Both the position numbers and the translations under genes were made by a program. Shown one piece after another: positions 1 to 64,000 of a stretch of 64,000 bases of DNA. Positions within the stretch are counted from its first letter, which is position 1; the number at the start of each line of letters is the position of its first letter. This DNA is from Actinomycetota bacterium (GTDB lineage: Bacteria > Actinomycetota > Acidimicrobiia > Acidimicrobiales > Microtrichaceae), in assembly GCA_016870275.1 (NCBI GenBank), contig VGBZ01000005.1, positions 50,552 to 114,551 of the forward strand. The letters run 5' to 3'. The notes under the pieces are model-generated. The model saw only the letters and a list, made by a program, of their open reading frames with translations, was not told where the DNA came from and did no database searches.

Positions 1-202
1 GCCGGGCACGCTCGGGCGTTCGATCGGCGGGCTCGGCGTCGAACAGCAACTCGAGCGCCCGGTGGACCGTGGTCCCCTTGACCGCCGGGAGCGACGGCGG
101 TTCCGGCAGGCGGTCGATGTTGGTGAACCGGAACGCGAGCGCGCAGTTGGTGAAGCTCGAGACCTTGGACGGCGACAGCGTGCTCGGCAAAGGAAGCGAC
201 AT
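1..202 (-). CDS. RecB-family / PD-(D/E)XK nuclease-like protein, N-terminal part only (gene continues past the window start)
   Basis: Not in the ORF track because it runs off the window. Reverse translation from the ATG at 202-200 gives MSLPLPSTLSPSKVSSFTNCALAFRFTNIDRLPEPPSLPAVKGTTVHRALELLFDAEPADRTPE. This matches the conserved N-terminus I recall for actinobacterial RecB-family exonucleases (LSPS..F..C.L.FRF..IDRLPEP....G...H). Confidence 0.55.
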   Translation of the reverse strand, partial: MSLPLPSTLSPSKVSSFTNCALAFRFTNIDRLPEPPSLPAVKGTTVHRALELLFDAEPADRTPERAR

Positions 203-255
203 GGGGTGATCGTAGAACCTGCGGGTGACAGAGCCCGTTCTCGGGGTCGACGGCC

Positions 256-1116
256 TCAGTCGAGGGCCCGGACTGCAGCGGTGACCGAGTCCGCCATCTG
301 CTCGAGATCGCTCAACGGGGCGAAGTGCCCGACCTCCGGATGGGTCTCGAGCCGGCCGAAGGGGAGGCGTTCGGCCACTCCGGGGGCGAGCATCGGCGGT
401 CCCGGCTCGGGTCGTCCGCAGACCACCGTGACCGGACAGCGCACCTCATCGAGGTGCTGCCATGTGTGGGGTGACGTCCCAGCGGCGTAGGTCGATGCCT
501 CGAACTCGGGTTGGCATCGGAGGGTGACGCCGCCATCTGGACTCGCTGCGAAACCGTGCCGGACGTAGGCCGCCAGTGCCTCGGGGTGCAGCACCGACAA
601 CGGCGGCTTGGACGAGAAGTTGGCGAGCGCCGCATCAGCCGACGGGAAGTCGGCCCGCCGACGCCGTGCAGCATCGACCATCGGGTTGGGTGCACCGGGG
701 GGAGGGCTGGGGAAGTCGGCCGGGAACACGATCGGTTCGAAGAGCCACAGTCCCGAGAAGGTGCCCGGTCGGGCGATCTCCGCGAGTAGGAGCGACGCCC
801 CGCCCATCGAGTGCCCGATGCCGAACGGACGATCCAGGCCCAGGGCGTCGATCGCAGCTGTGACGTCGTCGCCGGTGGCGACCCAGTCCATCGAGTCGCC
901 GCCACCCGACTGGCCGTGACCGCGGATGTCGAGCGCTGTGATGTGTAGACCCTCGAGTCGACCGACGAGGGGCAGCCACGTGCCGGCGCAGAACCCGGTG
1001 GCGTGCACGAGCAGTGCATCCGGGCCTTTGCCACCGAGGTCGTAGACGGCCACGGGGGTCCCGTCGGCTGAGGTCGTGGTGTCCGGGTCGTCCAGCACGG
1101 CGAGGTCGAAGTCCAC
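256..1116 (-). CDS. alpha/beta hydrolase fold protein
   Basis: ORF 256..1251. Contains the nucleophile elbow GHSMGG and the HATGFCAGTW oxyanion region. The likely start is the GTG at 1116 (VDFDLAVLDD...); the upstream part of the ORF is Arg/Pro/Ser-rich and not coding-like. Confidence 0.8.
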   Translation of the reverse strand: MDFDLAVLDDPDTTTSADGTPVAVYDLGGKGPDALLVHATGFCAGTWLPLVGRLEGLHITALDIRGHGQSGGGDSMDWVATGDDVTAAIDALGLDRPFGIGHSMGGASLLLAEIARPGTFSGLWLFEPIVFPADFPSPPPGAPNPMVDAARRRRADFPSADAALANFSSKPPLSVLHPEALAAYVRHGFAASPDGGVTLRCQPEFEASTYAAGTSPHTWQHLDEVRCPVTVVCGRPEPGPPMLAPGVAERLPFGRLETHPEVGHFAPLSDLEQMADSVTAAVRALD

Positions 1117-1190
1117 CTTCTCAGCCTGCCACCCGGGCCGCTGTGTGGGAGATTCCGGTTCCCCGGGTCGGATGTGGCGATAATGGCCCT

Positions 1191-2801
1191 GTGAGCAGTG
1201 TGGTGACCGAAGAGGCTGGGAACTCGGGGGGTTCGACTCCTGATCAAGCACCGCTCGTCCTGTTGACGCTGATCCTGGTGGCCACGGTTGCCAACCTCAA
1301 CCTCTCGGTGGCCAACGTGGCGCTACCGGACATCGGGCTGGCGTTCGACGCCTCGCAACTCCAGATCAACCTGGTGGCGGTCGGTTACTCACTCGGTCTG
1401 GCCTCCTCGGTGCTGTATCTGGGGGCAATCGGTGATCGCTACGGTCGCAAGACACTCCTGTTGCTCGGGACGGGACTCGCCATCCCGGCCTCGCTACTCG
1501 CCGCCTGGGCGCCCTCAGTGGGCTTCCTGATCGCCTTCCGGATCCTGGGCGGTTTCGCCGCCGGCATGGCGTTCCCGACCACGCTCGCTCTCATCACGGC
1601 GCTGTGGTCCGGCCAGGCCCGGACACGTTCGATCGCACTGTGGTCGGCGATCGGCGGTGCCATGGCTGCGCTCGGTCCGCTCGTGTCGGGGTTGCTCCTG
1701 CAGTGGTTCTGGTGGGGTTCCCCGTTCCTGTTCACGGTGCCGCTCGCTGCGGTCGCAGTCGTCCTGGCGCTCAAGCTCATCCCCGCTCACGTCGGTGAGA
1801 GCGACGAGCAGGTGGACCACTTCGGTGGGGTGGTGTCAGTGGTGTTCGTGGCCGCTCTCGTGGCCGCGATCACCTTCGTCGTCAAGCCGGAAGCCTCCAC
1901 GTTGGCACTCGTGTTGTTCGTCGTGGCGGTGGTGGCGGGCGTGGTGTTCATCCTGCAGCAGCGTCGGGCACCAAACCCTCTGTATGACCTGCACTACGCC
2001 GCCCGTCCGACCTTCTGGGTGGCGGCCATCGCCGGCATCATCGTGTTCGGATCCCTCATGGGCGGGATCTTCATCGCCCAGCAGTACCTCCAGAACGTCG
2101 AGGGGTACAGCCCGCTCGCCTCCGGGGCATCGGTCCTCCCGGCGGCGCTCGTGATGGTGGTCGTGGCCCCACGGTCGGCCAAGCTCATCGAGTCGATCGG
2201 TTCGCGTGCCACGCTCCTGGTGGGTTACGTCCTCTGTTTCGCCGGCCTGCTCGTGATGCTCTTCGTCTGGGGTGACGGCACGAGTTACGTGTGGATCGCC
2301 GTGGCTGTGATGTTGGTGGGAGCCGGCGTCGGCCTGGCGGGCACGCCGGCGTCCCGATCGCTCACCGGTTCGGTGCCGGTGCAGCGGGTCGGCATGGCGT
2401 CGGGGACGGCGGATCTGCAGCGCGACCTGGGCGCAGCGATCATGCAGTCGATCATGGGTGCGTTGCTGACCGCGGGTTACGCCGGCACCGTCGCCGACCT
2501 CATCGCCGGGGCGCCGACCGAAGCCCAACAGCAGCTCGCCGGTAACGCCACGACGACGCTCCAGAAGTCGTTTTCGAGCGCAGCGAACGTCGCCGAGCGC
2601 TACCCGCAGTACGCGGACGCAATCATCGCGGGCGCCCGAGAGAGCTTCGTGGCGGGCCAGGACTGGGCGTTCAGCGCTGCGGCGATTGCCGTGGCTCTGG
2701 GGGCGGTGCTGGTGTGGTTCTGCTTCCCGAACCGTGACCGCGAGCTCGAACTGATCGCCCGCTACGCAGCCGAGGACGGCAGCCCCTCGGCAACGATCTA
2801 G
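1191..2801 (+). CDS. MFS transporter, DHA2 (EmrB/QacA-like, 14-TM) drug:H+ antiporter family
   Basis: ORF 1014..2801. Hydrophobic multi-TM profile with the MFS motif LGAIGDRYGRKTLLL. In-frame GTG at 1191 (VSSVVTEEAG...); the upstream part of the ORF is Arg-rich junk. Confidence 0.8.
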   Translation: MSSVVTEEAGNSGGSTPDQAPLVLLTLILVATVANLNLSVANVALPDIGLAFDASQLQINLVAVGYSLGLASSVLYLGAIGDRYGRKTLLLLGTGLAIPASLLAAWAPSVGFLIAFRILGGFAAGMAFPTTLALITALWSGQARTRSIALWSAIGGAMAALGPLVSGLLLQWFWWGSPFLFTVPLAAVAVVLALKLIPAHVGESDEQVDHFGGVVSVVFVAALVAAITFVVKPEASTLALVLFVVAVVAGVVFILQQRRAPNPLYDLHYAARPTFWVAAIAGIIVFGSLMGGIFIAQQYLQNVEGYSPLASGASVLPAALVMVVVAPRSAKLIESIGSRATLLVGYVLCFAGLLVMLFVWGDGTSYVWIAVAVMLVGAGVGLAGTPASRSLTGSVPVQRVGMASGTADLQRDLGAAIMQSIMGALLTAGYAGTVADLIAGAPTEAQQQLAGNATTTLQKSFSSAANVAERYPQYADAIIAGARESFVAGQDWAFSAAAIAVALGAVLVWFCFPNRDRELELIARYAAEDGSPSATI

Positions 2802-2833
2802 GCGCGGGTCGAGGCCTCAGGGGACTGAGCTGC

Positions 2834-4093
2834 TCAGAATCGCCGGGCGAAGACGCGCATGATCCCGGCGCCGACGGCCATCATGAATCCGATCACGATC
2901 GTTGACGGATCAAATGCGAGGTCGCCGAGGATCGGCGGCCCCTGTGTTGTTCCGAGCGGGTTGACCTCTGATCCGACCACTCCGGCGATCGAACAGATCA
3001 CCAGGAAGACGCCAACGGCCTGCACCACGGCGAGCATCGGAACGAGGACGAACGACGCCACGGTGCCGCCGACGGTCATGGGCGAGTCGTACGGGTTCTT
3101 CGGCCCGACGAGTCGGAACGCCAGACGGCGAATGAGGGTGACCACACTCGCAGCAACGATCAGCACTCCGAGCAGCAGAGCGATCGGCACCGCAGCCCGG
3201 AACGGTGAGGACGCGCCGACCACCTGCTCGATCGCAGCATCGGTGAGGTCCGACTGTTGGAAGTCGGCGCCGGTCACGATCGCCCCGGTCAGGTCGGCTC
3301 CGCTCAGGTCCGACTGGGTGAACGAGCTGTTGCTCAGGTCGGCCTTCCGCATGTCCGCTGACTGGAAGTACGACTGGGATGCGGTCACGGAGCGCAGGTC
3401 GGCCCCGGTCAGCGTCGCCTCGTTCAGGTAGGTCTGGACCAGATAGGCGTCGGGCAGGAGGGCGTCGGTGAGATCGGCGCCGTTCAACTCGGACTGGGTG
3501 AACTCAGAGTCGCTGGCATCCACCCCGACCATGAGGGCGCCCGTCAGATCGACCTGCGTGAACTCGACGTCGAGCATCGTGGCTCCGACCAGGTCCGCTC
3601 CGGGCAACTCGACCTGCCCGAGGGCCGTGGAGCTGATCTGCACACCGCGCAGGTCGGCACCCTGCAGTTGTGTCTGCGTCATCGTGCCGCTCCGAATCGT
3701 CGTGTCCCGGAGGACCGCACCCCGCAGGTTGGTCTGGGTGAAGTTGACGGACACGAGCGTCGCTCCGCTCAGGTTGGCGCCGTTGAGGTCTGCCTGCGTG
3801 AGGTCGATCCCGGTCATCATCGCCCCCTGCAGGTTGGCGCAACGAAGGTCGATTGAGCTGGGTGCCAGAGGGAGTGGGTTCGTGTTGAAGTCACGCCCCG
3901 GCGCCTGCAGCGGCTCGGCGGGACAGATGATGGCGTCGTCGCCGGATGGCTCCTGAGCGGTCGCCGGTGCTGCGGGCCCACACGCCAGCAGGACGATCAG
4001 TGCCGTGACGCCAGTGCTGGTGAGTGCGCGTCGCCGGGTACCGGACTTGGTGGTCGATCCCATGCCGAGGGGAGCAACGAGCCCGCCGTTCAT
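2834..4093 (-). CDS. exported pentapeptide-repeat protein with N-terminal signal/lipobox and C-terminal transmembrane segments
   Basis: ORF 2834..4585, with a probable ATG at 4093 (MNGGLVAPLGMGSTTKSGTRRRALTSTGVTALIVLLAC...). It has about 55 consecutive A(D/N)LXX pentapeptide units (ANLQGAMMTGIDLTQADLNGANLSGATL...). About 3 hydrophobic helices follow at the C-terminus. Confidence 0.8.
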   Translation of the reverse strand: MNGGLVAPLGMGSTTKSGTRRRALTSTGVTALIVLLACGPAAPATAQEPSGDDAIICPAEPLQAPGRDFNTNPLPLAPSSIDLRCANLQGAMMTGIDLTQADLNGANLSGATLVSVNFTQTNLRGAVLRDTTIRSGTMTQTQLQGADLRGVQISSTALGQVELPGADLVGATMLDVEFTQVDLTGALMVGVDASDSEFTQSELNGADLTDALLPDAYLVQTYLNEATLTGADLRSVTASQSYFQSADMRKADLSNSSFTQSDLSGADLTGAIVTGADFQQSDLTDAAIEQVVGASSPFRAAVPIALLLGVLIVAASVVTLIRRLAFRLVGPKNPYDSPMTVGGTVASFVLVPMLAVVQAVGVFLVICSIAGVVGSEVNPLGTTQGPPILGDLAFDPSTIVIGFMMAVGAGIMRVFARRF

Positions 4094-4149
4094 GACAGCT
4101 TTCTGCGTTCCAGTTGAACTTTTGTGGCGTCGCACTGCGTCGCCCGGCC

Positions 4150-5076
4150 TCACCGTTGCCTCGCCTCCGGTGTCGAGGCGATGAATCCGCTGACGATCTC
4201 GACGAGTTGGTCGCTGCAGTCCTCCTGCAGGAAGTGACCGCCGCCGGTGACCGTCGTGTGCGGTTGGCCGGCGGCCCCGGGGATCCGCTCTCGGATCGCC
4301 CGGTCGGCGCCGGCGGTGATCGGGTCGCTGTCGCTGAAGGCGCACAGCACAGGGCGTTCGAAGCGCTCGAGTTCCTCCCATGCCGCTCGGTTTGCGGGAG
4401 CCTCCGGATCGTCCGGCGAGGCTGGGACCAGCGTGGGGAACTGTCGGGCCCCGGCCACGTAGGTCTGGTCGGGGAAGGGTGCGTCGTAGGCGGCGAGCGC
4501 CCCGTCGGTCAGGGCCGAGACACACCCCATCGCCACCACGGCGCTCGAGGAGAACTCCGGGACATTCTGAGAGAAGTCCCGCCACATCCTGAATGCATCA
4601 CCGGGGTCACGGTCGCCGGTGGGCAGGAAGGTGTTGGCCACGACGAGGCGGTCGAAGCGGTCGGGCCGGGCGGCCACGAGTCGCAGGCCGATCAGGCCAC
4701 CCCAGTCCTGACAGAACAGCGTCACGTGTTGCAGATCGAGTGCCTCGAGCCACTGGGTCATCCACTCGACGTGGCGTGCGTAGGTGTAGTCGCTGCGTTC
4801 AGCGGGTTTGTCGGATCGACCGAAGCCGATCAGGTCCGGGGCCACGACCCGGTGTCCCGCTGCCACGAGCCCGGCGATCATCGTGCGGTAGAGGTACGAC
4901 CACGACGGCTCCCCGTGCATCAACAGGATCGGATCCGTGTCGCTCGGCCCCTCGTCCACGCAGGCCACCCGCAGTTCGGTGCCGTCGACCGGGTCGGTGA
5001 CCGTCACGTACCGGGGCTCGAACGGCCAACCGGGCAGGCCGTCGAAGCGTTCGTCGGGGGTTCTCAGGACGCGCAT
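4150..5076 (-). CDS. haloalkane dehalogenase-type alpha/beta hydrolase (HLD-I-like)
   Basis: The N-terminus RTPDERFDGLPGWPFEPRYV...LLMHGEPSWSYLYR, the nucleophile motif CQDWGG and the C-terminal GGHFLQED are the hallmark blocks of haloalkane dehalogenases as I recall them. Confidence 0.8.
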   Translation of the reverse strand: MRVLRTPDERFDGLPGWPFEPRYVTVTDPVDGTELRVACVDEGPSDTDPILLMHGEPSWSYLYRTMIAGLVAAGHRVVAPDLIGFGRSDKPAERSDYTYARHVEWMTQWLEALDLQHVTLFCQDWGGLIGLRLVAARPDRFDRLVVANTFLPTGDRDPGDAFRMWRDFSQNVPEFSSSAVVAMGCVSALTDGALAAYDAPFPDQTYVAGARQFPTLVPASPDDPEAPANRAAWEELERFERPVLCAFSDSDPITAGADRAIRERIPGAAGQPHTTVTGGGHFLQEDCSDQLVEIVSGFIASTPEARQR

Positions 5077-5187
5077 GGCCCGACCCTAAGCGCGGAGCGG
5101 GTCACGCCTGGGCGGTTGCGAGGGAGGAGGGTTCCCGCCCGGCTCAGGAGCGGCCGGTGACCGTCTGGACCGAGGTGGGATTGGCGG

Positions 5188-6267
5188 TCACCAGCCGGCG
5201 CGGGCCGCCGCCGCCAGGATCTCCTCCGTCACCAGCTCGGGCTGCTGGAGGAAGAAGTAGTGAGGGCCGCCCGAGACGATCTCGATCCGGGCCGAGGGCA
5301 CCGCCGCGCGCAGGGGGTCCGCCCCGGCGACCCGCTTGACCTCAGCCAGTCGTCCGGCGCAGTCGCGCAGTGACTCCCGGACCTCCGGCGTGGCCAGCGC
5401 CGACAACGGGAAGGCAGCCGCCGGATCAGCGTCGTCGCCGATGAGGGCCGTCACCGGGACGTCGATCCCCGTGTAGTCGGGGCCCACGGCGTTCGTCCCC
5501 TCGTTGATCCCGGCCTCGGCCACGCTCCGGTCGATCGCCTGGATCGACCCGTTCGGCGTGGGTACGACCTGACGGCGCAGCTCGCTCGGCGGGATCGGTG
5601 CCCCGAGGACCGCCTCCTGCTGTCGGGCGGCGGCGGCCATGCTCACCAGCTCGAGCTGGCCGTCGATCATCTGGACCTCATCGGGACCGAACTCCAGGAC
5701 CTGGTCGGCCGTCGGTGCGAGCGGGAGGCACTCGTCGAAGACTGCGGTCGATGGGTCGGTCCGGTCGAAGGCAGCATCCAGGTAGACGAGCCCCACGGGC
5801 AGGTCCGGTCGGGTCCGGGCGATCCCCGTCATCTCGTCCCCGGCGATGGAGTGCCCGACGATCAGCGCCCGGTCGATCCCGAGTGCGTCGAGTGCCGCCA
5901 GGTCGTCGGCCACCCGGGTGGCCACGTCGTAGCCGTCCTCGGTGGTCGTCGATCCTCCGTAGCCGCGACGGGTCAGGCCGATCACACGGTGGTCGGCCGT
6001 GAGACGGGGTGCCAGGTCGTCGAAGACGGCGGCGGAGTTGCCCAAGCCGGTCAGCAGGACGATCGGCGGGCCGTCCCCGCCCCAGTCCCGGTACTCGAGC
6101 TCGACCCCGTCGGCGACCCGTACCAGGCCGACCTCGGGGAACTCGCCGGTCGGTGTGGCGAGCGGCGTGTCGATGCCCGGGACATCCTCGGTGCAGCCCG
6201 CACCCGTGATCGCCACGACGAGGGCTGCGGTTGCGATCACGGCTCGCTTGAACTGACGCTGTGTCAC
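5188..6267 (-). CDS. secreted (possible lipoprotein) alpha/beta hydrolase
   Basis: Signal peptide with a Cys (MTQRQFKRAVIATAALVVAITGAGC), an LLTGLGNS oxyanion region and a GHSIAG nucleophile elbow. Confidence 0.75.
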   Translation of the reverse strand: MTQRQFKRAVIATAALVVAITGAGCTEDVPGIDTPLATPTGEFPEVGLVRVADGVELEYRDWGGDGPPIVLLTGLGNSAAVFDDLAPRLTADHRVIGLTRRGYGGSTTTEDGYDVATRVADDLAALDALGIDRALIVGHSIAGDEMTGIARTRPDLPVGLVYLDAAFDRTDPSTAVFDECLPLAPTADQVLEFGPDEVQMIDGQLELVSMAAAARQQEAVLGAPIPPSELRRQVVPTPNGSIQAIDRSVAEAGINEGTNAVGPDYTGIDVPVTALIGDDADPAAAFPLSALATPEVRESLRDCAGRLAEVKRVAGADPLRAAVPSARIEIVSGGPHYFFLQQPELVTEEILAAAARAGW

Positions 6268-6444
6268 GCTCCTCGAGTCCCTCCCCGGTAGTCCGCTCTG
6301 TCAGTCTAGGAGGGCCCGGTGGAATTGCTCTCTGTAGGCCTCCTGTCGCAGGTGGGCACGGTTCGCACCGCCCTTGAGATCGTCCAGCTGTTGGGCAACC
6401 TGCCAGCGCCCTTGGTGGTTGTCTACCCACGCAGAATGGCGCGG

Positions 6445-6496
6445 GTGCTTCCGCGGAAGCGTTTTGTGTGGTGGTGGTGCTTCCTCGGAAGCGTTT
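6445..6496. promoter_or_regulatory. two copies of a 20-bp motif, each containing a 14-bp palindrome; candidate operator pair
   Basis: gtGCTTCCgcGGAAGCgttt lies at 6445-6464 and gtGCTTCCtcGGAAGCgttt at 6477-6496, with centres 32 bp apart. Both sit inside the 813-bp non-coding gap 6268-7080. Confidence 0.3.
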
Positions 6497-6800
6497 GGCG
6501 TCACGTCCGAACTCGACGGCTCGGTGGAGCTCGCACGCGTGCTGCGCCTGCGAGCGACTGGGGGAGTCAGGCCGATTGTCGGTCCGAACGGAGCAAGCCG
6601 AGGTCACCTGCGCTCACCAGCCCGGCGTTGAGGGCGTGTGAACCGCCCCGGGTTTCACGCAGGCTCTGGGGTCCGCTCGGTGGAGGGTGCGTCGCGGTTG
6701 CGGGTGTCGTTGCTGTGCTGTGGAGCCGGCGAGTGGTGTCACGGGGATCGGAGCCGCAGGCGGCGCTCGTCGTCGAGGCCTGAACGCCTCGCCATCATCG

Positions 6801-6966
6801 GTACAACAAGCGTTCTCGTACGTCTCGTTCGGTTCAGACGAACCAGCCGTACAAGATCGGTTGTTGTACGTCTCGTTCGGTTCAGACGAACCAGCCGTAC
6901 AAGATCGGTTGTTGTACGTCTCGTTCGGTTCAGACGAACCAGCCGTACAAGATCGGTTGTTGTACG
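6801..6966. repeat. 48-bp direct tandem repeat, three identical copies plus partial flanking copies
   Basis: The unit gtacgtctcgttcggttcagacgaaccagccgtacaagatcggttgtt starts at 6818, 6866 and 6914 (all identical). A fourth copy starts at 6962 and is truncated, and a degenerate partial copy lies at 6801-6817. Each unit contains dyads CGTCT..AGACG / GGTTC-agac-GAACC and CGTACAA-n9-TTGTACG. Confidence 0.95.
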
Positions 6967-7080
6967 GGGGCAGGGCCGCAGCGGGCAGTTCGCCGACAGA
7001 CAGGGGCCATCCGGCCCGGCCGGAGGCGTGGGGTCCACCGGGGGTTGGGCGGGGTGGTGCGGGCCCCTAGCCTGTGAGGC

Positions 7081-8403
7081 GTGACGACGGTCGGGGCAGT
7101 TGAGCCGTTCCGTTCAGTGGCGCCTCGGATGGGGTTCGTGGGCGGCTTCGACGGGATCCGCGGGATCGGCATCCTGCTCGTTCTGTTCAACCATGCGTGG
7201 TCACCGCTGTCGCCGAGCGTTGCCGGGATCATCGACGTGTTCTTCGTGATGAGCGCCTTTCTCATCACGACCCTGCTGCTCCAGGAGCACCGGGACCAGA
7301 ACGACATCAGCATGCGGAACTTCTACGCCCGCCGCGCCGTGCGGCTCCTGCCGTCGGCGTACCTGTGCATCGTGGCGTGGTTCGTGGTCGCGCTGCTGTT
7401 CGACCGCGAACGGCTCGGCACACTCTGGAAGGAGGCCCTGGCCGCAGTCACCTACCTCTACGAGATCTTCTTCCCCGTCGGCCTCGGAGCGCTCGACCCT
7501 CGTCTGGTGGAGAACCTGTCGATCGACCAGTTCTGGTCGCTGGCGGTCGAGGAGCAGTTCTATCTCCTGATTGCAGTGACGGTGCTGGTGTGCATCCGGC
7601 GTCGCTGGATGGTCCAGTTGGCGGTCCTGTTGGCGTTGGCTGCAACGTGGATCTCCTGGCAGCGGTGGGTCGGCGTGCCCGGGCCCGTACCGATCCCGAA
7701 TGATCCGGCCAACGCCAATCCGGTCGTTCGGGGACTCAGCCTCCTGTGGCTCTCCCGGCCGGACTCGCTCATGTGGGGCGTGGGCCTCGCTGTGGTGAAC
7801 GCCAAGCTTCCCGAGCCGCTCCCGGCCGCATGGCGTCGTTGGCTTCCCTGGGTGGGTGGCGTCGGACTCGCCGTGTCGTTCGTCAGCATGTTCCTCTCGA
7901 GCGGTTTGCTGCTCGACGTCACGTCCAAGCTCGGCCTGCCGTACCCGTACGTGCCCATGGCGCCGCGGACTCCGGTCGACTCCGATGGGCAGATCTACTG
8001 GATCAACTTCGGTCACACCCTGAGCGCAGTCAGCGTGATGCCAGCGTTGTTGTGCATGGTTCGCTACAAGGACTGGATCGCCAACCGGATGCTCGGCTGG
8101 AAGCCGCTGAGGTTCCTCGGCCGGATGTCCTACACCCTCTACGTCTGGCACACGCTGGTGTTCTTCGTGGTGCTCGACGTGCTCGGTGGCAACTCGGTGC
8201 TCGGAGAGAAGTGGCGGGTGCCGATTCTGGCGGTGATCACCATCGTGTCGTGTCTCCCGATCTTCTACGGTGTGGAACAGCGGATGCTCAGGATCAAGCT
8301 CCGATACGCCTCGGAGAAGGAGGTCCTCGACCTCAACACCGGCAGGATGATCAGCGTGGACGATGCACTGCGAACTGGTGGGTCCAAGGGGCCGTCGGCA
8401 TGA
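7081..8403 (+). CDS. membrane acyltransferase, acyltransferase-3 (AT3/OafA-like) family, paralog 1
   Basis: N-terminal AT3 signature GFDGIRGIGILLVLFNH, FFVMSAFLITTLLLQE, WSLAVEEQFY, about 10 hydrophobic helices, no SGNH domain. Confidence 0.85.
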   Translation: MTTVGAVEPFRSVAPRMGFVGGFDGIRGIGILLVLFNHAWSPLSPSVAGIIDVFFVMSAFLITTLLLQEHRDQNDISMRNFYARRAVRLLPSAYLCIVAWFVVALLFDRERLGTLWKEALAAVTYLYEIFFPVGLGALDPRLVENLSIDQFWSLAVEEQFYLLIAVTVLVCIRRRWMVQLAVLLALAATWISWQRWVGVPGPVPIPNDPANANPVVRGLSLLWLSRPDSLMWGVGLAVVNAKLPEPLPAAWRRWLPWVGGVGLAVSFVSMFLSSGLLLDVTSKLGLPYPYVPMAPRTPVDSDGQIYWINFGHTLSAVSVMPALLCMVRYKDWIANRMLGWKPLRFLGRMSYTLYVWHTLVFFVVLDVLGGNSVLGEKWRVPILAVITIVSCLPIFYGVEQRMLRIKLRYASEKEVLDLNTGRMISVDDALRTGGSKGPSA

Positions 8404-9731
8404 CCGTGACCGCCCCCTCCTCCAAGCCGTTCGTCTCGGTAGCGCCCAAGCTGGGCCTGGTCGGTGGATTCGATGGCATCCGTGGCATCGGCGTGATGAT
8501 GGTGCTCGTCGCCCACGCACTGATCGACCTGGTGGAGTCCTGGGCGACGATCGTCGACACCTTCTTCGTGCTCAGCGGCTTCTTGATCACCACCCTGCTG
8601 CTCCAGGAGCACCGCTCGACCGGTGACATCGGGATGCGCAAGTTCTACGCCCGCCGGGCGATCCGCCTGCTGCCGACGGTGTGGCTGTTCTGCGCCGTGT
8701 GGATCGTCATCGGTGTCATCGGGACCGTCTTCGGTATCGAGGGCATCAGCCTGCGCGGGATCCTCGAGGACGCGCTCGCCGCAGTCACCTACGTCTACGA
8801 CCTCGTGTTCCCCAGCGGGCTCTACGTCATCCAGCCCGACGTCCAGGACGACCGCTACATGTGGCATCTCTGGACCCTGTCGGTCGAGGAGTTCTTCTAC
8901 TTCCTGATCCCGGGCACAGTGCTGGTGTGTGTGCGGCGCAACTGGGTCCGCCAGCTCGCATGGGTGTTCGGCGTGTTGATCGTGGCCATCGGACTTGCTC
9001 GGTGGTTCGCCTTCACCGGGTTCTGGCAGAACACCGAAGGGGTCCTCCCGGGAATCCGGCTGGCGTTTCTCCAGCGGCCCGATGCGCTCATGCTCGGCAC
9101 TGTGCTCGCGATCGTCAATGCCAACCTCAGCGCCGAGCGGATCGAACGCCTGCGCAAGCCGCTCCTCGTGGCAGGGACCATCGGTCTGGTGGTGTGGTTC
9201 GCCATGTTGAACCTCTCCAGCGGGGCCATCGAGAAGCTCGGCGGGCCGTACTTCCCGTTCCTCCCGGACGGTCCAGCGGAGTTCAGCCGCCCGCAGATGC
9301 TCGCCGAGGCACCGGTGTACTGGTTCCGATTCGGCCACACGCTGGGTGCACTCGGCTTTGCGGCGATCCTCATGTGCCTGGTCCATCAGAGGAACTGGTG
9401 GGTCAGTCGGTTCTGGTCGTGGTCGCCGTTCCAGTGGGTCGGACGGCTCAGCTACACGCTCTACGTGTGGCATGCGCTGCCGTTCATCATCATCATCGCC
9501 CTGACCGGTGGCGTAGAGATCTCAGTGGCCGGTCAGTTGATCCGCACGCCCTTCCTGATCGCCTCGGCGTTCGCCGTCTCGCTCCCCGTCTACTACTTCG
9601 TCGAGCTGCGGGTGCTGAAAGCGAAACTGCGATTCGCCGCAGAGAAGGAGACGCTCGACCTGCGCACCGGCAAGGTGGTCGACACCTCCACTGGCCGGCC
9701 CGTCGACGGGTCCGAGTCGACCGACTCCTGA
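8400..9731 (+). CDS. membrane acyltransferase, acyltransferase-3 family, paralog 2
   Basis: In-frame ATG at 8400 within ORF 7746..9731, forming an ATGA overlap with the stop of paralog 1. MTVTAPSSKPFVSVAPKLGLVGGFDGIRGIGVMMVLVAH parallels the start of paralog 1, with the same blocks throughout. Confidence 0.85.
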   Translation: MTVTAPSSKPFVSVAPKLGLVGGFDGIRGIGVMMVLVAHALIDLVESWATIVDTFFVLSGFLITTLLLQEHRSTGDIGMRKFYARRAIRLLPTVWLFCAVWIVIGVIGTVFGIEGISLRGILEDALAAVTYVYDLVFPSGLYVIQPDVQDDRYMWHLWTLSVEEFFYFLIPGTVLVCVRRNWVRQLAWVFGVLIVAIGLARWFAFTGFWQNTEGVLPGIRLAFLQRPDALMLGTVLAIVNANLSAERIERLRKPLLVAGTIGLVVWFAMLNLSSGAIEKLGGPYFPFLPDGPAEFSRPQMLAEAPVYWFRFGHTLGALGFAAILMCLVHQRNWWVSRFWSWSPFQWVGRLSYTLYVWHALPFIIIIALTGGVEISVAGQLIRTPFLIASAFAVSLPVYYFVELRVLKAKLRFAAEKETLDLRTGKVVDTSTGRPVDGSESTDS

Positions 9732-9741
9732 GGCCGGCAGA

Positions 9742-9813
9742 CCCCCCCGCCGCTCTGTGGTGCGAGCTACACGAATGTTCGTGTAGCTCGCACCACAGAG
9801 CAGGCTGGGGGGG
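9742..9813. terminator. long perfect hairpin between convergent genes (bidirectional terminator candidate)
   Basis: A 23-bp perfect stem, ctctgtggtgcgagctacacgaa (9753-9775) pairing with ttcgtgtagctcgcaccacagag (9778-9800). It is flanked by C7 (9742-9748) and G7 (9807-9813). There is no T-tract on either strand. Confidence 0.65.
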
Positions 9814-9827
9814 TGAGGGGGTGGTGG

Positions 9828-11126
9828 TCAGTGGAAGGGGAGCGGGCCGGCGCCCCGATCGAGCGTGGCGTCGGTGATCGGGTGCTCAGTCGGTTCGTCG
9901 GGGAGTTCATCGAGCAGGTCGAGCGGTCGCAGCAACAGAGAGGTGACTGCGACGGCGGCGACGATGGCGGCGGTCAGGGCGAACGCAGTGGACACTCCGA
10001 GCCAGCTCGTGGCCACGCCGACCACGAGGAAGCCGGCCGGTCCGGCGGCGTACTCCGCAGTCGAGGCCAGGCCGACGATTCGCCCCCGGAGGTGTTCCGG
10101 TGAGCGGGTCTGGAGCGCCAGGTTGAGAATCGGGCCGACCGGCCCGTAGCCGACTCCGAGGGCGAACCCGGTGAGAAGCATCAGCGGGTAGGAGTCGACT
10201 GCGACCAGCAGCGCCAGCGCTGCGGCGGTCGCCAGCAGCCCGCCCCGAAAGAGCCAACTCCTGCGGACCCGATGCCCGAGCCAGGCGTACAGCAGAGCTC
10301 CAACGGCCCAACCGGCGCTCACCGTCGTGACCAGCAGGCCGAGTCGACCGGGTTCGTTCCGGGCCTCGAACTCGACTGGCAACAGCACGCTCTCGACGGG
10401 CATGTAGAAGGCGACGAGCCCTCCGATGACGAGCAGGAGGGTCAGGAGCAACCGGTCGTGACGGACGAAGTCCACGCCGGTTCGGATGCTGCCCAGGATG
10501 CCCTCGCTGAGATCCGGATCAGGTCGGAGGTCGGCGTTCGGGAGCCGGATGGTCCAGACGATCAGCGCAGAGAACACGAATGCGCCGGCGGTGAACCAGA
10601 GCGCCGAGGCGGCGCCGACCGCAGCGATCAACAGGCCGCCGATCCCCGGACCCATCAGGAACGCCACTCCCCAGACAGCTTCGTGGACACCGTTGACCCG
10701 CTGGAGTCGCCAACCCGAGCGCTCCGCAGCGTCGGGGAGCATGGTCTCGCGAGCGGTCACACCTGCAGGGTCGAACACTGCGCCCAGCACCGCCAGTGCG
10801 ATCAGGACGGGAAGGTTCAGTCCGATCGTGGCCGCCACGATTGGAATCGAGGCGGCCGACACGGCCGAGAACAGGTCCGAACCGATCGACGTCCGCCGAC
10901 GACCGACTCGGTCGACGATCGCTCCGGAGAAGATGCTCGAGAACAACAGCGGTAGCGCCGTCGCTGCGCCCAGGATCCCGGCGTCGGCTGCGTCGCCGGT
11001 GCGTTCCAGCACCAGCCACGGCAGGATGACGAGCGCCGCTCCGTTGCCTGCACCGGAGAGGACCGTGGCGGCCTCGAGTTGGAGCAGCGGTAGTGCACTC
11101 CGCCGATGGCCCGGCCGGGTGTTCAC
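9828..11126 (-). CDS. MFS transporter (12-TM, EntS/MFS_3-like)
   Basis: Hydrophobic 12-TM-like profile with the loop motif GAIVDRVGRRRT between TM2 and TM3. Confidence 0.75.
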   Translation of the reverse strand: MNTRPGHRRSALPLLQLEAATVLSGAGNGAALVILPWLVLERTGDAADAGILGAATALPLLFSSIFSGAIVDRVGRRRTSIGSDLFSAVSAASIPIVAATIGLNLPVLIALAVLGAVFDPAGVTARETMLPDAAERSGWRLQRVNGVHEAVWGVAFLMGPGIGGLLIAAVGAASALWFTAGAFVFSALIVWTIRLPNADLRPDPDLSEGILGSIRTGVDFVRHDRLLLTLLLVIGGLVAFYMPVESVLLPVEFEARNEPGRLGLLVTTVSAGWAVGALLYAWLGHRVRRSWLFRGGLLATAAALALLVAVDSYPLMLLTGFALGVGYGPVGPILNLALQTRSPEHLRGRIVGLASTAEYAAGPAGFLVVGVATSWLGVSTAFALTAAIVAAVAVTSLLLRPLDLLDELPDEPTEHPITDATLDRGAGPLPFH

Positions 11127-11156
11127 CTCACCACCGCTCTTGCGAACAGCGGGACG

Positions 11157-12053
11157 TCAGGAGGAGAGGGTCTCGAGCAGCTTCTTCAACTCCCCTGAGG
11201 GGTCCTCGGGTACGATGTATCCTGACTCGTCACGGATCTGCTCGAAATGATCACGGACGTCCTCGGCCGAATGACCCTCGGCGTACCAGCCGGGGGTGAG
11301 GCCGATGAAGTAGCGGGACACGACGCCCCCGGCGACGGAGTAGACCTCGCCGCTGACCGGGCAGTCCTCGTGTGCCAGATACACGACCGTCGGCGTCACC
11401 TCACCGGCCTCGAGCTTGTCGCCGAGCGGTCCGAGCAGGTCCTCGGTCATCCGGGTCTTGGCGACCGGAGCGATGGCGTTGACCTTGATTCCCTTGGAGC
11501 GACCCTCGGTGGCGAGCACCCGGGTGAATCCGACCAGTCCGAGCTTCGCTGCGCCGTAGTTGGCCTGTCCGAAGTTGCCCAGCAGACCGGAGTTGGAGCT
11601 GGTGTTCACGATGCGGCCGTAGCCCTTGTCGCGCATGATGACCCACGCCGGCTGTGTCACGTAGAAGGCTCCGAGCAGGTGCACGGCGATGACAGGTTCG
11701 AGCAGTTCGGGCGTCATGTTGTGGAACGTCTTGTCCCGCAGGATCCCGGCGTTGTTGATCACGATGTCGACCGTGTCGAACTCGTCGAGCGCAGTCTGCA
11801 CGATTGCCTGACCTCCCTCGGGAGTGGAGACCGAGTCGTGGTTGGCCACGGCCTCGCCACCAGCGGCGTTGATCTCTTCGACGACGAGTTGCGCCGCCGA
11901 GGCGTCGCCACCTTCGCCGCTCACCGAGCCGCCGAGGTCGTTGACGACGACTCGGGCGCCGCGACGGGCCAACTCGAGTGCGTGTGACTTCCCGAGACCG
12001 CCGCCGGCTCCGGTGACGATTGCGACCTTGCCGTCGAAGGTGAGATCGGACAT
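11157..12053 (-). CDS. SDR-family 3-hydroxyacyl-CoA dehydrogenase, homolog of the N-terminal domain of multifunctional enzyme type 2 (Hsd4A-like)
   Basis: GKVAIVTGAGGGLG Rossmann motif, VVNDLGG...VVEEI..AGGEAVAN, NNAGILRD and the catalytic YGAAK. It aligns block by block to the MFE-2/17beta-HSD4 dehydrogenase domain as I recall it. Confidence 0.8.
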   Translation of the reverse strand: MSDLTFDGKVAIVTGAGGGLGKSHALELARRGARVVVNDLGGSVSGEGGDASAAQLVVEEINAAGGEAVANHDSVSTPEGGQAIVQTALDEFDTVDIVINNAGILRDKTFHNMTPELLEPVIAVHLLGAFYVTQPAWVIMRDKGYGRIVNTSSNSGLLGNFGQANYGAAKLGLVGFTRVLATEGRSKGIKVNAIAPVAKTRMTEDLLGPLGDKLEAGEVTPTVVYLAHEDCPVSGEVYSVAGGVVSRYFIGLTPGWYAEGHSAEDVRDHFEQIRDESGYIVPEDPSGELKKLLETLSS

Positions 12054-12176
12054 GTGTTCCCCTCGTGGTCAGGGCGCTCCGGCCCGCTGATGGTGGGCGC
12101 CGCAGCGACGCCGGGTCGAGACGATACCGATGCGCACTCCTGTGGGCGAACCCGGGGTGTCGCTCGGAGGGTTGCG

Positions 12177-13802
12177 TCAGGGTTCGATTCCGAGCGTGTC
12201 GAGCGCGTAGGCCTTGAGCCGCTTGTAGTCGACCTTGGCGTTGGGGGCCCGGCCGATCGTGTCGATCACCACGACCTGTTTGGGGGCCTTGTAGCCGGCG
12301 AGGTGTTCCTTGACGTGTGCGGCGAGTGCGTCTTCATCGATCGCAGCGCCGGTATCGGGCTCGACCACTGCGACGATGGCCTCACCGAACTTGTCGTCGG
12401 GCACGCCGACCACGACGGCGTCAGCCACGGTGTCGTGCAGCTTGAGTACCTCTTCGACCTCCTCGGGAAAGACCTTCTCACCGCCGGTGTTGATGCACAC
12501 CGAGCCTCGCCCGAGCAGGGTGATGCTGCCATCGGCCTCGATCGTGGCGTAGTCGCCGGGCATGGAGTACCGGGTGCCGTCGATCTGGACGAAGGTCGCT
12601 GCGGACTTGTCGGGGTCCTTGTAGTAGCCGATCGGTGTGCGGCCGGGGACGGCGATGCGTCCCCGCTCACCGGAACCGGGCGAGACCAACTCGCCGTCGT
12701 CACCGACGACGATGACACCCGGACCCATCGTGAAGTGCGCTGTTCGCTCTGCTGCGCCCGAGGTCGACACGGACTGCCCCAGGCCGATCGCCTCGGAGCT
12801 CGAGAAGGCGTCGACGAGCATCATCGTCGGCTGGTGCTCGAGCAGTCGCGCCTTGACCGACTCCGACCACATCACTCCCGATGACGACACGATCAGCACC
12901 GAGGACAGATCCCAGCGGTCGGGTTCAGCGTCGAGGCAGGTCAGGATCGGCTTGGTGAACGCATCGCCGACGATGGTGAGCGCCCCGACCCGCTCCCGCT
13001 CGATGGTGTCGAGGAGCTCCTCCCAGTCCAGGTGCCGGTTGACGAGCGTGACCACTGATCCGCCGCCGGTCAGGTAGAGCAGCGAGGTGAACCACCCCGT
13101 ACCGTGCATCAGGGGGCACGCCGGGAGCCCGGGAATGCTCGGTCCCTCGATCGCCGCCAGCGCTCCGGCCACTCCACCCACGTCGTCCGGGTCAGCGGCG
13201 AGCAGGGGGTTGCCGGCGGCGCAGACCACGCCGATCAGGTCGTCCTGGCGCCACATCACGCCCTTGGGCATTCCCGTGGTCCCGCCGGTGTAGATCATCA
13301 GCAGATCGTCTCCGGAGCGACCCCACGGTGCCTCCACCCGATCGGTGGTCGTGGCGACGGCGTCCTCGTACGGGGTGGCCCACTCTGGTGCCGGTCCAGT
13401 GCCGTCGTCGACCCAGATCCACTGGCGCACCCCAGCCAAGCGATCGCGCATGTGCTCGATCCGCTCTGCGAACACGCCGTGGAACACCACCGCCACGGCA
13501 TCGGCGTTGTCCCAGAGGTAGAGCAGTTCGTCGTCGAGATAGCGGTAGTTGGTGTTGACCGGCACCAGCCCGGCCTTCCACGCTCCGTAGCACGATTCGA
13601 GGTACTCCGGGCAGTTGTAGAGGTAGAGGGCCACCTTGTCCTGCTGTTCGGCCCCGCCGTCGAGCAGGAACCGTGCGAGACCATTGGCCCGGGCGTCGAA
13701 CTCGGCCCAAGTGGTCCGCCGGTCGCCCTGCACCTGCGCCGGTGCGTCGGGGATGCGCCCGGCGATCTCCTCCCACAGGTCAGCGAAGTTCCATCCGGCC
13801 AC
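12177..13802 (-). CDS. acyl-CoA synthetase / AMP-dependent ligase (FadD-like)
   Basis: AMP-binding motifs IYTGGTTGMPKGV and GEKV; 541 aa. Confidence 0.85.
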   Translation of the reverse strand: MAGWNFADLWEEIAGRIPDAPAQVQGDRRTTWAEFDARANGLARFLLDGGAEQQDKVALYLYNCPEYLESCYGAWKAGLVPVNTNYRYLDDELLYLWDNADAVAVVFHGVFAERIEHMRDRLAGVRQWIWVDDGTGPAPEWATPYEDAVATTTDRVEAPWGRSGDDLLMIYTGGTTGMPKGVMWRQDDLIGVVCAAGNPLLAADPDDVGGVAGALAAIEGPSIPGLPACPLMHGTGWFTSLLYLTGGGSVVTLVNRHLDWEELLDTIERERVGALTIVGDAFTKPILTCLDAEPDRWDLSSVLIVSSSGVMWSESVKARLLEHQPTMMLVDAFSSSEAIGLGQSVSTSGAAERTAHFTMGPGVIVVGDDGELVSPGSGERGRIAVPGRTPIGYYKDPDKSAATFVQIDGTRYSMPGDYATIEADGSITLLGRGSVCINTGGEKVFPEEVEEVLKLHDTVADAVVVGVPDDKFGEAIVAVVEPDTGAAIDEDALAAHVKEHLAGYKAPKQVVVIDTIGRAPNAKVDYKRLKAYALDTLGIEP

Positions 13803-13861
13803 GGTTCCCCCCGGTCACCTTCGGTGGGCCGAGATTCAGCCCTCAAGACTGGGGAGCATAG

Positions 13862-15088
13862 GTGCTGGACCGGGCCGCCGACTACGGTCCGAGCGTGGAC
13901 TTCGACCTGCCGGGCGAGGACGATGAGCGCCGAACTCCAGTGCGGAGATGGTTGGCTGAGCACCCGGCACCGACCGGCCGTCAGCTCGCCGAGGCCGGCT
14001 ACACCGCCCCCCACTGGCCGGCACCGTGGGGTCTCGATGCGGATCCGATCCACCAACTCGTGATCGACGACGAGCTTCGGCGTGCCGGTGTTCGTCGTCC
14101 GGCCAACCCCATCGGGATCGGCTGGGCCGGGCCGACCATCCTGGCCGCCGGGACCGACGCACAGCGCAACGAGTACCTGTTCGGCCTGCTCTCCGGCGAG
14201 GACATCTGGTGTCAGCTGTTCTCCGAGCCGGGCGCCGGTTCGGATCTGGCGAACCTCTCAACGCGGGCGGAGCGCGATGGTGACGAGTGGATCGTCAATG
14301 GTCAGAAGGTCTGGACGTCGCTGGCGCACGTGTCGCGCTATGGGATCCTGATCGCCCGCACCGACCCCGATCGCCCCAAGCACGAGGGCATCACCTACTT
14401 CGTGTGCCCCATGGACTCGCCCGGCATCGAGATCCGGCCGATCGTGGAGATGACCGGTGGGCACACGTTCAACGAGGTGTTCCTCACCGACGTCCGATTG
14501 GGCCCGGAACACGTCATCGGCGAGGTCCACGATGGCTGGCGTCTCGCCAAGGTCACGCTCGCCAACGAGCGCGTCTCGTTGTCCTCGGGCGGAGCGTTGT
14601 GGGGGATGGGGCCCACTGCGGACGACCTCTTCTCGATCGTGCGTGACGAGGGCGGCGTGAGCGATCCGATCATGCGTCAGCGGCTGGCGGCGCTGTTCAT
14701 CGAATCAGAGGTGTTGCGCCTGATCCGACTCCGCACGGTCACCGCTGCGGTGCAGGGCCGAGAGCCCGGCCCGGAGGCCTCGATCCGCAAGGTCATCGCT
14801 GATGAGCACGGCCAGCGGATCATGGAACTCGCCCACGATCTCGCTGGTGCGGCAGCGCTCACGGGCGCCGCCGGTCCACTCGGCACCGATGCGTCGTGGT
14901 GGACCCACGGTTTCCTGTTCGCTCCGGCGCTCACCGTCGGCGGTGGCACCGGCGACGTCCAGAGGAACATCATCGCCGAGCGGGTGCTCGGCCTCCCGCA
15001 CGACATCGATGTCGAAGCTGGCCGGACCTGGTCGGAGAATCGTCGCGACCACACGCCTGCGCCTGCGGAGCAGCCCCTCGTCGGCTGA
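13862..15088 (+). CDS. acyl-CoA dehydrogenase (FadE-like)
   Basis: ACAD blocks: SEPGAGSDLA, WIVNGQKVWTS and GGTGDVQRNIIAERVLGLP. The start is ambiguous: the GTG at 13862, or the in-frame GTG at 13895 (VDFDLPGEDDE...), which looks more family-typical. Confidence 0.85.
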   Translation: MLDRAADYGPSVDFDLPGEDDERRTPVRRWLAEHPAPTGRQLAEAGYTAPHWPAPWGLDADPIHQLVIDDELRRAGVRRPANPIGIGWAGPTILAAGTDAQRNEYLFGLLSGEDIWCQLFSEPGAGSDLANLSTRAERDGDEWIVNGQKVWTSLAHVSRYGILIARTDPDRPKHEGITYFVCPMDSPGIEIRPIVEMTGGHTFNEVFLTDVRLGPEHVIGEVHDGWRLAKVTLANERVSLSSGGALWGMGPTADDLFSIVRDEGGVSDPIMRQRLAALFIESEVLRLIRLRTVTAAVQGREPGPEASIRKVIADEHGQRIMELAHDLAGAAALTGAAGPLGTDASWWTHGFLFAPALTVGGGTGDVQRNIIAERVLGLPHDIDVEAGRTWSENRRDHTPAPAEQPLVG

Positions 15089-15150
15089 GTGGCGGTCGGT
15101 GGCCACCACCGGATGCCCCTCGCCGTTCGGGCCGGGGCTAGGTTGAGCCC

Positions 15151-15372
15151 GTGGCCAGCGAGAATGTCCGTCCGCTCCGTCGACGACAGAAGGTTGTGGC
15201 GGCAGTCGATCTTCCCGGCGTCCCCGCCGGGACGTACGGGCGCATTCAGTTGGTGAACGGGTTCTCGTGGGTTCGCTACCGGGTCCACTTCGACAACGGC
15301 GAGGAACTCGGGTTCCTCGACCGTGATCAGTTGGTGACCGCCAAGGAACGGAAGCGGGAGGGGGCAGCGTGA
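15151..15372 (+). CDS. small hypothetical protein (73 aa), translationally coupled to the downstream LLM oxidoreductase
   Basis: ORF with a non-repetitive, beta-rich-looking sequence (GRIQLVNGFSWVRYRVHFDNGEELGFLDRDQL). Its stop overlaps the next start (GTGA at 15369-15372). Confidence 0.45.
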   Translation: MASENVRPLRRRQKVVAAVDLPGVPAGTYGRIQLVNGFSWVRYRVHFDNGEELGFLDRDQLVTAKERKREGAA

Positions 15373-16418
15373 AGCTGAGCATGCAGATCGGTTACGCAGG
15401 CGGATTCGCCGAGTCCGTTGCACAGGTGCAGGCGCTCGAGCAGGCAGGCATGGACATCGTCTACGTGGCCGAGGCCTATGGCTACGACGCACCGACACTC
15501 ATGGGCTACCTCGCCGCGGTCACCGAGCGGATCGAGATCGCATCGGGGATCCTCCCGATCTACACCCGCACTCCGACGCTGCTCGCCATGACTGCAGCCG
15601 GCCTCGACGAGCTCTCCGGAGGTCGGGCCATCCTCGGTCTCGGCGCCTCCGGTCCGCAGGTGATCGAGGGTTTCCACGGGGTGGCCTACGACGCCCCGAT
15701 CGCCCGTACCCGCGAGATCATCTCGATCTGCCGCAAGGTCTGGGCCCGGGAGGAACCCGTGGTCCACCAGGGTAAGAAGTACCAGCTGCCGTTGCCTGAG
15801 GGCCTCGGCACCGGACTGGGTAAGCCCCTCAAGATCATCACGCACCCACCCCGACCCCGGATCCCGATCCACGTGGCGTCACTCGGGCCGAAGAACGTCG
15901 AGATGACCGCTGAGCTGGCCGACGCCTGGCTCCCGATCCTCTTCCATCCGGAGCGTGCCGCCGACGTCTGGGGGAGTGATCTCGACGCCGGCTTCGCCAA
16001 GCGCAGTCCTGATCTGGGGCCACTCGACGTGGTCGCCGGTGGGTTGCTGGCCATCGGAGCAGACGATGAGGTCCGGGGATTCCGGGATTTCAGCCGGGGC
16101 ATGGTGGCGCTCTACGTGGGCGGCATGGGCGCCCGTGAGCGGAACTTCTACAACCAACTCTTCCAGCGCTACGGCTACGAGGCCGAAGCCCGGGAGATTC
16201 AGGATCTCTACCTGAGCGGCCAGAAGCGGGAGGCGGCAGCGGCGGTTCCGGAGTCGTTCCTCGAGGAGACGTCGCTGTGCGGCGACGAGGGCTACGTCCG
16301 GGATCGGATCGCCCAGTTCGCCGATGCCGGAGTCACCGTGTTGAACGTGACGCCGATCGCCGCCGACCTCGCCGGCCAGCAGCGCCTGATCGAGACGGTG
16401 TCCAACCTCCTGCCGTGA
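15369..16418 (+). CDS. LLM-class (luciferase-like) F420-dependent oxidoreductase
   Basis: MKLSMQIGYAGGF...QALEQAGMDIVYVAEAYGYDA and GLGASGPQVIEGFHG are typical of the LLM F420-dependent subfamily. Confidence 0.8.
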   Translation: MKLSMQIGYAGGFAESVAQVQALEQAGMDIVYVAEAYGYDAPTLMGYLAAVTERIEIASGILPIYTRTPTLLAMTAAGLDELSGGRAILGLGASGPQVIEGFHGVAYDAPIARTREIISICRKVWAREEPVVHQGKKYQLPLPEGLGTGLGKPLKIITHPPRPRIPIHVASLGPKNVEMTAELADAWLPILFHPERAADVWGSDLDAGFAKRSPDLGPLDVVAGGLLAIGADDEVRGFRDFSRGMVALYVGGMGARERNFYNQLFQRYGYEAEAREIQDLYLSGQKREAAAAVPESFLEETSLCGDEGYVRDRIAQFADAGVTVLNVTPIAADLAGQQRLIETVSNLLP

Positions 16419-16463
16419 ACCGCTGGACCACGAGTTGTCGACTCGGGGGCCGTGATCTCGAGA

Positions 16464-17093
16464 TCAGGGTCCGGGGTTCAGCAGGGGTTCGATGATCGGC
16501 ATGACGAGGGAGTCGGTGCAGGTCACCGTCTCGTCGTAGCGCCAGTTCACGACACCAGCCACGGTGCTGCCGAAGAACAATCCGGCGTACTCGGCCGTGG
16601 CCACGCCGGTGGTCCCGAACTGCACGGAGTCGCCGATCACCGCCCCGAGGGTCAGTGCCTCGTCGTTGATCGGTGCGACCGGGTCAGGGTCCTGCACGCG
16701 GAGCAGACCGATGTGGATCGGAACGACGAACGGGGTGACCGTTGCATGGCGGACCTGCACGCCGCTCGGGCCGGTGGCCTCGAGGAACAACTCGGCGCCG
16801 AGGCCATTCGGGTTGGCGCAGTGGGCGAAGGTTCCGCTGACCTGTTCATCGATCGACACCAGGTCACCGCCGGTCAGGTCCCGGACGCCGGCGAGCAGGA
16901 AGTTGTTCGTGAGGGGGAGCGTCGTGGTGGTCTCGGGGACCGTCGTGGTGGTCTCGGGGACGGTGGTGGTGCTCTCCTGGGCGTCGGTGACGGTGCTCAC
17001 TCCGACAACCATCACGGAGGCGAGCAGACCTGCTGCAGCAACGCGCCACGACGTTCGACTCCTGACCGGTGCACTCACTTCTGTTTCCCTCAC
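16464..17093 (-). CDS. secreted hypothetical protein with a Thr-rich linker
   Basis: ORF 16464..17213, with probable GTG starts at 17093 or 17078. A signal-like segment (WRVAAAGLLASVMVVGVSTVTDAQE) is followed by the TTTVPETTTTVPETTTT repeat, encoded by a 21-bp duplication near 16920-16961. I recognise no family. Confidence 0.5.
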   Translation of the reverse strand: MRETEVSAPVRSRTSWRVAAAGLLASVMVVGVSTVTDAQESTTTVPETTTTVPETTTTLPLTNNFLLAGVRDLTGGDLVSIDEQVSGTFAHCANPNGLGAELFLEATGPSGVQVRHATVTPFVVPIHIGLLRVQDPDPVAPINDEALTLGAVIGDSVQFGTTGVATAEYAGLFFGSTVAGVVNWRYDETVTCTDSLVMPIIEPLLNPGP

Positions 17094-17247
17094 TCGTCCA
17101 CCTCGAGGCTTACGACGGTGCAACGCAAGAACCCGTGCGGTTCTCGCAATCAACCCTCCTCGCCTGATGGCAGGGTACAGATCGGCAGGGACCTTCACAA
17201 GGAGGGTGGGCAACAGATGACCGCAATTTCACCGACGGTCACCTCGC

Positions 17248-17880
17248 TCAGGTCGCTCCTCGATTCGGTGAACGCAGTGAGTGGTCATGAGGGTGATCTG
17301 CGGGTTGGGCCGCGGACTCCGACCCTGTTCGGCGTCGGGACCGGAGATCGATGGTGGTCGTCGACGACTCGGTGTTCCGTGAGCGGATCCGGCTCGGGAC
17401 CACCGGTACGAGCATGCCGTAGGGCGCATCGTTGAAGCGGTGGTGCAACTCGTGCGCTGCACCCAGACGGTCGAGCGCAGCGATTCGTGGAAGATGTCCA
17501 CCGCCGAGGCGGCCGTGGATGTAGACGTCGTGGATCAGGAAGTAGGTGGCGCCGTACGCCGTGATGCCACCGGCGACCGGGACCAGAACCCAGAGGCCAT
17601 CGACATTGGTCCCGAGGAGGAACAAGACGATCGCTATTGCGGCGAACACGACGGGAAAGCGGTCGTTGCGTTCTAGGCGCCCGGCGGGAGGCAGGTGGTG
17701 GCTCCGGTGCCACGACCAGGCGAAGCCGTGCATGGCCCAGCGGTGCTCAGCCGCTGCGATGGCCTCCATGATGAGAAACGTGATTGAGAAAATTGCCAGA
17801 GCAACACCCACGACTAATTCTTCACAGTGTGGTCGCCGGCGGATGCAGCGGAGTCGAGATCCCGCTGTGGCTTGCGCCAC
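17248..17880 (-). CDS. crtZ: beta-carotene 3-hydroxylase (CrtZ)-like fatty-acid-hydroxylase-superfamily membrane protein
   Basis: MEAIAAAEHRWAMHGFAWSWHRSHHLP...NDRFPVVFAAIAIVL...FLIHDVYIHGR...AHELHH aligns closely with Pantoea CrtZ (MEVIAALAHKYIMHGWGWGWHLSHHEP...NDLYAVVFA...HDGLVHQR...HRMHH, from memory). The start is uncertain: ATG at 17880 or GTG at 17811. Confidence 0.65.
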   Translation of the reverse strand: MAQATAGSRLRCIRRRPHCEELVVGVALAIFSITFLIMEAIAAAEHRWAMHGFAWSWHRSHHLPPAGRLERNDRFPVVFAAIAIVLFLLGTNVDGLWVLVPVAGGITAYGATYFLIHDVYIHGRLGGGHLPRIAALDRLGAAHELHHRFNDAPYGMLVPVVPSRIRSRNTESSTTTIDLRSRRRTGSESAAQPADHPHDHSLRSPNRGAT

Positions 17881-17890
17881 AGCAACCGGT

Positions 17891-18859
17891 TCAGGCGCCC
17901 CAGCGGGCGGATCCGTTGAGGATCGCCTCGGCCTCGGCGACGAGGTTCCGGACGATCTCGCCAGCGGGAGTCAACTCCTTGATGGCTCCCATGCCCTGAC
18001 CTGCGGGCATGAACTCGTTGAGTGGATCCACGTCGGGAGTCGTCTCGTCGCCACCGAGGTGGTTGACTCCGTCGGTCATCGACTTGATCACCTGTCCGGG
18101 GAAGGGCTCCGGCGCTGCGCCGGAGCGAGCGAACTCCTCGGCGTACGGGGTCGCGATGACCCGGCACGTCTTGCCGGTGTAGGCCCGGGTCACCACGGTT
18201 CCGTCCTCGGCGCCTGCGAGCAGCCGGTCCTTGTAGCCGGGCACCGCCCGGGCCTCGGGCGTGGCGATGAATCTGGTCCCGACCCAGACGCCGTCGGCCC
18301 CGAGGCACAGCGCTGCAGCGAGTCCACGACCGTCGACGATGCCACCGGCGGCGACCACAGGCACCTCCTGACCGACGGCGTCGACGACCTGGGGAACCAG
18401 AGCCATGGTTGCCACCTGGCCGGTGTGGCCGCCGGCCTCTGTGCCCTGTGCCACGACGAGGTCGCAGCCGGCTTCGACAGCGGCGACGGCGTGGTGGACG
18501 CGTCCGCACATGTTGACGACCAGGACGCCTTGTTCGTGGCACTGGTCGATGACCTCCCGGGGCACGCCGAGTCCGGCGATGAACACGGTGGCGCCCCCGT
18601 CGATGATCGCCTGCACCTTGCCGGGCATGTCCTGGGGTGCCGCAGTGAGGAGATCGACACCGAAGGGTTGCTCGGTGAGGCGACGGACGTCGGCGATCTC
18701 CTCCACCATTCGGTCGTCGCCCATCGTCGAGGCCCCGAGACAGCCCAGGCCTCCGGCCTCGGACACCGCCGCGGCCAGTTGGAAGTACGAGACTCCACCC
18801 ATGCCGGCGAGCATGACCGGGTGCTCGACGCCGAGCAGTTCGGTGAGTCGGGTCTGCAT
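17891..18859 (-). CDS. nitronate monooxygenase / 2-nitropropane dioxygenase-like FMN oxidoreductase
   Basis: LLGVEHPVMLAGMGGVS...AAAVSEAGGLG, GTEAGGH and AAGGIVDGRG are the NMO/FabK-type TIM-barrel blocks. Confidence 0.8.
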   Translation of the reverse strand: MQTRLTELLGVEHPVMLAGMGGVSYFQLAAAVSEAGGLGCLGASTMGDDRMVEEIADVRRLTEQPFGVDLLTAAPQDMPGKVQAIIDGGATVFIAGLGVPREVIDQCHEQGVLVVNMCGRVHHAVAAVEAGCDLVVAQGTEAGGHTGQVATMALVPQVVDAVGQEVPVVAAGGIVDGRGLAAALCLGADGVWVGTRFIATPEARAVPGYKDRLLAGAEDGTVVTRAYTGKTCRVIATPYAEEFARSGAAPEPFPGQVIKSMTDGVNHLGGDETTPDVDPLNEFMPAGQGMGAIKELTPAGEIVRNLVAEAEAILNGSARWGA

Positions 18860-18922
18860 GCCCGGACCTTAGGTTCAACGCGCCGAGGGGTGGAACACCG
18901 GGAGGGGTGCACCATCTGCCTG

Positions 18923-19648
18923 ATGAAACATCGAATCACTGAGAATCATCACTTCATCAGGAAGATCCGGTTGGTTGCGGTGACGGTGCTTCCGGCTCTG
19001 GCAGTCGAATCCCGGGTGCAGGTCCGAAGAAGAGCAGAGCGCAACGACGGTGGTGGAGACCACGACGACGCAGGAACCCGCTGCGACATCGCCTCCCACA
19101 GAGGCACCGACGATGAACCACAGGACACCAACGCACACGGAACTCACGTTGCGGGGATCGCTGCTGCGGCGACCGGCAACGGGATCGGTATTGCGGGGAC
19201 GGCACCAGATTCGAAGATCATGCCGGTGCGTGTGATCGGAACCGACGCCACGGGGACTGACGAGGGGATCGCGGAGGGCATCAACTGGGGGGTCGCCAAC
19301 GGTGCTGATGTCGTGACTCTCTCCCTCGGCGAGACGGGGGTGCTGAGTCGTGTCTCCAAGGGCGGGCCGCTCAACGCGACGATCACGGGCGCCGCTGCCC
19401 CCGGGGTGCAGATTCTCTCCACCGCACCCACCGAGCCGACCTCCCTGTGGTCGCCGGGGAGCCGTGGCTACGAGTTGTTCGACGGCACGTCGATGGCGAC
19501 GCCGATCGTCTCGGGCATCGCCGCAATGCTGCTGTCGACCGGAGGCCGTGCTTCGACCGTCATCGAACGGATCGTGACCACTGCCGATGCGGCGAGCAAT
19601 CCGCAATCCGGGGCCGGCGTCGTCGATCCGTCCGAGACGGTGGGCTGA
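18923..19648 (+). pseudogene. decayed subtilisin-like (S8) serine protease gene
   Basis: This is the last ~240 codons of ORF 17546..19648. The His block HGTHVAGIAAA and the Ser block GTSMATPIVSGIAA are present. No catalytic Asp block lies upstream. The His-Ser spacing is ~118 aa against ~155 expected, so the AAGN oxyanion region is missing. A Thr/Pro linker (TTTTQEPAATSPPTEAPT) is readable only in another frame (ORF 19050..19235). Confidence 0.5.
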
Positions 19649-19654
19649 GCCGAC

Positions 19655-20920
19655 TCAGGCCACCGGCACAACGGGCTCCCTGAACGCACCGGGAGACGAC
19701 AGCATCCGATGGTGCCACCGACGTGGCGTGAGGACGATGGCTCTGGGGTAGTCCTCGAACAACCAGCGTGCGAAGTTCCGCCGGGTCCACGGTGTGGCGC
19801 CCGCAAGTCTGATCGCCGTGCGGGCACCCTTCCGGTGACGCATCGCCCGCACCAGCAGCATCGACATCCGGTGGTCGGCGACGAGGTCCGAGGTGACCTG
19901 CGCTGCGTAGGTGCGCGCCGCGTCGCCTCGTTCACTAGTGGTGACGATCGCTTCAGCAGCGCGTCGGCCGGTCAGGAGTGCCTGACCGATGCCCTCGCCG
20001 GTGAGTGGATCGCACGCCGCAGCGGCGTCGCCGACGAACAGCGTCCGGTGGGCGCACAGCGCCAGTCCGTCGATGCGGGCTGGGATGGGCCACGCCCGGT
20101 GCGGACCCTCCGGCTCGGCGTCCGGGCCGAGCAGCTCCTGCGCCCACTCCCGTGAGAGGAGATCGGCCCACAGGGGCCCCATGTCACCGACGGCGACCTT
20201 GGCCCCCCGCTGGATGCCGAAGCCGACGTTCGCCCGACCGTCAGGCAGCGGGAACGACCAGAAGTAGCCCGGGAGTAGATCGGACTCGAACCGGACGAAC
20301 AGGTCCCGTGCTGCGGCCGGAGCGACGTTCGTGAAGTACTGCCGGAAGGCGTGCCAGTCACCGCGGTAGCCGGGCACGGTGAGCCCCAGGTGCTTGCGAA
20401 CCGGCGACCACATCCCGTCGGCGGCGATGCACCACCGGGCGTCGATCGGACCCCGGGAGGTCTCGACGCGCACGTGGTCGTCGAACTCGATCGTGTCGAG
20501 GACAGAGGTGTCCTCCCGCAACTCCGCACCAGCGGAGCGAGCCAGGTCGACGAGTGCCTCGTCGAGGTCGATCCGGCGTGCCACCACGGCGAAGGTCCCC
20601 TGACCTCGGGGAAGCGGGAAGCGTCGGGTGGTGCCGCTCGGCGAGGAGATCCAACAGTTGGTGACTTCCTGCCACGACCCGACGGAAGCGGGATCGAGAC
20701 CGAGGTGCTCGAGGTGCCGGAGCGCCCCGGTGGTCAGGCCATCTCCGCAGATCTTGTCCCTCGGGAACACGGCCCGGTCCACGACGGTCACGTCGACCCC
20801 GGCCCGGGCGAGTTCGATGGCGGCTGCGGTTCCAGCCGGACCCGCACCGACGACAACGACGTCACGGCGCACGGGTGGGGCTGGAGCGAGGTCCTGCTCG
20901 GAGGCCTCAGTCGTTGTCAC
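19655..20920 (-). CDS. FAD-dependent geranylgeranyl reductase-family oxidoreductase (MenJ/ChlP-like)
   Basis: VVVVGAGPAGTAAAIELARAGVDVTVVDRAVFPRDKICGDGLT is the characteristic N-terminal block of the geranylgeranyl reductase family; FVGDAAAACDPLTGEGI is also present. Confidence 0.75.
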   Translation of the reverse strand: MTTTEASEQDLAPAPPVRRDVVVVGAGPAGTAAAIELARAGVDVTVVDRAVFPRDKICGDGLTTGALRHLEHLGLDPASVGSWQEVTNCWISSPSGTTRRFPLPRGQGTFAVVARRIDLDEALVDLARSAGAELREDTSVLDTIEFDDHVRVETSRGPIDARWCIAADGMWSPVRKHLGLTVPGYRGDWHAFRQYFTNVAPAAARDLFVRFESDLLPGYFWSFPLPDGRANVGFGIQRGAKVAVGDMGPLWADLLSREWAQELLGPDAEPEGPHRAWPIPARIDGLALCAHRTLFVGDAAAACDPLTGEGIGQALLTGRRAAEAIVTTSERGDAARTYAAQVTSDLVADHRMSMLLVRAMRHRKGARTAIRLAGATPWTRRNFARWLFEDYPRAIVLTPRRWHHRMLSSPGAFREPVVPVA

Positions 20921-20990
20921 GCCCTCAGGCTACGGGCCCGGATCCGACACACACAGTCCGGACCCACACCATGTCCATCGGCGGCCTCGG

Positions 20991-22397
20991 TCAGCTCAGC
21001 CCGATCACCTGGTCGTAACCGCGACGTACGCACTCGACGAAACGCTCGGGGTCGGAGATGGCGGCCGGGTCGACGTTCAATCCGATGTTGAGGTCGTTCT
21101 GGTAGCTCAGGAGCGTCACGTTCGCTGCTGCCCCGGCCACGGGTCCGAATGGCGTCACCGACGCCATCTCCACGCCACGGAAGTACAGGGGGATCGGTGA
21201 TCCCGGCACGTTCGAGGCCTGGAAGTCGAGGCCCTTCATCATCGAGCCGAAGATCTGCGTCACCACCGTGGTGGGCAGTCTGTTCAACACGTTGGACAGC
21301 ACCTCCACGAGTTGGTTGGCCGGCTCATCCCGGGCACTCAGCATCCGCTCCCGTATGGCGATCATCAGGTCCCTCAGATCAGCAGAGCCCGTCGGGAGCT
21401 CGAATCGGGCCGGCACGAAGTCGTTGCCGGCGACCTCGGCTGCCTCGGCGGCGCGGACGTTGATGGGCATGCCCATACGGAGGGTGTCGAGTTCGACGCC
21501 GTGGTCCTCGTGATAAAGGCGGAACCCCTGCACGAGTCCGGTGACAAAGGTGTCGTTGATCGTGCCGCCGATCGTCTTGCCCGCCTTCTTGGCGGCGTCG
21601 AGCGGGACGGTCACATGTTCGAAGTGGGTGGACAGCGAACGGCCGGTCATCAGCGGTGACAGCGGGTGGCTCACCGGCCGGAGCACCCGGGCGGTCGAGG
21701 CGGCCAGTTCGCCGAGCGACTCCATGGATCTGACCGGATCACCGAGGGCGCTGCTGGCGCTCTGTAGCCCGCTGCCGGCGAGACCCGACAGGAAACGCGC
21801 CTGACGGCGGGTCTCGTGGGCGAAGGCGTCGGCGAATCGCTCGGCCTGGTTCAGGACTCGTACCGTCGGGGCTTCAGGCATGGGCCGCTCGGGAGCGTCA
21901 GGTTCGAGGTCGAACAGTTCGAGCATCAGCCTCACGCCGCCCACCCCGTCGGTGATCGAGTGGTGGATCTTCATGATGATGGCGGACCGTTCACCGTCGA
22001 GATCGGAGACCACCAAGGCCTCCCACAGCGGCCGGGCCCGGTCGAAGCTCTGCATGGACATCGGCTGTGCCATGCGGAGCACGTCCTCGACGGACCCGTT
22101 GCCTGGTACCCGGGCGAAGCGCAGGTGGTAGTCGAGATCGAAGTGTGGATCGATCTCCCAGCGGGGAGGGGCGATCGACATCGGGTTGGATTGAACTCGT
22201 TCACGGAGTCGGGGGATCCGTCGTGAGATCCGCTCGAACTCACGGCGGACCACGGACCGTTCGATGGTGCCGTTCAACACGGTGACGGTGGTGATGGTCG
22301 AGCGGAGTGCCGGGTCCTTCTCGATTCCCCACATGAGCGCATCGGCGTCGCTCATGCGGTCCTTGTAGATCACTTCGGGCTGCGGTTGGTCCATCAC
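20991..22397 (-). CDS. wax ester synthase / acyl-CoA:diacylglycerol acyltransferase (WS/DGAT)
   Basis: Catalytic HHxxxDG motif (HHSITDGVGG), N-terminal SDADALMW block, 468 aa. Confidence 0.85.
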   Translation of the reverse strand: MMDQPQPEVIYKDRMSDADALMWGIEKDPALRSTITTVTVLNGTIERSVVRREFERISRRIPRLRERVQSNPMSIAPPRWEIDPHFDLDYHLRFARVPGNGSVEDVLRMAQPMSMQSFDRARPLWEALVVSDLDGERSAIIMKIHHSITDGVGGVRLMLELFDLEPDAPERPMPEAPTVRVLNQAERFADAFAHETRRQARFLSGLAGSGLQSASSALGDPVRSMESLGELAASTARVLRPVSHPLSPLMTGRSLSTHFEHVTVPLDAAKKAGKTIGGTINDTFVTGLVQGFRLYHEDHGVELDTLRMGMPINVRAAEAAEVAGNDFVPARFELPTGSADLRDLMIAIRERMLSARDEPANQLVEVLSNVLNRLPTTVVTQIFGSMMKGLDFQASNVPGSPIPLYFRGVEMASVTPFGPVAGAAANVTLLSYQNDLNIGLNVDPAAISDPERFVECVRRGYDQVIGLS

Positions 22398-22450
22398 GGA
22401 GTTGAGGATATGGCCTCGGCAATCGGCCGTGCCGGTTGATCAACGACGGA

Positions 22451-24145
22451 TCAGTTGGCCGGGGCCGTGGTGGTCGTCGTCGTGGTCGTCGTCGGCGTCT
22501 TGTCCTCCTCGCACTCGTAGTAGGCGCTGAAGGTGTCGTTCTCCTGACGACCGTCGAGCCAGTTGCGTTGGCGGACCGTGGCCACCGAGCCACAGCCGCT
22601 GGTCTGGCTCTGGCTCACCTGGCGGCCGGTCACGAACGGCGTGGAGTAGAGCTTCACGGTGATCGACGAGTCGGTGTAGGTCGGCCAGATCACGACGCCG
22701 AACGGGGTGTTGTTGGTGATTCGCAGGTCTACGTCGGGGAAGTTGAGGGTCGCCTCCCGTGCGTAGGGGTAGCGACTGATGTACTTGCCGTGCGACATGT
22801 AGTCGGGGATCTCGAGTCCACCGAAGAACGCAGCGTTGAACAGCGTGGTGGCGAACTGGCTCACTCCGCCACCGATGTCCTCCTTGAACTCCCCGTCGTA
22901 GATCACCGGACCGCTGACGTAGCCCTTCTCGACGGTCCGTCGGCCCACGGTGTCGTTGACGGAGAACGTGGTTCCTGGTGGGATCAGCGTGCCCTGGAGC
23001 GTGTCGGCGATGCGATGGATGTTCTGCACTCTGGGCTGGCCGGCCGGGTGGCTGGTCGTGAACTCGCCGATGACCTCCTCGACTCCGAGGGTGTTGGCCC
23101 ACTCCACCCCCTGAGCCGCTGTCTCCACCGTGGTCGGTAGTGACGCCTCACGCTGGTCCCCGAGCAGCGCCTGCACGATCAGGTCGGGTGCCTCCGGGGC
23201 GCAGCACACGACGGCGTCGGTGCCGGCAACCGGTGACGGCACACCGTCGACGACGGTGAAGCGAACGCCAGTCGGGTTGGTCCGGTTGGTGGGCACGGCC
23301 TCGCTGAGCACGTTCGCCACCATGTTCGGGTCCAGCGTCAAGCGCAGCGGTTTGCCGGGGCCGTCATCGGCGATCACGACCGTCGGGCGAAAGCGGACAG
23401 CGTCGACGGTGACGCGCTCATCACCCACGACGAGCGTCATCTCGCCCTGGGTGATGGCGTTTGCCCGGTCGATCAACGCCTGCACCTCGGCGTCGGTGTG
23501 TTGCGGTCGCAGCGTTGCTCGTTCGACGTTGACCACGATCGGCTTGCCCACCTCGTCCAACGTGAGCGGAAGGGACTGCACGACCGAGTTGATCGAGATC
23601 TCCCTGCCGTCGACCCCAGGGACCAGCACGACCGCCTCGGGGGTGATCTGGATGCTCGGCTCCTTTGCGGGAACCCGATCCTCGCCCTCGAGCACCCCGA
23701 GTGATTCTCCGAGGGCGACGGTGTCGACGTTCAACACGATCGGCTGGGTGCGGTCGGCGAAGAACGACGCCAGCCAGCGCAGTGGGGGCGTGGGGAGAGG
23801 GTCGCCGCGGCCGATCTCCCAGACTTCCTCCACGGAGGAGTCCACATCGACGCTCAGGCCAGCCTGACCGAAGGTCGTGTCACGGTTGATCTCGGCGGCG
23901 TTGATCGTCAGCGGCGTGGCGGGAACCTCAGCGGCGAGTCGCTCCACGGTGGCTCTCAGTTCCTCCCGGGTGAGGCCGCCGACGGGCACGCCGGCAATGG
24001 TCACGTTGCGGGCGACCGTCTCGCCGCCGAGCCAACGGTCCGCACCCCAGGCTGCGGCGACCACCCCGAGCAGGATCAGCGGGGTGGCGAGCGCGATGGT
24101 GATGACCCTATGGGCGGACGACACCTCCAAAATGTGCCACATCAC
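22451..24145 (-). CDS. VanW-family membrane-anchored protein (YoaR-like)
   Basis: N-terminal TM helix. C-terminal VanW block (IPPGTTFSVNDTVGRRTVEKGY...GGGVSQFATTLFNAAFFGGL...). Poly-Thr tail TPTTTTTTTTTAPAN. The start may be internal to the ORF. Confidence 0.75.
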   Translation of the reverse strand: MMWHILEVSSAHRVITIALATPLILLGVVAAAWGADRWLGGETVARNVTIAGVPVGGLTREELRATVERLAAEVPATPLTINAAEINRDTTFGQAGLSVDVDSSVEEVWEIGRGDPLPTPPLRWLASFFADRTQPIVLNVDTVALGESLGVLEGEDRVPAKEPSIQITPEAVVLVPGVDGREISINSVVQSLPLTLDEVGKPIVVNVERATLRPQHTDAEVQALIDRANAITQGEMTLVVGDERVTVDAVRFRPTVVIADDGPGKPLRLTLDPNMVANVLSEAVPTNRTNPTGVRFTVVDGVPSPVAGTDAVVCCAPEAPDLIVQALLGDQREASLPTTVETAAQGVEWANTLGVEEVIGEFTTSHPAGQPRVQNIHRIADTLQGTLIPPGTTFSVNDTVGRRTVEKGYVSGPVIYDGEFKEDIGGGVSQFATTLFNAAFFGGLEIPDYMSHGKYISRYPYAREATLNFPDVDLRITNNTPFGVVIWPTYTDSSITVKLYSTPFVTGRQVSQSQTSGCGSVATVRQRNWLDGRQENDTFSAYYECEEDKTPTTTTTTTTTAPAN

Positions 24146-24322
24146 GCCGCAGATTTTGTGCCGCTCGCCCGGACCTGTGACCCGGCACCGAGGCCTTCGA
24201 TACCGGGTTGGGGGTCTGCGGGGCGCCGTTGCTGGGGAAGGTCAGGGGCTCCGCCTTGCGTCTGGCAGGATGCTGCGGGCCATTCGCCCCGCCCGAGGTG
24301 CGGATCATCGGAGGAGGACATC

Positions 24323-25183
24323 GTGCCCATCAACCCCGACGCTGTTGGATCCACCGGGGACCCGGTGGAGACGTCGTGGAGCGCCAAGGACGCCCTGCTC
24401 TACGCAGTGGGTGTCGGAGCGGGTCAGGACCCGACGAACCCTGCCGACCTGCCGTTCGTCACCGAGAACTCCATGGAGATCACCCAGCGGGTACTGCCCA
24501 CGTTCGCCGTGGTCCTCCCCGACGTCTCGGGTGCCCTGCTGTCGATGGGCTCGTTCAACCCGGTGATGCTCGTCCACGGTGAGGAACGGGTGCACCTGCA
24601 CCGAGAGATCCCGGTCCGCGGAACCGTCTCGACCGTGGCGGAGATCACAGCGGTCTGGGACAAGGGCTCTGGCGCCGTGGTCGAGATCACCAGTCGGTCG
24701 AGTCTCCTCGACGATGGGGAACCGCTCTTCGACGTGGTGATGTCGGCATTCATTCGCGGTGAGGGCGGCTGGGGCGGCGAGCGGGGCCCGTCAGCGCAGT
24801 CGGAGATCCCCGACGGTGTGGCCCCCGATGTCGAGGTGGTCTACACCACCCGACCCGAGCAGGCCCTCGTGTACCGGCTCTCCGGTGACCGGAATCCGCT
24901 GCACTCCGATCCGTCCTTCGCCGCCCTCGCCGGGTTCGACCGTCCGATTCTCCACGGTCTGTGCACCTACGGGTTCACCGGCCGGGCGATTCTCCGGGAA
25001 CTCTGTGACTCCGATCCGGCCCGCTTGGAGTCGATCTCGGGCCGATTCTCCTCACCGGTGTTTCCCGGAGAGGATCTCACTGTCCAGATCTGGCGCACTG
25101 CCAGTGCTCGGGCGGCGTTCCGCACTCTCGGGGGCGACGGACGCACCGTCATCGATGCCGGTCTGGTCACAACCCGTTCCTAG
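24323..25183 (+). CDS. MaoC-like (R)-specific enoyl-CoA hydratase, double hot-dog (MFE-2 hydratase-2 / Hsd4B-like)
   Basis: GTG at 24323, preceded by GGAGGAGG (24310-24317), within ORF 24110..25183. YRLSGDRNPLHSDPSFAALAGFDRPILHGLCTYG is the hydratase-2 motif region. Confidence 0.8.
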   Translation: MPINPDAVGSTGDPVETSWSAKDALLYAVGVGAGQDPTNPADLPFVTENSMEITQRVLPTFAVVLPDVSGALLSMGSFNPVMLVHGEERVHLHREIPVRGTVSTVAEITAVWDKGSGAVVEITSRSSLLDDGEPLFDVVMSAFIRGEGGWGGERGPSAQSEIPDGVAPDVEVVYTTRPEQALVYRLSGDRNPLHSDPSFAALAGFDRPILHGLCTYGFTGRAILRELCDSDPARLESISGRFSSPVFPGEDLTVQIWRTASARAAFRTLGGDGRTVIDAGLVTTRS

Positions 25184-25213
25184 ATCGGCCCGTCCTTCCC
25201 GCGAGGGGCGATC

Positions 25214-26158
25214 GTGACGGTCGGGCGACCGCAGCACCTGCCCTTCACCGGTGACGGGTCCCGTCTGCGGATGGGTCTGCGGCCGCTGCGCGAGGAGGAC
25301 TGGCTGGAGATCGACGAGGACCTCGACCTGTTCGTCGCCCACAAGCAGCGGATGTTGTCCGAGCGGCCGGCGGATGTCGTGGCGGTGGTGGCCGACTCGG
25401 ACGGTTCAGTTCACTCGGCGAGCGTCGAGTTGCTCGAGTGTCTGGCTGGCCATCTGGTGCGGTGGCATTCCTCGACCCACGTTCCAGCCGGCGATGGGAT
25501 CGCAGTCGGTTCACGGGGCGATGTGGTGCCGGTGACGCCCTCGGCACTCGCCGCCGCCGGCCTCCACCCGATCGACGCCGCAGGTCGACTCACGCAGGAG
25601 GACTGGACGATCCAGGTGCGCCGTCCCGACGGGTGGATCCTGGCCGCAGCGAGTGTCTGCTGTCCGACACGTTGGGTACTAGCAGAGAAGCTCGGCCGAC
25701 CAATGGCCGATGTGCACCGCCCGGTGGCCGGCTACACCGAGCAGCTCGAGTCCGCCGTCGACCGCTTCTTCGACCGGATCACTCCCGAGGAACCACGGTG
25801 GCGTCTCAACTGGAACCTGACCGATTCGACGGACCTCTACCAGCCCGGCGGCAAGTACCGGGACGAGCCGGATGCAGGCCTCACTGCGGATGTGGTGGCG
25901 GACCGGGTGTGGTTGCGGGTGGAACGCCAGACGCTCCGTCGGCTGCCCCGGAGCGGGGCGGTGGTCTTCGGAATTCGGATCCACTCCGATCCTCTCGGGG
26001 TGCTCGCTGACCGCCCGGACGTCCTGGCCCGGCTGGCCGCAACCATCCGTTCGCTCCCACCCGGGACGCTCTCGCACAAGAGCATGGGGGCGTTCGCGCC
26101 GGCCGTGCTGAGCTGGATCGACGGGACGGTCGCCGGTCGTCAGCCGGGCAACCGCTGA
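25214..26158 (+). CDS. DUF3445-family protein (heme-dependent oxidative N-demethylase alpha-subunit-like)
   Basis: Blocks LRMGLRPL..EDWLEID, RWRLNWNL and RVERQTLRRLP resemble the DUF3445 family as I recall it. Confidence 0.55.
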   Translation: MTVGRPQHLPFTGDGSRLRMGLRPLREEDWLEIDEDLDLFVAHKQRMLSERPADVVAVVADSDGSVHSASVELLECLAGHLVRWHSSTHVPAGDGIAVGSRGDVVPVTPSALAAAGLHPIDAAGRLTQEDWTIQVRRPDGWILAAASVCCPTRWVLAEKLGRPMADVHRPVAGYTEQLESAVDRFFDRITPEEPRWRLNWNLTDSTDLYQPGGKYRDEPDAGLTADVVADRVWLRVERQTLRRLPRSGAVVFGIRIHSDPLGVLADRPDVLARLAATIRSLPPGTLSHKSMGAFAPAVLSWIDGTVAGRQPGNR

Positions 26159-26166
26159 GTTCGAAC

Positions 26167-26826
26167 TCAGAACAGGCGGAGTTCGTCGTCGACGGCTCCA
26201 CGGAGGACGTCGTAGTCGACCTCGACCCATGTGATCCCACGTGATTCGGCGAGCACGCGGGCCTGTGGCTTGACGACCTGCGCCACGAGGACACCGCGTA
26301 TGTCGCGCAGTAGTGGGTCGAGGCTGAGACGCTCGAGGTAGCGACTGAGTTGCTCGACGCCGTCGATCTCGCCCCGGCGCTTGACCTCGATTGCGACTGC
26401 GGTTCCCGAGGAGTCCCGGCACAACAGGTCGACCGGTCCGATGTCGGTGGGGAACTCGCGGCGCACGAGTATGAGGCCGTCGGCGATCACCTCGGGTGAC
26501 TGCGCCAGTAGGGCCTGCAGGTGGGCCTCGACTCCATCCTTCTCGAGCCCGGGGTCCACGCCGAACTCGTGCTGGCTGTCGGAGATCACCTCGATCAACT
26601 CGATGGTGAGCCGCTCGCCCTTGGTATTTGTGACCACCCAACGCTCCCCGTCGTCGATCAGGGTGTTGGGGGAGTTCATCCAGTTGAGCGGCTTGTAGGC
26701 GCCGCCGTCAGCGTGGATGGCGACGCACCCGTCGGCCTTGACCATGATGAGACGGACGGCCTCGGCGAGGTGGGCGGCGAGACGGCCCTCGTAGTCGACC
26801 GTGCAGCGGGCCACGACGAGGCGCAC
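26167..26826 (-). CDS. nucS: endonuclease NucS (EndoMS, mismatch-specific)
   Basis: [16 protein letters not shown]...[21 protein letters not shown]...[18 protein letters not shown] is the conserved NucS sequence pattern. Confidence 0.9.
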
Positions 26827-26859
26827 GATGCCGAAGCTAGCCGGGGCTCGGCTGGGCGG

Positions 26860-27381
26860 TCAGGTTCGCAGGGAGGGGATTCGCCGGGAGATGTCGGCGC
26901 AGTCATCACAGACGCTCTCGGGCACCATGCCGACTCGCATCAGCACGGCGAAGACCCGGCATCCGAGGCAGAACCCGAACGCGGCCTCGAGGAACGCTGC
27001 GGCAGCGAGCAGGCCGACGACGACGCGGGCCGCGGGAACGGCTCCGAGGATCCAGAGGACCGATGCGGAGGTGGAGAACGCCACGCCGACAGCCTGGGCG
27101 AACCGCTTCGGCGGGCCGGGCACGAGGCGGTGGACTGAGGCGGGAAGACGAGGTGCAGCGAGGCGGGTGGCGAACAGTCCGAGGGGGCTTAGTCTCGGTC
27201 CGGTCAGCACCCGGGCCCAGAATCCATAGGTGAGGGGGATCAGGAGCCAGCCCCACCCGAGGACTGCCACCCCGAGCGCCATGAGGACCACGCCCGTGGC
27301 GACGGTTCGAGCGGCGGCGTCATCGACGGGGTTGGGGAACGAGAACAACCCGGTGCTGGCGGAACTGGTGCTGTTGGCCAT
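26860..27381 (-). CDS. DUF4395 domain-containing membrane protein
   Basis: 4-TM profile with the FCLGCRVF motif near the C-terminus. Confidence 0.6.
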   Translation of the reverse strand: MANSTSSASTGLFSFPNPVDDAAARTVATGVVLMALGVAVLGWGWLLIPLTYGFWARVLTGPRLSPLGLFATRLAAPRLPASVHRLVPGPPKRFAQAVGVAFSTSASVLWILGAVPAARVVVGLLAAAAFLEAAFGFCLGCRVFAVLMRVGMVPESVCDDCADISRRIPSLRT

Positions 27382-27424
27382 GGGAGCAGGCTAGGGGCTA
27401 AAAGCCGACTCAACAAGTCAGCTT

Positions 27425-29287
27425 TTAGCTGTCGGCGTGCTTTCGCTGCTTCGCTGAACGCGCCCGTTCAGTGGCGTCCAGCGTGACCTTGCGGAGCCGG
27501 ATCGCTGCGGGAGTCACCTCGACGCACTCGTCGGAACTGACGAATTCGAGCGCTTGTTCCAGGGACAGCAGGCGCGGCGGTGTCAGCTTCTGGGTGTTGT
27601 CCGAACCGGCCGCCCGCATGTTCGTGAGGTGCTTCTCCCGACAGATGTTGACGTCCATGTCCTCGCGTCTGGAGTTCTCGCCGACCACCATGCCCTCGTA
27701 GACGGGGTCGCCGGGGGCGATCAAGAGGCTGGCGCGCTCTTGGATCGCCACGATGGCGTACTGCGTCGCCGGGCCTGACCGGTCGGCCACGACCGATCCC
27801 CGTTCACGAACACGGATCTCCCCACTCCACGGGATCCAACCGTCGAACACGTGGTGCAGCATCCCCGTGCCCCGCGTCTCGGTCAGGAACTGCGTCCGGA
27901 ACCCGAGCAATCCCCGCGCCGGCACTCGCTGGTCGATGCGCACCCACCCGGTGCCGTGGTTCACGATGTTGACGAGTTGGCCCCGACGTGTGGCGAGCAG
28001 CTGCGTGACCGCCCCGAGGTGCTCCTCCAGAACATCGATGCTCACGAACTCGACCGGTTCATGGAGCGTGTCGTCGATCATCCGAGTGACGACCTGCGGC
28101 TTGCCGACGGTCAGCTCGAATCCCTCACGCCGCATCGTCTCGATCAGCACGGCGAGCTGGAGTTCGCCTCGGGCGTGGACCTCCCAGGCATCGGGTCGCT
28201 CGGTCGGGTGGACCCGCAGTGACACGTTCCCGACGAGTTCGGAGGCGAGCCGGCTCTGGATCTGCCGAGCGGTGAGGAGTTTCCCCTCCCGGCCGCTCAC
28301 CGGAGAGGTGTTGACCCCGATCGTCATGGCGAGGCTCGGCTCGTCGACGGAGATCACCGGGAGCGGGCGTGGATCGGTCGGATCAGCGAGCGTCTCACCG
28401 ATCGTCACGTCGTCGAGTCCGGCCACGGCGATGATCTCGCCGGGCCCGGCCGAGTCGACCTCGACCCGCTCGTGGCTCTCGGTCAGGTAGAGGACTCCGA
28501 GCTTGGCGTTCTGGACGCTCCCGTCGGACCGACACCAGGCCACCTGCTGATTCCGCCGGACGGTTCCGTTGACGATCCGGCACAGCGCGAGACGCCCGAC
28601 GAACAAGCTGGCGTCGAGATTCGTGACCCATGCCTGCAACGGATGATCCGGTTCGTGGGTTGGTGCGGGCAGGTGGTCCACGAGCACTTCGAACAGGCAG
28701 GTCAGATCGTCGTCGAGATCCTCCGCCGTGTCCGGTCGGATTCGACCGGCCCGACCGGCCCGGGCGTTCAGGTAGACGATGGGGAAGTCGAGCTGATCCA
28801 CGTCGGCATCGAGGTCCAAGAACAACTCCTCGACCTCGTGGACGACCTCGCTGATGCGGGCGTCGGAGCGGTCGACCTTGTTGACAGCCAGGACCACGGG
28901 GAGACCGAGTTCGAGCGTCTTGCGCAGGACGAATCGGGTCTGGGGAAGCGGACCCTCGGAGGCGTCGACGAGTAGGACGACGCCATCGACCATTGTGAGC
29001 GCCCGTTCGACCTCGCCGCCGAAGTCGGCGTGTCCGGGGGTGTCGACGATGTTGATCTTGACCTCGTCACGACCGTCGCCGGTCCAGCGGACGGCGGTGT
29101 TCTTGGCCAGGATCGTGATGCCCTTCTCCCGTTCGAGGTCGAGAGAGTCCATCACGCGGTCGACGGTCTCTGCTCCCTCTCGGAACGCCCCCGATTGCTG
29201 CAGCATGGCGTCGACGAGCGTCGTCTTCCCGTGATCGACGTGGGCGATGATCGCCACGTTCCGGATCGATGGGACGCGCTCGTGCAT
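27425..29287 (-). CDS. typA: translational GTPase TypA/BipA
   Basis: [33 protein letters not shown] and NKVD GTPase motifs; 620 aa with EF-G-like domains. Confidence 0.95.
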
Positions 29288-29341
29288 GGGGCTCGACGTT
29301 CTCGGTGGGGGGGAAGAGCGCCGGGCGGGCCCAGCGCAGCA

Positions 29342-30931
29342 TCATCGGCGGGATTCGAGCCGACGACGGATCATGTCACGCCGGGCCTGCAACTCACGAT
29401 ACGTGAGCGTTTCAGCGTCGTCGTCGACCACCCCGAAGCTCGCCTTGATCGCTGTGGTGTCGACCGTGAAGCCTTCGACCTCGACCCCCAGGTCCGTGGC
29501 GAACTGAGTGCCGTGGAGGGTCACCAGACGCATCGACAGGTTGGAGACCTCGCCGAGCAGATCCAGGTCGGGGGCCAGACGGGCGATGGCACCGTCGAGG
29601 AACACGAGGTTCTTCACGTAGAGCATGAGGATCTTGGGCAGTCGTGCGCCCATGGCGAGGAGTTCCTTGATGATCCTCTGGATCTCTCCGACGAGTTGCT
29701 CCTGATCGAGCAGCGTGGGGTCGACCGGGGCCTTGTCCAACCCGAGCGTGGCGATCACATCGTCGATGTCGGTGTCAGGTGGGAGCGCACCGAGGTCCCG
29801 GAACGCAGCGATCTGACCGGGAATGTCGCCCATGGCTCCGCACAGCATGAGGCGCAGGAACGCTGAGCGTTCGAGTTCGGTCATCCGTGCGGTGATACCG
29901 AAGTCGAGCAGGGCGATCCGGCCGTCGTCGAGCACGAACAGATTGCCGCCGTGGAGATCGCCGTGGAAGATCCCGTGCACGATGCAGCCCTCGGTGAAGC
30001 CCGCCATCCCGGTGCGAACGACGGCTTCGGTGTCGACGCCGGCTGCCCGCATGGCGTCGATGTCATCGAAGCCGAGCCCGCTGAGCCGCTCCATCACCAG
30101 CACTCGCCGGGTCACGAGTTCCGGATGCGGGCGGGCGATCACGAAGCCCCGCTGTCCGAGCTTGGCGAAAACCTCGGCGACGTCGAGCATGTTCTCGGCC
30201 TCGAGCCGGAAGTCCAACTCCTCGGTGATCGTCTCGGCGAACAGCTCGACGAGGGCTGGTGGGTTGGCGAGGGCGGCAACCGGGATGCGACCAACGAGCA
30301 GTGGAGCGATCCACGACATGACCCGCAGGTCCTGTTCCACCCGCTGACGGATGGTGGCGCGCTGGACCTTGACGACCACCTCTTCGCCGGAGCGGAGCGT
30401 GGCGGCGTGGACCTGTGCGATCGAAGCAGCTGCGATCGGCGACTCATCGAAAGAGGCGAAGACCGCCTCGATCGGGCGACCGAGGTCCTCCTCCACGACC
30501 CGTCGAACGTGCTCCCACGGTTCCGGGCGGACCTGGTCACGACAGAGCTTGAACTCCTCGACCAGTTCGCCCGGGAAGAGACCCTCGCCGGAGGAGATGA
30601 TCTGGCCGAGCTTGATGTAGGTCGGTCCGAGACGTTCGGCGGCGCCCCGGAGACGGCGGGAGAGACCGGCGATGGAATCGCCGCCACCAGCTCGCCGCTC
30701 CAGTACCGCCCACGGCACGAGCGCTGCTGCGAGGTTGGCACTGACCGCTGCGAGGCGGGGGAGTGGTGGGAGCATCCGCCGGCTCGTGAGCATGGGGACC
30801 TGGCGTCGGACCGAATGTCGCAGCAGCGGCAAGCCGCTGGTCCAGGGGAGCTGGTCGCGGTCGACCACCCAGGGGCCGTTCTCGGTGAAGGTGAATCGGG
30901 CGGTGTCCGCAGCGGGCTCGTCAGTTGCCAT
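29342..30931 (-). CDS. ABC1/UbiB-family atypical kinase
   Basis: Blocks GPTYIKLGQIISS...LFP, ASIAQVHAA and HGDLHGGNLFV. The start is the ATG at 30931 or the TTG at 30943 (which overlaps the cysQ-like stop). Confidence 0.85.
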   Translation of the reverse strand: MATDEPAADTARFTFTENGPWVVDRDQLPWTSGLPLLRHSVRRQVPMLTSRRMLPPLPRLAAVSANLAAALVPWAVLERRAGGGDSIAGLSRRLRGAAERLGPTYIKLGQIISSGEGLFPGELVEEFKLCRDQVRPEPWEHVRRVVEEDLGRPIEAVFASFDESPIAAASIAQVHAATLRSGEEVVVKVQRATIRQRVEQDLRVMSWIAPLLVGRIPVAALANPPALVELFAETITEELDFRLEAENMLDVAEVFAKLGQRGFVIARPHPELVTRRVLVMERLSGLGFDDIDAMRAAGVDTEAVVRTGMAGFTEGCIVHGIFHGDLHGGNLFVLDDGRIALLDFGITARMTELERSAFLRLMLCGAMGDIPGQIAAFRDLGALPPDTDIDDVIATLGLDKAPVDPTLLDQEQLVGEIQRIIKELLAMGARLPKILMLYVKNLVFLDGAIARLAPDLDLLGEVSNLSMRLVTLHGTQFATDLGVEVEGFTVDTTAIKASFGVVDDDAETLTYRELQARRDMIRRRLESRR

Positions 30932-30939
30932 TGAATGAG

Positions 30940-31725
30940 TCAACCCGCTCCGCCGACGAAAGTGGAGCCGTCGTCGATTGCCTGTCGGACCTGCGCAGTC
31001 AGTTCCCGTCGGGTGACCAGCAGGTCGTCGATCTCGACTGCGGGCAGGTTGTAGAGGAGTTCGGACCCGTCAAGGCGGGTGCATTCGGCTCCGGCGGCGA
31101 CGGCCACAGCCACGGGGGCGCAGTTGTCCCACTGCTTCTGTCCGCCAGCGTGGAGGTAGACGTCGGATTCCCCGAGCAGTACCGAGACGACCTTCACGCC
31201 GGCAGATCCCATGGGGACGAGCGTCGCCCCGAGCCGTTCGGCCACGGTTCGGGCGATCTCCGGCGGGCGGGTCCGGCTGACCGCAACTCTGATCGTCTCC
31301 GGAGGTGATTCGTGGAGCACCTGCGGCGAACGAGTGCTGAGCACGAGGTTGCGAGCCGGGAGGGCCACAGCGCCGACGGTCGGGCGATGGTTCTCCACGA
31401 GCGCCACGTGGACCGCCCAGTCATCCCGTCCCTCCCCGTACTCGCGAGTGCCGTCGAGCGGGTCGATGATCCACACTCGTTCGGCGGAGAGCCGTTCGGA
31501 TCGGGCGGTGTCGTCGTCGCTGTCCTCTTCGCTGAGCACGGAGTCGGAGGAACGCTCGTTGCGGAGCCGATCGAGGAGGTACTGATGGGCGGCGAGGTCG
31601 CCCGCAGTGCGCAGGACGTCGGGGTCGGCTCCAGCAGACGTGAGCCGGTCCCGGAGGCGGATCAGCAGGACCCCGGCGCCGCCGGCGAGGTTCTCGGCGA
31701 GCAGGTGATCAGAGGTGTCGGCCAC
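30940..31725 (-). CDS. cysQ: inositol monophosphatase-family 3'(2'),5'-bisphosphate nucleotidase (CysQ-like)
   Basis: LSEED, WIIDPLDGTREY and WDNCAP motifs. Confidence 0.7.
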   Translation of the reverse strand: MADTSDHLLAENLAGGAGVLLIRLRDRLTSAGADPDVLRTAGDLAAHQYLLDRLRNERSSDSVLSEEDSDDDTARSERLSAERVWIIDPLDGTREYGEGRDDWAVHVALVENHRPTVGAVALPARNLVLSTRSPQVLHESPPETIRVAVSRTRPPEIARTVAERLGATLVPMGSAGVKVVSVLLGESDVYLHAGGQKQWDNCAPVAVAVAAGAECTRLDGSELLYNLPAVEIDDLLVTRRELTAQVRQAIDDGSTFVGGAG

Positions 31726-31749
31726 ACGGTCAACGTAGTGGCCGCAAGG

Positions 31750-32067
31750 TCAGCTGGCTGCTGCCTGAGTGCGACGAGCTTTGACCACGGGGGTCGTGTC
31801 GACCTTCCCGTGCGGATTCCTCGCCTTGGCGTAGCACCCATCGTGGTAGTGCTCGACGCGAACCCACGAGCCGTGCTCGTAGACGTTGCAGATGACCTGC
31901 TTGTTGCGGACCTTCGCCTGAAACTTCACCCGTACGCCGCAGTGGACGCAGTCCACGCTGCTGCCGGGTTCGACGTCGCGGAGCACTGCTCGGCTCGTTG
32001 CGCCCGTGGCGGATCGACGCGCCCTCGAGGCCTTGCTCGTGCTGGTTGACCGTGGTGCTGATGCCAT
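31750..32067 (-). CDS. small basic hypothetical protein with a Cys/His cluster (possible zinc ribbon)
   Basis: ATG at 32067 within ORF 31750..32259. MASAPRSTSTSKASRARRS...VDCVHCGVRVKFQAKV...VEHYHDGC: a CxxC plus HxHxxC arrangement. Confidence 0.45.
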   Translation of the reverse strand: MASAPRSTSTSKASRARRSATGATSRAVLRDVEPGSSVDCVHCGVRVKFQAKVRNKQVICNVYEHGSWVRVEHYHDGCYAKARNPHGKVDTTPVVKARRTQAAAS

Positions 32068-32153
32068 GGCTTCAGCATTCCCGGGGGCGAGAGGAAACCA
32101 GCGCTGCGCACGTGGGCAATCCATCCCGGTCTGGGTGGTTCCACCCAGTTGCG

Positions 32154-33854
<1,701 letters not shown>

Positions 33855-33962
33855 GGGCGCAGATCGTAGGCCCGATGCCGGCGCCGCTCTGAGTCGTTCG
33901 GTCGACCCCCGGACGCGACACACGGCCCGGTGGAACCGGGCCGTGTGTCGCGCCATTGAGGC

Positions 33963-35270
33963 TCATCGCCGACGGGCGGGTGCCTTCTTCTTGGCGGCTG
34001 CCTTGCGCTTGGCGGGTGCCTTCTTCTTGGCGGCTGCCTTGCGCTTGGCGGGTGCCTTCTTCTTGGCGGCTGCCTTGCGCTTGGCGGGTGCCTTGCGCTT
34101 GGCGGTTGCCTTGCGCTTGGCGGGTGCCTTGCGCTTGGCGGCTGCCTTGCGCTTGGCGGGTGCCTTCTTCTTGGCGGCTGCCTTGCGCTTGGCGGGTGCC
34201 TTCTTCTTCGTTGCCACAGTTTCCTCCTCGGAGGGTTCCCCTTGTTGGGTTGATGGTTGCTTGTTCCCCCCGCCGGACCGTCGGCGGCCAGTGGCCGTCA
34301 GCGCCGGTGGAGAGGTCGTGTCGACGGCGGGTACGCCGTCGGTGAGCGCAAGGTCGATGCCCCGACGTGGGGTGTCGACGCTGCGCACGATGAAGTCGAG
34401 GGTGTCGCCGATGCTCAGGACATCACGGGGACTCCGAGGAGGTGGAGTTCCCATCGCCTTGAGAGCGATGTAGCAGCGGGTGGAGCCGACGTTCACGTAG
34501 GCGCCGTGGGAGGCGAATTCGGTGACCGTGCCGGAGACGACTGTGCCGAGCGGGTGCTCGGAGACGAACGACAGAAACGCTCCCGGAGTGTTGATCGGTT
34601 GGCCGCTGCCGGCCCGGCGGCGTGGATCCGGACCAGCAGCCGTGGCCGTGGCCGTGGCCTTACCTCTGCTCTTCTTGCGGGTTGAGTCCTGCTGCGGCTT
34701 CGTCGGGGCGCCCTCGCTCGACGAGTCGGCCTTCGAACGCCGGTTGGCCGGGCGCCGGGTGCGGCCTGCCCCTCCCTCGGTCGCCTCCGGTGAGGCGGTC
34801 TGGTCAGCGGTGCGCTTCTTCGCTGCCTGACGGGAGCGACGACTCGCCGGTCCACGCACCGGGGTGCGCTCGACGAAGACCCATCCCACCTTGGGTACCG
34901 GCTTCCCGCCCCAGAGCCGGCCGGGTTCGAAGAGCCACTCGTGGTCGCCGTGGAACTCCTGAAACGAATCGTTCGACAGCACGGTGGCGCCGGTCTGCTC
35001 GGCAATCTGCAGCACGAAGGCGTCACCTCGTCCCACTGCGCCAGCCGGCGGCGTGAGCACCTCGCCCGCCAGTACCGCTGCTTCGAACTCGTCGACTTCT
35101 GCTGAGGTAATGCGGTTCGGGAACGTGGCGTCCACCACGACGACGACATTGTCGAACGGGTGCTGTTCGATGAACGAGGTCACGGCGACGTTCAGCTGCT
35201 CCAACGATGGTGCGGTGCGGCCTTCGGTCGCGATGTTCGATCCATCTACGACCAGATGTTGATCAGTCAT
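33963..35270 (-). CDS. NYN/PIN-like (Zc3h12a-type) nuclease domain + S1 RNA-binding domain + Lys/Ala-rich histone-H1-like tail
   Basis: N-terminus: VVDGSNIATEG...VVVVVDATF...GDAFVLQIAEQTGATVLSNDSF. Middle: an S1-like segment, GTVVSGTVTEFASHGAYVNVGSTRCYIALKAM. C-terminal ~85 aa: KKKAPAKRKAAA repeats. Confidence 0.65.
   Translation of the reverse strand: MTDQHLVVDGSNIATEGRTAPSLEQLNVAVTSFIEQHPFDNVVVVVDATFPNRITSAEVDEFEAAVLAGEVLTPPAGAVGRGDAFVLQIAEQTGATVLSNDSFQEFHGDHEWLFEPGRLWGGKPVPKVGWVFVERTPVRGPASRRSRQAAKKRTADQTASPEATEGGAGRTRRPANRRSKADSSSEGAPTKPQQDSTRKKSRGKATATATAAGPDPRRRAGSGQPINTPGAFLSFVSEHPLGTVVSGTVTEFASHGAYVNVGSTRCYIALKAMGTPPPRSPRDVLSIGDTLDFIVRSVDTPRRGIDLALTDGVPAVDTTSPPALTATGRRRSGGGNKQPSTQQGEPSEEETVATKKKAPAKRKAAAKKKAPAKRKAAAKRKAPAKRKATAKRKAPAKRKAAAKKKAPAKRKAAAKKKAPAKRKAAAKKKAPARRR
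33978..34210. repeat. in-frame 36-bp / 18-bp tandem repeats encoding the (K/R)KKAPAKRKAAA tail
   Basis: The unit gggtgccttcttcttggcggctgccttgcgcttggc repeats at 33978, 34014, 34050 and 34158. 18-bp half-units fill 34086-34157. Confidence 0.95.
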
Positions 35271-35508
35271 TGTGCGTTCTGTTCTCGACGTGTGCTCACT
35301 GCGTTGTTGATGAGCGCAGCGAGGGTCGAAGGTCCTCTGCCGATGCTGACGACGACGACAGTCGCCAAGCAGTCGGGTGGATGAGCGATGACACTGCGTC
35401 GAACCTTACAGAACGCAGACAGTCGCGCGACGTTTTGGGTCGCGTTTGTTTCGAAGCGCGTGTTCGGTGCGCACGCTGTGGCGCGCGTCGCTGCCTACGA
35501 TCCTCGAC

Positions 35509-36141
35509 GTGTATCGCGCAGTTCTGTTCGACTTCGGTGGAGTCATCACGACCAGTCCGTTCGATGCGTTTGCGGAGTACGAGCGAGAACTCGGCATCGA
35601 CGTCGGAACGATTCGGTCGATCAATGCGCGCTCGATCGACAGCAACGCCTGGGCGCGACTCGAACGGGGAGAGTCCGACATCCCCACCTTCATCGAGGAG
35701 TTCGAACAGGAGGCTGCGCAGGCCGGCGTTGAACTCGACGGTGCCCGGGTGCTGGCCTGTCTGCAGGGGCAGTTGCGTCCCAGGATGGTCCGAGCGCTCG
35801 AGCGCTGCTCAGCTTTGTTCGCCACGGCGATCGTGACGAACAACTTCCATCCACCGACGGCGGATCCGGAGTCGTCGCCATCGGCTCAGGCGTTTGCCGC
35901 GCTCGCTGCCGTGGTCGACGTCGTCGTCGAGTCCTCACGGGCGGGTGTCCGCAAGCCCGAGCCAGCCTTCTACGAGTTGGCCCTGAGTCGCCTCGGGGTG
36001 TCAGCGCACGAGGCGATCCTGCTCGACGACCTCGGCGTGAACCTCAAGCCCGCCCGAGCCATGGGGATGACCACGATCAAGGTGGTGGACCCGGACGAGG
36101 CGCTCGAGCAACTCTCGGCGCTCACCGGGCTCGACTTCTGA
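35509..36141 (+). CDS. HAD-superfamily hydrolase (epoxide-hydrolase N-terminal-phosphatase-like)
   Basis: GTG at 35509 gives VYRAVLFDFGGVITTSPF (DxDx(T/V) motif I), with LLDDLGVNLKPA (motif IV region). Confidence 0.75.
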   Translation: MYRAVLFDFGGVITTSPFDAFAEYERELGIDVGTIRSINARSIDSNAWARLERGESDIPTFIEEFEQEAAQAGVELDGARVLACLQGQLRPRMVRALERCSALFATAIVTNNFHPPTADPESSPSAQAFAALAAVVDVVVESSRAGVRKPEPAFYELALSRLGVSAHEAILLDDLGVNLKPARAMGMTTIKVVDPDEALEQLSALTGLDF

Positions 36142-36191
36142 ACCGGCGCTCCACGACGGCCGGTGACGGCAGATACGCCGGACGCCAGCGC

Positions 36192-36830
36192 TCAGGAGGT
36201 GAGACTCGCCGTGGCGAACGGCACGCTGAAGCGCTCACACCAGATCACGACGTTGGCGAGGACACCCAGATCTGCGGTGGGCGGGAGCTCGTAGGTCTGC
36301 GTTCCCTGGTTCCCCTTCAGGGGCTGGAGGTAGAGGCCGCCATCGACGGATCCATCGGATCGGGGCGACAGGTACAGCTGCAGGTCGGGACCGTTCTCTG
36401 CATCGAGGTCGGGCAACACGAGGAGTCGACCCTCCGGGCGGTTCACGACCACGGCAGTTCCTTCGACCCGATGGCCTGCTTGGCCGGTGAATGTGCCACG
36501 GCTGACTTCCTGCACCGGGGGTGGGGCAGGGACTCCGGACACCGTCGAGGGAGCGACCGACGGTGCGGGCGACGGCGCAGTCGCATCGGGTGCGGCGTCC
36601 GCCGTGGATGGTTCCGAGACAACGGCTGCCACGGCGGCGTCGAGTTGTTCGTCAACCCGTTGATCCGTCACCAGCTTGTCGGGACGGAAGACGGCAAAAC
36701 CGATCACGACGATGACGAGCCCGGCCACGCCGGCAGAGATCCATCGGCGACGTCCGCGACGGGCGGAGTCGAGTTCGGCGCTGTCGGGGTTCTCTGGATG
36801 CTTGACACCCATTGGGCATGAGCCTTTCAC
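36192..36830 (-). CDS. membrane-anchored DM13 domain protein
   Basis: N-terminal TM helix (WISAGVAGLVIVVIGFAVF). C-terminal block GTFTGQAGHRVEGTAVVV...GPDLQLYLS...LKGNQGTQTYELP...VVIWCERFSVPFATASL. Confidence 0.65.
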   Translation of the reverse strand: MKGSCPMGVKHPENPDSAELDSARRGRRRWISAGVAGLVIVVIGFAVFRPDKLVTDQRVDEQLDAAVAAVVSEPSTADAAPDATAPSPAPSVAPSTVSGVPAPPPVQEVSRGTFTGQAGHRVEGTAVVVNRPEGRLLVLPDLDAENGPDLQLYLSPRSDGSVDGGLYLQPLKGNQGTQTYELPPTADLGVLANVVIWCERFSVPFATASLTS

Positions 36831-36876
36831 ACACCCGGAGCACTGGATCGTCAGGGGCGCCAGCTTGAGACGAGGC

Positions 36877-39800
36877 TCAGGAACCGGGAGCAGCGAGCGC
36901 CCGGTCGATCAGCATCGACTGCTCCTGCTGGTGGATTGCATGGGATCCGGTGGCGGGGCTCGCTTCATCGGCCCGGCTGACCCGCCGAACCTCGTAGTGG
37001 TCTTCGTAGGGCCCGTACAACTCGCCCTTGATCTGATTCCACGGGCCCATGTTCTCCGGCTCTTCCTGCAGCCACACCAACTCGGTGCAGTTGGGAAAGC
37101 GACGCAACTCGCGAGCGACAGCGTCGGTCGGCCACGGGTAGAGCTGTTCGATGCGGGCGACGGCGACGGGCACACCGACCTCGTTGCGACGGCTTTCGAC
37201 CTCGACACCGACCTTTCCGGAGGCGAGGATCAGTCGCCGCACTGCAGCTGGGTCAAGCGATGAGGAATCCGGCAGGAGTTCGTCGAAGCTCCCACTCGTG
37301 AGGTGAGCGAGTGGTGATCGCCATCGCTTGTCGCGCAACCCGGACTTCGGGGTGATGCAGACGAGCGGCTTGCGCACGTCGCGGAGCATCTGTCGACGGA
37401 GCAGATGGAAGTACTGCGCTGCAGATGTGGGTGCGCATACCTGGATGTTGTCCTCTGCGCAGAGCGTGAGGAACCGCTCAATGCGAGCCGAGGAGTGTTC
37501 CGGTCCTTGGCCTTCGAACCCGTGGGGCAACAACATGACCAAGCCGGACTCCTGGTCCCACTTGTCGGCGGCTGCGACGATGAACTGGTCGATGATGATC
37601 TGGGCGCCGTTGGAGAAGTCGCCGAACTGTGCCTCCCACATCACGAGCGTGTCGGGGCTGACGACGGAGTACCCGTACTCGAACCCCAGTGCTGCGTACT
37701 CGCTGAGGAGCGAGTCGTAGATCCACAACTCGGTGCGCGGTGGATCGGCGAGAGCCGACAGCGGCAGGTACTCGGCTCCGGTCACGTAGTCGAACAACAT
37801 CGAGTGACGTTGGGAGAAGGTGCCTCGTCGCGAGTCCTGCCCGGCGAGGCGCACCGAGGTCCCTTCGAGCAGGAGGCTCCCGAACGCCAGTGCTTCGCCG
37901 AGAGCCCAATCCACCTCTCCGCTCCTGTAGAGATCTGCTCGGGCCTCGAACTGCTTGGCGAGCTTCGGGTGGACGGCGAAACCGGCGGGCACCTCGTTGA
38001 GCGTCGTGAACACCCGGTCGAGTTCGTCACGTCCGACTCCAGTCGGCACGTGGGGGAGGACGCCGCGGTTCGGTGGGTGCGGTGCGGCGATGGCGCCCGG
38101 GCCGGGAGCGCTGGAACGCGTCTCCTCGAGTGCCCGCTGCATCCGCTGCTGGAAGTCGCCGATTGCGGATTCGGCCTCCTCGACGGTGATGTCGCTACGG
38201 CGGACGAGCGACTCGACGTACAGCGCACGGACGCTGGGGAGCTGTTCGATCGTCCGGTACATGATCGGCTGGGTGTAGCTCGGATCGTCACCTTCGTTGT
38301 GACCGTGCCGCCGATAGCAGACCATGTCGATCACGACGTCCTTGTGGAAGCGCTGCCGATACGCAAACGCCAGTCGGGCCACCCGCACACAGGCCTCGGG
38401 ATCGTCTCCGTTCACGTGGAAGATGGGGGCCTGCACGGCCTTGGCGATGTCGGTCGGGTACTCCGAGGAGCGCGCTGATTCCGGTGGTGTGGTGAAGCCG
38501 AGTTGGTTGTTCACCACGACGTGGATCGTGCCGCCGACCCGGTAGCCCTTGATGAGAGCGAGGTTGAGTGTCTCGGCGACCACTCCCTGGCCGGCGAAGG
38601 CGGCATCGCCGTGCATGAGGACGGGGAGCACCGGGAACCGGCGTGAACGGTCGTGGGGGATCTGATCCATACGCGCCCGGGCCATGCCCTCCACGACCGG
38701 GTCTACGGCTTCGAGGTGTGAAGGGTTGGCGGCGAGGGACACCGGGATCTCGTTCCCGTTTCGGCTGCTGAACGTGCCGGTCGCTCCGAGGTGGTACTTG
38801 ACGTCACCCGAGCCCTGGATCGAGTCGGGGTCGACGTAACCCTCGAACTCGCGGAACAACTCGCCGTAGGACTTGCCGACGATGTTGGCGAGGACGTTCA
38901 GGCGGCCTCGGTGTGGCATGCCGAGCACGACCGAGTCGAGGCTGTTGTCAGCGGCGTCCTCGATGATGGCATCGAGGATCGGGATGAGCGACTCCGCCCC
39001 TTCGATGCCGAACCGCTTCTGGCCGAGATACTTGGTGGCGAGGAACTTCTCGAGTGCCTCGGCGGCGTTGAGGTTGGCGAGGATGTGCTGTTGATCCTCT
39101 GGTGCGGTGCGACTGTCGACTCCTTCGACCTCTTCCTGGATCCACCGTTTCTCCTCGGGGTCCTGGATGTGCATGTACTCGATACCAACGGTGCGGCAGT
39201 AGGCGTCGCGCAGCAGGTGGAGCAGGTCACCGAGTTTCTGGTGGATGACCCCGCCGACCGGGGCGTAGATGCCCACCTCGCTGCCGGTGAGGAACTCGCG
39301 GTCGAGGTCCCAGATGGTCAGGCCGTACGTCGCCGGGTCGAGTTCGGCGTGCATCTCCGGCACGCTGGCAGCGAGCGGGTCGAGGTTGGCGATGAGGTGG
39401 CCCCGGACCCGGTACATGTTGATCAGCGTCGAGACTTGCATCTGCTTCGCTGCATGGGTGTGTTCGCCGTCGTCGTGTCCGGGATCGTGGTGGTCCTGAC
39501 GCCAACGGACGGCTTCGTAGGGAACGCCGAGGTCACGGAAGATGGCGTCGTAGAAGCCGTGGTCGCCGAGGAGCATCTCCTGGACGATCTTGAGAAACGT
39601 CCCCGACTCCGCTCCCTGGATGATCCGGTGGTCGTAGGTCGACGACAGCGTGATGACCTTGGACAGGCCGAGCCCGGCGATCGTGTGAGGGTCGGCACCG
39701 GCGAAGGCCGTTGGGTAGGCGAGCGAGCCGACCCCGATGATCGCCCCCTGGCTCGGCATGAGACGCGGCACCGATCGTTCGGTACCGATCGTACCCGGGT

Positions 39801-40632
39801 TGGTGAGCGTCACCGTGGCGCCACGGAAGTCGTCGACGCCGAGGCGGTTGGACTTGGCCTTGCGGACCAGGTCGTCGTAGGCGGATCTGAACGCCGAGAA
39901 GTCGAGGGTGTCGGCGTCGGGGATGACCGGGACGACGAGTGCCCGGGACCCGTCGGGCTTCTCGAGGTCGATGGCCAGACCGAGGCCCACGTGTGAGTGT
40001 CGGATGATCTCCGGAGCGCCTGACTCGCTGGTGGTGAATGAGCAGTTGAGGGCTGGAACGTGTTCGTGGAGTGCTCGCACGACGGCGTAGCCGATCAGGT
40101 GGGTGAAGCTCACCTTGGCGCCGATGGTCCGACCCAGGTGTCCGTTGATCACGGAGCGGTTGATCTCGAGCAGTTTGGCGGGCACCTCGCGGAACGATGT
40201 GGCCGTCGGGACCGAACGGCTCGCCTCCATGTTCTCGACGATCCGCTTGGCCAAGCCCCGCAGCGGTTCTGGTTGGTCGGCGGTCTCTGCGGTCTCGCTG
40301 CCAGCAGGATCGTTGCCCGGCCCCGGAGAGGGTTTCGAGGCTGGTGAGGGATCCGAGGCTGGCGCAGTGGGTGCGGTGGCACTGCTCCCGTCCGACGGCG
40401 GGACGTCGAGCGGAACGATCCGGGTGACCGCCGATCGGCCACCGTTGGTGGCCCCGTTGGACACCCGATCGGAGAAGAACGCCCGCCAGCGCTCGCTGAC
40501 GGAGTTGGGATCCCGGAGGAACGATTCGTGGAGTTCCTCGATGAGCCAGGCGTTCGGGCCGACTTCGTCGATGAGGTCGTCGGCCGCGTTGGAGTCGGCA
40601 CCGCCTGCGGCTCCGGTGTTCTGGTCGCTCAC
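36877..40632 (-). CDS. kgd: multifunctional 2-oxoglutarate metabolism enzyme (Kgd/OdhA-type: E2-like acyltransferase domain fused to the E1o TPP domain)
   Basis: 1251 aa. E2-type catalytic block SSTYDHRIIQGAESG in the N-terminal third. E1o blocks MGMPHRGRLNVL-like (LGMPHRGRLNVLAN) and HGDAAFAGQGVV. Confidence 0.95.
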   Translation of the reverse strand: MSDQNTGAAGGADSNAADDLIDEVGPNAWLIEELHESFLRDPNSVSERWRAFFSDRVSNGATNGGRSAVTRIVPLDVPPSDGSSATAPTAPASDPSPASKPSPGPGNDPAGSETAETADQPEPLRGLAKRIVENMEASRSVPTATSFREVPAKLLEINRSVINGHLGRTIGAKVSFTHLIGYAVVRALHEHVPALNCSFTTSESGAPEIIRHSHVGLGLAIDLEKPDGSRALVVPVIPDADTLDFSAFRSAYDDLVRKAKSNRLGVDDFRGATVTLTNPGTIGTERSVPRLMPSQGAIIGVGSLAYPTAFAGADPHTIAGLGLSKVITLSSTYDHRIIQGAESGTFLKIVQEMLLGDHGFYDAIFRDLGVPYEAVRWRQDHHDPGHDDGEHTHAAKQMQVSTLINMYRVRGHLIANLDPLAASVPEMHAELDPATYGLTIWDLDREFLTGSEVGIYAPVGGVIHQKLGDLLHLLRDAYCRTVGIEYMHIQDPEEKRWIQEEVEGVDSRTAPEDQQHILANLNAAEALEKFLATKYLGQKRFGIEGAESLIPILDAIIEDAADNSLDSVVLGMPHRGRLNVLANIVGKSYGELFREFEGYVDPDSIQGSGDVKYHLGATGTFSSRNGNEIPVSLAANPSHLEAVDPVVEGMARARMDQIPHDRSRRFPVLPVLMHGDAAFAGQGVVAETLNLALIKGYRVGGTIHVVVNNQLGFTTPPESARSSEYPTDIAKAVQAPIFHVNGDDPEACVRVARLAFAYRQRFHKDVVIDMVCYRRHGHNEGDDPSYTQPIMYRTIEQLPSVRALYVESLVRRSDITVEEAESAIGDFQQRMQRALEETRSSAPGPGAIAAPHPPNRGVLPHVPTGVGRDELDRVFTTLNEVPAGFAVHPKLAKQFEARADLYRSGEVDWALGEALAFGSLLLEGTSVRLAGQDSRRGTFSQRHSMLFDYVTGAEYLPLSALADPPRTELWIYDSLLSEYAALGFEYGYSVVSPDTLVMWEAQFGDFSNGAQIIIDQFIVAAADKWDQESGLVMLLPHGFEGQGPEHSSARIERFLTLCAEDNIQVCAPTSAAQYFHLLRRQMLRDVRKPLVCITPKSGLRDKRWRSPLAHLTSGSFDELLPDSSSLDPAAVRRLILASGKVGVEVESRRNEVGVPVAVARIEQLYPWPTDAVARELRRFPNCTELVWLQEEPENMGPWNQIKGELYGPYEDHYEVRRVSRADEASPATGSHAIHQQEQSMLIDRALAAPGS

Positions 40633-40710
40633 GGCGACAGCCTACCGGCGATGCTGGTGACCCCGGCCCACCGTCGGCCCGGGCGGTGTTCGTGACCTAG
40701 ATTCACCGAG

Positions 40711-41502
40711 GTGCTCCTGGCCACGTGGAACGTGAACTCCCTCAACGCCCGGATGCCACGGGTGGAGGAGTGGCTCGAAGCGGTGCAGCCCGACGTGCTG
40801 TGCCTCCAGGAGACCAAGTTGGCCGATGCTGCGTTCCCGGCGCTCGACTTCGAGCGTCTCGGTTACGAGTCGGTCCACCACGGGGAGGGCCGGTGGAACG
40901 GCGTGGCGATCCTCTCCCGGGTCGGGATCGTCGACGTCGTGTCGGGTTTCGACGACGGCCGTGAACCCGATCCGGACGCCCGGGCGATCTGGGCGACCTG
41001 CGGCGGAGTCAGGGTGGCGTCGCTCTACGTTCCCAACGGGCGGGAAGTCGACCACGACCACTACCGCTACAAGCTCGACTGGCTCGGAAGACTCCGGGCG
41101 CACCTCGACGCTCACCACCGCCCCGAGGAGTTCCTCGTGGTGATGGGCGACTGGAACGTGGCGCTTACCGACCTCGACGTCTGGAGTCCGCAGGCCTTCG
41201 AGGGGGGCACCCACGTCACGGCGGCAGAACGGGCAGCAGTGGCCGACGTCGTCGACTGGGGTCTCGTCGACACGATGCGCGAGCGCTACGGCGACGGCGG
41301 GATCTACACCTTCTGGGACTACCGCAATGGTGACTTCCACAAGCGTCGTGGGATCCGGATCGACTACCTCCTCTCGACGCGTCCGTTGGCCGATCTCGCC
41401 ACCGCCGATCTGGTGGACCGCAACGCCCGCAAGGGGGTTAAACCGTCGGACCACGCCCCGGTGTTGGCGTGGTTCGCCGTGGAGTCGGAGGTCACCCCGT
41501 GA
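40711..41502 (+). CDS. xthA: exodeoxyribonuclease III
   Basis: LLATWNVNSLNAR...CLQETK...GDWNV...RIDY...SDHAP are the EEP/ExoIII motifs. Confidence 0.9.
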   Translation: MLLATWNVNSLNARMPRVEEWLEAVQPDVLCLQETKLADAAFPALDFERLGYESVHHGEGRWNGVAILSRVGIVDVVSGFDDGREPDPDARAIWATCGGVRVASLYVPNGREVDHDHYRYKLDWLGRLRAHLDAHHRPEEFLVVMGDWNVALTDLDVWSPQAFEGGTHVTAAERAAVADVVDWGLVDTMRERYGDGGIYTFWDYRNGDFHKRRGIRIDYLLSTRPLADLATADLVDRNARKGVKPSDHAPVLAWFAVESEVTP

Positions 41503-42362
41503 CCTCCTCGGAGTCCGACAGCGACGTCCCGGCCGAGCCCACAGCGGTCGCCGAGCCCGCCGTGAGCGTGCGGATCGAGGGCCTGAGGGGCCTGCCGCAG
41601 ACCCACCGACGGGCCGAGCTCCGCAGGCTCGCCGGCGCAGCTCGGCGACTCATCGAACACCTGGTCTCGACGACGGCTTCCGACGATCAGCTGACCGTCG
41701 CTGCTGACCAACTCGATGATGTGGCGGCGCTCTTCGAGTCGCTCCCACGCGGTTCGACCTACCTTGGGTACTCCGAGGCGGCCAACGCCGGGGCTTCGAT
41801 ACGCGATCACCTGAACGAGCAACCCGAGCCTGCGCCGCCGGCGGAGATCGAGTTGCTCGAGGGCGAATCGATCGTCGATGCCCTCACCCGGGCCTCGCCT
41901 GAGTTCTTCGCCGGGTTCGATCACAGCCCGTTCATCGGCTTGGCCAACCCGCTGTCGCCGCCGATCGAGCTGAGCCAGGAGAGCGACCGGGTCCTCGGCC
42001 GGGTTCGCTTCGGTGCTGCGTACGAGGGACCGCCGGGATGCGTGCACGGCGGCTACGTCGCAGCAGCATTCGACGAGTTGCTCGGTGCTGCACAGTCCGT
42101 GGCCGGAACCGCCGGCATGACCGCACGGCTCGAGATCGACTACCGGCGACCGACTCCGTTGGGTCAGCCGCTCGTGCTCGAGGGTTGGCTCGAATCGATC
42201 GAGGAACGCAAGACCTGGGCTCGCGGGGTGCTCAGGGCCGATCAACCCGGCGGCGACCCTGAGGCGGTTCTCGCCGAGGCGCGGGCGCTGTTCATCAGCT
42301 TCGACGTGGAACGGTTCCGTGAACTACTCGATGCCCGCAATCTCAACGACGATCCCGCATAG
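41499..42362 (+). CDS. PaaI-family hot-dog thioesterase with an N-terminal extension
   Basis: GTG at 41499 overlaps the xthA stop (GTGA). GPPGCVHGGYVAAAFDELLGAA is the PaaI/4HBT-type motif. Confidence 0.6.
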   Translation: MTSSESDSDVPAEPTAVAEPAVSVRIEGLRGLPQTHRRAELRRLAGAARRLIEHLVSTTASDDQLTVAADQLDDVAALFESLPRGSTYLGYSEAANAGASIRDHLNEQPEPAPPAEIELLEGESIVDALTRASPEFFAGFDHSPFIGLANPLSPPIELSQESDRVLGRVRFGAAYEGPPGCVHGGYVAAAFDELLGAAQSVAGTAGMTARLEIDYRRPTPLGQPLVLEGWLESIEERKTWARGVLRADQPGGDPEAVLAEARALFISFDVERFRELLDARNLNDDPA

Positions 42363-42368
42363 GGGCTG

Positions 42369-44561
42369 TCACGATCGCCCTGAGGGGGAGCGGGTCACGA
42401 TGCGGAGCACTTCGTCGCCGAACCGATCGGCCTTCACGGGTCCGATTCCCGGGACATCGAGCAGCGCTGCCCGGTTGGTTGGACGTCGCCGTGCGACCTC
42501 CCGCAGGACGGCATCGTTGAAGATGACGAACGCTGGAACGTCGGCGCCCCGAGCTTGTTCGAGTCGCCAGGCCCTGAGGGCGTCGAACGTCTCCTGTTCT
42601 CCGGCGTCGAGTGCCTCATCGCCGGTCGCTACCGGTCGCGGCCGAACGAGTCGGCGGGCCGCTCCAGCGCGCTGTGAGCCCTGTTGGCGGTCGACGTTGT
42701 TGCCGACCGACCCGATGATGGTGGTGATGGACTCGATCCACGGTGAGGGGTTCCGACGCGAGGAGCGTGAGCCGAAGGATCGCCGTTGCGCCCAGTGGCA
42801 GTGGAGTTGGTCGCGTGCCCGGGTGAGCGCCACGTAGAGCAGGCGCCGTTCCTCATCGAGGGCGCTGACGTCGTCGCCGGCGTGGTGAATCGGCACGAGG
42901 CCCGATTCGAGTCCGGCGATGTGTACCGACGACCACTCGAGGCCCTTGGCGGCGTGGAAGCTGACCACATCGACCCGGTCACCCCCGGAGGCATCCTCGT
43001 TGCGGAGCGTGGACGTGAGCCAGGCGAGGAACCCCGGGATGTCGGCTGCGGGTTCGAGGGCTCGGTACTCCCGGCCGAGGCGGACCAACTCGGCCACGTT
43101 CGCAGCCCGTTCGTCGAACCCGTTCGTCGGGACGGAGCTCGATGCTCGATCAGAGGTCGGGTCGTCGGGTCGGGAGGTGTCGATGTCGCCGAGGGTCTCC
43201 GTCTGCGGCATCCCTGATCGTCGGGCCACCTCGGCGTCGAGGTCGCCGATCGCTGCGTCGAGCGAGGGCGAACGTCGCACGGCATCGAGGGCGGACCTGA
43301 CCTCGGGTTGTTCGAGCAGGCTTCCCGCTCCACGGACCTGATGGGGAATGCCTGCGGCGACGAGCGCCTCGGCGATGGCGGTGGTCTGGGCGTTGGTCCG
43401 GACGAGCACCGCCTGCTGGGACCAGGTGACGCCGGGGCGGTGGCCGTCGCGGAGCGCTCTGGCGACCGCATGCGCCTCTGCGGTCTCGTCGTCGTGCGCA
43501 GAGACGGTTGGCATCGGTCCCGGAGGGCGGTGTGGCACGAGCGGCGCCAGTGGAGTTGCGCCGGTGGCGAGGACGGCATTGGCTGCAGTGAGGATCTGCG
43601 GAGTCGACCGGTAGTTGTCTGTGAGCGTGACCGACTCGGCCCCGGGGAAGTAGCGGTCGAAGTGATCGAGGTACTCCGCATCGGCGCCGTTCCAGGCGTA
43701 GATGGCCTGGTTGGGGTCGCCGACGACGCAGAGGTCCGAGGCGGACCCCAACCACTGTCGCAACAACTCGAACTGCAGTGGATTGACGTCCTGGAACTCG
43801 TCGACGAAGAGGTGTCGGAATCGCCAACGTCGGGCGGCGGCGTACTCGGGGTCCGCAGCGAGATCCCGGGCGGCAAGGCGGATGAGGTCGTCGAAGTCGA
43901 CCACACGCCGCTGGCGCTTGCGGTCGATGTAGGCCTCCCAGATGCCGACGATCTCACCGGGATCGAGCGGCGGTCGACGACGGGACCGCTGTGCTGCCGC
44001 CGGGTAGTCCGTCGGTTGGAGAGCTCTGGCCGATGCCCACTCGATCTCGCCGAGGACGTCGAGTGCCAGCGTCGAGTTGCCCCCACGACGAGGCACCAGG
44101 CGGGCGAGGAAACCGAGCTTGCGGTCGAGGAGTTCCGGCGGGCGAACGCCCCGGTCCTGCCATCGCTGACGCAGCTGGGCGTAGGCAATTGCATGGAACG
44201 TGCCGGCGTGTACCGAGGCTCCCGGCAGGAGACGTCGGAGACGCTCCCGGAGTTCGCCGGCGGCCTTGCGGGTGAACGTGACGGCGAGGGTCCGTTCGGG
44301 GACGAGGCTCATCGAGGCGCTGCGATAGGCGATCCGGTGGGTGAGGACCCGGGTCTTTCCCGATCCGGCACCGGCGATCACCCGCAGGTGTTGGGAGGTG
44401 TTGGTCACCGCACGGCGCTGTTGGCCGTTGAGGCCGCTCAGGAGCCGGGCGGTCGACTCTGCCGGCCCTGTCGACTCTGTCGATCCTGTCGATCCTGTCG
44501 GCTCGTCGGACTGCACGGACCGGAACGTACCAGCGGCGTGTGACGTACCCGTCGGGGTCAT
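42369..44561 (-). CDS. uvrD2: ATP-dependent DNA helicase UvrD2 (UvrD/PcrA family with a C-terminal HRDC domain)
   Basis: LNGQQRRAV...VIAGAGSGKTRVLTHRIAY (motif I), VDEFQDVNPLQ, and C-terminal HRDC (FDALRAWRLEQARGADVPAFVIFNDAVLREVA). The ATG at 44561 was chosen; the upstream part of the ORF would overlap the divergent gene. Confidence 0.85.
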   Translation of the reverse strand: MTPTGTSHAAGTFRSVQSDEPTGSTGSTESTGPAESTARLLSGLNGQQRRAVTNTSQHLRVIAGAGSGKTRVLTHRIAYRSASMSLVPERTLAVTFTRKAAGELRERLRRLLPGASVHAGTFHAIAYAQLRQRWQDRGVRPPELLDRKLGFLARLVPRRGGNSTLALDVLGEIEWASARALQPTDYPAAAQRSRRRPPLDPGEIVGIWEAYIDRKRQRRVVDFDDLIRLAARDLAADPEYAAARRWRFRHLFVDEFQDVNPLQFELLRQWLGSASDLCVVGDPNQAIYAWNGADAEYLDHFDRYFPGAESVTLTDNYRSTPQILTAANAVLATGATPLAPLVPHRPPGPMPTVSAHDDETAEAHAVARALRDGHRPGVTWSQQAVLVRTNAQTTAIAEALVAAGIPHQVRGAGSLLEQPEVRSALDAVRRSPSLDAAIGDLDAEVARRSGMPQTETLGDIDTSRPDDPTSDRASSSVPTNGFDERAANVAELVRLGREYRALEPAADIPGFLAWLTSTLRNEDASGGDRVDVVSFHAAKGLEWSSVHIAGLESGLVPIHHAGDDVSALDEERRLLYVALTRARDQLHCHWAQRRSFGSRSSRRNPSPWIESITTIIGSVGNNVDRQQGSQRAGAARRLVRPRPVATGDEALDAGEQETFDALRAWRLEQARGADVPAFVIFNDAVLREVARRRPTNRAALLDVPGIGPVKADRFGDEVLRIVTRSPSGRS

Positions 44562-44585
44562 CACCGGAGCGGTTAGGGTTGAGCC

Positions 44586-45368
44586 GTGGGGTACGACACC
44601 AGCCTCCTCTACGGCGACGAAAAACTCGTGATCGACACGCACCCGTCATGGGTGATGATGATCCGCTCCGTCATCTACGTCCTCGGCGCCACCGCCATCG
44701 GGGTCTTCCTCATCTCCTGGGGAGGCGATGGGATCTTCGGGACCCTCACCAGCTGGGTGGGTGTGGTCCTGATCGTGCTGGCACTGGGCCATCTCGCCCA
44801 CCACCTGGCCAAGTGGTACTCCACCAACTTCGTCGTCACCACGGAGCGCTGCATCTATCGAGAGGGCATCATCTCCAAGAAGGGCGTGGAGATCCCGCTC
44901 GACCGGATCAACACGATCTTCTTCCACCAGCGTCTCCTCGAGCGCCTGTTCGGTTGCGGGACGCTCCACATCGAGTCGGCGGGCGAGCTGGGTATCCAGC
45001 GGTTCAAGGACGTCCGCGATCCGCTCGGCGTCCAGAACACGATCTACCAGGCCATGGAGGACAACCAGAATCGGCACTACCAGCGAATGGGAACCTCCGC
45101 GGCCCAGGCGGTGGCACCCTCGGCCACGCCGCCGGCCCCGGCGCTGTCGGTGGCCGACGAACTCGCCAAGTTGGCAGCACTGCACGAGTCTGGTCACCTC
45201 ACCGACGCCGAGTTCGCTGCGCAGAAGGCGCTCCTGCTCCAGACTCCTGACAGCACGATCGACATGGGCGCGATCGGCACGGGCGCGATCGGCACGGGCG
45301 CGATCGACACGGGCGCGATCGACACGGGCGCGATCGACACAGGTGGCCCGCCCGCTGGGCAGGCCTGA
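44586..45368 (+). CDS. membrane bPH (YdbS/YdbT-like PH) domain + SHOCT domain protein with a Gly/Ala/Ile/Thr repeat tail
   Basis: LLYGDEKLVIDTHPSW, then two TM helices, then ...IYREGIISKKGVEIPLDRINTIFF (bPH_2-like). LAKLAALHESGHLTDAEFAAQKALLL is SHOCT-like. The C-terminus is (GAIGT/GAIDT)x5. Confidence 0.7.
   Translation: MGYDTSLLYGDEKLVIDTHPSWVMMIRSVIYVLGATAIGVFLISWGGDGIFGTLTSWVGVVLIVLALGHLAHHLAKWYSTNFVVTTERCIYREGIISKKGVEIPLDRINTIFFHQRLLERLFGCGTLHIESAGELGIQRFKDVRDPLGVQNTIYQAMEDNQNRHYQRMGTSAAQAVAPSATPPAPALSVADELAKLAALHESGHLTDAEFAAQKALLLQTPDSTIDMGAIGTGAIGTGAIDTGAIDTGAIDTGGPPAGQA
45266..45340 (+). repeat. 15-bp x5 in-frame tandem repeat
   Basis: gggcgcgatcggcac x2 followed by gggcgcgatcgacac x3, encoding GAIGT GAIGT GAIDT GAIDT GAIDT. 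Confidence 0.95.
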
Positions 45369-45409
45369 CCGGGCAGGCCCGAGGTTCTCGGGTCTGGCGC
45401 ACGGCCATC

Positions 45410-46444
45410 TCAGCGCAGGTGGGCACCCGGGCTGGGCTGCACCCGTCGGCCGCCGGCCCCGGCGTCGCTGAGGTCGACGTCCGGCTCGGTGAGCGCCACC
45501 ACCGACCCACCGAAACCGGCGCCGGTCAGCCGTGCGCCGAACACACCGGGTCGCGCCTCGAGCGTGGTGACGAGCTCGTCGAGAACCAGGGTGGACACCT
45601 CTGCGTCGTCGCGCAACGACCGGTGCGAAGCGCTGATCAGCGGACCGAGTTGGGCGATCTCCTCGTTGGCGAGCGCCTCGGCAAACGCCTCGACCCGATC
45701 GCATTCGCTGCGCACGTGCCGGGCGCGCCGGCGGAGCACATCGTCGTCGAGTTCGGCGATCCGATCGAGTGATGCGGTTCGGATTGGTCCGAGGAGTGAA
45801 GCGGCCGTCTCGGCCTGGCGTCGACGCTCGGCGTAGGGAGAGGTGCTCAGTTGACGGGTCTGGCCCGACTCGACGATCCAGACGGCAACGCCCTCGGGCA
45901 CGGCGACGGCCCGGTGCGTCTCGGTGGCGCAGTCGATCAGGAGGGCATGGCCCTCGACCCCGGCAGCGATGCAGAGCTGGTCCATGATCCCGCAGGGCAC
46001 TCCGGTGGCGAGCTCCTCGGCCTGACGGCAGGCCCGAGCCAGCGTTGCTGCGTCCCCCGTCGCTCCGAGGGCGAGGGCGAGGGCGAGTCCGATCGCCGCC
46101 GACGACGAGAGTCCGCTGCCGGGCGGAACCGTCGAGCTCACCGCTCCGGTGAACCCGGTGGACGTTCCGATCACCGCCGCCACCCCAGCGACGTGGCGCG
46201 CCCAGTCCGGATGGGCGGTCCGCGGATCGCTGAGGGGCACATCGAAACGGGCCACGCCGTCGAACTGATCCGAGGTGAGCTCGACGGTTCGCCCGCCGCG
46301 CCGTCCCCGGACCTCGGTGGCGAGGTCGATCGCCATGGGCAGGACGAGTCCGCCGACGTAGTCGGTGTGGTCCCCGATCAGCACCACCCGTCCGGGAGCG
46401 ACGGCGCAGACCTCGTCTCCGTCTGCGGCGCCAGTTGTGCTCAC
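45410..46444 (-). CDS. galK: galactokinase
   Basis: APGRVVLIGDHTDY (galactokinase signature) and the GHMP motif PPGSGLSSSAA. The GTG at 46444 forms a GTGA overlap with the galT stop. Confidence 0.85.
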   Translation of the reverse strand: MSTTGAADGDEVCAVAPGRVVLIGDHTDYVGGLVLPMAIDLATEVRGRRGGRTVELTSDQFDGVARFDVPLSDPRTAHPDWARHVAGVAAVIGTSTGFTGAVSSTVPPGSGLSSSAAIGLALALALGATGDAATLARACRQAEELATGVPCGIMDQLCIAAGVEGHALLIDCATETHRAVAVPEGVAVWIVESGQTRQLSTSPYAERRRQAETAASLLGPIRTASLDRIAELDDDVLRRRARHVRSECDRVEAFAEALANEEIAQLGPLISASHRSLRDDAEVSTLVLDELVTTLEARPGVFGARLTGAGFGGSVVALTEPDVDLSDAGAGGRRVQPSPGAHLR

Positions 46445-47331
46445 GCTGCAGCACCCGGGAGGTTGCGCAACTCCCGGGCGGCCTCGGCGGGATCGACGGG
46501 GTTGAAGAAGATGCCGGCTCCGACCTCGGCCGCGGCGACGAACCTGGGCGTGCCCGGGCTGCGGAGCAGCGGCGCGATGAACACGCACATCCGGGCGTCG
46601 GGCCACTCCCCGCCGTCGGTCGGCCGTTGGTGGATCCACATCATGTAGGGCATGGGTTCATCGAAGCGCTGATCGAGACGGGCGAGGACGTCGACGAGGA
46701 CTTCGGCGAGGCCGTCGCAGTCGCAGTCCGGATCGGTGAGCGAGCCGACGGAACCGACCGGGGCGATTCTCAGCTCGTAGGGCCATGTCGCCGCCGGAGG
46801 CACCCACGCCACCCAGTCGCCGCTCTGGCCGACGACGTACTCCTCGGGCACCGACTCGGGTCGCAACACGCCGTCGAGGAGTGTCCGCAACGGGACCGGC
46901 GGAATCCGGTCGTAGGCGTAGATCTGTCCGTGGGGGTGGGCGATCGTGGCGCCGACCTCGGGTCCGCGGTTCTCGAACACGAGCACGTAGTCGACGTCGT
47001 CCATGGCGCCGAGGACCTCGGTGCGTTCGGCCCACAGCTCGACGACACGCCGGGCACCGTCCACTCCGAGACCCCAGAAGGTCTGGTGATGGTCGGAGGT
47101 GTAGAGAACGACCTCACAGCGGCCGTCGCCGAGCGCTGGCCAGCGGTTGGGGAACGCCAGCACGTCGTACGGCTCGGGCGCCTCGAGGCCGCCGACGCAG
47201 AACGGGCACCCGGAGTCAGGGAGGTTCGGGCGGCCCTGTCGGGAGCGGACCACCACCGTGACGGCCCGGGTGAGGTCGTCGACCCTGACGTCGATCGCAG
47301 GTGTGTGCTCGGCATCCTCCGGATCCACCAC
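46441..47331 (-). CDS. galT: galactose-1-phosphate uridylyltransferase
   Basis: CPFC zinc motif and the HIT-like active site HPHGQIYAY. Confidence 0.85.
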   Translation of the reverse strand: MVDPEDAEHTPAIDVRVDDLTRAVTVVVRSRQGRPNLPDSGCPFCVGGLEAPEPYDVLAFPNRWPALGDGRCEVVLYTSDHHQTFWGLGVDGARRVVELWAERTEVLGAMDDVDYVLVFENRGPEVGATIAHPHGQIYAYDRIPPVPLRTLLDGVLRPESVPEEYVVGQSGDWVAWVPPAATWPYELRIAPVGSVGSLTDPDCDCDGLAEVLVDVLARLDQRFDEPMPYMMWIHQRPTDGGEWPDARMCVFIAPLLRSPGTPRFVAAAEVGAGIFFNPVDPAEAARELRNLPGAAA

Positions 47332-47395
47332 GTCGCTCCTGCTCGTCGCTCTCGGTGCACCGCCAACGGTAGTGGCGGGTCGCTACCCTCACCCG

Positions 47396-48484
47396 GTGGA
47401 CAACGGGCGACCCCGCCGACTCGGCGTCGCCGCAGCGGTGGTCGACGGCGAGGTGGTCGCCGGTGACGTGGCGGTGGACGGGGATCTGATCGCCGAGGTC
47501 GGCCTGTCGCCGGCTGGAACCGGTCTGGCCCACCCCGGTCTGGTCGACCTGCAGGTGAACGGTTACGCCGGCTCGGACTTCAGGACGGCCGCACCGGGTG
47601 CGCTGGTCGTGGCCGCAGAGGAACTCGCTGCTGGTGGGGCGACGGCGTTCCAGCCGACGTTGCACTCGGCTGCGGTCCCCACGTACTGCGATGCGCTGCG
47701 CCGGATCGACGAGGCGCGTCGTTCCACTGTCGACCTCCGTGACGCCGGTGGACCTGCGGGGGCCCGGATCCTCGGGGCCCACCTCGAAGGCCCCTTCCTC
47801 GCTGCCCGCTGGGCGGGAGCACATGATCCAGCCCTGCTGATGCCGGTGGACCTCGCCGTGGCGACGCAGCTGCTCGATGCCGGTTTGGTGGCCATGATGA
47901 CGCTCGCTCCCGAGCTCGACGGGGCGGTGTCGTTGATCGAGATGCTCGGTCTGCGTTCGGTGACGGCTGCGATCGGTCATTCCGACGCCGACGCTGCGAC
48001 CGTGCGCAACGCCATCGACTGCGGGGCGACCCACCTGACCCACTGCTGGAACGCTCACCGGCGACTCGGTGCCCGGGACCCCGGACCGGCGGGCGTGGCG
48101 CTGAGCGATCAGCGGACGACCATCGGTCTGATCGCCGACCTCGTCCACGTGGCGCCCGAGGTGGTGCGCCTCACCTTCGCTGCGGCCCCCGGACGAATCG
48201 CCGTCACGACCGATGCAGTCGCCGGTGCCGCTCGGGCGGGCGAGTCCGACGAGGTGCTGCTCGGTGGGGCGTCCTCGCCGGTGGAGATCCTCGGTCGGCT
48301 CCGGTCGCTCGGGTTCGGTTGGGACGTGACGTCCTCGGCCTGTTCGGGCGTTCCAGCACGCCTCGCCGGGCTCTCCGAGCGACTGCTGCAGCCGGGGACG
48401 GTGGCCGACATCGTCGTCCTCGACGATCGGCTCGACGTCGTGCGTGTGGTCGTGGCCGGGACCGAGGTCGCCCGGGGGGCGTGA
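47396..48484 (+). CDS. nagA: N-acetylglucosamine-6-phosphate deacetylase
   Basis: GTG at 47396 within ORF 47147..48484. Blocks DLQVNGYAG (Q-x-N variant, as in E. coli NagA), HLEGPFL, IGHSDA and THCWNA. Confidence 0.75.
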   Translation: MDNGRPRRLGVAAAVVDGEVVAGDVAVDGDLIAEVGLSPAGTGLAHPGLVDLQVNGYAGSDFRTAAPGALVVAAEELAAGGATAFQPTLHSAAVPTYCDALRRIDEARRSTVDLRDAGGPAGARILGAHLEGPFLAARWAGAHDPALLMPVDLAVATQLLDAGLVAMMTLAPELDGAVSLIEMLGLRSVTAAIGHSDADAATVRNAIDCGATHLTHCWNAHRRLGARDPGPAGVALSDQRTTIGLIADLVHVAPEVVRLTFAAAPGRIAVTTDAVAGAARAGESDEVLLGGASSPVEILGRLRSLGFGWDVTSSACSGVPARLAGLSERLLQPGTVADIVVLDDRLDVVRVVVAGTEVARGA

Positions 48485-48537
48485 GCCGGACTCGGTCCGT
48501 AATTGACCGGCGCAGGTCTGACGATCACACTGCCCCC

Positions 48538-49431
48538 GTGCCGACCACGACGTCCGCTGCGGGGATCGAGGTGTTCTTCGAGTCTCTCGGTGACGGGCCC
48601 GAGACCATCCTGTTGGTCTGTGGCCTCGGCGCCCAGGCCATCGGCTACGACGTCGAGTTCTGTGAGCAACTCGGCCGGCTCGGGGCCACGGTGGTTCGTT
48701 TCGACAATCGTGACACCGGCCTGAGCACCCACCTCCACGACGAGACCCCCGATGTGCTCGCTGCCATGGCCGGCGCCGCCGGTGGGGGAACGGTCGATGC
48801 TCCGTACACGCTGAGCGACATGGCGCTCGACGCCGTGGCGGTCCTCGATGCCCTCGACGTCGAGCGGGCCCACGTGGTCGGGGCGTCGATGGGCGGGATG
48901 ATCGCCCAGACCGTTGCCATCGAACACCCCAACCGGGTGGCCTCGCTCACATCGATCATGTCGACCACCGGCGAGGTCGGCGTGGGCTCGCCGGATCCGG
49001 AGGTGCTGACCTCGCTCGTCGGGATCCTCGCTCCCGCCGAGGACCGCACCGCCCGTATCGACGGCATGGTCGAACTGGCTCGGATCATCGGCACCGAGTG
49101 GTGCTTCGACGAGTTGCGGGCGAGGGATCGGGCAGCACAGGCAGTCGATCGGGCCGACGACGCCCTCGGTGTGGCCCGCCAGTTGACGGCGATCCTGGCA
49201 TCGGGCTCCCGGGCCGAGGCCCTGGTCACGCTCGCAGCGCCGACCGTCGTCCTCCACGGCGACGCAGACCGACTCGTCGATCACAGCGGCGGGGTTCGCA
49301 CCGCTGAACTCGTGCCCGGAGCTGAACTCCAGACGCTCGAACGCATGGCGCACGACCTCCCACCGGAGTACTGGCCACAGGTCGTCGAGGGAGTGGCCGA
49401 GGCCGTTCGCCGGGCCGATCGGGCCCGCTGA
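48538..49431 (+). CDS. alpha/beta hydrolase
   Basis: GTG at 48538 within ORF 48319..49431. GASMGG nucleophile elbow, [11 protein letters not shown]-terminal MAHD. Confidence 0.75.
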
Positions 49432-49534
49432 GCGGTTCAGTCGACTCGGGGACGCCGGTCGAGCCTGTTCGAGTCGAAGCCGAACACGTTGTCGTGGCCC
49501 CCAATGGGCTACGTCGAACCAACCGAGGAGGAAC

Positions 49535-50701
49535 GTGGGACCACTACAGGGCATGAAGATCATCGAGGTCGCCGGGATCGGTCCCGGGCCGTTCGTGGCG
49601 ATGATGCTCTCCGACATGGGGGCGGACGTCATCCGGGTCGATCGAGCCGACCGGGCGGCCACCGGTGCGCCGTCGGCGCCACCCGTCGACGTCCTCAATC
49701 GCGGCCGGCGATCCGTGGCGATCGACCTCAAGTCACCCGAGGGCGTCGAGGTCCTCCTCGAACTCGTCGAACACGCCGATGCGCTGATCGAGGGGTTTCG
49801 ACCCGGTGTCACCGAACGACTCGGCTTTGGGCCCGAGGTGTGCCGGCAACGCAACCCGCGGCTCGTCTACGGACGGATGACCGGCTGGGGCCAGGAGGGT
49901 CCGTACTCCCAGACCGCCGGTCACGACATCAACTACATCGCCCTCGCCGGCGTGCTCGCCCATCTCGGTCGGGCCGATCAGCAGCCCACGCCACCCATCA
50001 ACCTCGTCGGCGACTTCGGTGGCGGCGCCATGTTGCTCGCATTCGGTCTCGTCTGCGGACTGCTCGAAGCCCAGCGATCCGGAGAAGGGCAGGTGGTCGA
50101 CGCGGCCATGGTCGACGGGTCGGCGTTGCTGATGACGATGATGTGGGCGTTCACGGCGATGGGGATCTGGACCGAGGAGCGTGGGGTGAACCTGCTCGAT
50201 ACCGGTGCCCACTTCTACGACACGTATCGATGCAGCGACGGCGAGTACGTGTCGATCGGTTCGATCGAGTCGCAGTTCTACGCTCAACTCGTCGAGCTCA
50301 CCGGTCTCGCCGATGACTATGCGTCCCGTGGCGAGGAACTCCCGCACCAGATGGATCGATCGCACTGGGGCGAACTGCGGGAACGACTCGCAGCCATCTT
50401 CGCCACCAAGACCCGTCAGGAGTGGTGCGAGATCATGGAGGGGACCGATGTCTGCTTCGCCCCCGTGCTCACGATGAGCGAGGCCCTCGAGCATCCGCAC
50501 AACGTCGAACGCCAGACGTTCGTCGAGGTGGCGGGAGTCACCCAGCCGGCACCGGCGCCGCGGTTCAGTCGAACACCCGGGGCGATCCAGCGTCCCCCGT
50601 CGCACGAGGGCCAGCACACCGACGAGGTGCTCACCGAGTGGCTCGGGGTCGATCCGGATCGGCTCAGCGAACTGCGGTCCGACGGGGTCGTCGCTGGTTG
50701 A
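49535..50701 (+). CDS. mcr: family III CoA-transferase fold, alpha-methylacyl-CoA racemase-like
   Basis: [37 protein letters not shown] closely parallels the N-terminus of M. tuberculosis Mcr as I recall it. [11 protein letters not shown] is also present. Confidence 0.8.
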
Positions 50702-50710
50702 GCGCCGAGT

Positions 50711-52090
50711 TCACACCGGGACGCTGATCCGATCGAACACCTCGGTCGCCTCGGCGATGATCAGCTCGTCGTCCGCGGCCTCCAACACCAACGCCGCGTC
50801 GCCGGCCGTGGTGGCCACCACGACCGGTGCCCCCGTGGCCTCGTCGAGGTTGATCCACTCGGCGAATCGTCCCCGGTCGGCGCCCCACCACCCGGTCACC
50901 AGCGTCGACGGCCAGCGTTGATTGGGAACGGTCGGCTCGAAGGTGAGCACGGTCTTGTCGAGGGTGCCGGTGCGAAGCCGATCGGCCGCGTCCCGCCAGG
51001 TGGCCGGCACCGGCCCGTCCAGGAGTGGCAGGCCCGCCTGCAGCAGGGCCAGCGGCACGGTGAGGATGACGGCATCGGCGCGCTCGGAGAACCGGGGACC
51101 GTCGACCTGTGCCCCGGAACCCTCGCCGGTCCAGGTGATGCGGTCCACCGGGGCGTCGGTACGCAGGTCGATGCCGGCGGTGAGCGGTTCGAGGATCCGG
51201 TCGAAGCCGCCGACGACCAACAGGTCGCCGCCGACGAGGTCGTCACCTTCGTTCCATCCGGCAACGCTGAGAGTCGTGGCTGAGAGCGCTGACTCGCCTT
51301 CGATGTCGCTGGCGACCAGGCGGTCGACGGCGGCGGTGGTCTCGTCGTCGAGGCCGAGCCGGGCGACCGACTCCGCCACCGCCTGTTCGACTGAAAGTTC
51401 CTGAAGGTCCTCGTCCTCGGCGAGTTGTTCGAGCGTCGCAGCGAACGCCTCCCGAGCCCTCGAGTCGTCCCGGGCTCCGTCGTCGGCGACGACGCGACTG
51501 TCGTCCCAGTTGAATGGGACCGTGGCCACGCCGGCGAGTCGGGCCGACTCGACGAGCGGGTTGTCGGCGGCTCCGTGGATCCACGCCGCCCCGAGCTCGA
51601 TCGGCACCCCGCTGGACCGGTCGGTGAGCACCCGGCCGTAGGGTCGAGGTCGGGCCTCGAGCACAGTGACGGAGTGCGTGGGCGCGAGCCTGGCCGCCGC
51701 AGCGAGTCCGGCCGCTCCCGCTCCGATGACGATCACTCGTCCACCGGCGGCGATGTCGGCTGCGACCTCGGCCGCTGCTCGTTCGCCCGAGGCCAGCGCC
51801 CCGTGCACTGTGGCCGGGGCCTCGGTGGACGTCGCTTCACCGGCCACATGGATCGGTCCGAACGATTCGCCGAGCCGCAACCGATCGGTGGGCGAGGCTC
51901 CGATCGGCACGGCGCTGTAGCTCCCGAGCGACCATGGGTCGGACGCCCACCGGGTGACGATTGCACCGGTCGGCCTCACGGCGGGTTCCGATCGGCTGCA
52001 TCCGAGCGCCGTCACGGCGAGCGTGCCCAGACCGCCGAGGACGATTCGCCGTGTCGGCGCCACGTGGCCACCGTAGGCCACGGGGCACAA
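50711..52090 (-). CDS. flavin-containing amine oxidase with circularly permuted module order and an N-terminal export (Tat-like/lipobox-like) signal
   Basis: After [20 protein letters not shown] comes the normally C-terminal block [13 protein letters not shown]...[11 protein letters not shown]...[12 protein letters not shown]. Only then comes the dinucleotide-binding start [18 protein letters not shown]...VTVLEAR. The start codon is uncertain (TTG 52090, GTG 52081 or GTG 52063). Confidence 0.7.
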
Positions 52091-52105
52091 CTACTGTCAC
52101 CGGAC

Positions 52106-52942
52106 ATGTCCACGATCGTGTCATTCCATGCTCATCCCGACGACGAGTGCATCGTTTCCGGGGGAACGCTCGCTGCTGCGCACGCCGAGGGTCATCGGAC
52201 CGTGCTCGTCGTGGCCACACGGGGCGAACTCGGCGAGGTGGCGCCGGGCGTGCTTGAGGAGGGCGAGACACTGGCGGAGCGGCGCACGGGGGAACTCCTC
52301 GACGCCGCGCGAATCCTCGGGATCGACCGGGTGGAGTTCCTCGGATACCTCGACTCAGGAGTCGTCGGGGCCGAGAGCAACGAAGCTGATGGTTCGTTCT
52401 GGTCGGCGGACCCTGAGGCGGCGGCCGAGCGACTCGCAGCGATCCTCGACTCCGAGGAACCCGACGTCCTCACCGTCTACGACGACCACGGTGGGTACGG
52501 GCACCCCGACCACATCCAGGTGCACCGGGTCGGTCACCGGGCTGCAGCGTTGAGCGGGGTGCCGCGCGTCCTCGAGGTGACGATGAACCGCGACCACATC
52601 CGCAACCTGCTCGGCCGCAAGCCGGCCGACGCAGTCCGACGTTCGGTTCGTGGGATGCTCCCCAAGAACCGACTCGGCCGGCAGATGCTGCGCAAGCTCA
52701 AGGTCTATGCCGGCCCGTTCGGCTCGCCCGAGGAGATCATCACCCATGCGATCGACGTGTCGGCCTGGCTCGGTGCCAAGCGGGCCGCCATGGCCGCTCA
52801 CGCCAGTCAGATCCCGGCCGACTCCTGGTTCCTGCAACTCCCGGACGACGCGTTCGCCGCTGCGTTCGGCACCGAGTGGTACATCGATCCGAGCTCGCCG
52901 CGGGCCGCCGGTGATGGGTTCATCGATTCCATCTGGCGTTGA
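52106..52942 (+). CDS. PIG-L/LmbE-family deacetylase carrying an internal L13-like segment
   Basis: ATG at 52106 within ORF 51425..52942. Blocks [16 protein letters not shown] (PIG-L zinc motif AHPDDE), GGYGHPDH and C-terminal [10 protein letters not shown]. Confidence 0.8.
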
Positions 52943-52976
52943 TCCCATCTGGCGTTGATCCCATCTGGCGTTGATT
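52929..52976. repeat. 16-bp x3 tandem repeat spanning the stop codon of the PIG-L gene
   Basis: ccatctggcgttgatc at 52929, 52945 and 52961 (the last copy ends in t). The TGA stop at 52940-52942 lies in copy 1. Confidence 0.95.
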
Positions 52977-53010
52977 CCGGCGGTCACGGCTCCGGCGGTA
53001 CCGTGCCGAC

Positions 53011-53394
53011 GTGACCAGTGCCGACGTGACCAGTGCGGTTCAGGGTGTCCACGAGTGGTTCGCCTGGGTGACCGTCATTGCCAACGGCATCGCCGGGACC
53101 TGGTGTCTGGCGGCGCACTGGGTACGCCAGGTCAGGGTCCGGGCGCTGTGGTGGTTCGTGGTGGCCGCCGAGGTCACGATCTTCATCCAGGTGGCACTCG
53201 GCGTGTACCTGCTCGCCGTCGCCGGCCAAGCGGTGGGTGAGTTCCACGTGTTCTACGGGTTCGTCGCCATCGTGGCGGTGGCGGTGCTCTACGGCTACCG
53301 CCAGCAGCTCGTGGCCTGGCAGTACCTGCTCTACGGATTCGGTGGCCTCTTCGTGATGGGCCTGCTGATCCGGTCGATGACGCTGAATCGGTGA
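53011..53394 (+). CDS. small integral membrane protein (about 4 TM), unknown function
   Basis: Hydrophobic helices (WFAWVTVIANGIAGTWCLAA, LWWFVVAAEVTIFIQVALGVYLLAV, FYGFVAIVAVAVLYGY, LLYGFGGLFVMGLLI). The start lies in a 15-bp x2 duplication (53003-53032), so the GTG at 53026 is an alternative start. Confidence 0.55.
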   Translation: MTSADVTSAVQGVHEWFAWVTVIANGIAGTWCLAAHWVRQVRVRALWWFVVAAEVTIFIQVALGVYLLAVAGQAVGEFHVFYGFVAIVAVAVLYGYRQQLVAWQYLLYGFGGLFVMGLLIRSMTLNR

Positions 53395-53437
53395 GGCGGC
53401 GGGAGCCGGTGTGGCGGCGGGTGCCGGTGAGGCGGCG

Positions 53438-55246
53438 TCAGCCGTTGAGGCGGCGCTCGAGGTCGGCGAGCTCGCTGCTCATCTCCTCGGGCAGGCGCTC
53501 GCCGATCGAGTCGAAGTGGGCGTTGATCAACTCCACCTCGTCCTTCCATGCCACAGGGTCGACGGCGAGCAGGGTCTCGACGGTCCTGGTGCTCAGGTCG
53601 AGGCCGTCGAGATCGAGGGCGTCGACGGTCGGGACCAGGCCGATGGGCGTCTCGGTGGCGTCTGCGGTCCCTGCAATGCGTTCGACGATCCACTTGAGCA
53701 CTCGGCTGTTGTCGCCGAAACCGGGCCACAGGAACTCGCCGGAGTCGGACTTCCGGAACCAGTTGACCCAGAACATCCTCGGGAGGGCCTCTGGCCGGGT
53801 CGAACGACCGATCTCGAGCCAGTGGGCGATGTAGTCGCCGACGTTGTACCCCATGAACGGGAGCATGGCGAAGGGGTCGAATCGAACGTCACCGACCGCC
53901 CCGGCTGCCGCTGCGGTCTTCTCGGAGCTCATGATCGATCCGAGGAACGTCCCGTGCTGCCACGACAGCGATTCGGTCACGAGTGGGACGTTGGTGGCCC
54001 GCCGGCCGCCGAAGAGGATGGCCGAGATGGGTACCCCGGCTGGGTCCTCCCACACCGGTGAGATGGATGGGCACTGTGACGCCGGAACGGTGAAGCGTGC
54101 ATTCGGGTGTGCCGCTGGCGTGTCGGACTCAGACGTCCAGTCCTGACGGCGCCAGTCGACCAGGTGGGCCGGTGGCTCCTCGGTCATGTCCTCCCACCAC
54201 ACGTCGCCGTCGTCGGTGGCTGCGACGTTGGTGAACAGAGCGTTGCCCCAGAGGGTCGCCATGGCGTTGTGGTTGGTCGACTCCGACGTCCCGGGGGCCA
54301 CGCCGAAGAAGCCGGCTTCCGGATTGATTGCGTAGAGACGGCCGTCCTCGCCGAACTTCATCCAGGCGATGTCGTCGCCGACCGTCTCGACCTTCCAGCC
54401 GGGCAGCGACGGCACCAGCATGGCCATGTTGGTCTTGCCGCACGCCGATGGGAACGCAGCTGCGAGGTAGACGGTCTCGCGGTCGGGAGGCGTGATCCCG
54501 AGAATCAACATGTGCTCGGCCATCCAGCCGCCGTCTCGGGCCATGGTCGAGGCGATTCGCAGTGCGAAGCACTTCTTGCCGAGCAGCGCGTTGCCGCCGT
54601 AGCCCGAGCCGTAGGACCAGATCTCCCGGGTCTCCGGGAAGTGGGAGATGTACTTGTTGTCGCCGTCGCAGGGCCACGGGACGTCGTCGCGGCGGACGCC
54701 GTCGTCGTCGACGAGCGGATAGCCGACTGAGTGCACGCACGGGACGAACTCGCCGTCGTCGCCGAGAACGTCGAGCGCTCCCTGACCCATGCGGGTCATG
54801 ATCCGCATGGAGACCGCAACGTATGGCGAATCGGTGAGCTCCACGCCGATGTGGGCGATGGGCGACCCGAGCGGGCCCATCGAGAACGGCACCACGTACA
54901 TGGTGCGACCGCGCATGGCACCTCGGTAGAACTCGAGCATCTCGGTTTTGAGTTCGGCCGGGTCCCGCCAGTTGTTGGTGGGTCCGGCGTCGATCTGACG
55001 CTCGGAAGCGATGTAGGTCCGGTCCTCCACACGAGCCACATCGGCCGGGTCCGACTCGGCGAGGTAGCTGTTGGGCCGGAGGTCGTCGTTGAGACGGGTG
55101 AAGGTTCCGTGGTCGACGAGGAGTTGACAGAGTCGGTCGTACTCCTCCTCGGAACCGTCGCACCATTCGACGGCGTCGGGCTGCAGGATCTCCCGCCACT
55201 CCTCGACCCAGTCGATCAGTTGCTGATTGCCTGTCACTGCCGCCAT
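53438..55246 (-). CDS. pckG: phosphoenolpyruvate carboxykinase (GTP)
   Basis: ATG at 55246 ([17 protein letters not shown]...). Kinase-1a motif FPSACGKTN, plus GDDIAWMKF and [18 protein letters not shown]. Confidence 0.95.
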
Positions 55247-55286
55247 GGGGCTCCTCTGCGTGGTGTCACTCGGCTGAGGGTGCTGC

Positions 55287-55538
55287 TCAGCGTGCGTTCT
55301 GCTCGGGTACGGGCTCGGCGTGCGCATCGAAGTCGGGGGTGCCCATGTCCCGTTCGGATCCCAGGGAGAGCCCGGTCGCACGACCGTCGCCGTCCAGGAC
55401 GAAGCACACACGCTGCCCCTGTCGGAGCATGCGGAACACTGATCCGACCAAGGCGTCAGGAGCCAGGTCGAACTCGTCGAACTCGGTGTCGCTCAACACG
55501 GTACCGTCGCCGGTTGCCGGATCGTAGGACTTGATCAC
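55287..55538 (-). CDS. small hypothetical protein, possible cold-shock-like OB fold
   Basis: GTG at 55538 within ORF 55287..55652: [30 protein letters not shown]...QGQRVCFVL. The start is uncertain. Confidence 0.4.
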
Positions 55539-55732
55539 TCCCTGCAACCGTCCGGCTCCTCGGTCCTCGCCGATCCCGACGGTCGTCGGTCTCGGGTGTC
55601 TGCTCCTCGGGTTCCGGTACGGTACCGATCCGGCGCCGATGCGGCAAAGCATCCCGCTGGTGGCGCTGGCGGCAAGGGGCTCCGGGTGCCCGCTTCCGTT
55701 GTCGGTGGGCCGGTCTCGGTAGGCTCGCCGTT

Positions 55733-57895
55733 GTGACGAGCGATCCGCCGCTCACCCTCCTCGACCTCTCCGACATGGGGGTCGACCGCCTGAGCGGCGT
55801 CGGCTCGGCCAAGCTCGAGGCGCTCAACAAGGTCGGAATCGAGTCCCTGCTCGACCTGCTCACGTGGTACCCACGCCGCTACCTCGACCGGACCCGGCAG
55901 GCGTCGATCGCCGAGCTGTTTGCCGGGGAGGAGGCGCTCGTGCTCTGCCGGGTCTCCTCGGTCGACACTCGGCGGACCCGTCAGCGTCGGGTCATGGTGA
56001 CCGCCGAGCTGAGCGACCAGACGGGATCGCTGCGCGTCACGTTCTTCAACCAACCGTGGCGGGCCCGTCAGCTCGAACGGATCTGTGACGACGACGTGGA
56101 GGTCGCAGTGTTCGGCAAGGTCGAGGTGTTCCGGGGGCGACGCCAGATGACCAACCCCGTGATCGACCCGGTGGGCGATCGAACGGGGCGCATCGTTCCG
56201 ATCTATCCGCAGTCCGAGGTCGCCGGTCTCGGGACATGGGAGTTCGCCGACTGGACCGCTCAGGTCCTGCGCCGCTCGAGCGCCCGGGGTATCGCCGATC
56301 CTCTCCCGGACGCCGTCAGGTCCCGGCTGGGCCTGGTGGGTCGCCACACGGCACTGACCGACATCCACCATCCGAGCGACGCCCACGACGTCCGTGCGGC
56401 GCGGGACCGGCTCGTGTTCGATGAACTCCTGCGCATCCAACTCGTGTTGGTCCGCCACCAGCGCGAACTGTCGCACAACTCCTCCGGCTTCGTTCACAGC
56501 GTGGGAGCCCCCGATGCGGTCGTTCCCGGTCTCATCGACGGCTTCCTCACGGGGCTCCCGTACGAGTTGACCCCGGCGCAGCGCCGGGTGATCGACGAGA
56601 TCTTGGGCGACCTGGCGAAGGCGGTGCCGATGCACCGACTCCTGCAGGGTGACGTGGGTGCCGGCAAGACCGTCGTGGCCCTCGTCGCCATGCTCGCCGC
56701 AGTGGAGGGCGGTCATCAGGCTGCGCTCATGGCCCCGACCGAGGTGCTCGCGGAGCAGCACGCCGCTGGGATGCAGGACCTTCTGAGTGGGGCGTCACGT
56801 CGGGACGACTCCACCCTGCTCGGCGAACGGCCCGTCGAGGTCGCCCTGCTGACCGGCCGGACCCCAGCCGCAGCGAGGCGTCGGATCCTGGCGGGACTGA
56901 GCTCGGGGGAGATCCCACTCGTCGTGGGGACCCATGCTCTGATCGCTGATGGTGTCGAGTTCGACTCGCTCGGTGTGGTCGTCGTCGACGAACAGCACCG
57001 TTTCGGCGTCGAGCAACGCGCTGCGCTCCGGGTCGCGTCGCCCGAGGACGCCGTTCCCGATGTCCTGGTGATGACCGCCACGCCCATCCCACGAACAGCG
57101 GCCATGACCGTCTACGGCGATCTGGACCTCTCGGTGCTCGACGAGTTGCCACCCGGCCGGACGCCGATCGTCACGACCTGGGGCGTGGGCGAGGAGGGGG
57201 AGGACTCGGCGTGGGCCGCAGTGCGGGAGGAGGTTGCCGAGGGTCACCGCGTCTACGTCGTGTGTCCTCTGGTGGAGGAGTCGGCCAAGCTCGAGGTGGC
57301 CTCGGCCGAGGCGACGTTCGAGCGGCTGGCCTCCGGCCCGCTCGCCGGGCTGGAACTCGGGCTGCTGCACGGGCGGATGTCGGCGGACGACAAGCGTCAC
57401 GTCGTCGACTCGTTCCGTCGCGGCGCCGTGGAGGTGCTGGTGGCCACGACTGTCGTGGAGGTCGGGGTGGACGTCCCGGAGGCGACCGTGATGATCGTGC
57501 TCGACGCCGACCGCTTCGGGATCGCCCAGTTGCACCAGCTGCGAGGTCGCGTGGGTCGTGGGCGGGCCGCCAGCCGCTGTTTCCTGCTCACCACCGCCGA
57601 ACCCGGCGCCGAGGCCACGGCCCGCCTCGAGGCGCTCGTGCGGACCCAGGACGGATTCGAGCTCGCCGAGGTGGATCTCGACCTCCGGGGTGAGGGGACG
57701 GTCATGGGTGACCGACAGCGGGGGCGTAGCGATCTGCGGTTGGCGTCGTTGCGCCGGGACCGTGAATGGGTCGTGCGGGCCCGGGAGGTCGCCATGGAGC
57801 TCGTCGATGAGCAGGGACGCATCGAGGTGGCCGAGCTCGCAGACGAGCTCCGGCTCCTCGATGCCACCGACGAAGCGTTCCTCACGAAGTCGTGA
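55733..57895 (+). CDS. recG: ATP-dependent DNA helicase RecG
   Basis: LTPAQRRVIDEI..D......PMHRLLQGDVGAGKTVVA, VVVDEQHRFGV, TATPIPRT and QLHQLRGRVGRG. Confidence 0.95.
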   Translation: MTSDPPLTLLDLSDMGVDRLSGVGSAKLEALNKVGIESLLDLLTWYPRRYLDRTRQASIAELFAGEEALVLCRVSSVDTRRTRQRRVMVTAELSDQTGSLRVTFFNQPWRARQLERICDDDVEVAVFGKVEVFRGRRQMTNPVIDPVGDRTGRIVPIYPQSEVAGLGTWEFADWTAQVLRRSSARGIADPLPDAVRSRLGLVGRHTALTDIHHPSDAHDVRAARDRLVFDELLRIQLVLVRHQRELSHNSSGFVHSVGAPDAVVPGLIDGFLTGLPYELTPAQRRVIDEILGDLAKAVPMHRLLQGDVGAGKTVVALVAMLAAVEGGHQAALMAPTEVLAEQHAAGMQDLLSGASRRDDSTLLGERPVEVALLTGRTPAAARRRILAGLSSGEIPLVVGTHALIADGVEFDSLGVVVVDEQHRFGVEQRAALRVASPEDAVPDVLVMTATPIPRTAAMTVYGDLDLSVLDELPPGRTPIVTTWGVGEEGEDSAWAAVREEVAEGHRVYVVCPLVEESAKLEVASAEATFERLASGPLAGLELGLLHGRMSADDKRHVVDSFRRGAVEVLVATTVVEVGVDVPEATVMIVLDADRFGIAQLHQLRGRVGRGRAASRCFLLTTAEPGAEATARLEALVRTQDGFELAEVDLDLRGEGTVMGDRQRGRSDLRLASLRRDREWVVRAREVAMELVDEQGRIEVAELADELRLLDATDEAFLTKS

Positions 57896-57922
57896 GCTCA
57901 TCGGTCTCGGGCTGGAGGTGAC

Positions 57923-58483
57923 GTGCGGATCGTTGCGGGCTCCGCTCGGGGACGCCGCCTCGTGGCACCGCCCGGCGATCGGGTCCGGCCCACCGGGGAT
58001 CGGGTTCGGGAGTCGGTGTTCAATGCGCTCGGCTCCCTCGGGGTGCTCAGCGGCGCCGTCGTCGTGGACCTCTTCGCCGGCAGCGGGGCGCTCGGTCTCG
58101 AGGCACGGTCCCGCGGCGCCAGCGAGGTCCACCTCGTCGAACGGAATCGTGACGCGGTTGCTGCGATCCGACGGAACATCGAGGTGACCGGGCTGAGCTC
58201 CGGGGTCAACGTGATCCCGACGAGCGTCTCGGTGGCGCTCGCCGAGGATGGACCGCTCGCCTCGGTCGACGCATCGATCGTCCTCGCTGACCCGCCATAT
58301 GCACACCGGGATTGGGACGGGCTCTTGATAAACGTCCTCGGCCGATGGTCCGGAGCGATCCTCGTGGCGGAATCCGACCGGGAGCTCGACGCAGCGGCGC
58401 TCGACGTCGCCACGCTCGACGACCGGCATGTGGAGGTTCGGCGATACGGAACTACGGTGGTCACGTTCGTCCACCCGGGGTGA
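57923..58483 (+). CDS. rsmD: 16S rRNA (guanine966-N2)-methyltransferase RsmD
   Basis: MRIVAGSARGRRL..P......RPT.DRVRESVFN, LDLFAGSGALGLEA and DPPY. Confidence 0.9.
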   Translation: MRIVAGSARGRRLVAPPGDRVRPTGDRVRESVFNALGSLGVLSGAVVVDLFAGSGALGLEARSRGASEVHLVERNRDAVAAIRRNIEVTGLSSGVNVIPTSVSVALAEDGPLASVDASIVLADPPYAHRDWDGLLINVLGRWSGAILVAESDRELDAAALDVATLDDRHVEVRRYGTTVVTFVHPG

Positions 58484-58536
58484 CCGGCGAGGAGCGGAGC
58501 GCAGATGGACAAGCACGTGGAGTGGAGGTTGTCGAA

Positions 58537-59016
58537 GTGACCGTCGTGTTGTATCCGGGGTCGTTCGACCCCATCCACAACGGCCACGTGGAGATCGTCG
58601 AGACGGCCTCTCGTCTGTTCGACCGAGTCGTGGTCGCCGCCATGCGGAACCCGCAGAAGGGTGAGCCGCTGTTCTCCCTCGCCGACCGACAGGAGCTGAT
58701 CGAGGAGTCGCTCAACCACCTGTCGAACGTCGAGGTCACGATGTTCTCATCGCTGGTGGTGGACCTCGCCCGCGAGATCGGCGCCCACGTGATCGTCAAG
58801 GGTCTCCGGGCCGTGTCGGACTTCGAGTCCGAACTCCAGATGGCGCAGATGAACCGGTCGATCTCCGGGGTCGACACGTTGTTCATCCCGTCGGCGTCCG
58901 GGAACTCGTTCCTGGCGTCCCGCTTGATCCGGGAGATCGCCCGCTTCGGTGGTGACGTGTCCAACATGGTGCCGGCACCGGTGGCGGAGCGACTCGCTGA
59001 GGTCCTGCCCGGGTGA
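58537..59016 (+). CDS. coaD: pantetheine-phosphate adenylyltransferase
   Basis: GTG at 58537 within ORF 58312..59016. VVLYPGSFDPIHNGHVEIV (T/HxGH motif) and KGLRAVSDFE.E.QMA.MN. Confidence 0.9.
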   Translation: MTVVLYPGSFDPIHNGHVEIVETASRLFDRVVVAAMRNPQKGEPLFSLADRQELIEESLNHLSNVEVTMFSSLVVDLAREIGAHVIVKGLRAVSDFESELQMAQMNRSISGVDTLFIPSASGNSFLASRLIREIARFGGDVSNMVPAPVAERLAEVLPG

Positions 59017-59112
59017 GGCCGGGTCGGCCGGAGTCGCCTCGGTGCGGTTCCATCTGCGGCCCATCAACGGCAGGTATCGTGATCGTCGCCCGCCCGGGTC
59101 CGAACTCAACAG

Positions 59113-59730
59113 GTGATGCCGGTGACGCCACGACCAGACGACGATGATGAACGGCGCACTGCCGCCCCGGATCCCTACCGGATGCCGGAGAGCGAGCAGC
59201 TCCTGCGACGGGTCATTGAGATCGTCGAGGCCGCTCCGGGGCTGCCGATGTCGGCCTCGGTCCGGATCAACAAGGACGAGTTGCTCGAACTCCTCGACGA
59301 CGCCGTTGCTTCGCTCCCCGAGGAGATCCGCAACGCTCGGTGGCTGCTGAAGGAGCGAGAGGACTTCACGGCCCGGACGAAGCGAGAGGCGGCCGACATC
59401 ATCGAGGACGCCCGCCAACGCGTCGCCGCCATGGTGGACAAGACCGAACTCGCCCGAGCGGCCGAAGCGCGTGCTCGGGAGATCGTCGACGACGCCGAGG
59501 CTGAGTCCCGGCGAATGCGCCGGGAGACCGAGGACTTCTGCGATCAGAAACTCGCCAGCTTCGAGATCGTCCTCGAGCGCATCCGTCAGACCGTGGCGAA
59601 GGGCCGGGATCGGCTGGCTGCACCGACGATCGAGGAGGCCGAACTCGCCGACTTCGCCGATCAGCACGACGGCGCCCTTCCGGGCGGACCGTCCGACGGC
59701 GACGCCAGGGTCTTCGACCAAGATCTGTGA
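59113..59730 (+). CDS. coiled-coil DivIVA-like protein (position and sequence resemble mycobacterial Rv2927c/SepIVA)
   Basis: Charged coiled-coil region (KEREDFTARTKREAADIIEDARQRVAAMVDKTELARAAEARAREIVDDAEAESRRMRRETEDFCDQKL). It sits in the syntenic slot between coaD and yceD-rpmF. Confidence 0.55.
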   Translation: MMPVTPRPDDDDERRTAAPDPYRMPESEQLLRRVIEIVEAAPGLPMSASVRINKDELLELLDDAVASLPEEIRNARWLLKEREDFTARTKREAADIIEDARQRVAAMVDKTELARAAEARAREIVDDAEAESRRMRRETEDFCDQKLASFEIVLERIRQTVAKGRDRLAAPTIEEAELADFADQHDGALPGGPSDGDARVFDQDL

Positions 59731-60251
59731 GGCCTGCACGGGACCGCATCGTCGTCCCCGTCGCCGAACTCCGACGCCGACCCGGCAACCGCATGGTGCT
59801 CGAACGCGACGTTCCCATCGGTGATCTGGCGACGAGCAGTGCCGCAGTGCCCTCTGGGGTCAGCGCCACGCTCACCGCCACGCTCGAGTCCCTGTCCGAC
59901 GGTGTGACCGTCGTGGGTCGGATCCACGTTCCGTGGGAGGGGAGCTGCCGGCGGTGCCTCGATCCGTGCGTCGGTGAACTCGACGTGGACTTCTCGGAGG
60001 TCTTCTCTGACCACCCCGACGGCGGTGACCTGCTGGCGTTCTCCGGAGATGCTGTGGATCTGACCGATGCGGTCCGGGAGGCGGTCGTCCTCGGCCTCCC
60101 GCTCGCCCCCTTGTGTCGGGAGGACTGCGCTGGTCCGGAGCCATCGGCATTCCCGGTCGCCGTCGAGTCCGAGGGCGCAGTGGCCACCAGGGACCCACGC
60201 TGGGCTGCGCTCGACGCCCTCCGCTTCGACCCGGAGGCCGACGACGGCTAG
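59727..60251 (+). CDS. yceD: YceD/DUF177-family protein (large-subunit rRNA accumulation protein)
   Basis: GTGA overlap with the upstream stop. C..C motif (CRRCLDPC) and CREDCAG, typical of DUF177, immediately upstream of rpmF. Confidence 0.75.
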   Translation: MRPARDRIVVPVAELRRRPGNRMVLERDVPIGDLATSSAAVPSGVSATLTATLESLSDGVTVVGRIHVPWEGSCRRCLDPCVGELDVDFSEVFSDHPDGGDLLAFSGDAVDLTDAVREAVVLGLPLAPLCREDCAGPEPSAFPVAVESEGAVATRDPRWAALDALRFDPEADDG

Positions 60252-60323
60252 CCTCTCGTTTCGGTCCGAACGTCGACCGGGGCCCGTGTTTGGGCCCGTC
60301 CCCCAGTTGCTGTCGAGCGAGTC

Positions 60324-60503
60324 ATGGCTGTTCCCAAGAAGAAGACCTCCAAGTCCAAAACCCGGAGCCGCCGGGCGGCCAACTGGCGTCTGAGCGCCCC
60401 GGCCCGCAGCACCTGTCCGCGATGCGGCGCAGTCAAGCTCCCGCACCACGTCTGTGGGAACTGCGGCTGGTACCACGGCCGTCAGGCCGTCGAGGTCGAC
60501 TGA
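60324..60503 (+). CDS. rpmF: 50S ribosomal protein L32
   Basis: Not in the ORF track (59 aa). ATG at 60324: [59 protein letters not shown], stop at 60501-60503. Classic MAVPK(R/K)KTS start and a CxxC..CxxC zinc ribbon. Confidence 0.9.
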
Positions 60504-60793
60504 TCCCGGTACCTGTCGGCCGGTCATCCACCCGCCCGGCACAGTCGGTCGCTAGTGTCGGGAAGTCCGTGACGTTCCAGACCGGAGGATCCCACCCGGC
60601 GATGACGGCGATGCCGGGGTCTAGATGGGCCGGTTCCATCGATGGTCGTGGGGGTCGAGGACCTACAGCCAGCCCGACAATCGAGCGAGTCACTCGGTCC
60701 TCCGCCGGACGCCCGAAGTACACGAGGCGACCCGCTCGGACTGTCGCTGACCGGTTCGGCGACGAGAGCAACGAACAGAGAGCCTGATCCAGA

Positions 60794-61081
60794 TTGCCTT
60801 CCGAGACCCACGTGCAACAGGGACCGATCTCCCGCGACGAGGTACTTCGCATCGTCACCGACCGCCTCGCTGAGATCCTCGAGATCAACGCATCCGAGAT
60901 CAGCGAGGATCAGTCCTTCGGAGAGGATCTGCGGGCTGACTCGCTCGCCCTGATCGAACTCGTCGAGGTGCTCGAGGAGGAGTTCGGCGAACGCAGCGTC
61001 GGCTTTCGCATCGAAGACGAGGACCTCGAGGACCTCCGGACCGTCCGGGATGCCGTTGACTACGTCCACGGTCGGCTCTGA
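60794..61081 (+). CDS. acyl carrier protein
   Basis: Phosphopantetheine attachment motif DLRADSLALIELVEVLEEEFG. The start is the TTG at 60794 (track) or the in-frame GTG at 60812. Confidence 0.75.
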   Translation: MPSETHVQQGPISRDEVLRIVTDRLAEILEINASEISEDQSFGEDLRADSLALIELVEVLEEEFGERSVGFRIEDEDLEDLRTVRDAVDYVHGRL

Positions 61082-61886
61082 CTCCGACGGCGGCCCGGTC
61101 GACACCGGGTCGCACCGAGACCTCGAGCTTCGGCTCGGACACCGATTCAGCGACCCCGGCCTGCTGGAACTCGCTCTCCGTCACCGGTCCTGGTGCGCCG
61201 AGAACGGCGGCGTGTTGTCCAATGAACGACTCGAGTTCCTCGGCGACGCCGTGCTCGGGGTGATCGTGACCGACTGCCTGTACCGGGCCCAGCCCGAGCG
61301 GGCCGAGGGCGTGCTCGCCCGTTGCCGCGCCGAGCTCGTCAACGCCGTGGCGTTGGCATCGGTGGCTCGCGAGATCGACCTCGGAGCCTCGATCCGTCTC
61401 GGCCGGGGCGAGAACCAGACCGGGGGCCGCAACAAGACATCCATCCTCGCCGATGCCCTCGAGGCGCTCATCGGCGCCGTGCACATCGACGGAGGCATCG
61501 TCGCTGCGACGACAGTCGTCGATCGGCTGTTCGCCGGGCGGATCGAGTCGGTGCTGTTCGGCGCGATCGACTCCGACTCGAAGTCCCGCCTGCAGGAGCT
61601 CGCTGCTCGCCTCGGTGGCGACCCGCCTCGGTACCGCATCACCGAGGAGGGCCCCGAGCACGCCAAGGTCTTCACCGCAGAGGTTGAGGTCGCCGGAGCG
61701 TCCGGTTGTGGTCGTGGCCGAACCAAGAAGGAAGCGGAGCAGGCCGCCGCCCGCAACGCCGCTGCGGCGCTGCTCGCCCGAGGTGAAGCGTCCGATGACC
61801 AAACCGGGTCCGGCCCGCTCGGTGCCACCCGGTCGACCACGCCCAGCCCGGAGGACCACGCCCAGCCCGGAGGACCACATGCCTGA
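61050..61886 (+). CDS. rnc: ribonuclease III
   Basis: RNase III signature NERLEFLGDAVLG, then SILADALEALIGAV, and a dsRBD (KSRLQELAA...PRY......GPEHAK.F...V). A ~33-aa non-conserved tail ends in the 19-bp duplication. Confidence 0.9.
   Translation: MPLTTSTVGSDSDGGPVDTGSHRDLELRLGHRFSDPGLLELALRHRSWCAENGGVLSNERLEFLGDAVLGVIVTDCLYRAQPERAEGVLARCRAELVNAVALASVAREIDLGASIRLGRGENQTGGRNKTSILADALEALIGAVHIDGGIVAATTVVDRLFAGRIESVLFGAIDSDSKSRLQELAARLGGDPPRYRITEEGPEHAKVFTAEVEVAGASGCGRGRTKKEAEQAAARNAAAALLARGEASDDQTGSGPLGATRSTTPSPEDHAQPGGPHA
61835..61878. repeat. 19-bp tandem duplication (2 full copies + 6 nt) at the rnc stop / fpg start junction
   Basis: gaccacgcccagcccggag at 61835-61853 and 61854-61872, then gaccac at 61873-61878, directly followed by the fpg ATG at 61879. 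Confidence 0.95.
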
Positions 61887-62712
61887 ACTACCTGAGATCG
61901 AGATCCTCCGCCGGGACCTCGATCGGGAGGTGAGCGGCCGGAAGGTCAAGGCCGTCGACGTCCCCGGAGCCGGTCTGGTGAAGCATCCCACCAAGAAGGC
62001 GTTCGCCACTGCGCTCATCGGGACCAAGTTCACCGGAGCCCGCCGACGAGGAACCACGCTGTGCATCGGCGTCGACGGCTCCCACGAGGTGCTCGTCGAC
62101 CTCGGTCCCAACACCCGGCTTCGCCGGCAGGCCACCAAGGAGCCGACGATCAAGGGCACGGCGCTGGTCGTGAGCTTCACCCAGGGGCCGCAGCTGCGGC
62201 TGATCGACCCCAAGCGTGAGGGCGCTGTCGAACTCCTCGCATCCGAGGAGATCCCGGAGCGTCGCCCGGAGTTCGCTTCGCTCGGACTCGATCCGGCTGA
62301 CGAGCCCATCTCGTGGACCACATTCGGCGAGCGACTCCTGCGGAGAGAGGACCGTCTCAAGACCGTGTTGACCGACTCCTCGTTCCTCGTGGGGATCGGC
62401 CCGATCTACTCCGACGAGATCCTGTTCCATGCCGGGCTGCGTTACGACCGCATTGCGTCAGGCCTGAACACTCAGGAGATCCGGCGGCTGTACCGGGCGG
62501 TGGTCGAGACAGTTCACGACGCCGTGAAGTACGGAGGCACCTCGGTCCCACCGGACGGCTGGGTCGGCCTCGATGGTTCGACGGGATCCTTCAGCGAGCA
62601 CCTCGCCGTCTACAAGCGTGACGGCCAGATGAGCCCCCGGGCTCGGGGCCCCATCGTCAAGGTGAGGTACGGGAGCGGCTACACCTACTACTGCGAACAG
62701 ACGCAGGTGTAG
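61879..62712 (+). CDS. mutM: Fpg/Nei-family DNA glycosylase (Fpg position), divergent, without zinc-finger cysteines
   Basis: ATG at 61879 within ORF 61453..62712. MPELPEIE N-terminus (catalytic Pro2/Glu3) and an H2TH block LTDSSFLVGIGPIYSDEILFHAGL. The C-terminus is VYKRDGQMSPRARGPIVKVRYGSGYTYYCEQTQV, where CxxC..CxxC is expected. Confidence 0.75.
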   Translation: MPELPEIEILRRDLDREVSGRKVKAVDVPGAGLVKHPTKKAFATALIGTKFTGARRRGTTLCIGVDGSHEVLVDLGPNTRLRRQATKEPTIKGTALVVSFTQGPQLRLIDPKREGAVELLASEEIPERRPEFASLGLDPADEPISWTTFGERLLRREDRLKTVLTDSSFLVGIGPIYSDEILFHAGLRYDRIASGLNTQEIRRLYRAVVETVHDAVKYGGTSVPPDGWVGLDGSTGSFSEHLAVYKRDGQMSPRARGPIVKVRYGSGYTYYCEQTQV

Positions 62713-62831
62713 GACAGGAGTTCGATCGCAGGGCCGCCGTGGTCCTGCACACCACATGAGACGAACGGCTGGGGAGCTGCGCAGCGCACGGTGATCGTGT
62801 TCGCCTGCAACCCGGCCGGCGAGGGAGCAGG

Positions 62832-64000
62832 GTGTTCCTCAAGACACTGCAGATCAAGGGGTTCAAGTCATTCGCCGATGCGGCGACGATCGCACTCGAA
62901 CCGGGGGTGACCGTTGTCGTCGGGCCGAACGGCTCCGGCAAGTCCAACGTCGTTGACGCCATTGGCTGGGTGCTCGGTGCGCAGGCCCCGTCGACGGTGC
63001 GTTCACAGAAGATGGACGACGTGATCTTCGCCGGCTCGGGAAACCGCCCAGCGTTGGGCCGCGCCGAGGTGGCGATCACGATCGACAACTCCGCTGGTCT
63101 CCTCCCCATCGACTTCACCGAGGTGACCATCTCCAGGCTCCTGTTCCGCTCGGGCGACTCGGAGTACGCCATCAACGGTGTTCCATGTCGCCTGCTCGAC
63201 ATCACCGACCTGCTCTCCGACACCGGTGTCGGACGTCAGCAGCACGTGATCATCTCCCAGGGGAACATCGACGCCGTGTTGAACTCACGGCCCGAGGACC
63301 GACGGTTGATCATCGAGGAGGCGGCCGGGGTCCTCAAGTACCGCCGTCGCAAGGAGCGGTCGCAGCGACGACTCGCTGAGACCGACGATCACCTCACTCG
63401 GGTCCAGGACCTGCTTCGAGAGGTGCGCCGACAGCTCCGTCCACTCGAGCGCCAGGCCGAGGCCGCACGCCGGCACGGCGACCTCGTGGCCGAGCTGACG
63501 GGGTTGCGCCTGTTCGTGGCTGGACGAGAGGTGGATCGACTCCGTCGAGCCCTCGAGCGGTCGGCCCTGCTCGAGGGCCAGTTGCGCAACGAGGGCGATC
63601 GGCTCCGTGCCGGTCTCGGGACGCTCGACGCCCGAATCACCGCCGGCGAGGCCGACCTCGCAGCGCTCGGAGGCCGGGACCTCTCGGATCTGCTCGTCCG
63701 GTTCGAGCGGCTGCGTGAGCGGACTCGAGGCATCGCTGCGCTGCTCGTCGAGCGGCTCGCCGGAGTGGATCGGGAGATTTCCGCTGCGATCGATGCTGCG
63801 GTGGTGACGTCCCTGGAGGCTGAACGTGGCGAGTTGGAGTCCTCAGCGGAGCAGGTCGGCGCCGACCGTCACGTGCTCGAGGCGGAATCCGACGAACTCC
63901 TGCGCGACGAGGCCGCTCTGGCCGAACTGCGGACGGCGTTCGAGTTGGAGTGGGGTGACGGCGTCGTGGTGCCGAGCGGCGAGGGAGCTGCGCTCAGGGG
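62832..64000 (+). CDS. smc: chromosome segregation protein SMC, N-terminal part (continues past the window end)
   Basis: Not in the ORF track (no stop within the window). GTG at 62832 follows GAGGGAG: VFLKTLQIKGFKSFADAATIALEPGVTVVVGPNGSGKSNVVDAIGWVLG (Walker A), followed by coiled-coil sequence. Confidence 0.9.
   Translation, partial: MFLKTLQIKGFKSFADAATIALEPGVTVVVGPNGSGKSNVVDAIGWVLGAQAPSTVRSQKMDDVIFAGSGNRPALGRAEVAITIDNSAGLLPIDFTEVTISRLLFRSGDSEYAINGVPCRLLDITDLLSDTGVGRQQHVIISQGNIDAVLNSRPEDRRLIIEEAAGVLKYRRRKERSQRRLAETDDHLTRVQDLLREVRRQLRPLERQAEAARRHGDLVAELTGLRLFVAGREVDRLRRALERSALLEGQLRNEGDRLRAGLGTLDARITAGEADLAALGGRDLSDLLVRFERLRERTRGIAALLVERLAGVDREISAAIDAAVVTSLEAERGELESSAEQVGADRHVLEAESDELLRDEAALAELRTAFELEWGDGVVVPSGEGAALR

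What the first reader, a model, noticed from the sequence alone, without database searches (positions are those of the whole stretch)
50711..52090. Flavin amine oxidase with circularly permuted domain order behind an export signal
In canonical flavin amine oxidases, the GxGxxG dinucleotide-binding start is N-terminal. The W..DP...G.YS / ...FAGE.T......G.V.GA..SG..AA block is at the extreme C-terminus. Here a single uninterrupted ORF reads in a different order. First comes a signal-like [21 protein letters not shown]. Then comes [18 protein letters not shown]...[40 protein letters not shown]. Then comes [37 protein letters not shown]...ELGAAWIHG. The protein ends (...[31 protein letters not shown]) where the W..DP block would normally follow. 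This is what a clean circular permutation looks like, for example via tandem duplication plus end trimming. The RR-containing signal and the Cys also suggest Tat export or lipidation of an FAD enzyme.
Basis: partly seen in the sequence, partly recalled or inferred. Interest (0 to 1): 0.6.

Follow-up and report, generated by a model that had tools for sequence, protein, structure and literature searches.

The report
Circularly permuted, exported flavin amine oxidase
This gene encodes an intact flavin amine oxidase whose usual last ~75 residues sit at the front of the chain behind an export signal; hundreds of bacterial relatives share this order, and I found no paper describing it, but it is a re-ordering of a well-known enzyme fold, not a new kind of enzyme.

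Summary
The 459-aa ORF (50711-52090, minus strand) reads the Pfam Amino_oxidase profile in rotated order. Residues 39-109 match profile positions 371-442 of 443. Residues 127-453 match positions 2-362.

It is not an artefact or a fusion remnant:
- Two independent metagenome assemblies carry the same uninterrupted gene.
- About 100 of the 120 nearest protein clusters, and 72 of the 80 best species genomes, have the same order. These include Streptomyces, Pseudomonas, Oceanicaulis and a cyanobacterium.
- AlphaFold2 folds the protein confidently (pLDDT 91), with the relocated block at pLDDT 96-98.
- The block is under stronger purifying selection than the rest of the protein.

A tree with all permuted proteins in one clade is not rejected, so a single origin is possible.

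A twin-arginine leader with a lipobox-like cysteine precedes the block, and the genome encodes TatC, Lgt and LspA. The most likely product is a Tat-exported, lipid-anchored, FAD-dependent oxidase of the polyamine-oxidase/LSD branch. The substrate is unknown and gene context gives no hint.

I found no published description. The same family was already noted at least 17 times in this scan. I rate it a new variant of a known kind, of moderate interest.

The parts
50711..52090 (-). Whole ORF: 459 aa plus stop (50711-50713). Alternative starts are GTG 52081 and GTG 52063.
   Evidence: Pfam Amino_oxidase scores 176 bits against a cut-off of 19.8.
52001..52090 (-). Leader, residues 1-30. It holds a twin-arginine motif (T-R-R-I-V-L, R14-R15 at 52046-52051) and a hydrophobic stretch ending A-L-G before Cys31 (51998-52000). 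Predicted Tat lipoprotein signal.
   Evidence: Sequence read. R14 and R15 are at least 90% conserved in the family alignment. An RR motif is present in 127 of 148 permuted leaders, 70 of them with a lipobox-like Cys. pLDDT is below 50, as expected for a signal peptide.
51755..51976 (-). Relocated block, residues 39-112. It is the canonical C-terminal FAD-binding and active-site segment: W48..D51P..G56.Y58S, the strand HVAGE (G84, E85), and the final helix 95-112.
   Evidence: Matches Pfam profile positions 371-442 of 443, E 7.9e-18. Matches LSD1 chain residues 569-662 and P0075 residues 387-454 at 53% identity. pLDDT 96-98. dN/dS 0.26. W48, D51, Y58, G84, E85, G97, A98, S101 and G102 are invariant.
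51740..51754 (-). Five-residue linker (I-A-A-G-G, residues 113-117) joining the old C-terminal helix to the old N-terminal strand beta-1.
   Evidence: Secondary structure of the AF2 model: helix 95-112, then strand 118-122.
51632..51739 (-). Rossmann beta-alpha-beta, residues 118-153: GAGAAG (G123, G125, G128), E145 at the end of beta-2, and the R-x-G-G-R-type motif, which here reads R-P-Y-G-R.
   Evidence: Pfam NAD_binding_8, E 4.9e-13. Invariant G123, G125, G128, E145, R149, G152 and R153. Strand 118-122, helix 126-135, strand 140-144.
50714..51631 (-). Remainder of the FAD and substrate domains, residues 154-459. It includes ELGAAWIHG (W170, H172) and the conserved Lys379 (50954-50956) in L-D-K. 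It ends in helix 441-455, exactly where the W..DP block follows in canonical enzymes.
   Evidence: Matches Pfam profile positions 2-362. K379 is at least 90% conserved and aligns with the L-N-K lysine of LSD1. Foldseek aligns about 365 columns to LSD2 at rmsd 2.8 Å.

Best explanation
The gene encodes a complete, functional-looking FAD-dependent amine oxidase of the polyamine-oxidase / spermine-oxidase / LSD branch in a naturally circularly permuted form.

Order of the chain:
- A twin-arginine lipoprotein-type leader.
- The segment that is C-terminal in all characterised relatives: the W..DP..G.YS loop carrying an active-site tyrosine, the AGE strand, and the last helix.
- A five-residue linker.
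- Rossmann strand beta-1 with GxGxxG.
- The rest of the FAD and substrate domains. The chain ends at the helix that normally precedes the W..DP block.

In three dimensions, the old last strand and helix together with the Rossmann beta-alpha-beta form one continuous beta-alpha-beta-alpha-beta run. The fold and the active site are therefore expected to be unchanged.

Shown here: the permutation, its conservation, and the structural plausibility.

Inferred:
- The enzyme binds FAD non-covalently in the cytoplasm.
- It is exported folded by the Tat pathway.
- It is lipidated on Cys31 and sits on the outer face of the membrane.
- There it oxidises an amine with O2, giving an imine (hydrolysed to an aldehyde) and H2O2. 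The substrate is probably a polyamine-like secondary amine.

The gene belongs to a large family, mainly in Actinomycetota but also in Pseudomonadota and Cyanobacteriota, that may stem from a single permutation event.
For: Rotated match: shown by Pfam, PDB phmmer and BLASTP to a canonical sister.

Conservation of the order:
- About 100 of 120 nearest 90%-identity clusters share it.
- So do 64 of the best 150 representatives of a 1.84-billion-protein library.
- So do 72 of the 80 best species genomes.
- Eleven collinear hits occur among 40 close relatives.

Independent assemblies from JGI and ENA carry the same gene in the same slot.

Structure:
- AF2 gives pLDDT 91.3 and pTM 0.89, with the block at pLDDT 96-98.
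- Foldseek aligns the query to LSD2 over about 365 columns (TMq 0.67).
- A canonical sister model aligns to LSD2 over 442 columns (TMq 0.88).
- The difference of about 75 columns equals the length of the relocated block.
- The secondary-structure elements are the same in rotated order.

Selection and residues:
- dN/dS is 0.26 for the block and 0.46 for the core.
- Invariant FAD and active-site residues occur in both parts.
- The query keeps 60 of 65 highly conserved positions.

Single origin not rejected: the constrained tree has a higher likelihood than the free trees, with p-AU 0.975 and 0.568.

Export: RR motif statistics, and TatC, Lgt and LspA in the genome.
Against: - No biochemical data exist for any member that I could find.
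- The substrate is a guess based on the nearest solved relatives and on the WIHG and PATVHGA motifs.
- The query's Tat motif (TRRIVL) and lipobox (A-L-G-C) are looser than the consensus, and no dedicated signal predictor was available.
- The query's subclade has Y or F in place of the first Gly of the R-x-G-G-R FAD motif. The effect of this change is unknown.
- The free trees interleave a few canonical and permuted sequences (8 label changes). More than one event cannot be excluded.
- The outgroup root is unresolved.
Confidence: 0.85

Rival explanations
1. Artefact or decay product: an assembly chimera, or a pseudogene-like fusion of the 3' remnant of one amine oxidase gene with a 3'-truncated second copy.
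For: The window comes from a fragmented metagenome-assembled genome of 137 contigs. The order of the parts is what such a fusion would give.
Against: - The same architecture is found in hundreds of independent sequences and in cultured strains.
- Two independent assemblies carry the identical arrangement.
- There is purifying selection on both parts.
- The AF2 model is confident.
- No second block remnant follows the stop: only 9 bp separate it from the convergent CoA-transferase gene.
Confidence: 0.01
2. The protein is permuted and functional but cytoplasmic. On this view the N-terminal 30 residues are not a working Tat or lipoprotein signal, for example because translation starts elsewhere or the motif is too degenerate.
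For: - The query motif T-R-R-I-V-L-G departs from S/T-R-R-x-F-L-K.
- The lipobox A-L-G-C is non-canonical at position -3.
- The Pseudomonas putida member has no leader at all, so export is not obligatory for the permuted fold.
- About 14% of permuted leaders lack an RR motif.
Against: - R14 and R15 are at least 90% conserved across the family alignment.
- 86% of permuted leaders carry RR followed by a hydrophobic stretch.
- The close relatives P0002, P0003 and P0004 keep a Cys after the hydrophobic stretch.
- There is no alternative start downstream of the leader and before the conserved block.
- TatC, Lgt and LspA are present in the genome.
Confidence: 0.12
3. The permuted order arose several times, or reverted, within this subfamily, rather than once.
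For: Both free trees need 8 label changes, and the starred branches of the quick tree force at least 3. A few canonical proteins sit inside the mostly permuted group and the reverse also occurs, and their architectures are correctly assigned.
Against: - The topology with all permuted proteins together has a higher likelihood than both free trees (difference in lnL +181 and +13.6) and is not rejected (p-AU 0.975 and 0.568).
- The break point is the same in all members examined: after the ...L..(F/Y)G helix and before (V)PxP...VTRW.
- Backbone supports are weak.
Confidence: 0.2

Closest known systems
Flavin polyamine / spermine oxidases and the amine-oxidase domain of LSD1/LSD2 (Pfam PF01593; PDB 4fwe, 4hsu, 7xe3 for LSD2; 2v1d and others for LSD1; 7oxl SMOX; 5lae PAOX; 1b37 maize PAO; 1rsg Fms1)
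   Same: - Best sequence matches in the PDB are LSD1 at 4e-34, LSD2 at 3.5e-32, SMOX at 2e-25 and PAOX at 1e-21.
- Best fold matches are LSD2 at E 3e-24 with rmsd 2.8 Å, and maize PAO.
- It has the same GxGxxG Rossmann motif, acidic residue at the end of beta-2, ELGA.WIHG motif, L-(D/N)-K lysine, G.YS tyrosine, and AGE...PATVHGA..SG helix motif.
   Different: - Chain order is rotated: the last ~75 residues come first.
- It has a bacterial Tat/lipoprotein leader.
- It lacks the SWIRM, Tower and zinc-finger domains of LSD1/2.
- Substrate and activity are untested.
Canonical-order bacterial Tat-leader amine oxidases of the same subfamily (for example P0075, P0005, P0015, and the Ideonella loci L067 and L074)
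   Same: - 30-53% identity over every segment.
- Same length.
- Also mostly carry RR leaders: 70 of 88.
- The AF2 model of P0075 aligns to LSD2 with TMq 0.88.
- They form the sister group in the tree.
   Different: The leader is followed directly by the Rossmann strand, and the W..DP block is at the C-terminus.
Natural circular permutants in other protein families (general phenomenon; from my own knowledge, for example concanavalin A versus favin, swaposins, some DNA methyltransferases, GH70 glucansucrases)
   Same: The same fold is read from a different starting point. The old termini are joined by a short linker, and the new termini lie in a surface loop.
   Different: - I found no report of this for flavin amine oxidases.
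- The N-terminal export signal is retained in front of the relocated block, which a plain duplicate-fuse-trim route does not give.

Membership tests
Flavin-containing amine oxidoreductase (Pfam PF01593) | Whole-protein HMM score above the gathering threshold | tested here: met
   176.4 bits against a cut-off of 19.8, E 1.6e-51.
Flavin-containing amine oxidoreductase (Pfam PF01593) | N-terminal dinucleotide-binding beta-alpha-beta with GxGxxG and an acidic residue at the end of beta-2 | tested here: met
   G123, G125, G128 and E145 are invariant. NAD_binding_8 matches at 4.9e-13. The motif is present but starts at residue 118, not at the N-terminus.
Flavin-containing amine oxidoreductase (Pfam PF01593) | Conserved FAD-binding and active-site block (W..DP..G.YS ... 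AGE ... G.V.GA..SG) located at the C-terminus, collinear with the profile | tested here: not met
   The block is present and highly conserved, but it lies at residues 39-112, before the Rossmann motif. The profile is read as positions 371-442 and then 2-362. The sequence features are met and the collinear order is not. This is the permutation.
Flavin-containing amine oxidoreductase (Pfam PF01593) | Conserved lysine near flavin N5 (Lys300 of maize PAO, Lys661 of LSD1; residue numbers from my own knowledge) | tested here: met
   K379 in L-D-K aligns with L-N-K of LSD1 and is at least 90% conserved in the family.
Flavin-containing amine oxidoreductase (Pfam PF01593) | FAD binding and amine:O2 oxidoreductase activity | not testable with these tools
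   Needs expression and an assay.
Natural circular permutant of a known fold | Two contiguous segments homologous to a reference family in swapped order, covering the whole domain without duplication | tested here: met
   No second copy of the block is present in the ORF or after its stop.
Natural circular permutant of a known fold | Same three-dimensional fold, shown by a permutation-aware superposition | tested here: inconclusive
   - The AF2 model is confident (pLDDT 91, block at 96-98).
- Its secondary-structure elements match the canonical sister in rotated order.
- The sequential Foldseek alignment falls short of the canonical control by exactly the block length: 365 against 442 columns.
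Tat-exported lipoprotein | Twin-arginine motif, then a hydrophobic region, then a lipobox with an invariant Cys | tested here: met
   T-R-R-I-V-L, a 14-residue hydrophobic stretch, and A-L-G-C31. RR is at least 90% conserved. The fit is by motif only. The lipobox is loose at position -3, and no dedicated predictor was available.
Tat-exported lipoprotein | Host encodes the Tat translocase and the lipoprotein-processing enzymes | tested here: met
   TatC 216 bits, Lgt 121 and 77 bits (split over two contig ends), LspA 111 bits. All are over their cut-offs.
Tat-exported lipoprotein | Demonstrated Tat-dependent export and lipidation | not testable with these tools
   Needs reporter fusions in a wild-type laboratory strain and its tatC deletion mutant, plus globomycin.

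The most novel reading that the evidence does not exclude
This gene belongs to an undescribed, single-origin family of flavin amine oxidases. It would be the first natural circular permutation reported for this heavily studied fold, spread over several bacterial phyla.

In this family the permutation makes the ADP-binding core of the FAD domain one contiguous N-terminal unit: the old last strand and helix followed by the Rossmann beta-alpha-beta. The most novel version of this reading is that the arrangement was selected because it allows early, co-translational FAD loading before Tat export.
Probability: 0.12. Interest if true: 0.7.

Novelty: new variant of a known kind. Interest (0 to 1): 0.5.

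Why it matters
Flavin amine oxidases (MAO, polyamine oxidases, LSD1) are among the best-studied flavoenzymes and are drug targets, and all described members share one chain order.

- A large natural family with rotated order shows where this fold tolerates new termini and a closed N-to-C junction. That is directly useful for protein engineering, such as split enzymes, sensors and fusions.
- It gives a natural experiment on how chain order affects FAD loading and folding before Tat export.
- It matters for annotation. Domain-order-sensitive pipelines may split these genes, flag them as fusions, or call them truncated.
- Many carriers are abundant freshwater and marine Actinomycetota. A surface-exposed amine oxidase there may bear on the use of dissolved organic nitrogen, but this is speculation until a substrate is known.

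Tried and rejected
- **Read-level confirmation.** I used independent assemblies instead.
- **Permutation-aware superposition.** Model coordinates are not exposed. I used a canonical control model and compared Foldseek coverage and secondary-structure order instead.
- **Duplication intermediates** (signal-block-core-block, or fused tandem copies). None occur among 266 retrieved proteins and 80 loci. The 912-aa P0176 is a canonical oxidase with an unrelated C-terminal repeat domain.
- **Gene context as a substrate hint.**
  - The window's neighbours (CoA-transferase III, PIG-L deacetylase, small membrane protein, PEPCK) are shared only with close relatives.
  - Clustering all neighbours of 72 permuted loci gave no family present in more than 8 loci, and most clusters were spurious high-GC frames.
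- **Curated family assignment.** No NCBIfam model reaches its cut-off. The best is HpnE at 52 bits against a cut-off of 283, and only over the Rossmann part.
- **Rooting with a MAO-like outgroup taken from L045.** The outgroup branch is very long (2.2) and the backbone support is weak, so the root is unresolved.
- **Literature.** Five full-text searches found no description of a permuted flavin amine oxidase. The library lacks most subscription journals, so this is absence of evidence only.
- **dN/dS against the 97%-identical copy.** There are too few differences (20) to be informative.

Full report
**1. What is in the sequence**

A single open reading frame of 459 codons runs on the minus strand from 52090 to 50711.

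There are three possible starts: TTG 52090, GTG 52081 and GTG 52063. The last gives [11 protein letters not shown]....

The neighbours are:
- a divergent PIG-L/LmbE-type deacetylase gene starting at 52106;
- a convergent family-III CoA-transferase gene ending at 50701, only 9 bp from the oxidase stop.

So no further amine-oxidase fragment lies on either side.

**2. The order really is rotated**

- The whole protein matches Pfam Amino_oxidase (PF01593) at 176 bits in two stretches.
- Scanned separately, residues 39-109 match profile positions 371-442 of 443 (E 7.9e-18). Residues 127-453 match positions 2-362 (E 3.6e-35).
- phmmer against all PDB chains gives three significant, out-of-order stretches on human LSD1:
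  - the Rossmann start (query 116-184 to chain 108-177);
  - the substrate domain (query 215-450 to chain 323-563);
  - the block (query 32-112 to chain 569-662).
- Against a canonical bacterial sister protein, P0075, the N-terminal block aligns to residues 387-454 at 53% identity (E 5e-18). The core aligns to residues 62-372 (E 1e-28).

The break lies after the helix that ends ...L..(F/Y)G and before (V)PxP...VTRW. The old termini are joined by five residues (I-A-A-G-G) between the last helix and Rossmann strand beta-1.

**3. It is not an artefact, a remnant or a one-off**

How widespread the order is:
- Of the 120 nearest 90%-identity clusters in a 5.8-billion-protein collection, about 100 have the same order: a leader, the W..DP block near residue 45, and GxGxxG near residue 120. 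About 20 are canonical.
- An exhaustive search of 1.84 billion 50%-identity representatives found 12,625 homologs, 1,027 of them at E ≤ 1e-30. Of the best 150, 64 are permuted and 82 canonical.
- Among one genome per species, 72 of the 80 best loci are permuted.
  - Actinomycetota: Acidimicrobiia, Nanopelagicales, Thermoleophilia, Gaiellales, Streptomyces abyssalis, Kribbella and Euzebya.
  - Other phyla: Pseudomonas putida NBRC 14671, Oceanicaulis, a Sphingomonadaceae genome and the cyanobacterium Okeania.
- In 40 close relatives of the window's genome, 11 have collinear full-length hits.
- In an even sample of 300 genomes of the phylum, about 5 are permuted and about 6 canonical.

Independent assemblies:
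- A JGI metagenome contig carries the same uninterrupted gene at 97% identity.
- An ENA metagenome contig carries it at 62% identity.
- Both have it in the same slot: PEPCK, small membrane protein, PIG-L | oxidase | CoA-transferase.

Selection and conserved residues:
- Against the 62% ortholog, dN/dS is 0.26 for the relocated block and 0.46 for the core.
- Invariant residues lie in both parts. In the block these are W48, D51, Y58, G84, E85, G97, A98, S101 and G102. In the core they include G123, G125, G128, E145, R149, G152 and R153.
- The query keeps 60 of 65 positions that are at least 90% conserved in the other members.

**4. Structure**

- AlphaFold2 with a 61-sequence alignment of permuted members gives mean pLDDT 91.3 and pTM 0.89.
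  - Only residues 1-30, the leader, score low. The relocated block scores 96-98.
  - The element order is strand 80-82 (HVAGE), helix 95-112, strand 118-122 (beta-1), helix 126-135, strand 140-144.
  - This is one continuous beta-alpha-beta-alpha-beta run.
- Foldseek against the PDB finds LSD2 first (E 3e-24, rmsd 2.8 Å), then LSD1 and maize polyamine oxidase. It aligns only about 365 columns, with TMq 0.67.
- As a control I modelled the canonical sister P0075 (pLDDT 92.1). It aligns to the same LSD2 entries over 442 columns with TMq 0.88 and rmsd 2.0 Å.
- The shortfall of about 75 columns equals the length of the relocated block. A sequential aligner should do exactly this with a true permutant.
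- The C-terminal elements of P0075 are helix 365-380, strand 389-392, helix 414-421, strand 428-430 and helix 443-459. In the query they reappear as its last helix (441-455) followed, at the front of the chain, by strand 42-45, helix 68-74, strand 80-82 and helix 95-112.

**5. One origin or several**

I moved the block back to the C-terminus in 60 permuted representatives and aligned them with 82 canonical ones.

- The order label is strongly clustered: 8 changes against about 45 for shuffled labels.
- A careful search gives a mostly permuted group (52 permuted, 3 canonical) and a mostly canonical group (79 canonical, 6 permuted), with weak backbone support.
- The exceptions are correctly classified.
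- However, the best tree with all permuted proteins held together has a higher likelihood than both free trees. The difference in lnL is +181 against the quick tree and +13.6 against the careful tree. It is not rejected (p-AU 0.975 and 0.568).
- A single event is therefore the best-scoring hypothesis, but it is not proven.
- The root could not be fixed with the one distant outgroup at hand. All wider relatives (MAO, PAO, LSD) are canonical, so I take the permuted order as derived. That step is inference.

**6. How it arose**

- Canonical sisters also carry twin-arginine leaders directly before the Rossmann strand (70 of 88 leaders).
- A plain duplicate-fuse-trim route would lose the leader from the front and leave one between the old C- and N-termini. 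In the permuted proteins the leader is in front and the junction is only about 5-10 residues long.
- Additional in-frame deletions are therefore needed, or a different route, such as moving the 3' segment to just behind the leader.
- I found no intermediates. This step is open.

**7. Export**

- The leader reads T-R-R-I-V-L, then a 14-residue hydrophobic stretch, then A-L-G-C31.
- R14 and R15 are at least 90% conserved in the family.
- 127 of 148 permuted leaders have an RR motif, and 70 of those have a lipobox-like Cys.
- The genome encodes TatC, Lgt and LspA.
- Export of a folded, FAD-loaded enzyme by Tat, followed by lipid anchoring, is thus plausible. It is inferred from motifs only.
- Export is not tied to the permutation. 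Canonical sisters have leaders too, and the Pseudomonas putida permutant has none.

**8. Function**

- The nearest solved relatives are LSD1/LSD2, spermine oxidase, N-acetylpolyamine oxidase, Fms1 and maize PAO.
- Conserved features include the ELGAAWIHG motif, the L-D-K lysine (K379) that aligns with the L-N-K lysine of LSD1, Y58 in G-S-Y-S, and PATVHGA.
- From established knowledge of this family, the expected chemistry is FAD-dependent oxidation of a C-N bond with O2, giving H2O2.
- A polyamine-like substrate is my best guess, at roughly one in three.
- There is no cysteine at the MAO covalent-flavin position, so non-covalent FAD is expected. This is inference.
- Gene context gives no help. 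Neighbours are shared only among close relatives, and no neighbour family recurs across the permuted loci.

**9. Comparison with what is known**

- By sequence features this is a member of PF01593, in the PAO/LSD branch.
- It fails only the collinear-order feature, and that failure is the finding.
- No NCBIfam model covers it. Source names are generic: monoamine oxidase, polyamine oxidase, FAD-dependent oxidoreductase.
- Five full-text searches found no description of a permuted flavin amine oxidase. The library lacks most subscription journals.
- The notes of this scan list at least 17 earlier findings of the same architecture in other genomes, with follow-ups reaching the same conclusion. 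I treat these as agreement, not as independent evidence.

**10. Verdict**

- This is a new variant of a known kind: a natural circular permutation of a classic flavoenzyme fold, conserved and widespread.
- The likely product is an exported lipoprotein oxidase of unknown substrate.
- Interest is moderate (0.5). It is useful for fold-tolerance, engineering and annotation questions, but the chemistry is probably ordinary, and the family has already surfaced repeatedly in this scan.

Noticed in passing
window 52106-52942 (+), about 52583-52714: The neighbouring PIG-L/LmbE deacetylase has a significant Pfam Ribosomal_L13 match (E 3.2e-09) at its residues 160-203.
   Followed up: no
window 51638-51640 (residue 151): In the FAD-binding R-x-G-G-R motif, the first Gly is at least 90% conserved in the family. 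It is Tyr in the query and in P0001, and Phe in P0002 and P0003, so the change is specific to this subclade. Its effect on FAD binding is unknown.
   Followed up: partly
L066 (Pseudomonas putida NBRC 14671), about 4001-5236: This permuted member has no leader (MEKSVHRPTAWHVTHW...), so it is presumably cytoplasmic. It comes from a cultured strain and would be a convenient member to characterise.
   Followed up: no
L045:5098-6357 (-): Next to a permuted oxidase gene lies a second, canonical-order, MAO-like amine oxidase on the opposite strand. I used it as the outgroup.
   Followed up: partly
L042 / L005 (relative in the same family): The same neighbourhood (CoA-transferase, PIG-L, small membrane protein, PEPCK) is present. 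There CoA-transferase and PIG-L are directly adjacent, and a 36%-identical permuted oxidase sits between the membrane-protein gene and PEPCK. This points either to a local rearrangement or to a paralog inserted independently.
   Followed up: no
L015, L077, L078: Metagenome bins labelled 'Bifidobacterium breve' carry high-GC permuted oxidase genes typical of environmental Actinomycetota. The taxon labels look doubtful.
   Followed up: no
G000:C127:1571-1963 and G000:C34:4-318: The only Lgt gene of the genome is split across two contig ends. This is assembly fragmentation, not necessarily a broken gene.
   Followed up: no
window 52063-52108: The oxidase and the PIG-L gene diverge with only 15-42 bp between their possible start codons.
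   Followed up: no

Follow-up and report, generated by a model that had tools for sequence, protein, structure and literature searches.

Gene conversion requires flanking homology, while microhomology-mediated template switching (FoSTeS/MMBIR-type) can copy a short ectopic template by way of two switches and leave the same scar as the one described below; events of the latter type have been described mainly for eukaryotic structural variants and, in bacteria, for quasi-palindrome or nearby-template switches. Our locus resembles ectopic gene conversion between paralogues in that a short tract was copied non-reciprocally and the donor is unchanged, but donor and recipient are unrelated genes with 7 and 3 nt in common at the joints. 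[quoted passage not shown]

SPDIR mutations are described as microindels of 3 to about 100 bp which derive from intra- or extragenomic single-stranded (ss) DNA and form at microhomologies in which mismatches and gaps can occur (Harms et al. 2016, as cited in Liljegren et al., bioRxiv 10.1101/2023.11.22.568220). In the model set out in the latter report, ssDNA anneals at an (extended) microhomology on an exposed template and enters the nascent strand like an Okazaki fragment. The class was defined in Acinetobacter baylyi using a selectable hisC reporter, where it occurs at ~1e-13 to 1e-12 in the wild type and is suppressed by RecA, RecJ, ExoX and DprA; according to the same report, short-patch illegitimate recombination has been measured almost only with this laboratory reporter, and data for other organisms are scarce (bioRxiv 10.1101/2023.11.22.568220).

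We report that an MshB-like deacetylase gene of an uncultured freshwater actinobacterium (Acidimicrobiia-like) carries, in frame, a segment of the gene for ribosomal protein L13 (uL13, rplM). This is very probably the result of a recent ectopic patch in which a fragment of rplM overwrote the linker of the deacetylase gene by means of microhomologies, and which would persist as a neutral passenger. As in SPDIR, a short tract has been replaced by ectopic DNA with a small net change in length (97 to 100 nt), the donor is identifiable elsewhere (the rplM of the same population, 110/110 nt identical), and there is microhomology at both joints (7 and 3 nt), the left one being extended with mismatches and gaps. 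Judged by its scar, the chimera thus appears to be a natural case of the SPDIR-type mutation class, with the mechanism read back from the product. It differs from the reporter system in having arisen in nature, in a freshwater actinobacterium that has not been cultured, and is known here from the scar alone; the patch reaches the upper end of the sizes reported, and the chimeric allele is the sole one recovered from a lake population.

The MshB-like deacetylase and its L13 block

The window, i.e. the whole stretch of DNA that was analysed, comprises 64,000 nt, and the features that the following sections refer to are:

52106..52942, + strand: CDS of the MshB-like PIG-L/LmbE deacetylase with the graft, 278 aa (open reading frame and translation; identical to NCBI MBM3661941.1)
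52127..52147, + strand: HAHPDDE, codons 8-14, metal-binding and catalytic motif of the LmbE fold, intact (family alignment)
52499..52513, + strand: GHPDH, codons 132-136, second metal-binding motif, intact (family alignment)
52607..52716, + strand: identity to rplM codons 92-128 of 149, 110 nt, 100%, same codon phase (blastn 110/110, loci L123-L136)
52607..52613, + strand: left crossover microhomology CTGCTCG, 7 nt, common to the ancestral allele, rplM and the chimera (three-way comparison)
52614..52713, + strand: donor-only patch, 100 nt, which replaces 97 nt of acidic linker (L001 1006-1102; L137 3509-3605; matching blocks and alignments)
52714..52716, + strand: right crossover microhomology CCC, 3 nt, or 7/9 when the preceding TGNCGN is counted (three-way comparison)

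From its two ends the product had been read as a PIG-L deacetylase, and this assignment holds: residues 7-146 match Pfam PIG-L (PF02585) with an E-value of 2.6e-29 and 102.8 bits (curated cut-off 28.2). Six residues of the first motif (H8, H10, P11, D12, D13 and E14) and all five of the second (G132, H133, P134, D135 and H136) are invariant across 120 aligned sequences and match HAHPDDE and GHPDH of MshB, respectively; the second motif lies within GGYGHPDH, and the C-terminal end reads FGTEWYI...SIWR. The protein scores 163.4 bits with the NCBIfam model for MshB (TIGR03445 equivalog, cut-off 224.35) and 117.9 bits with the Mca equivalog (cut-off 277.15), and since both scores are below the cut-offs we refer to it as MshB-like rather than as MshB proper. 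The AlphaFold2 model of the chimeric protein has a mean pLDDT of 90.9 and a pTM of 0.90, and with this model Foldseek returned the MshB structures 1q7t, 4ewl and 1q74 as top matches (E 6e-17, TM 0.72), M. tuberculosis MshB being the first. The host protein thus keeps its catalytic motifs and, as predicted, an intact LmbE/MshB fold. The PIG-L domain, both motifs and the MshB-like predicted fold are what it has in common with the MshB/Mca/LmbE zinc deacetylases, while the ribosomal protein sequence sets it apart from the other members examined.

The protein is an exact match to the cluster member P0288 (MBM3661941.1, from an 'Actinobacteria bacterium' MAG), and the neighbours of its gene in the window are an amine oxidase gene, a 127-aa open reading frame and the gene for PEPCK. 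The JGI call of the chimeric gene (P0001, 246 aa) begins 33 codons late, at 52205 instead of 52106, and therefore leaves out the HAHPDDE motif; the ATG at 52106 is backed by the NCBI call (278 aa) and by the family alignment.

Within the CDS, positions 52607..52717 encode an in-frame string of 37 L13 residues. The original prediction had located an L13-like block here, with coordinates that prove right to one base, and residues 160-203 match Pfam Ribosomal_L13 (PF00572; E 3.2e-9, 37.3 bits, above the gathering score of 23.8) over model positions 72-115 of 119. Sequence searches against NCBIfam and the PDB gave uL13 matches that are confined to the block, those in the PDB being the uL13 chains of many ribosome structures. 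Both the residues and the DNA of the block are identical to those of the organism's own uL13 (PF00572, TIGR01066), as deacetylase residues 168-204 correspond exactly to uL13 residues 92-128; unlike uL13 itself, however, the model is covered only in part and the score is far under the full-length cut-off (NCBIfam rplM, TIGR01066: 39 bits against 93.05, model positions 83-127 of 141 only). The deacetylase locus is without the rplM-rpsI context. The chimeric protein is not an L13 paralogue, and about a quarter of uL13 is present. Base composition across the block revealed nothing unusual, the Rfam scan of the window gave no matches, and rplM is not present in the window.

Tandem repeats occur at several other places in the window. 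At positions 6818-6966 a 48-nt unit, GTACGTCTCGTTCGGTTCAGACGAACCAGCCGTACAAGATCGGTTGTT, is repeated in tandem 3.1 times without any mismatch (100% matches) and includes a small internal inverted repeat, and an array of 36 nt x6.5 with an 18-nt sub-period (33975-34208) lies inside a long minus-strand open reading frame (33963-35270), where it probably encodes a low-complexity repeat protein. Further coding or near-coding arrays were seen at 45256-45340 (15 nt x5.7) and 53389-53455 (18 nt x3.7).

Donor gene, ancestral allele and joints

The search for the donor used a profile of 32 Acidimicrobiia L13 sequences, into each of which the graft had been pasted, so that the graft columns were invariant and dominated the score, and a large protein collection was searched. 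One profile match, P0161, carries the exact 37-aa string; its cluster includes P0277, i.e. NCBI MBM3662525.1 ('MAG: 50S ribosomal protein L13 [Actinobacteria bacterium]'), as well as P0280, the JGI entry for this protein, which is encoded on 12 contigs. The longest exact match, between 52607-52716 of the window and positions 3274-3383 of the rplM locus L129, is 110/110 nt in all 14 rplM loci fetched (L123-L136), and these lie in the ordinary context rpsD-rpoA-rplQ-truA-rplM-rpsI-glmM. For the other L13 genes examined DNA identity was at most 83-89%. Three further searches yielded no donor: a protein search with the 41-aa block returned short L13 fragments only (best 91% identical, DNA 79-89%); a query composed of the graft and the L13 tail found at least 80 rplM loci among the GTDB species genomes, the best among the matches listed reaching 84% in protein and 81% in DNA and the host genome not being among them; and a degenerate DNA pattern scan of a metagenome contig collection lacking Tanganyika contigs found 33 loci, with a best DNA identity of 83%. 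Identity over 110 nt to 14 independent loci agrees with the earlier judgement that the block is very unlikely to have arisen by chance, and zero divergence over this stretch answers the question whether the copy is recent or ancient in favour of a recent one.

The chimera (MBM3661941.1) and the L13 protein (MBM3662525.1) have accessions that are 584 apart in the same 'Actinobacteria bacterium' MAG series, and the P0280 rplM contigs come from the same samples as the chimeric contigs L004-L007 (3300021091, 3300020200, 3300020198 and 3300020220). This proximity of accessions and co-occurrence in samples, on separate contigs, indicate that the donor rplM is almost certainly in the same MAG as the chimera. 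GC content is similar as well (0.675 as compared with 0.687). The linker is acidic in 119/119 homologues and the block is universal in L13, which identifies rplM as the donor and the deacetylase gene as the recipient. Moreover, since the patch and rplM show no divergence and the flanks differ by ~1-2% from the ancestral alleles, the event must be very recent on an evolutionary scale. The proposed capture of an rplM 3' fragment is thereby supported as far as the capture is concerned (a donor that is 100% identical, and a sister allele without the block), with the correction that codons 92-128 of 149 are not the very 3' end of the gene.

Two side observations concern rplM in other data. The first 300 positions of L008, an ENA scaffold from another metagenome, hold the rplM 3' part from ETKPTEAVRRSV... 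to the stop codon, followed by rpsI; the 124 nt before the rplM part are not L13-like in any frame, and the codon at which L13 homology sets in nearly coincides with the left edge of the deacetylase graft. L008 may reflect a chimeric assembly, or else a separate rearrangement that struck rplM in the same place. The proteins P0134-P0137 are 49-aa calls that comprise the L13 C-terminus only. They come from long ENA contigs (57-202 kb), and their start codons were probably called too late, the alternative being a truncated or split rplM.

To identify homologues of the deacetylase, 5.8 billion proteins were searched and the best 120 matches were listed; among these, PF00572 is carried only by the chimeric protein itself (P0001), and the L13 block is absent from all 119 close homologues that were aligned, i.e. 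the orthologous PIG-L genes do not have the segment. The closest proteins apart from the chimera, P0002, P0289, P0290, P0291 and P0293 (277 aa), have 1-3 substitutions relative to the chimeric protein outside residues 170-203, and in this region P0002 and its cluster mates read EAQAAAVVGDVVDETSVEDSSAELEVPDIDGDD or minor variants thereof. At the DNA level the flanks of the block are ~99% identical to the ancestral allele and the difference is sharp-edged. The ancestral-allele contig L137 is 98.0% identical to the window across 6.85 kb with unchanged gene order (hydrolase, CoA-transferase, amine oxidase on the minus strand, deacetylase, small open reading frame, PEPCK on the minus strand, RecG). 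Furthermore, the sister MAG GCA_046080765.1 has the ancestral deacetylase (MFM7509664.1) together with an rplM that is identical over the 110-nt patch stretch and at 449/450 positions overall.

Apart from ~70 scattered substitutions, the window and L137 differ only in the block and in a 15-nt tandem duplication at 53003-53017; a clustering of rearrangements near the patch is thus unsupported, this duplication being the one further indel in the 6.85 kb compared. Two short repeats 3' of the deacetylase gene vary in copy number between close lineages. One, at 52925-52975, has a 16-nt unit x3.2 across the stop codon, with 2 copies in L001, 3 in L137 and 3 in the window, the difference being specific to L001. 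The other, at 53003-53036 at the start of the next open reading frame, has a 15-nt unit x2.3 and one copy in both L001 and L137.

The ancestral allele was recovered from the samples 3300042197/8, 3300022556, 3300014720 and 3300017788, one ENA run and two SRA runs, whereas no ancestral-allele contigs were found from the Lake Tanganyika samples. Five Tanganyika samples yielded the chimeric allele and no other, consistent with its being dominant in the lake.

When the window is compared with L001, the matching blocks stop at 52613 and restart at 52714. Between these points 97 nt of acidic linker have been replaced by 100 nt from rplM, a net change of +3 nt. The original prediction, which had described the L13 sequence as embedded in the deacetylase, was right about its presence; the block replaces a linker of nearly equal length and was not inserted. 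Position 52607 starts deacetylase codon 168 and position 3274 of L129 starts rplM codon 92, so the two genes share the codon phase of the left microhomology and the patch is read in the L13 frame; together with the net gain of 3 nt this gives an in-frame product with 34 L13 residues. Immediately inward of the left joint, the ancestral linker aligns with rplM in an extended microhomology (25/31 columns match, 2 gaps, score 15) that is equalled by 0.07% of random pairs of 40-nt windows from both genes (p about 0.0007). At the right joint, extending the alignment past the 3 nt gave nothing better than random (p 0.19).

Possible routes to the chimeric gene and effects on the protein

These data suggest the following course of events. 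A piece of ssDNA from the cell's own rplM (codons 92-128) would have entered the deacetylase gene, or a nascent strand would briefly have copied rplM, with joining at two microhomologies, the left-hand CTGCTCG and the right-hand CCC. In this way the patch would have overwritten the linker and left the donor intact, the catalytic motifs and the predicted fold would have been kept with the graft tolerated in the linker, and the chimeric allele would then have become the only one recovered in the Tanganyika population, most likely by drift or hitch-hiking and not through an L13 function. The mechanism is read from the scar, and the same product is left by SPDIR, by a replication template switch in two steps and by a patch copied from RNA.

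Concerning the source of the patch, the same product could have come by another route, either from extragenomic rplM DNA of a close relative that was acquired through transformation or, with RNA as template, from the abundant rplM mRNA. The rplM of the sister lineage is identical over the 110 nt, so that a foreign donor would be indistinguishable, and the patch lies wholly within the transcribed coding region in sense orientation, as an RNA template would have it. We know of no documented RNA-templated repair for such events in bacteria. SPDIR has been reported with both intra- and extragenomic ssDNA and to rise in natural transformation (bioRxiv 10.1101/2023.11.22.568220). Against either source, the resident rplM is a perfect match and the simplest origin. 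A foreign donor and an RNA template are therefore possible but less parsimonious than the cell's own rplM DNA, and we regard such routes as unlikely.

How the protein would accommodate the graft can be judged from the family and from the predicted structures. No columns of the family alignment are less conserved than those of the linker (0.27-0.40 as compared with 0.6-0.98 elsewhere), and the graft is the only low-confidence part of the AlphaFold2 model (residues 171-200, pLDDT 58/53/63), in which two helices are predicted within it (residues 174-184 and 189-200). In the model of the ancestral allele (mean ~91) the same region is also weak (pLDDT 69/46/69), with a helix tail followed by coil. 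The linker is the structurally most permissive place in the deacetylase, in agreement with the earlier placement of the block in a variable middle loop, and structure prediction likewise puts the block in a low-confidence linker with the core fold predicted to be intact. That the graft sits in one poorly conserved, low-confidence linker would explain why the allele is tolerated. Among the 119 homologues the linker varies in length (22-44 aa) and is always net acidic (-13 to -3), and this freedom in sequence and length combined with a constant acidic character suggests selection on charge, not on sequence. With the graft the charge of the linker changes from -12 to +10. Full neutrality of the graft is questionable in this respect, and the flip in charge may be deleterious or otherwise consequential.

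The change in charge is also among the observations that would favour a selected, functional graft, in which the basic helix-loop-helix of L13 that contacts 23S rRNA would give the deacetylase an association with RNA or the ribosome, mimic L13 or interfere with L13 assembly or autoregulation, and the allele would have swept the lake for this reason instead of being a passenger. It breaks a rule held by 119 homologues, which makes it unlikely to be invisible; the block is intact and in the reading frame of the donor; two helices are predicted in it; and the allele is the sole one recovered from the five Tanganyika samples. On the other hand, the graft comprises 37 of ~149 L13 residues and lacks the remainder of the fold (pLDDT 53-63; 39 bits with NCBIfam rplM as compared with the cut-off of 93), and the L13 contacts are therefore unlikely to be reproduced. 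PF00572 is found in no other protein among the best 120 matches listed, a non-acidic linker in 0/119 aligned homologues, and with zero divergence of the patch from rplM selection has not had the time to leave its mark. Hitch-hiking can, moreover, fix neutral or mildly deleterious alleles in a single lake population. A functional graft, which the original prediction had itself labelled as speculation, finds no support in these data and we consider it very improbable; if true, it would mean that a new protein feature was born by a single SPDIR event and caught in the act.

An assembly or sequencing chimera, in which the assembler spliced in an L13 block that is present in no cell, had also been put forward. 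The data are metagenomic and known from assemblies, and rplM is of high coverage in the same samples. De Bruijn assemblers, however, need k-mer overlaps far longer than 7 or 3 nt, and such joints cannot give graph mis-joins. Two joins 100 nt apart, leading back into the same gene and in frame, would have been needed, and no ancestral-allele contigs were found from the Tanganyika samples. The identical chimeric sequence with identical junctions is present on five contigs from five Lake Tanganyika metagenomes, one of which agrees with the window at every position (100%) along 6,496 nt, and again in the NCBI MAG protein. According to the paper on the Tanganyika data, which lists these IMG ids, the 24 samples were each assembled de novo and separately with metaSPAdes. 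Given its recurrence in five metagenomes that were assembled one by one, we do not consider the chimeric allele to be an assembly artefact, and give this explanation next to no credence.

Finally, we considered a double frameshift, in which two indels that compensate each other would shift the reading of the acidic linker so that it yields the basic string and resembles L13 by chance. This would fit a length difference of one codon only and the tendency of acidic GC-rich codons to read Arg-rich in other frames. It is ruled out since over the 100 nt the two alleles have unrelated DNA, the acidic linker is not encoded in any other frame or on the other strand of the window, and the patch is 110/110 identical to rplM.

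Significance of the chimeric allele

Taking the reading of a recent patch from rplM, the chimera is a natural instance of a known, rarely documented mutation class and not a new kind of system. The locus represents a fully resolved natural case, with donor, recipient, ancestral allele, both joints and population context at hand. For the annotation of such proteins it follows that a two-domain Pfam call, in this case PIG-L and Ribosomal_L13, can record a mutational scar and not a domain architecture. More generally, short-patch events are one way to remodel a protein loop at a stroke, and such events can make in-frame chimeric proteins that persist in wild populations.
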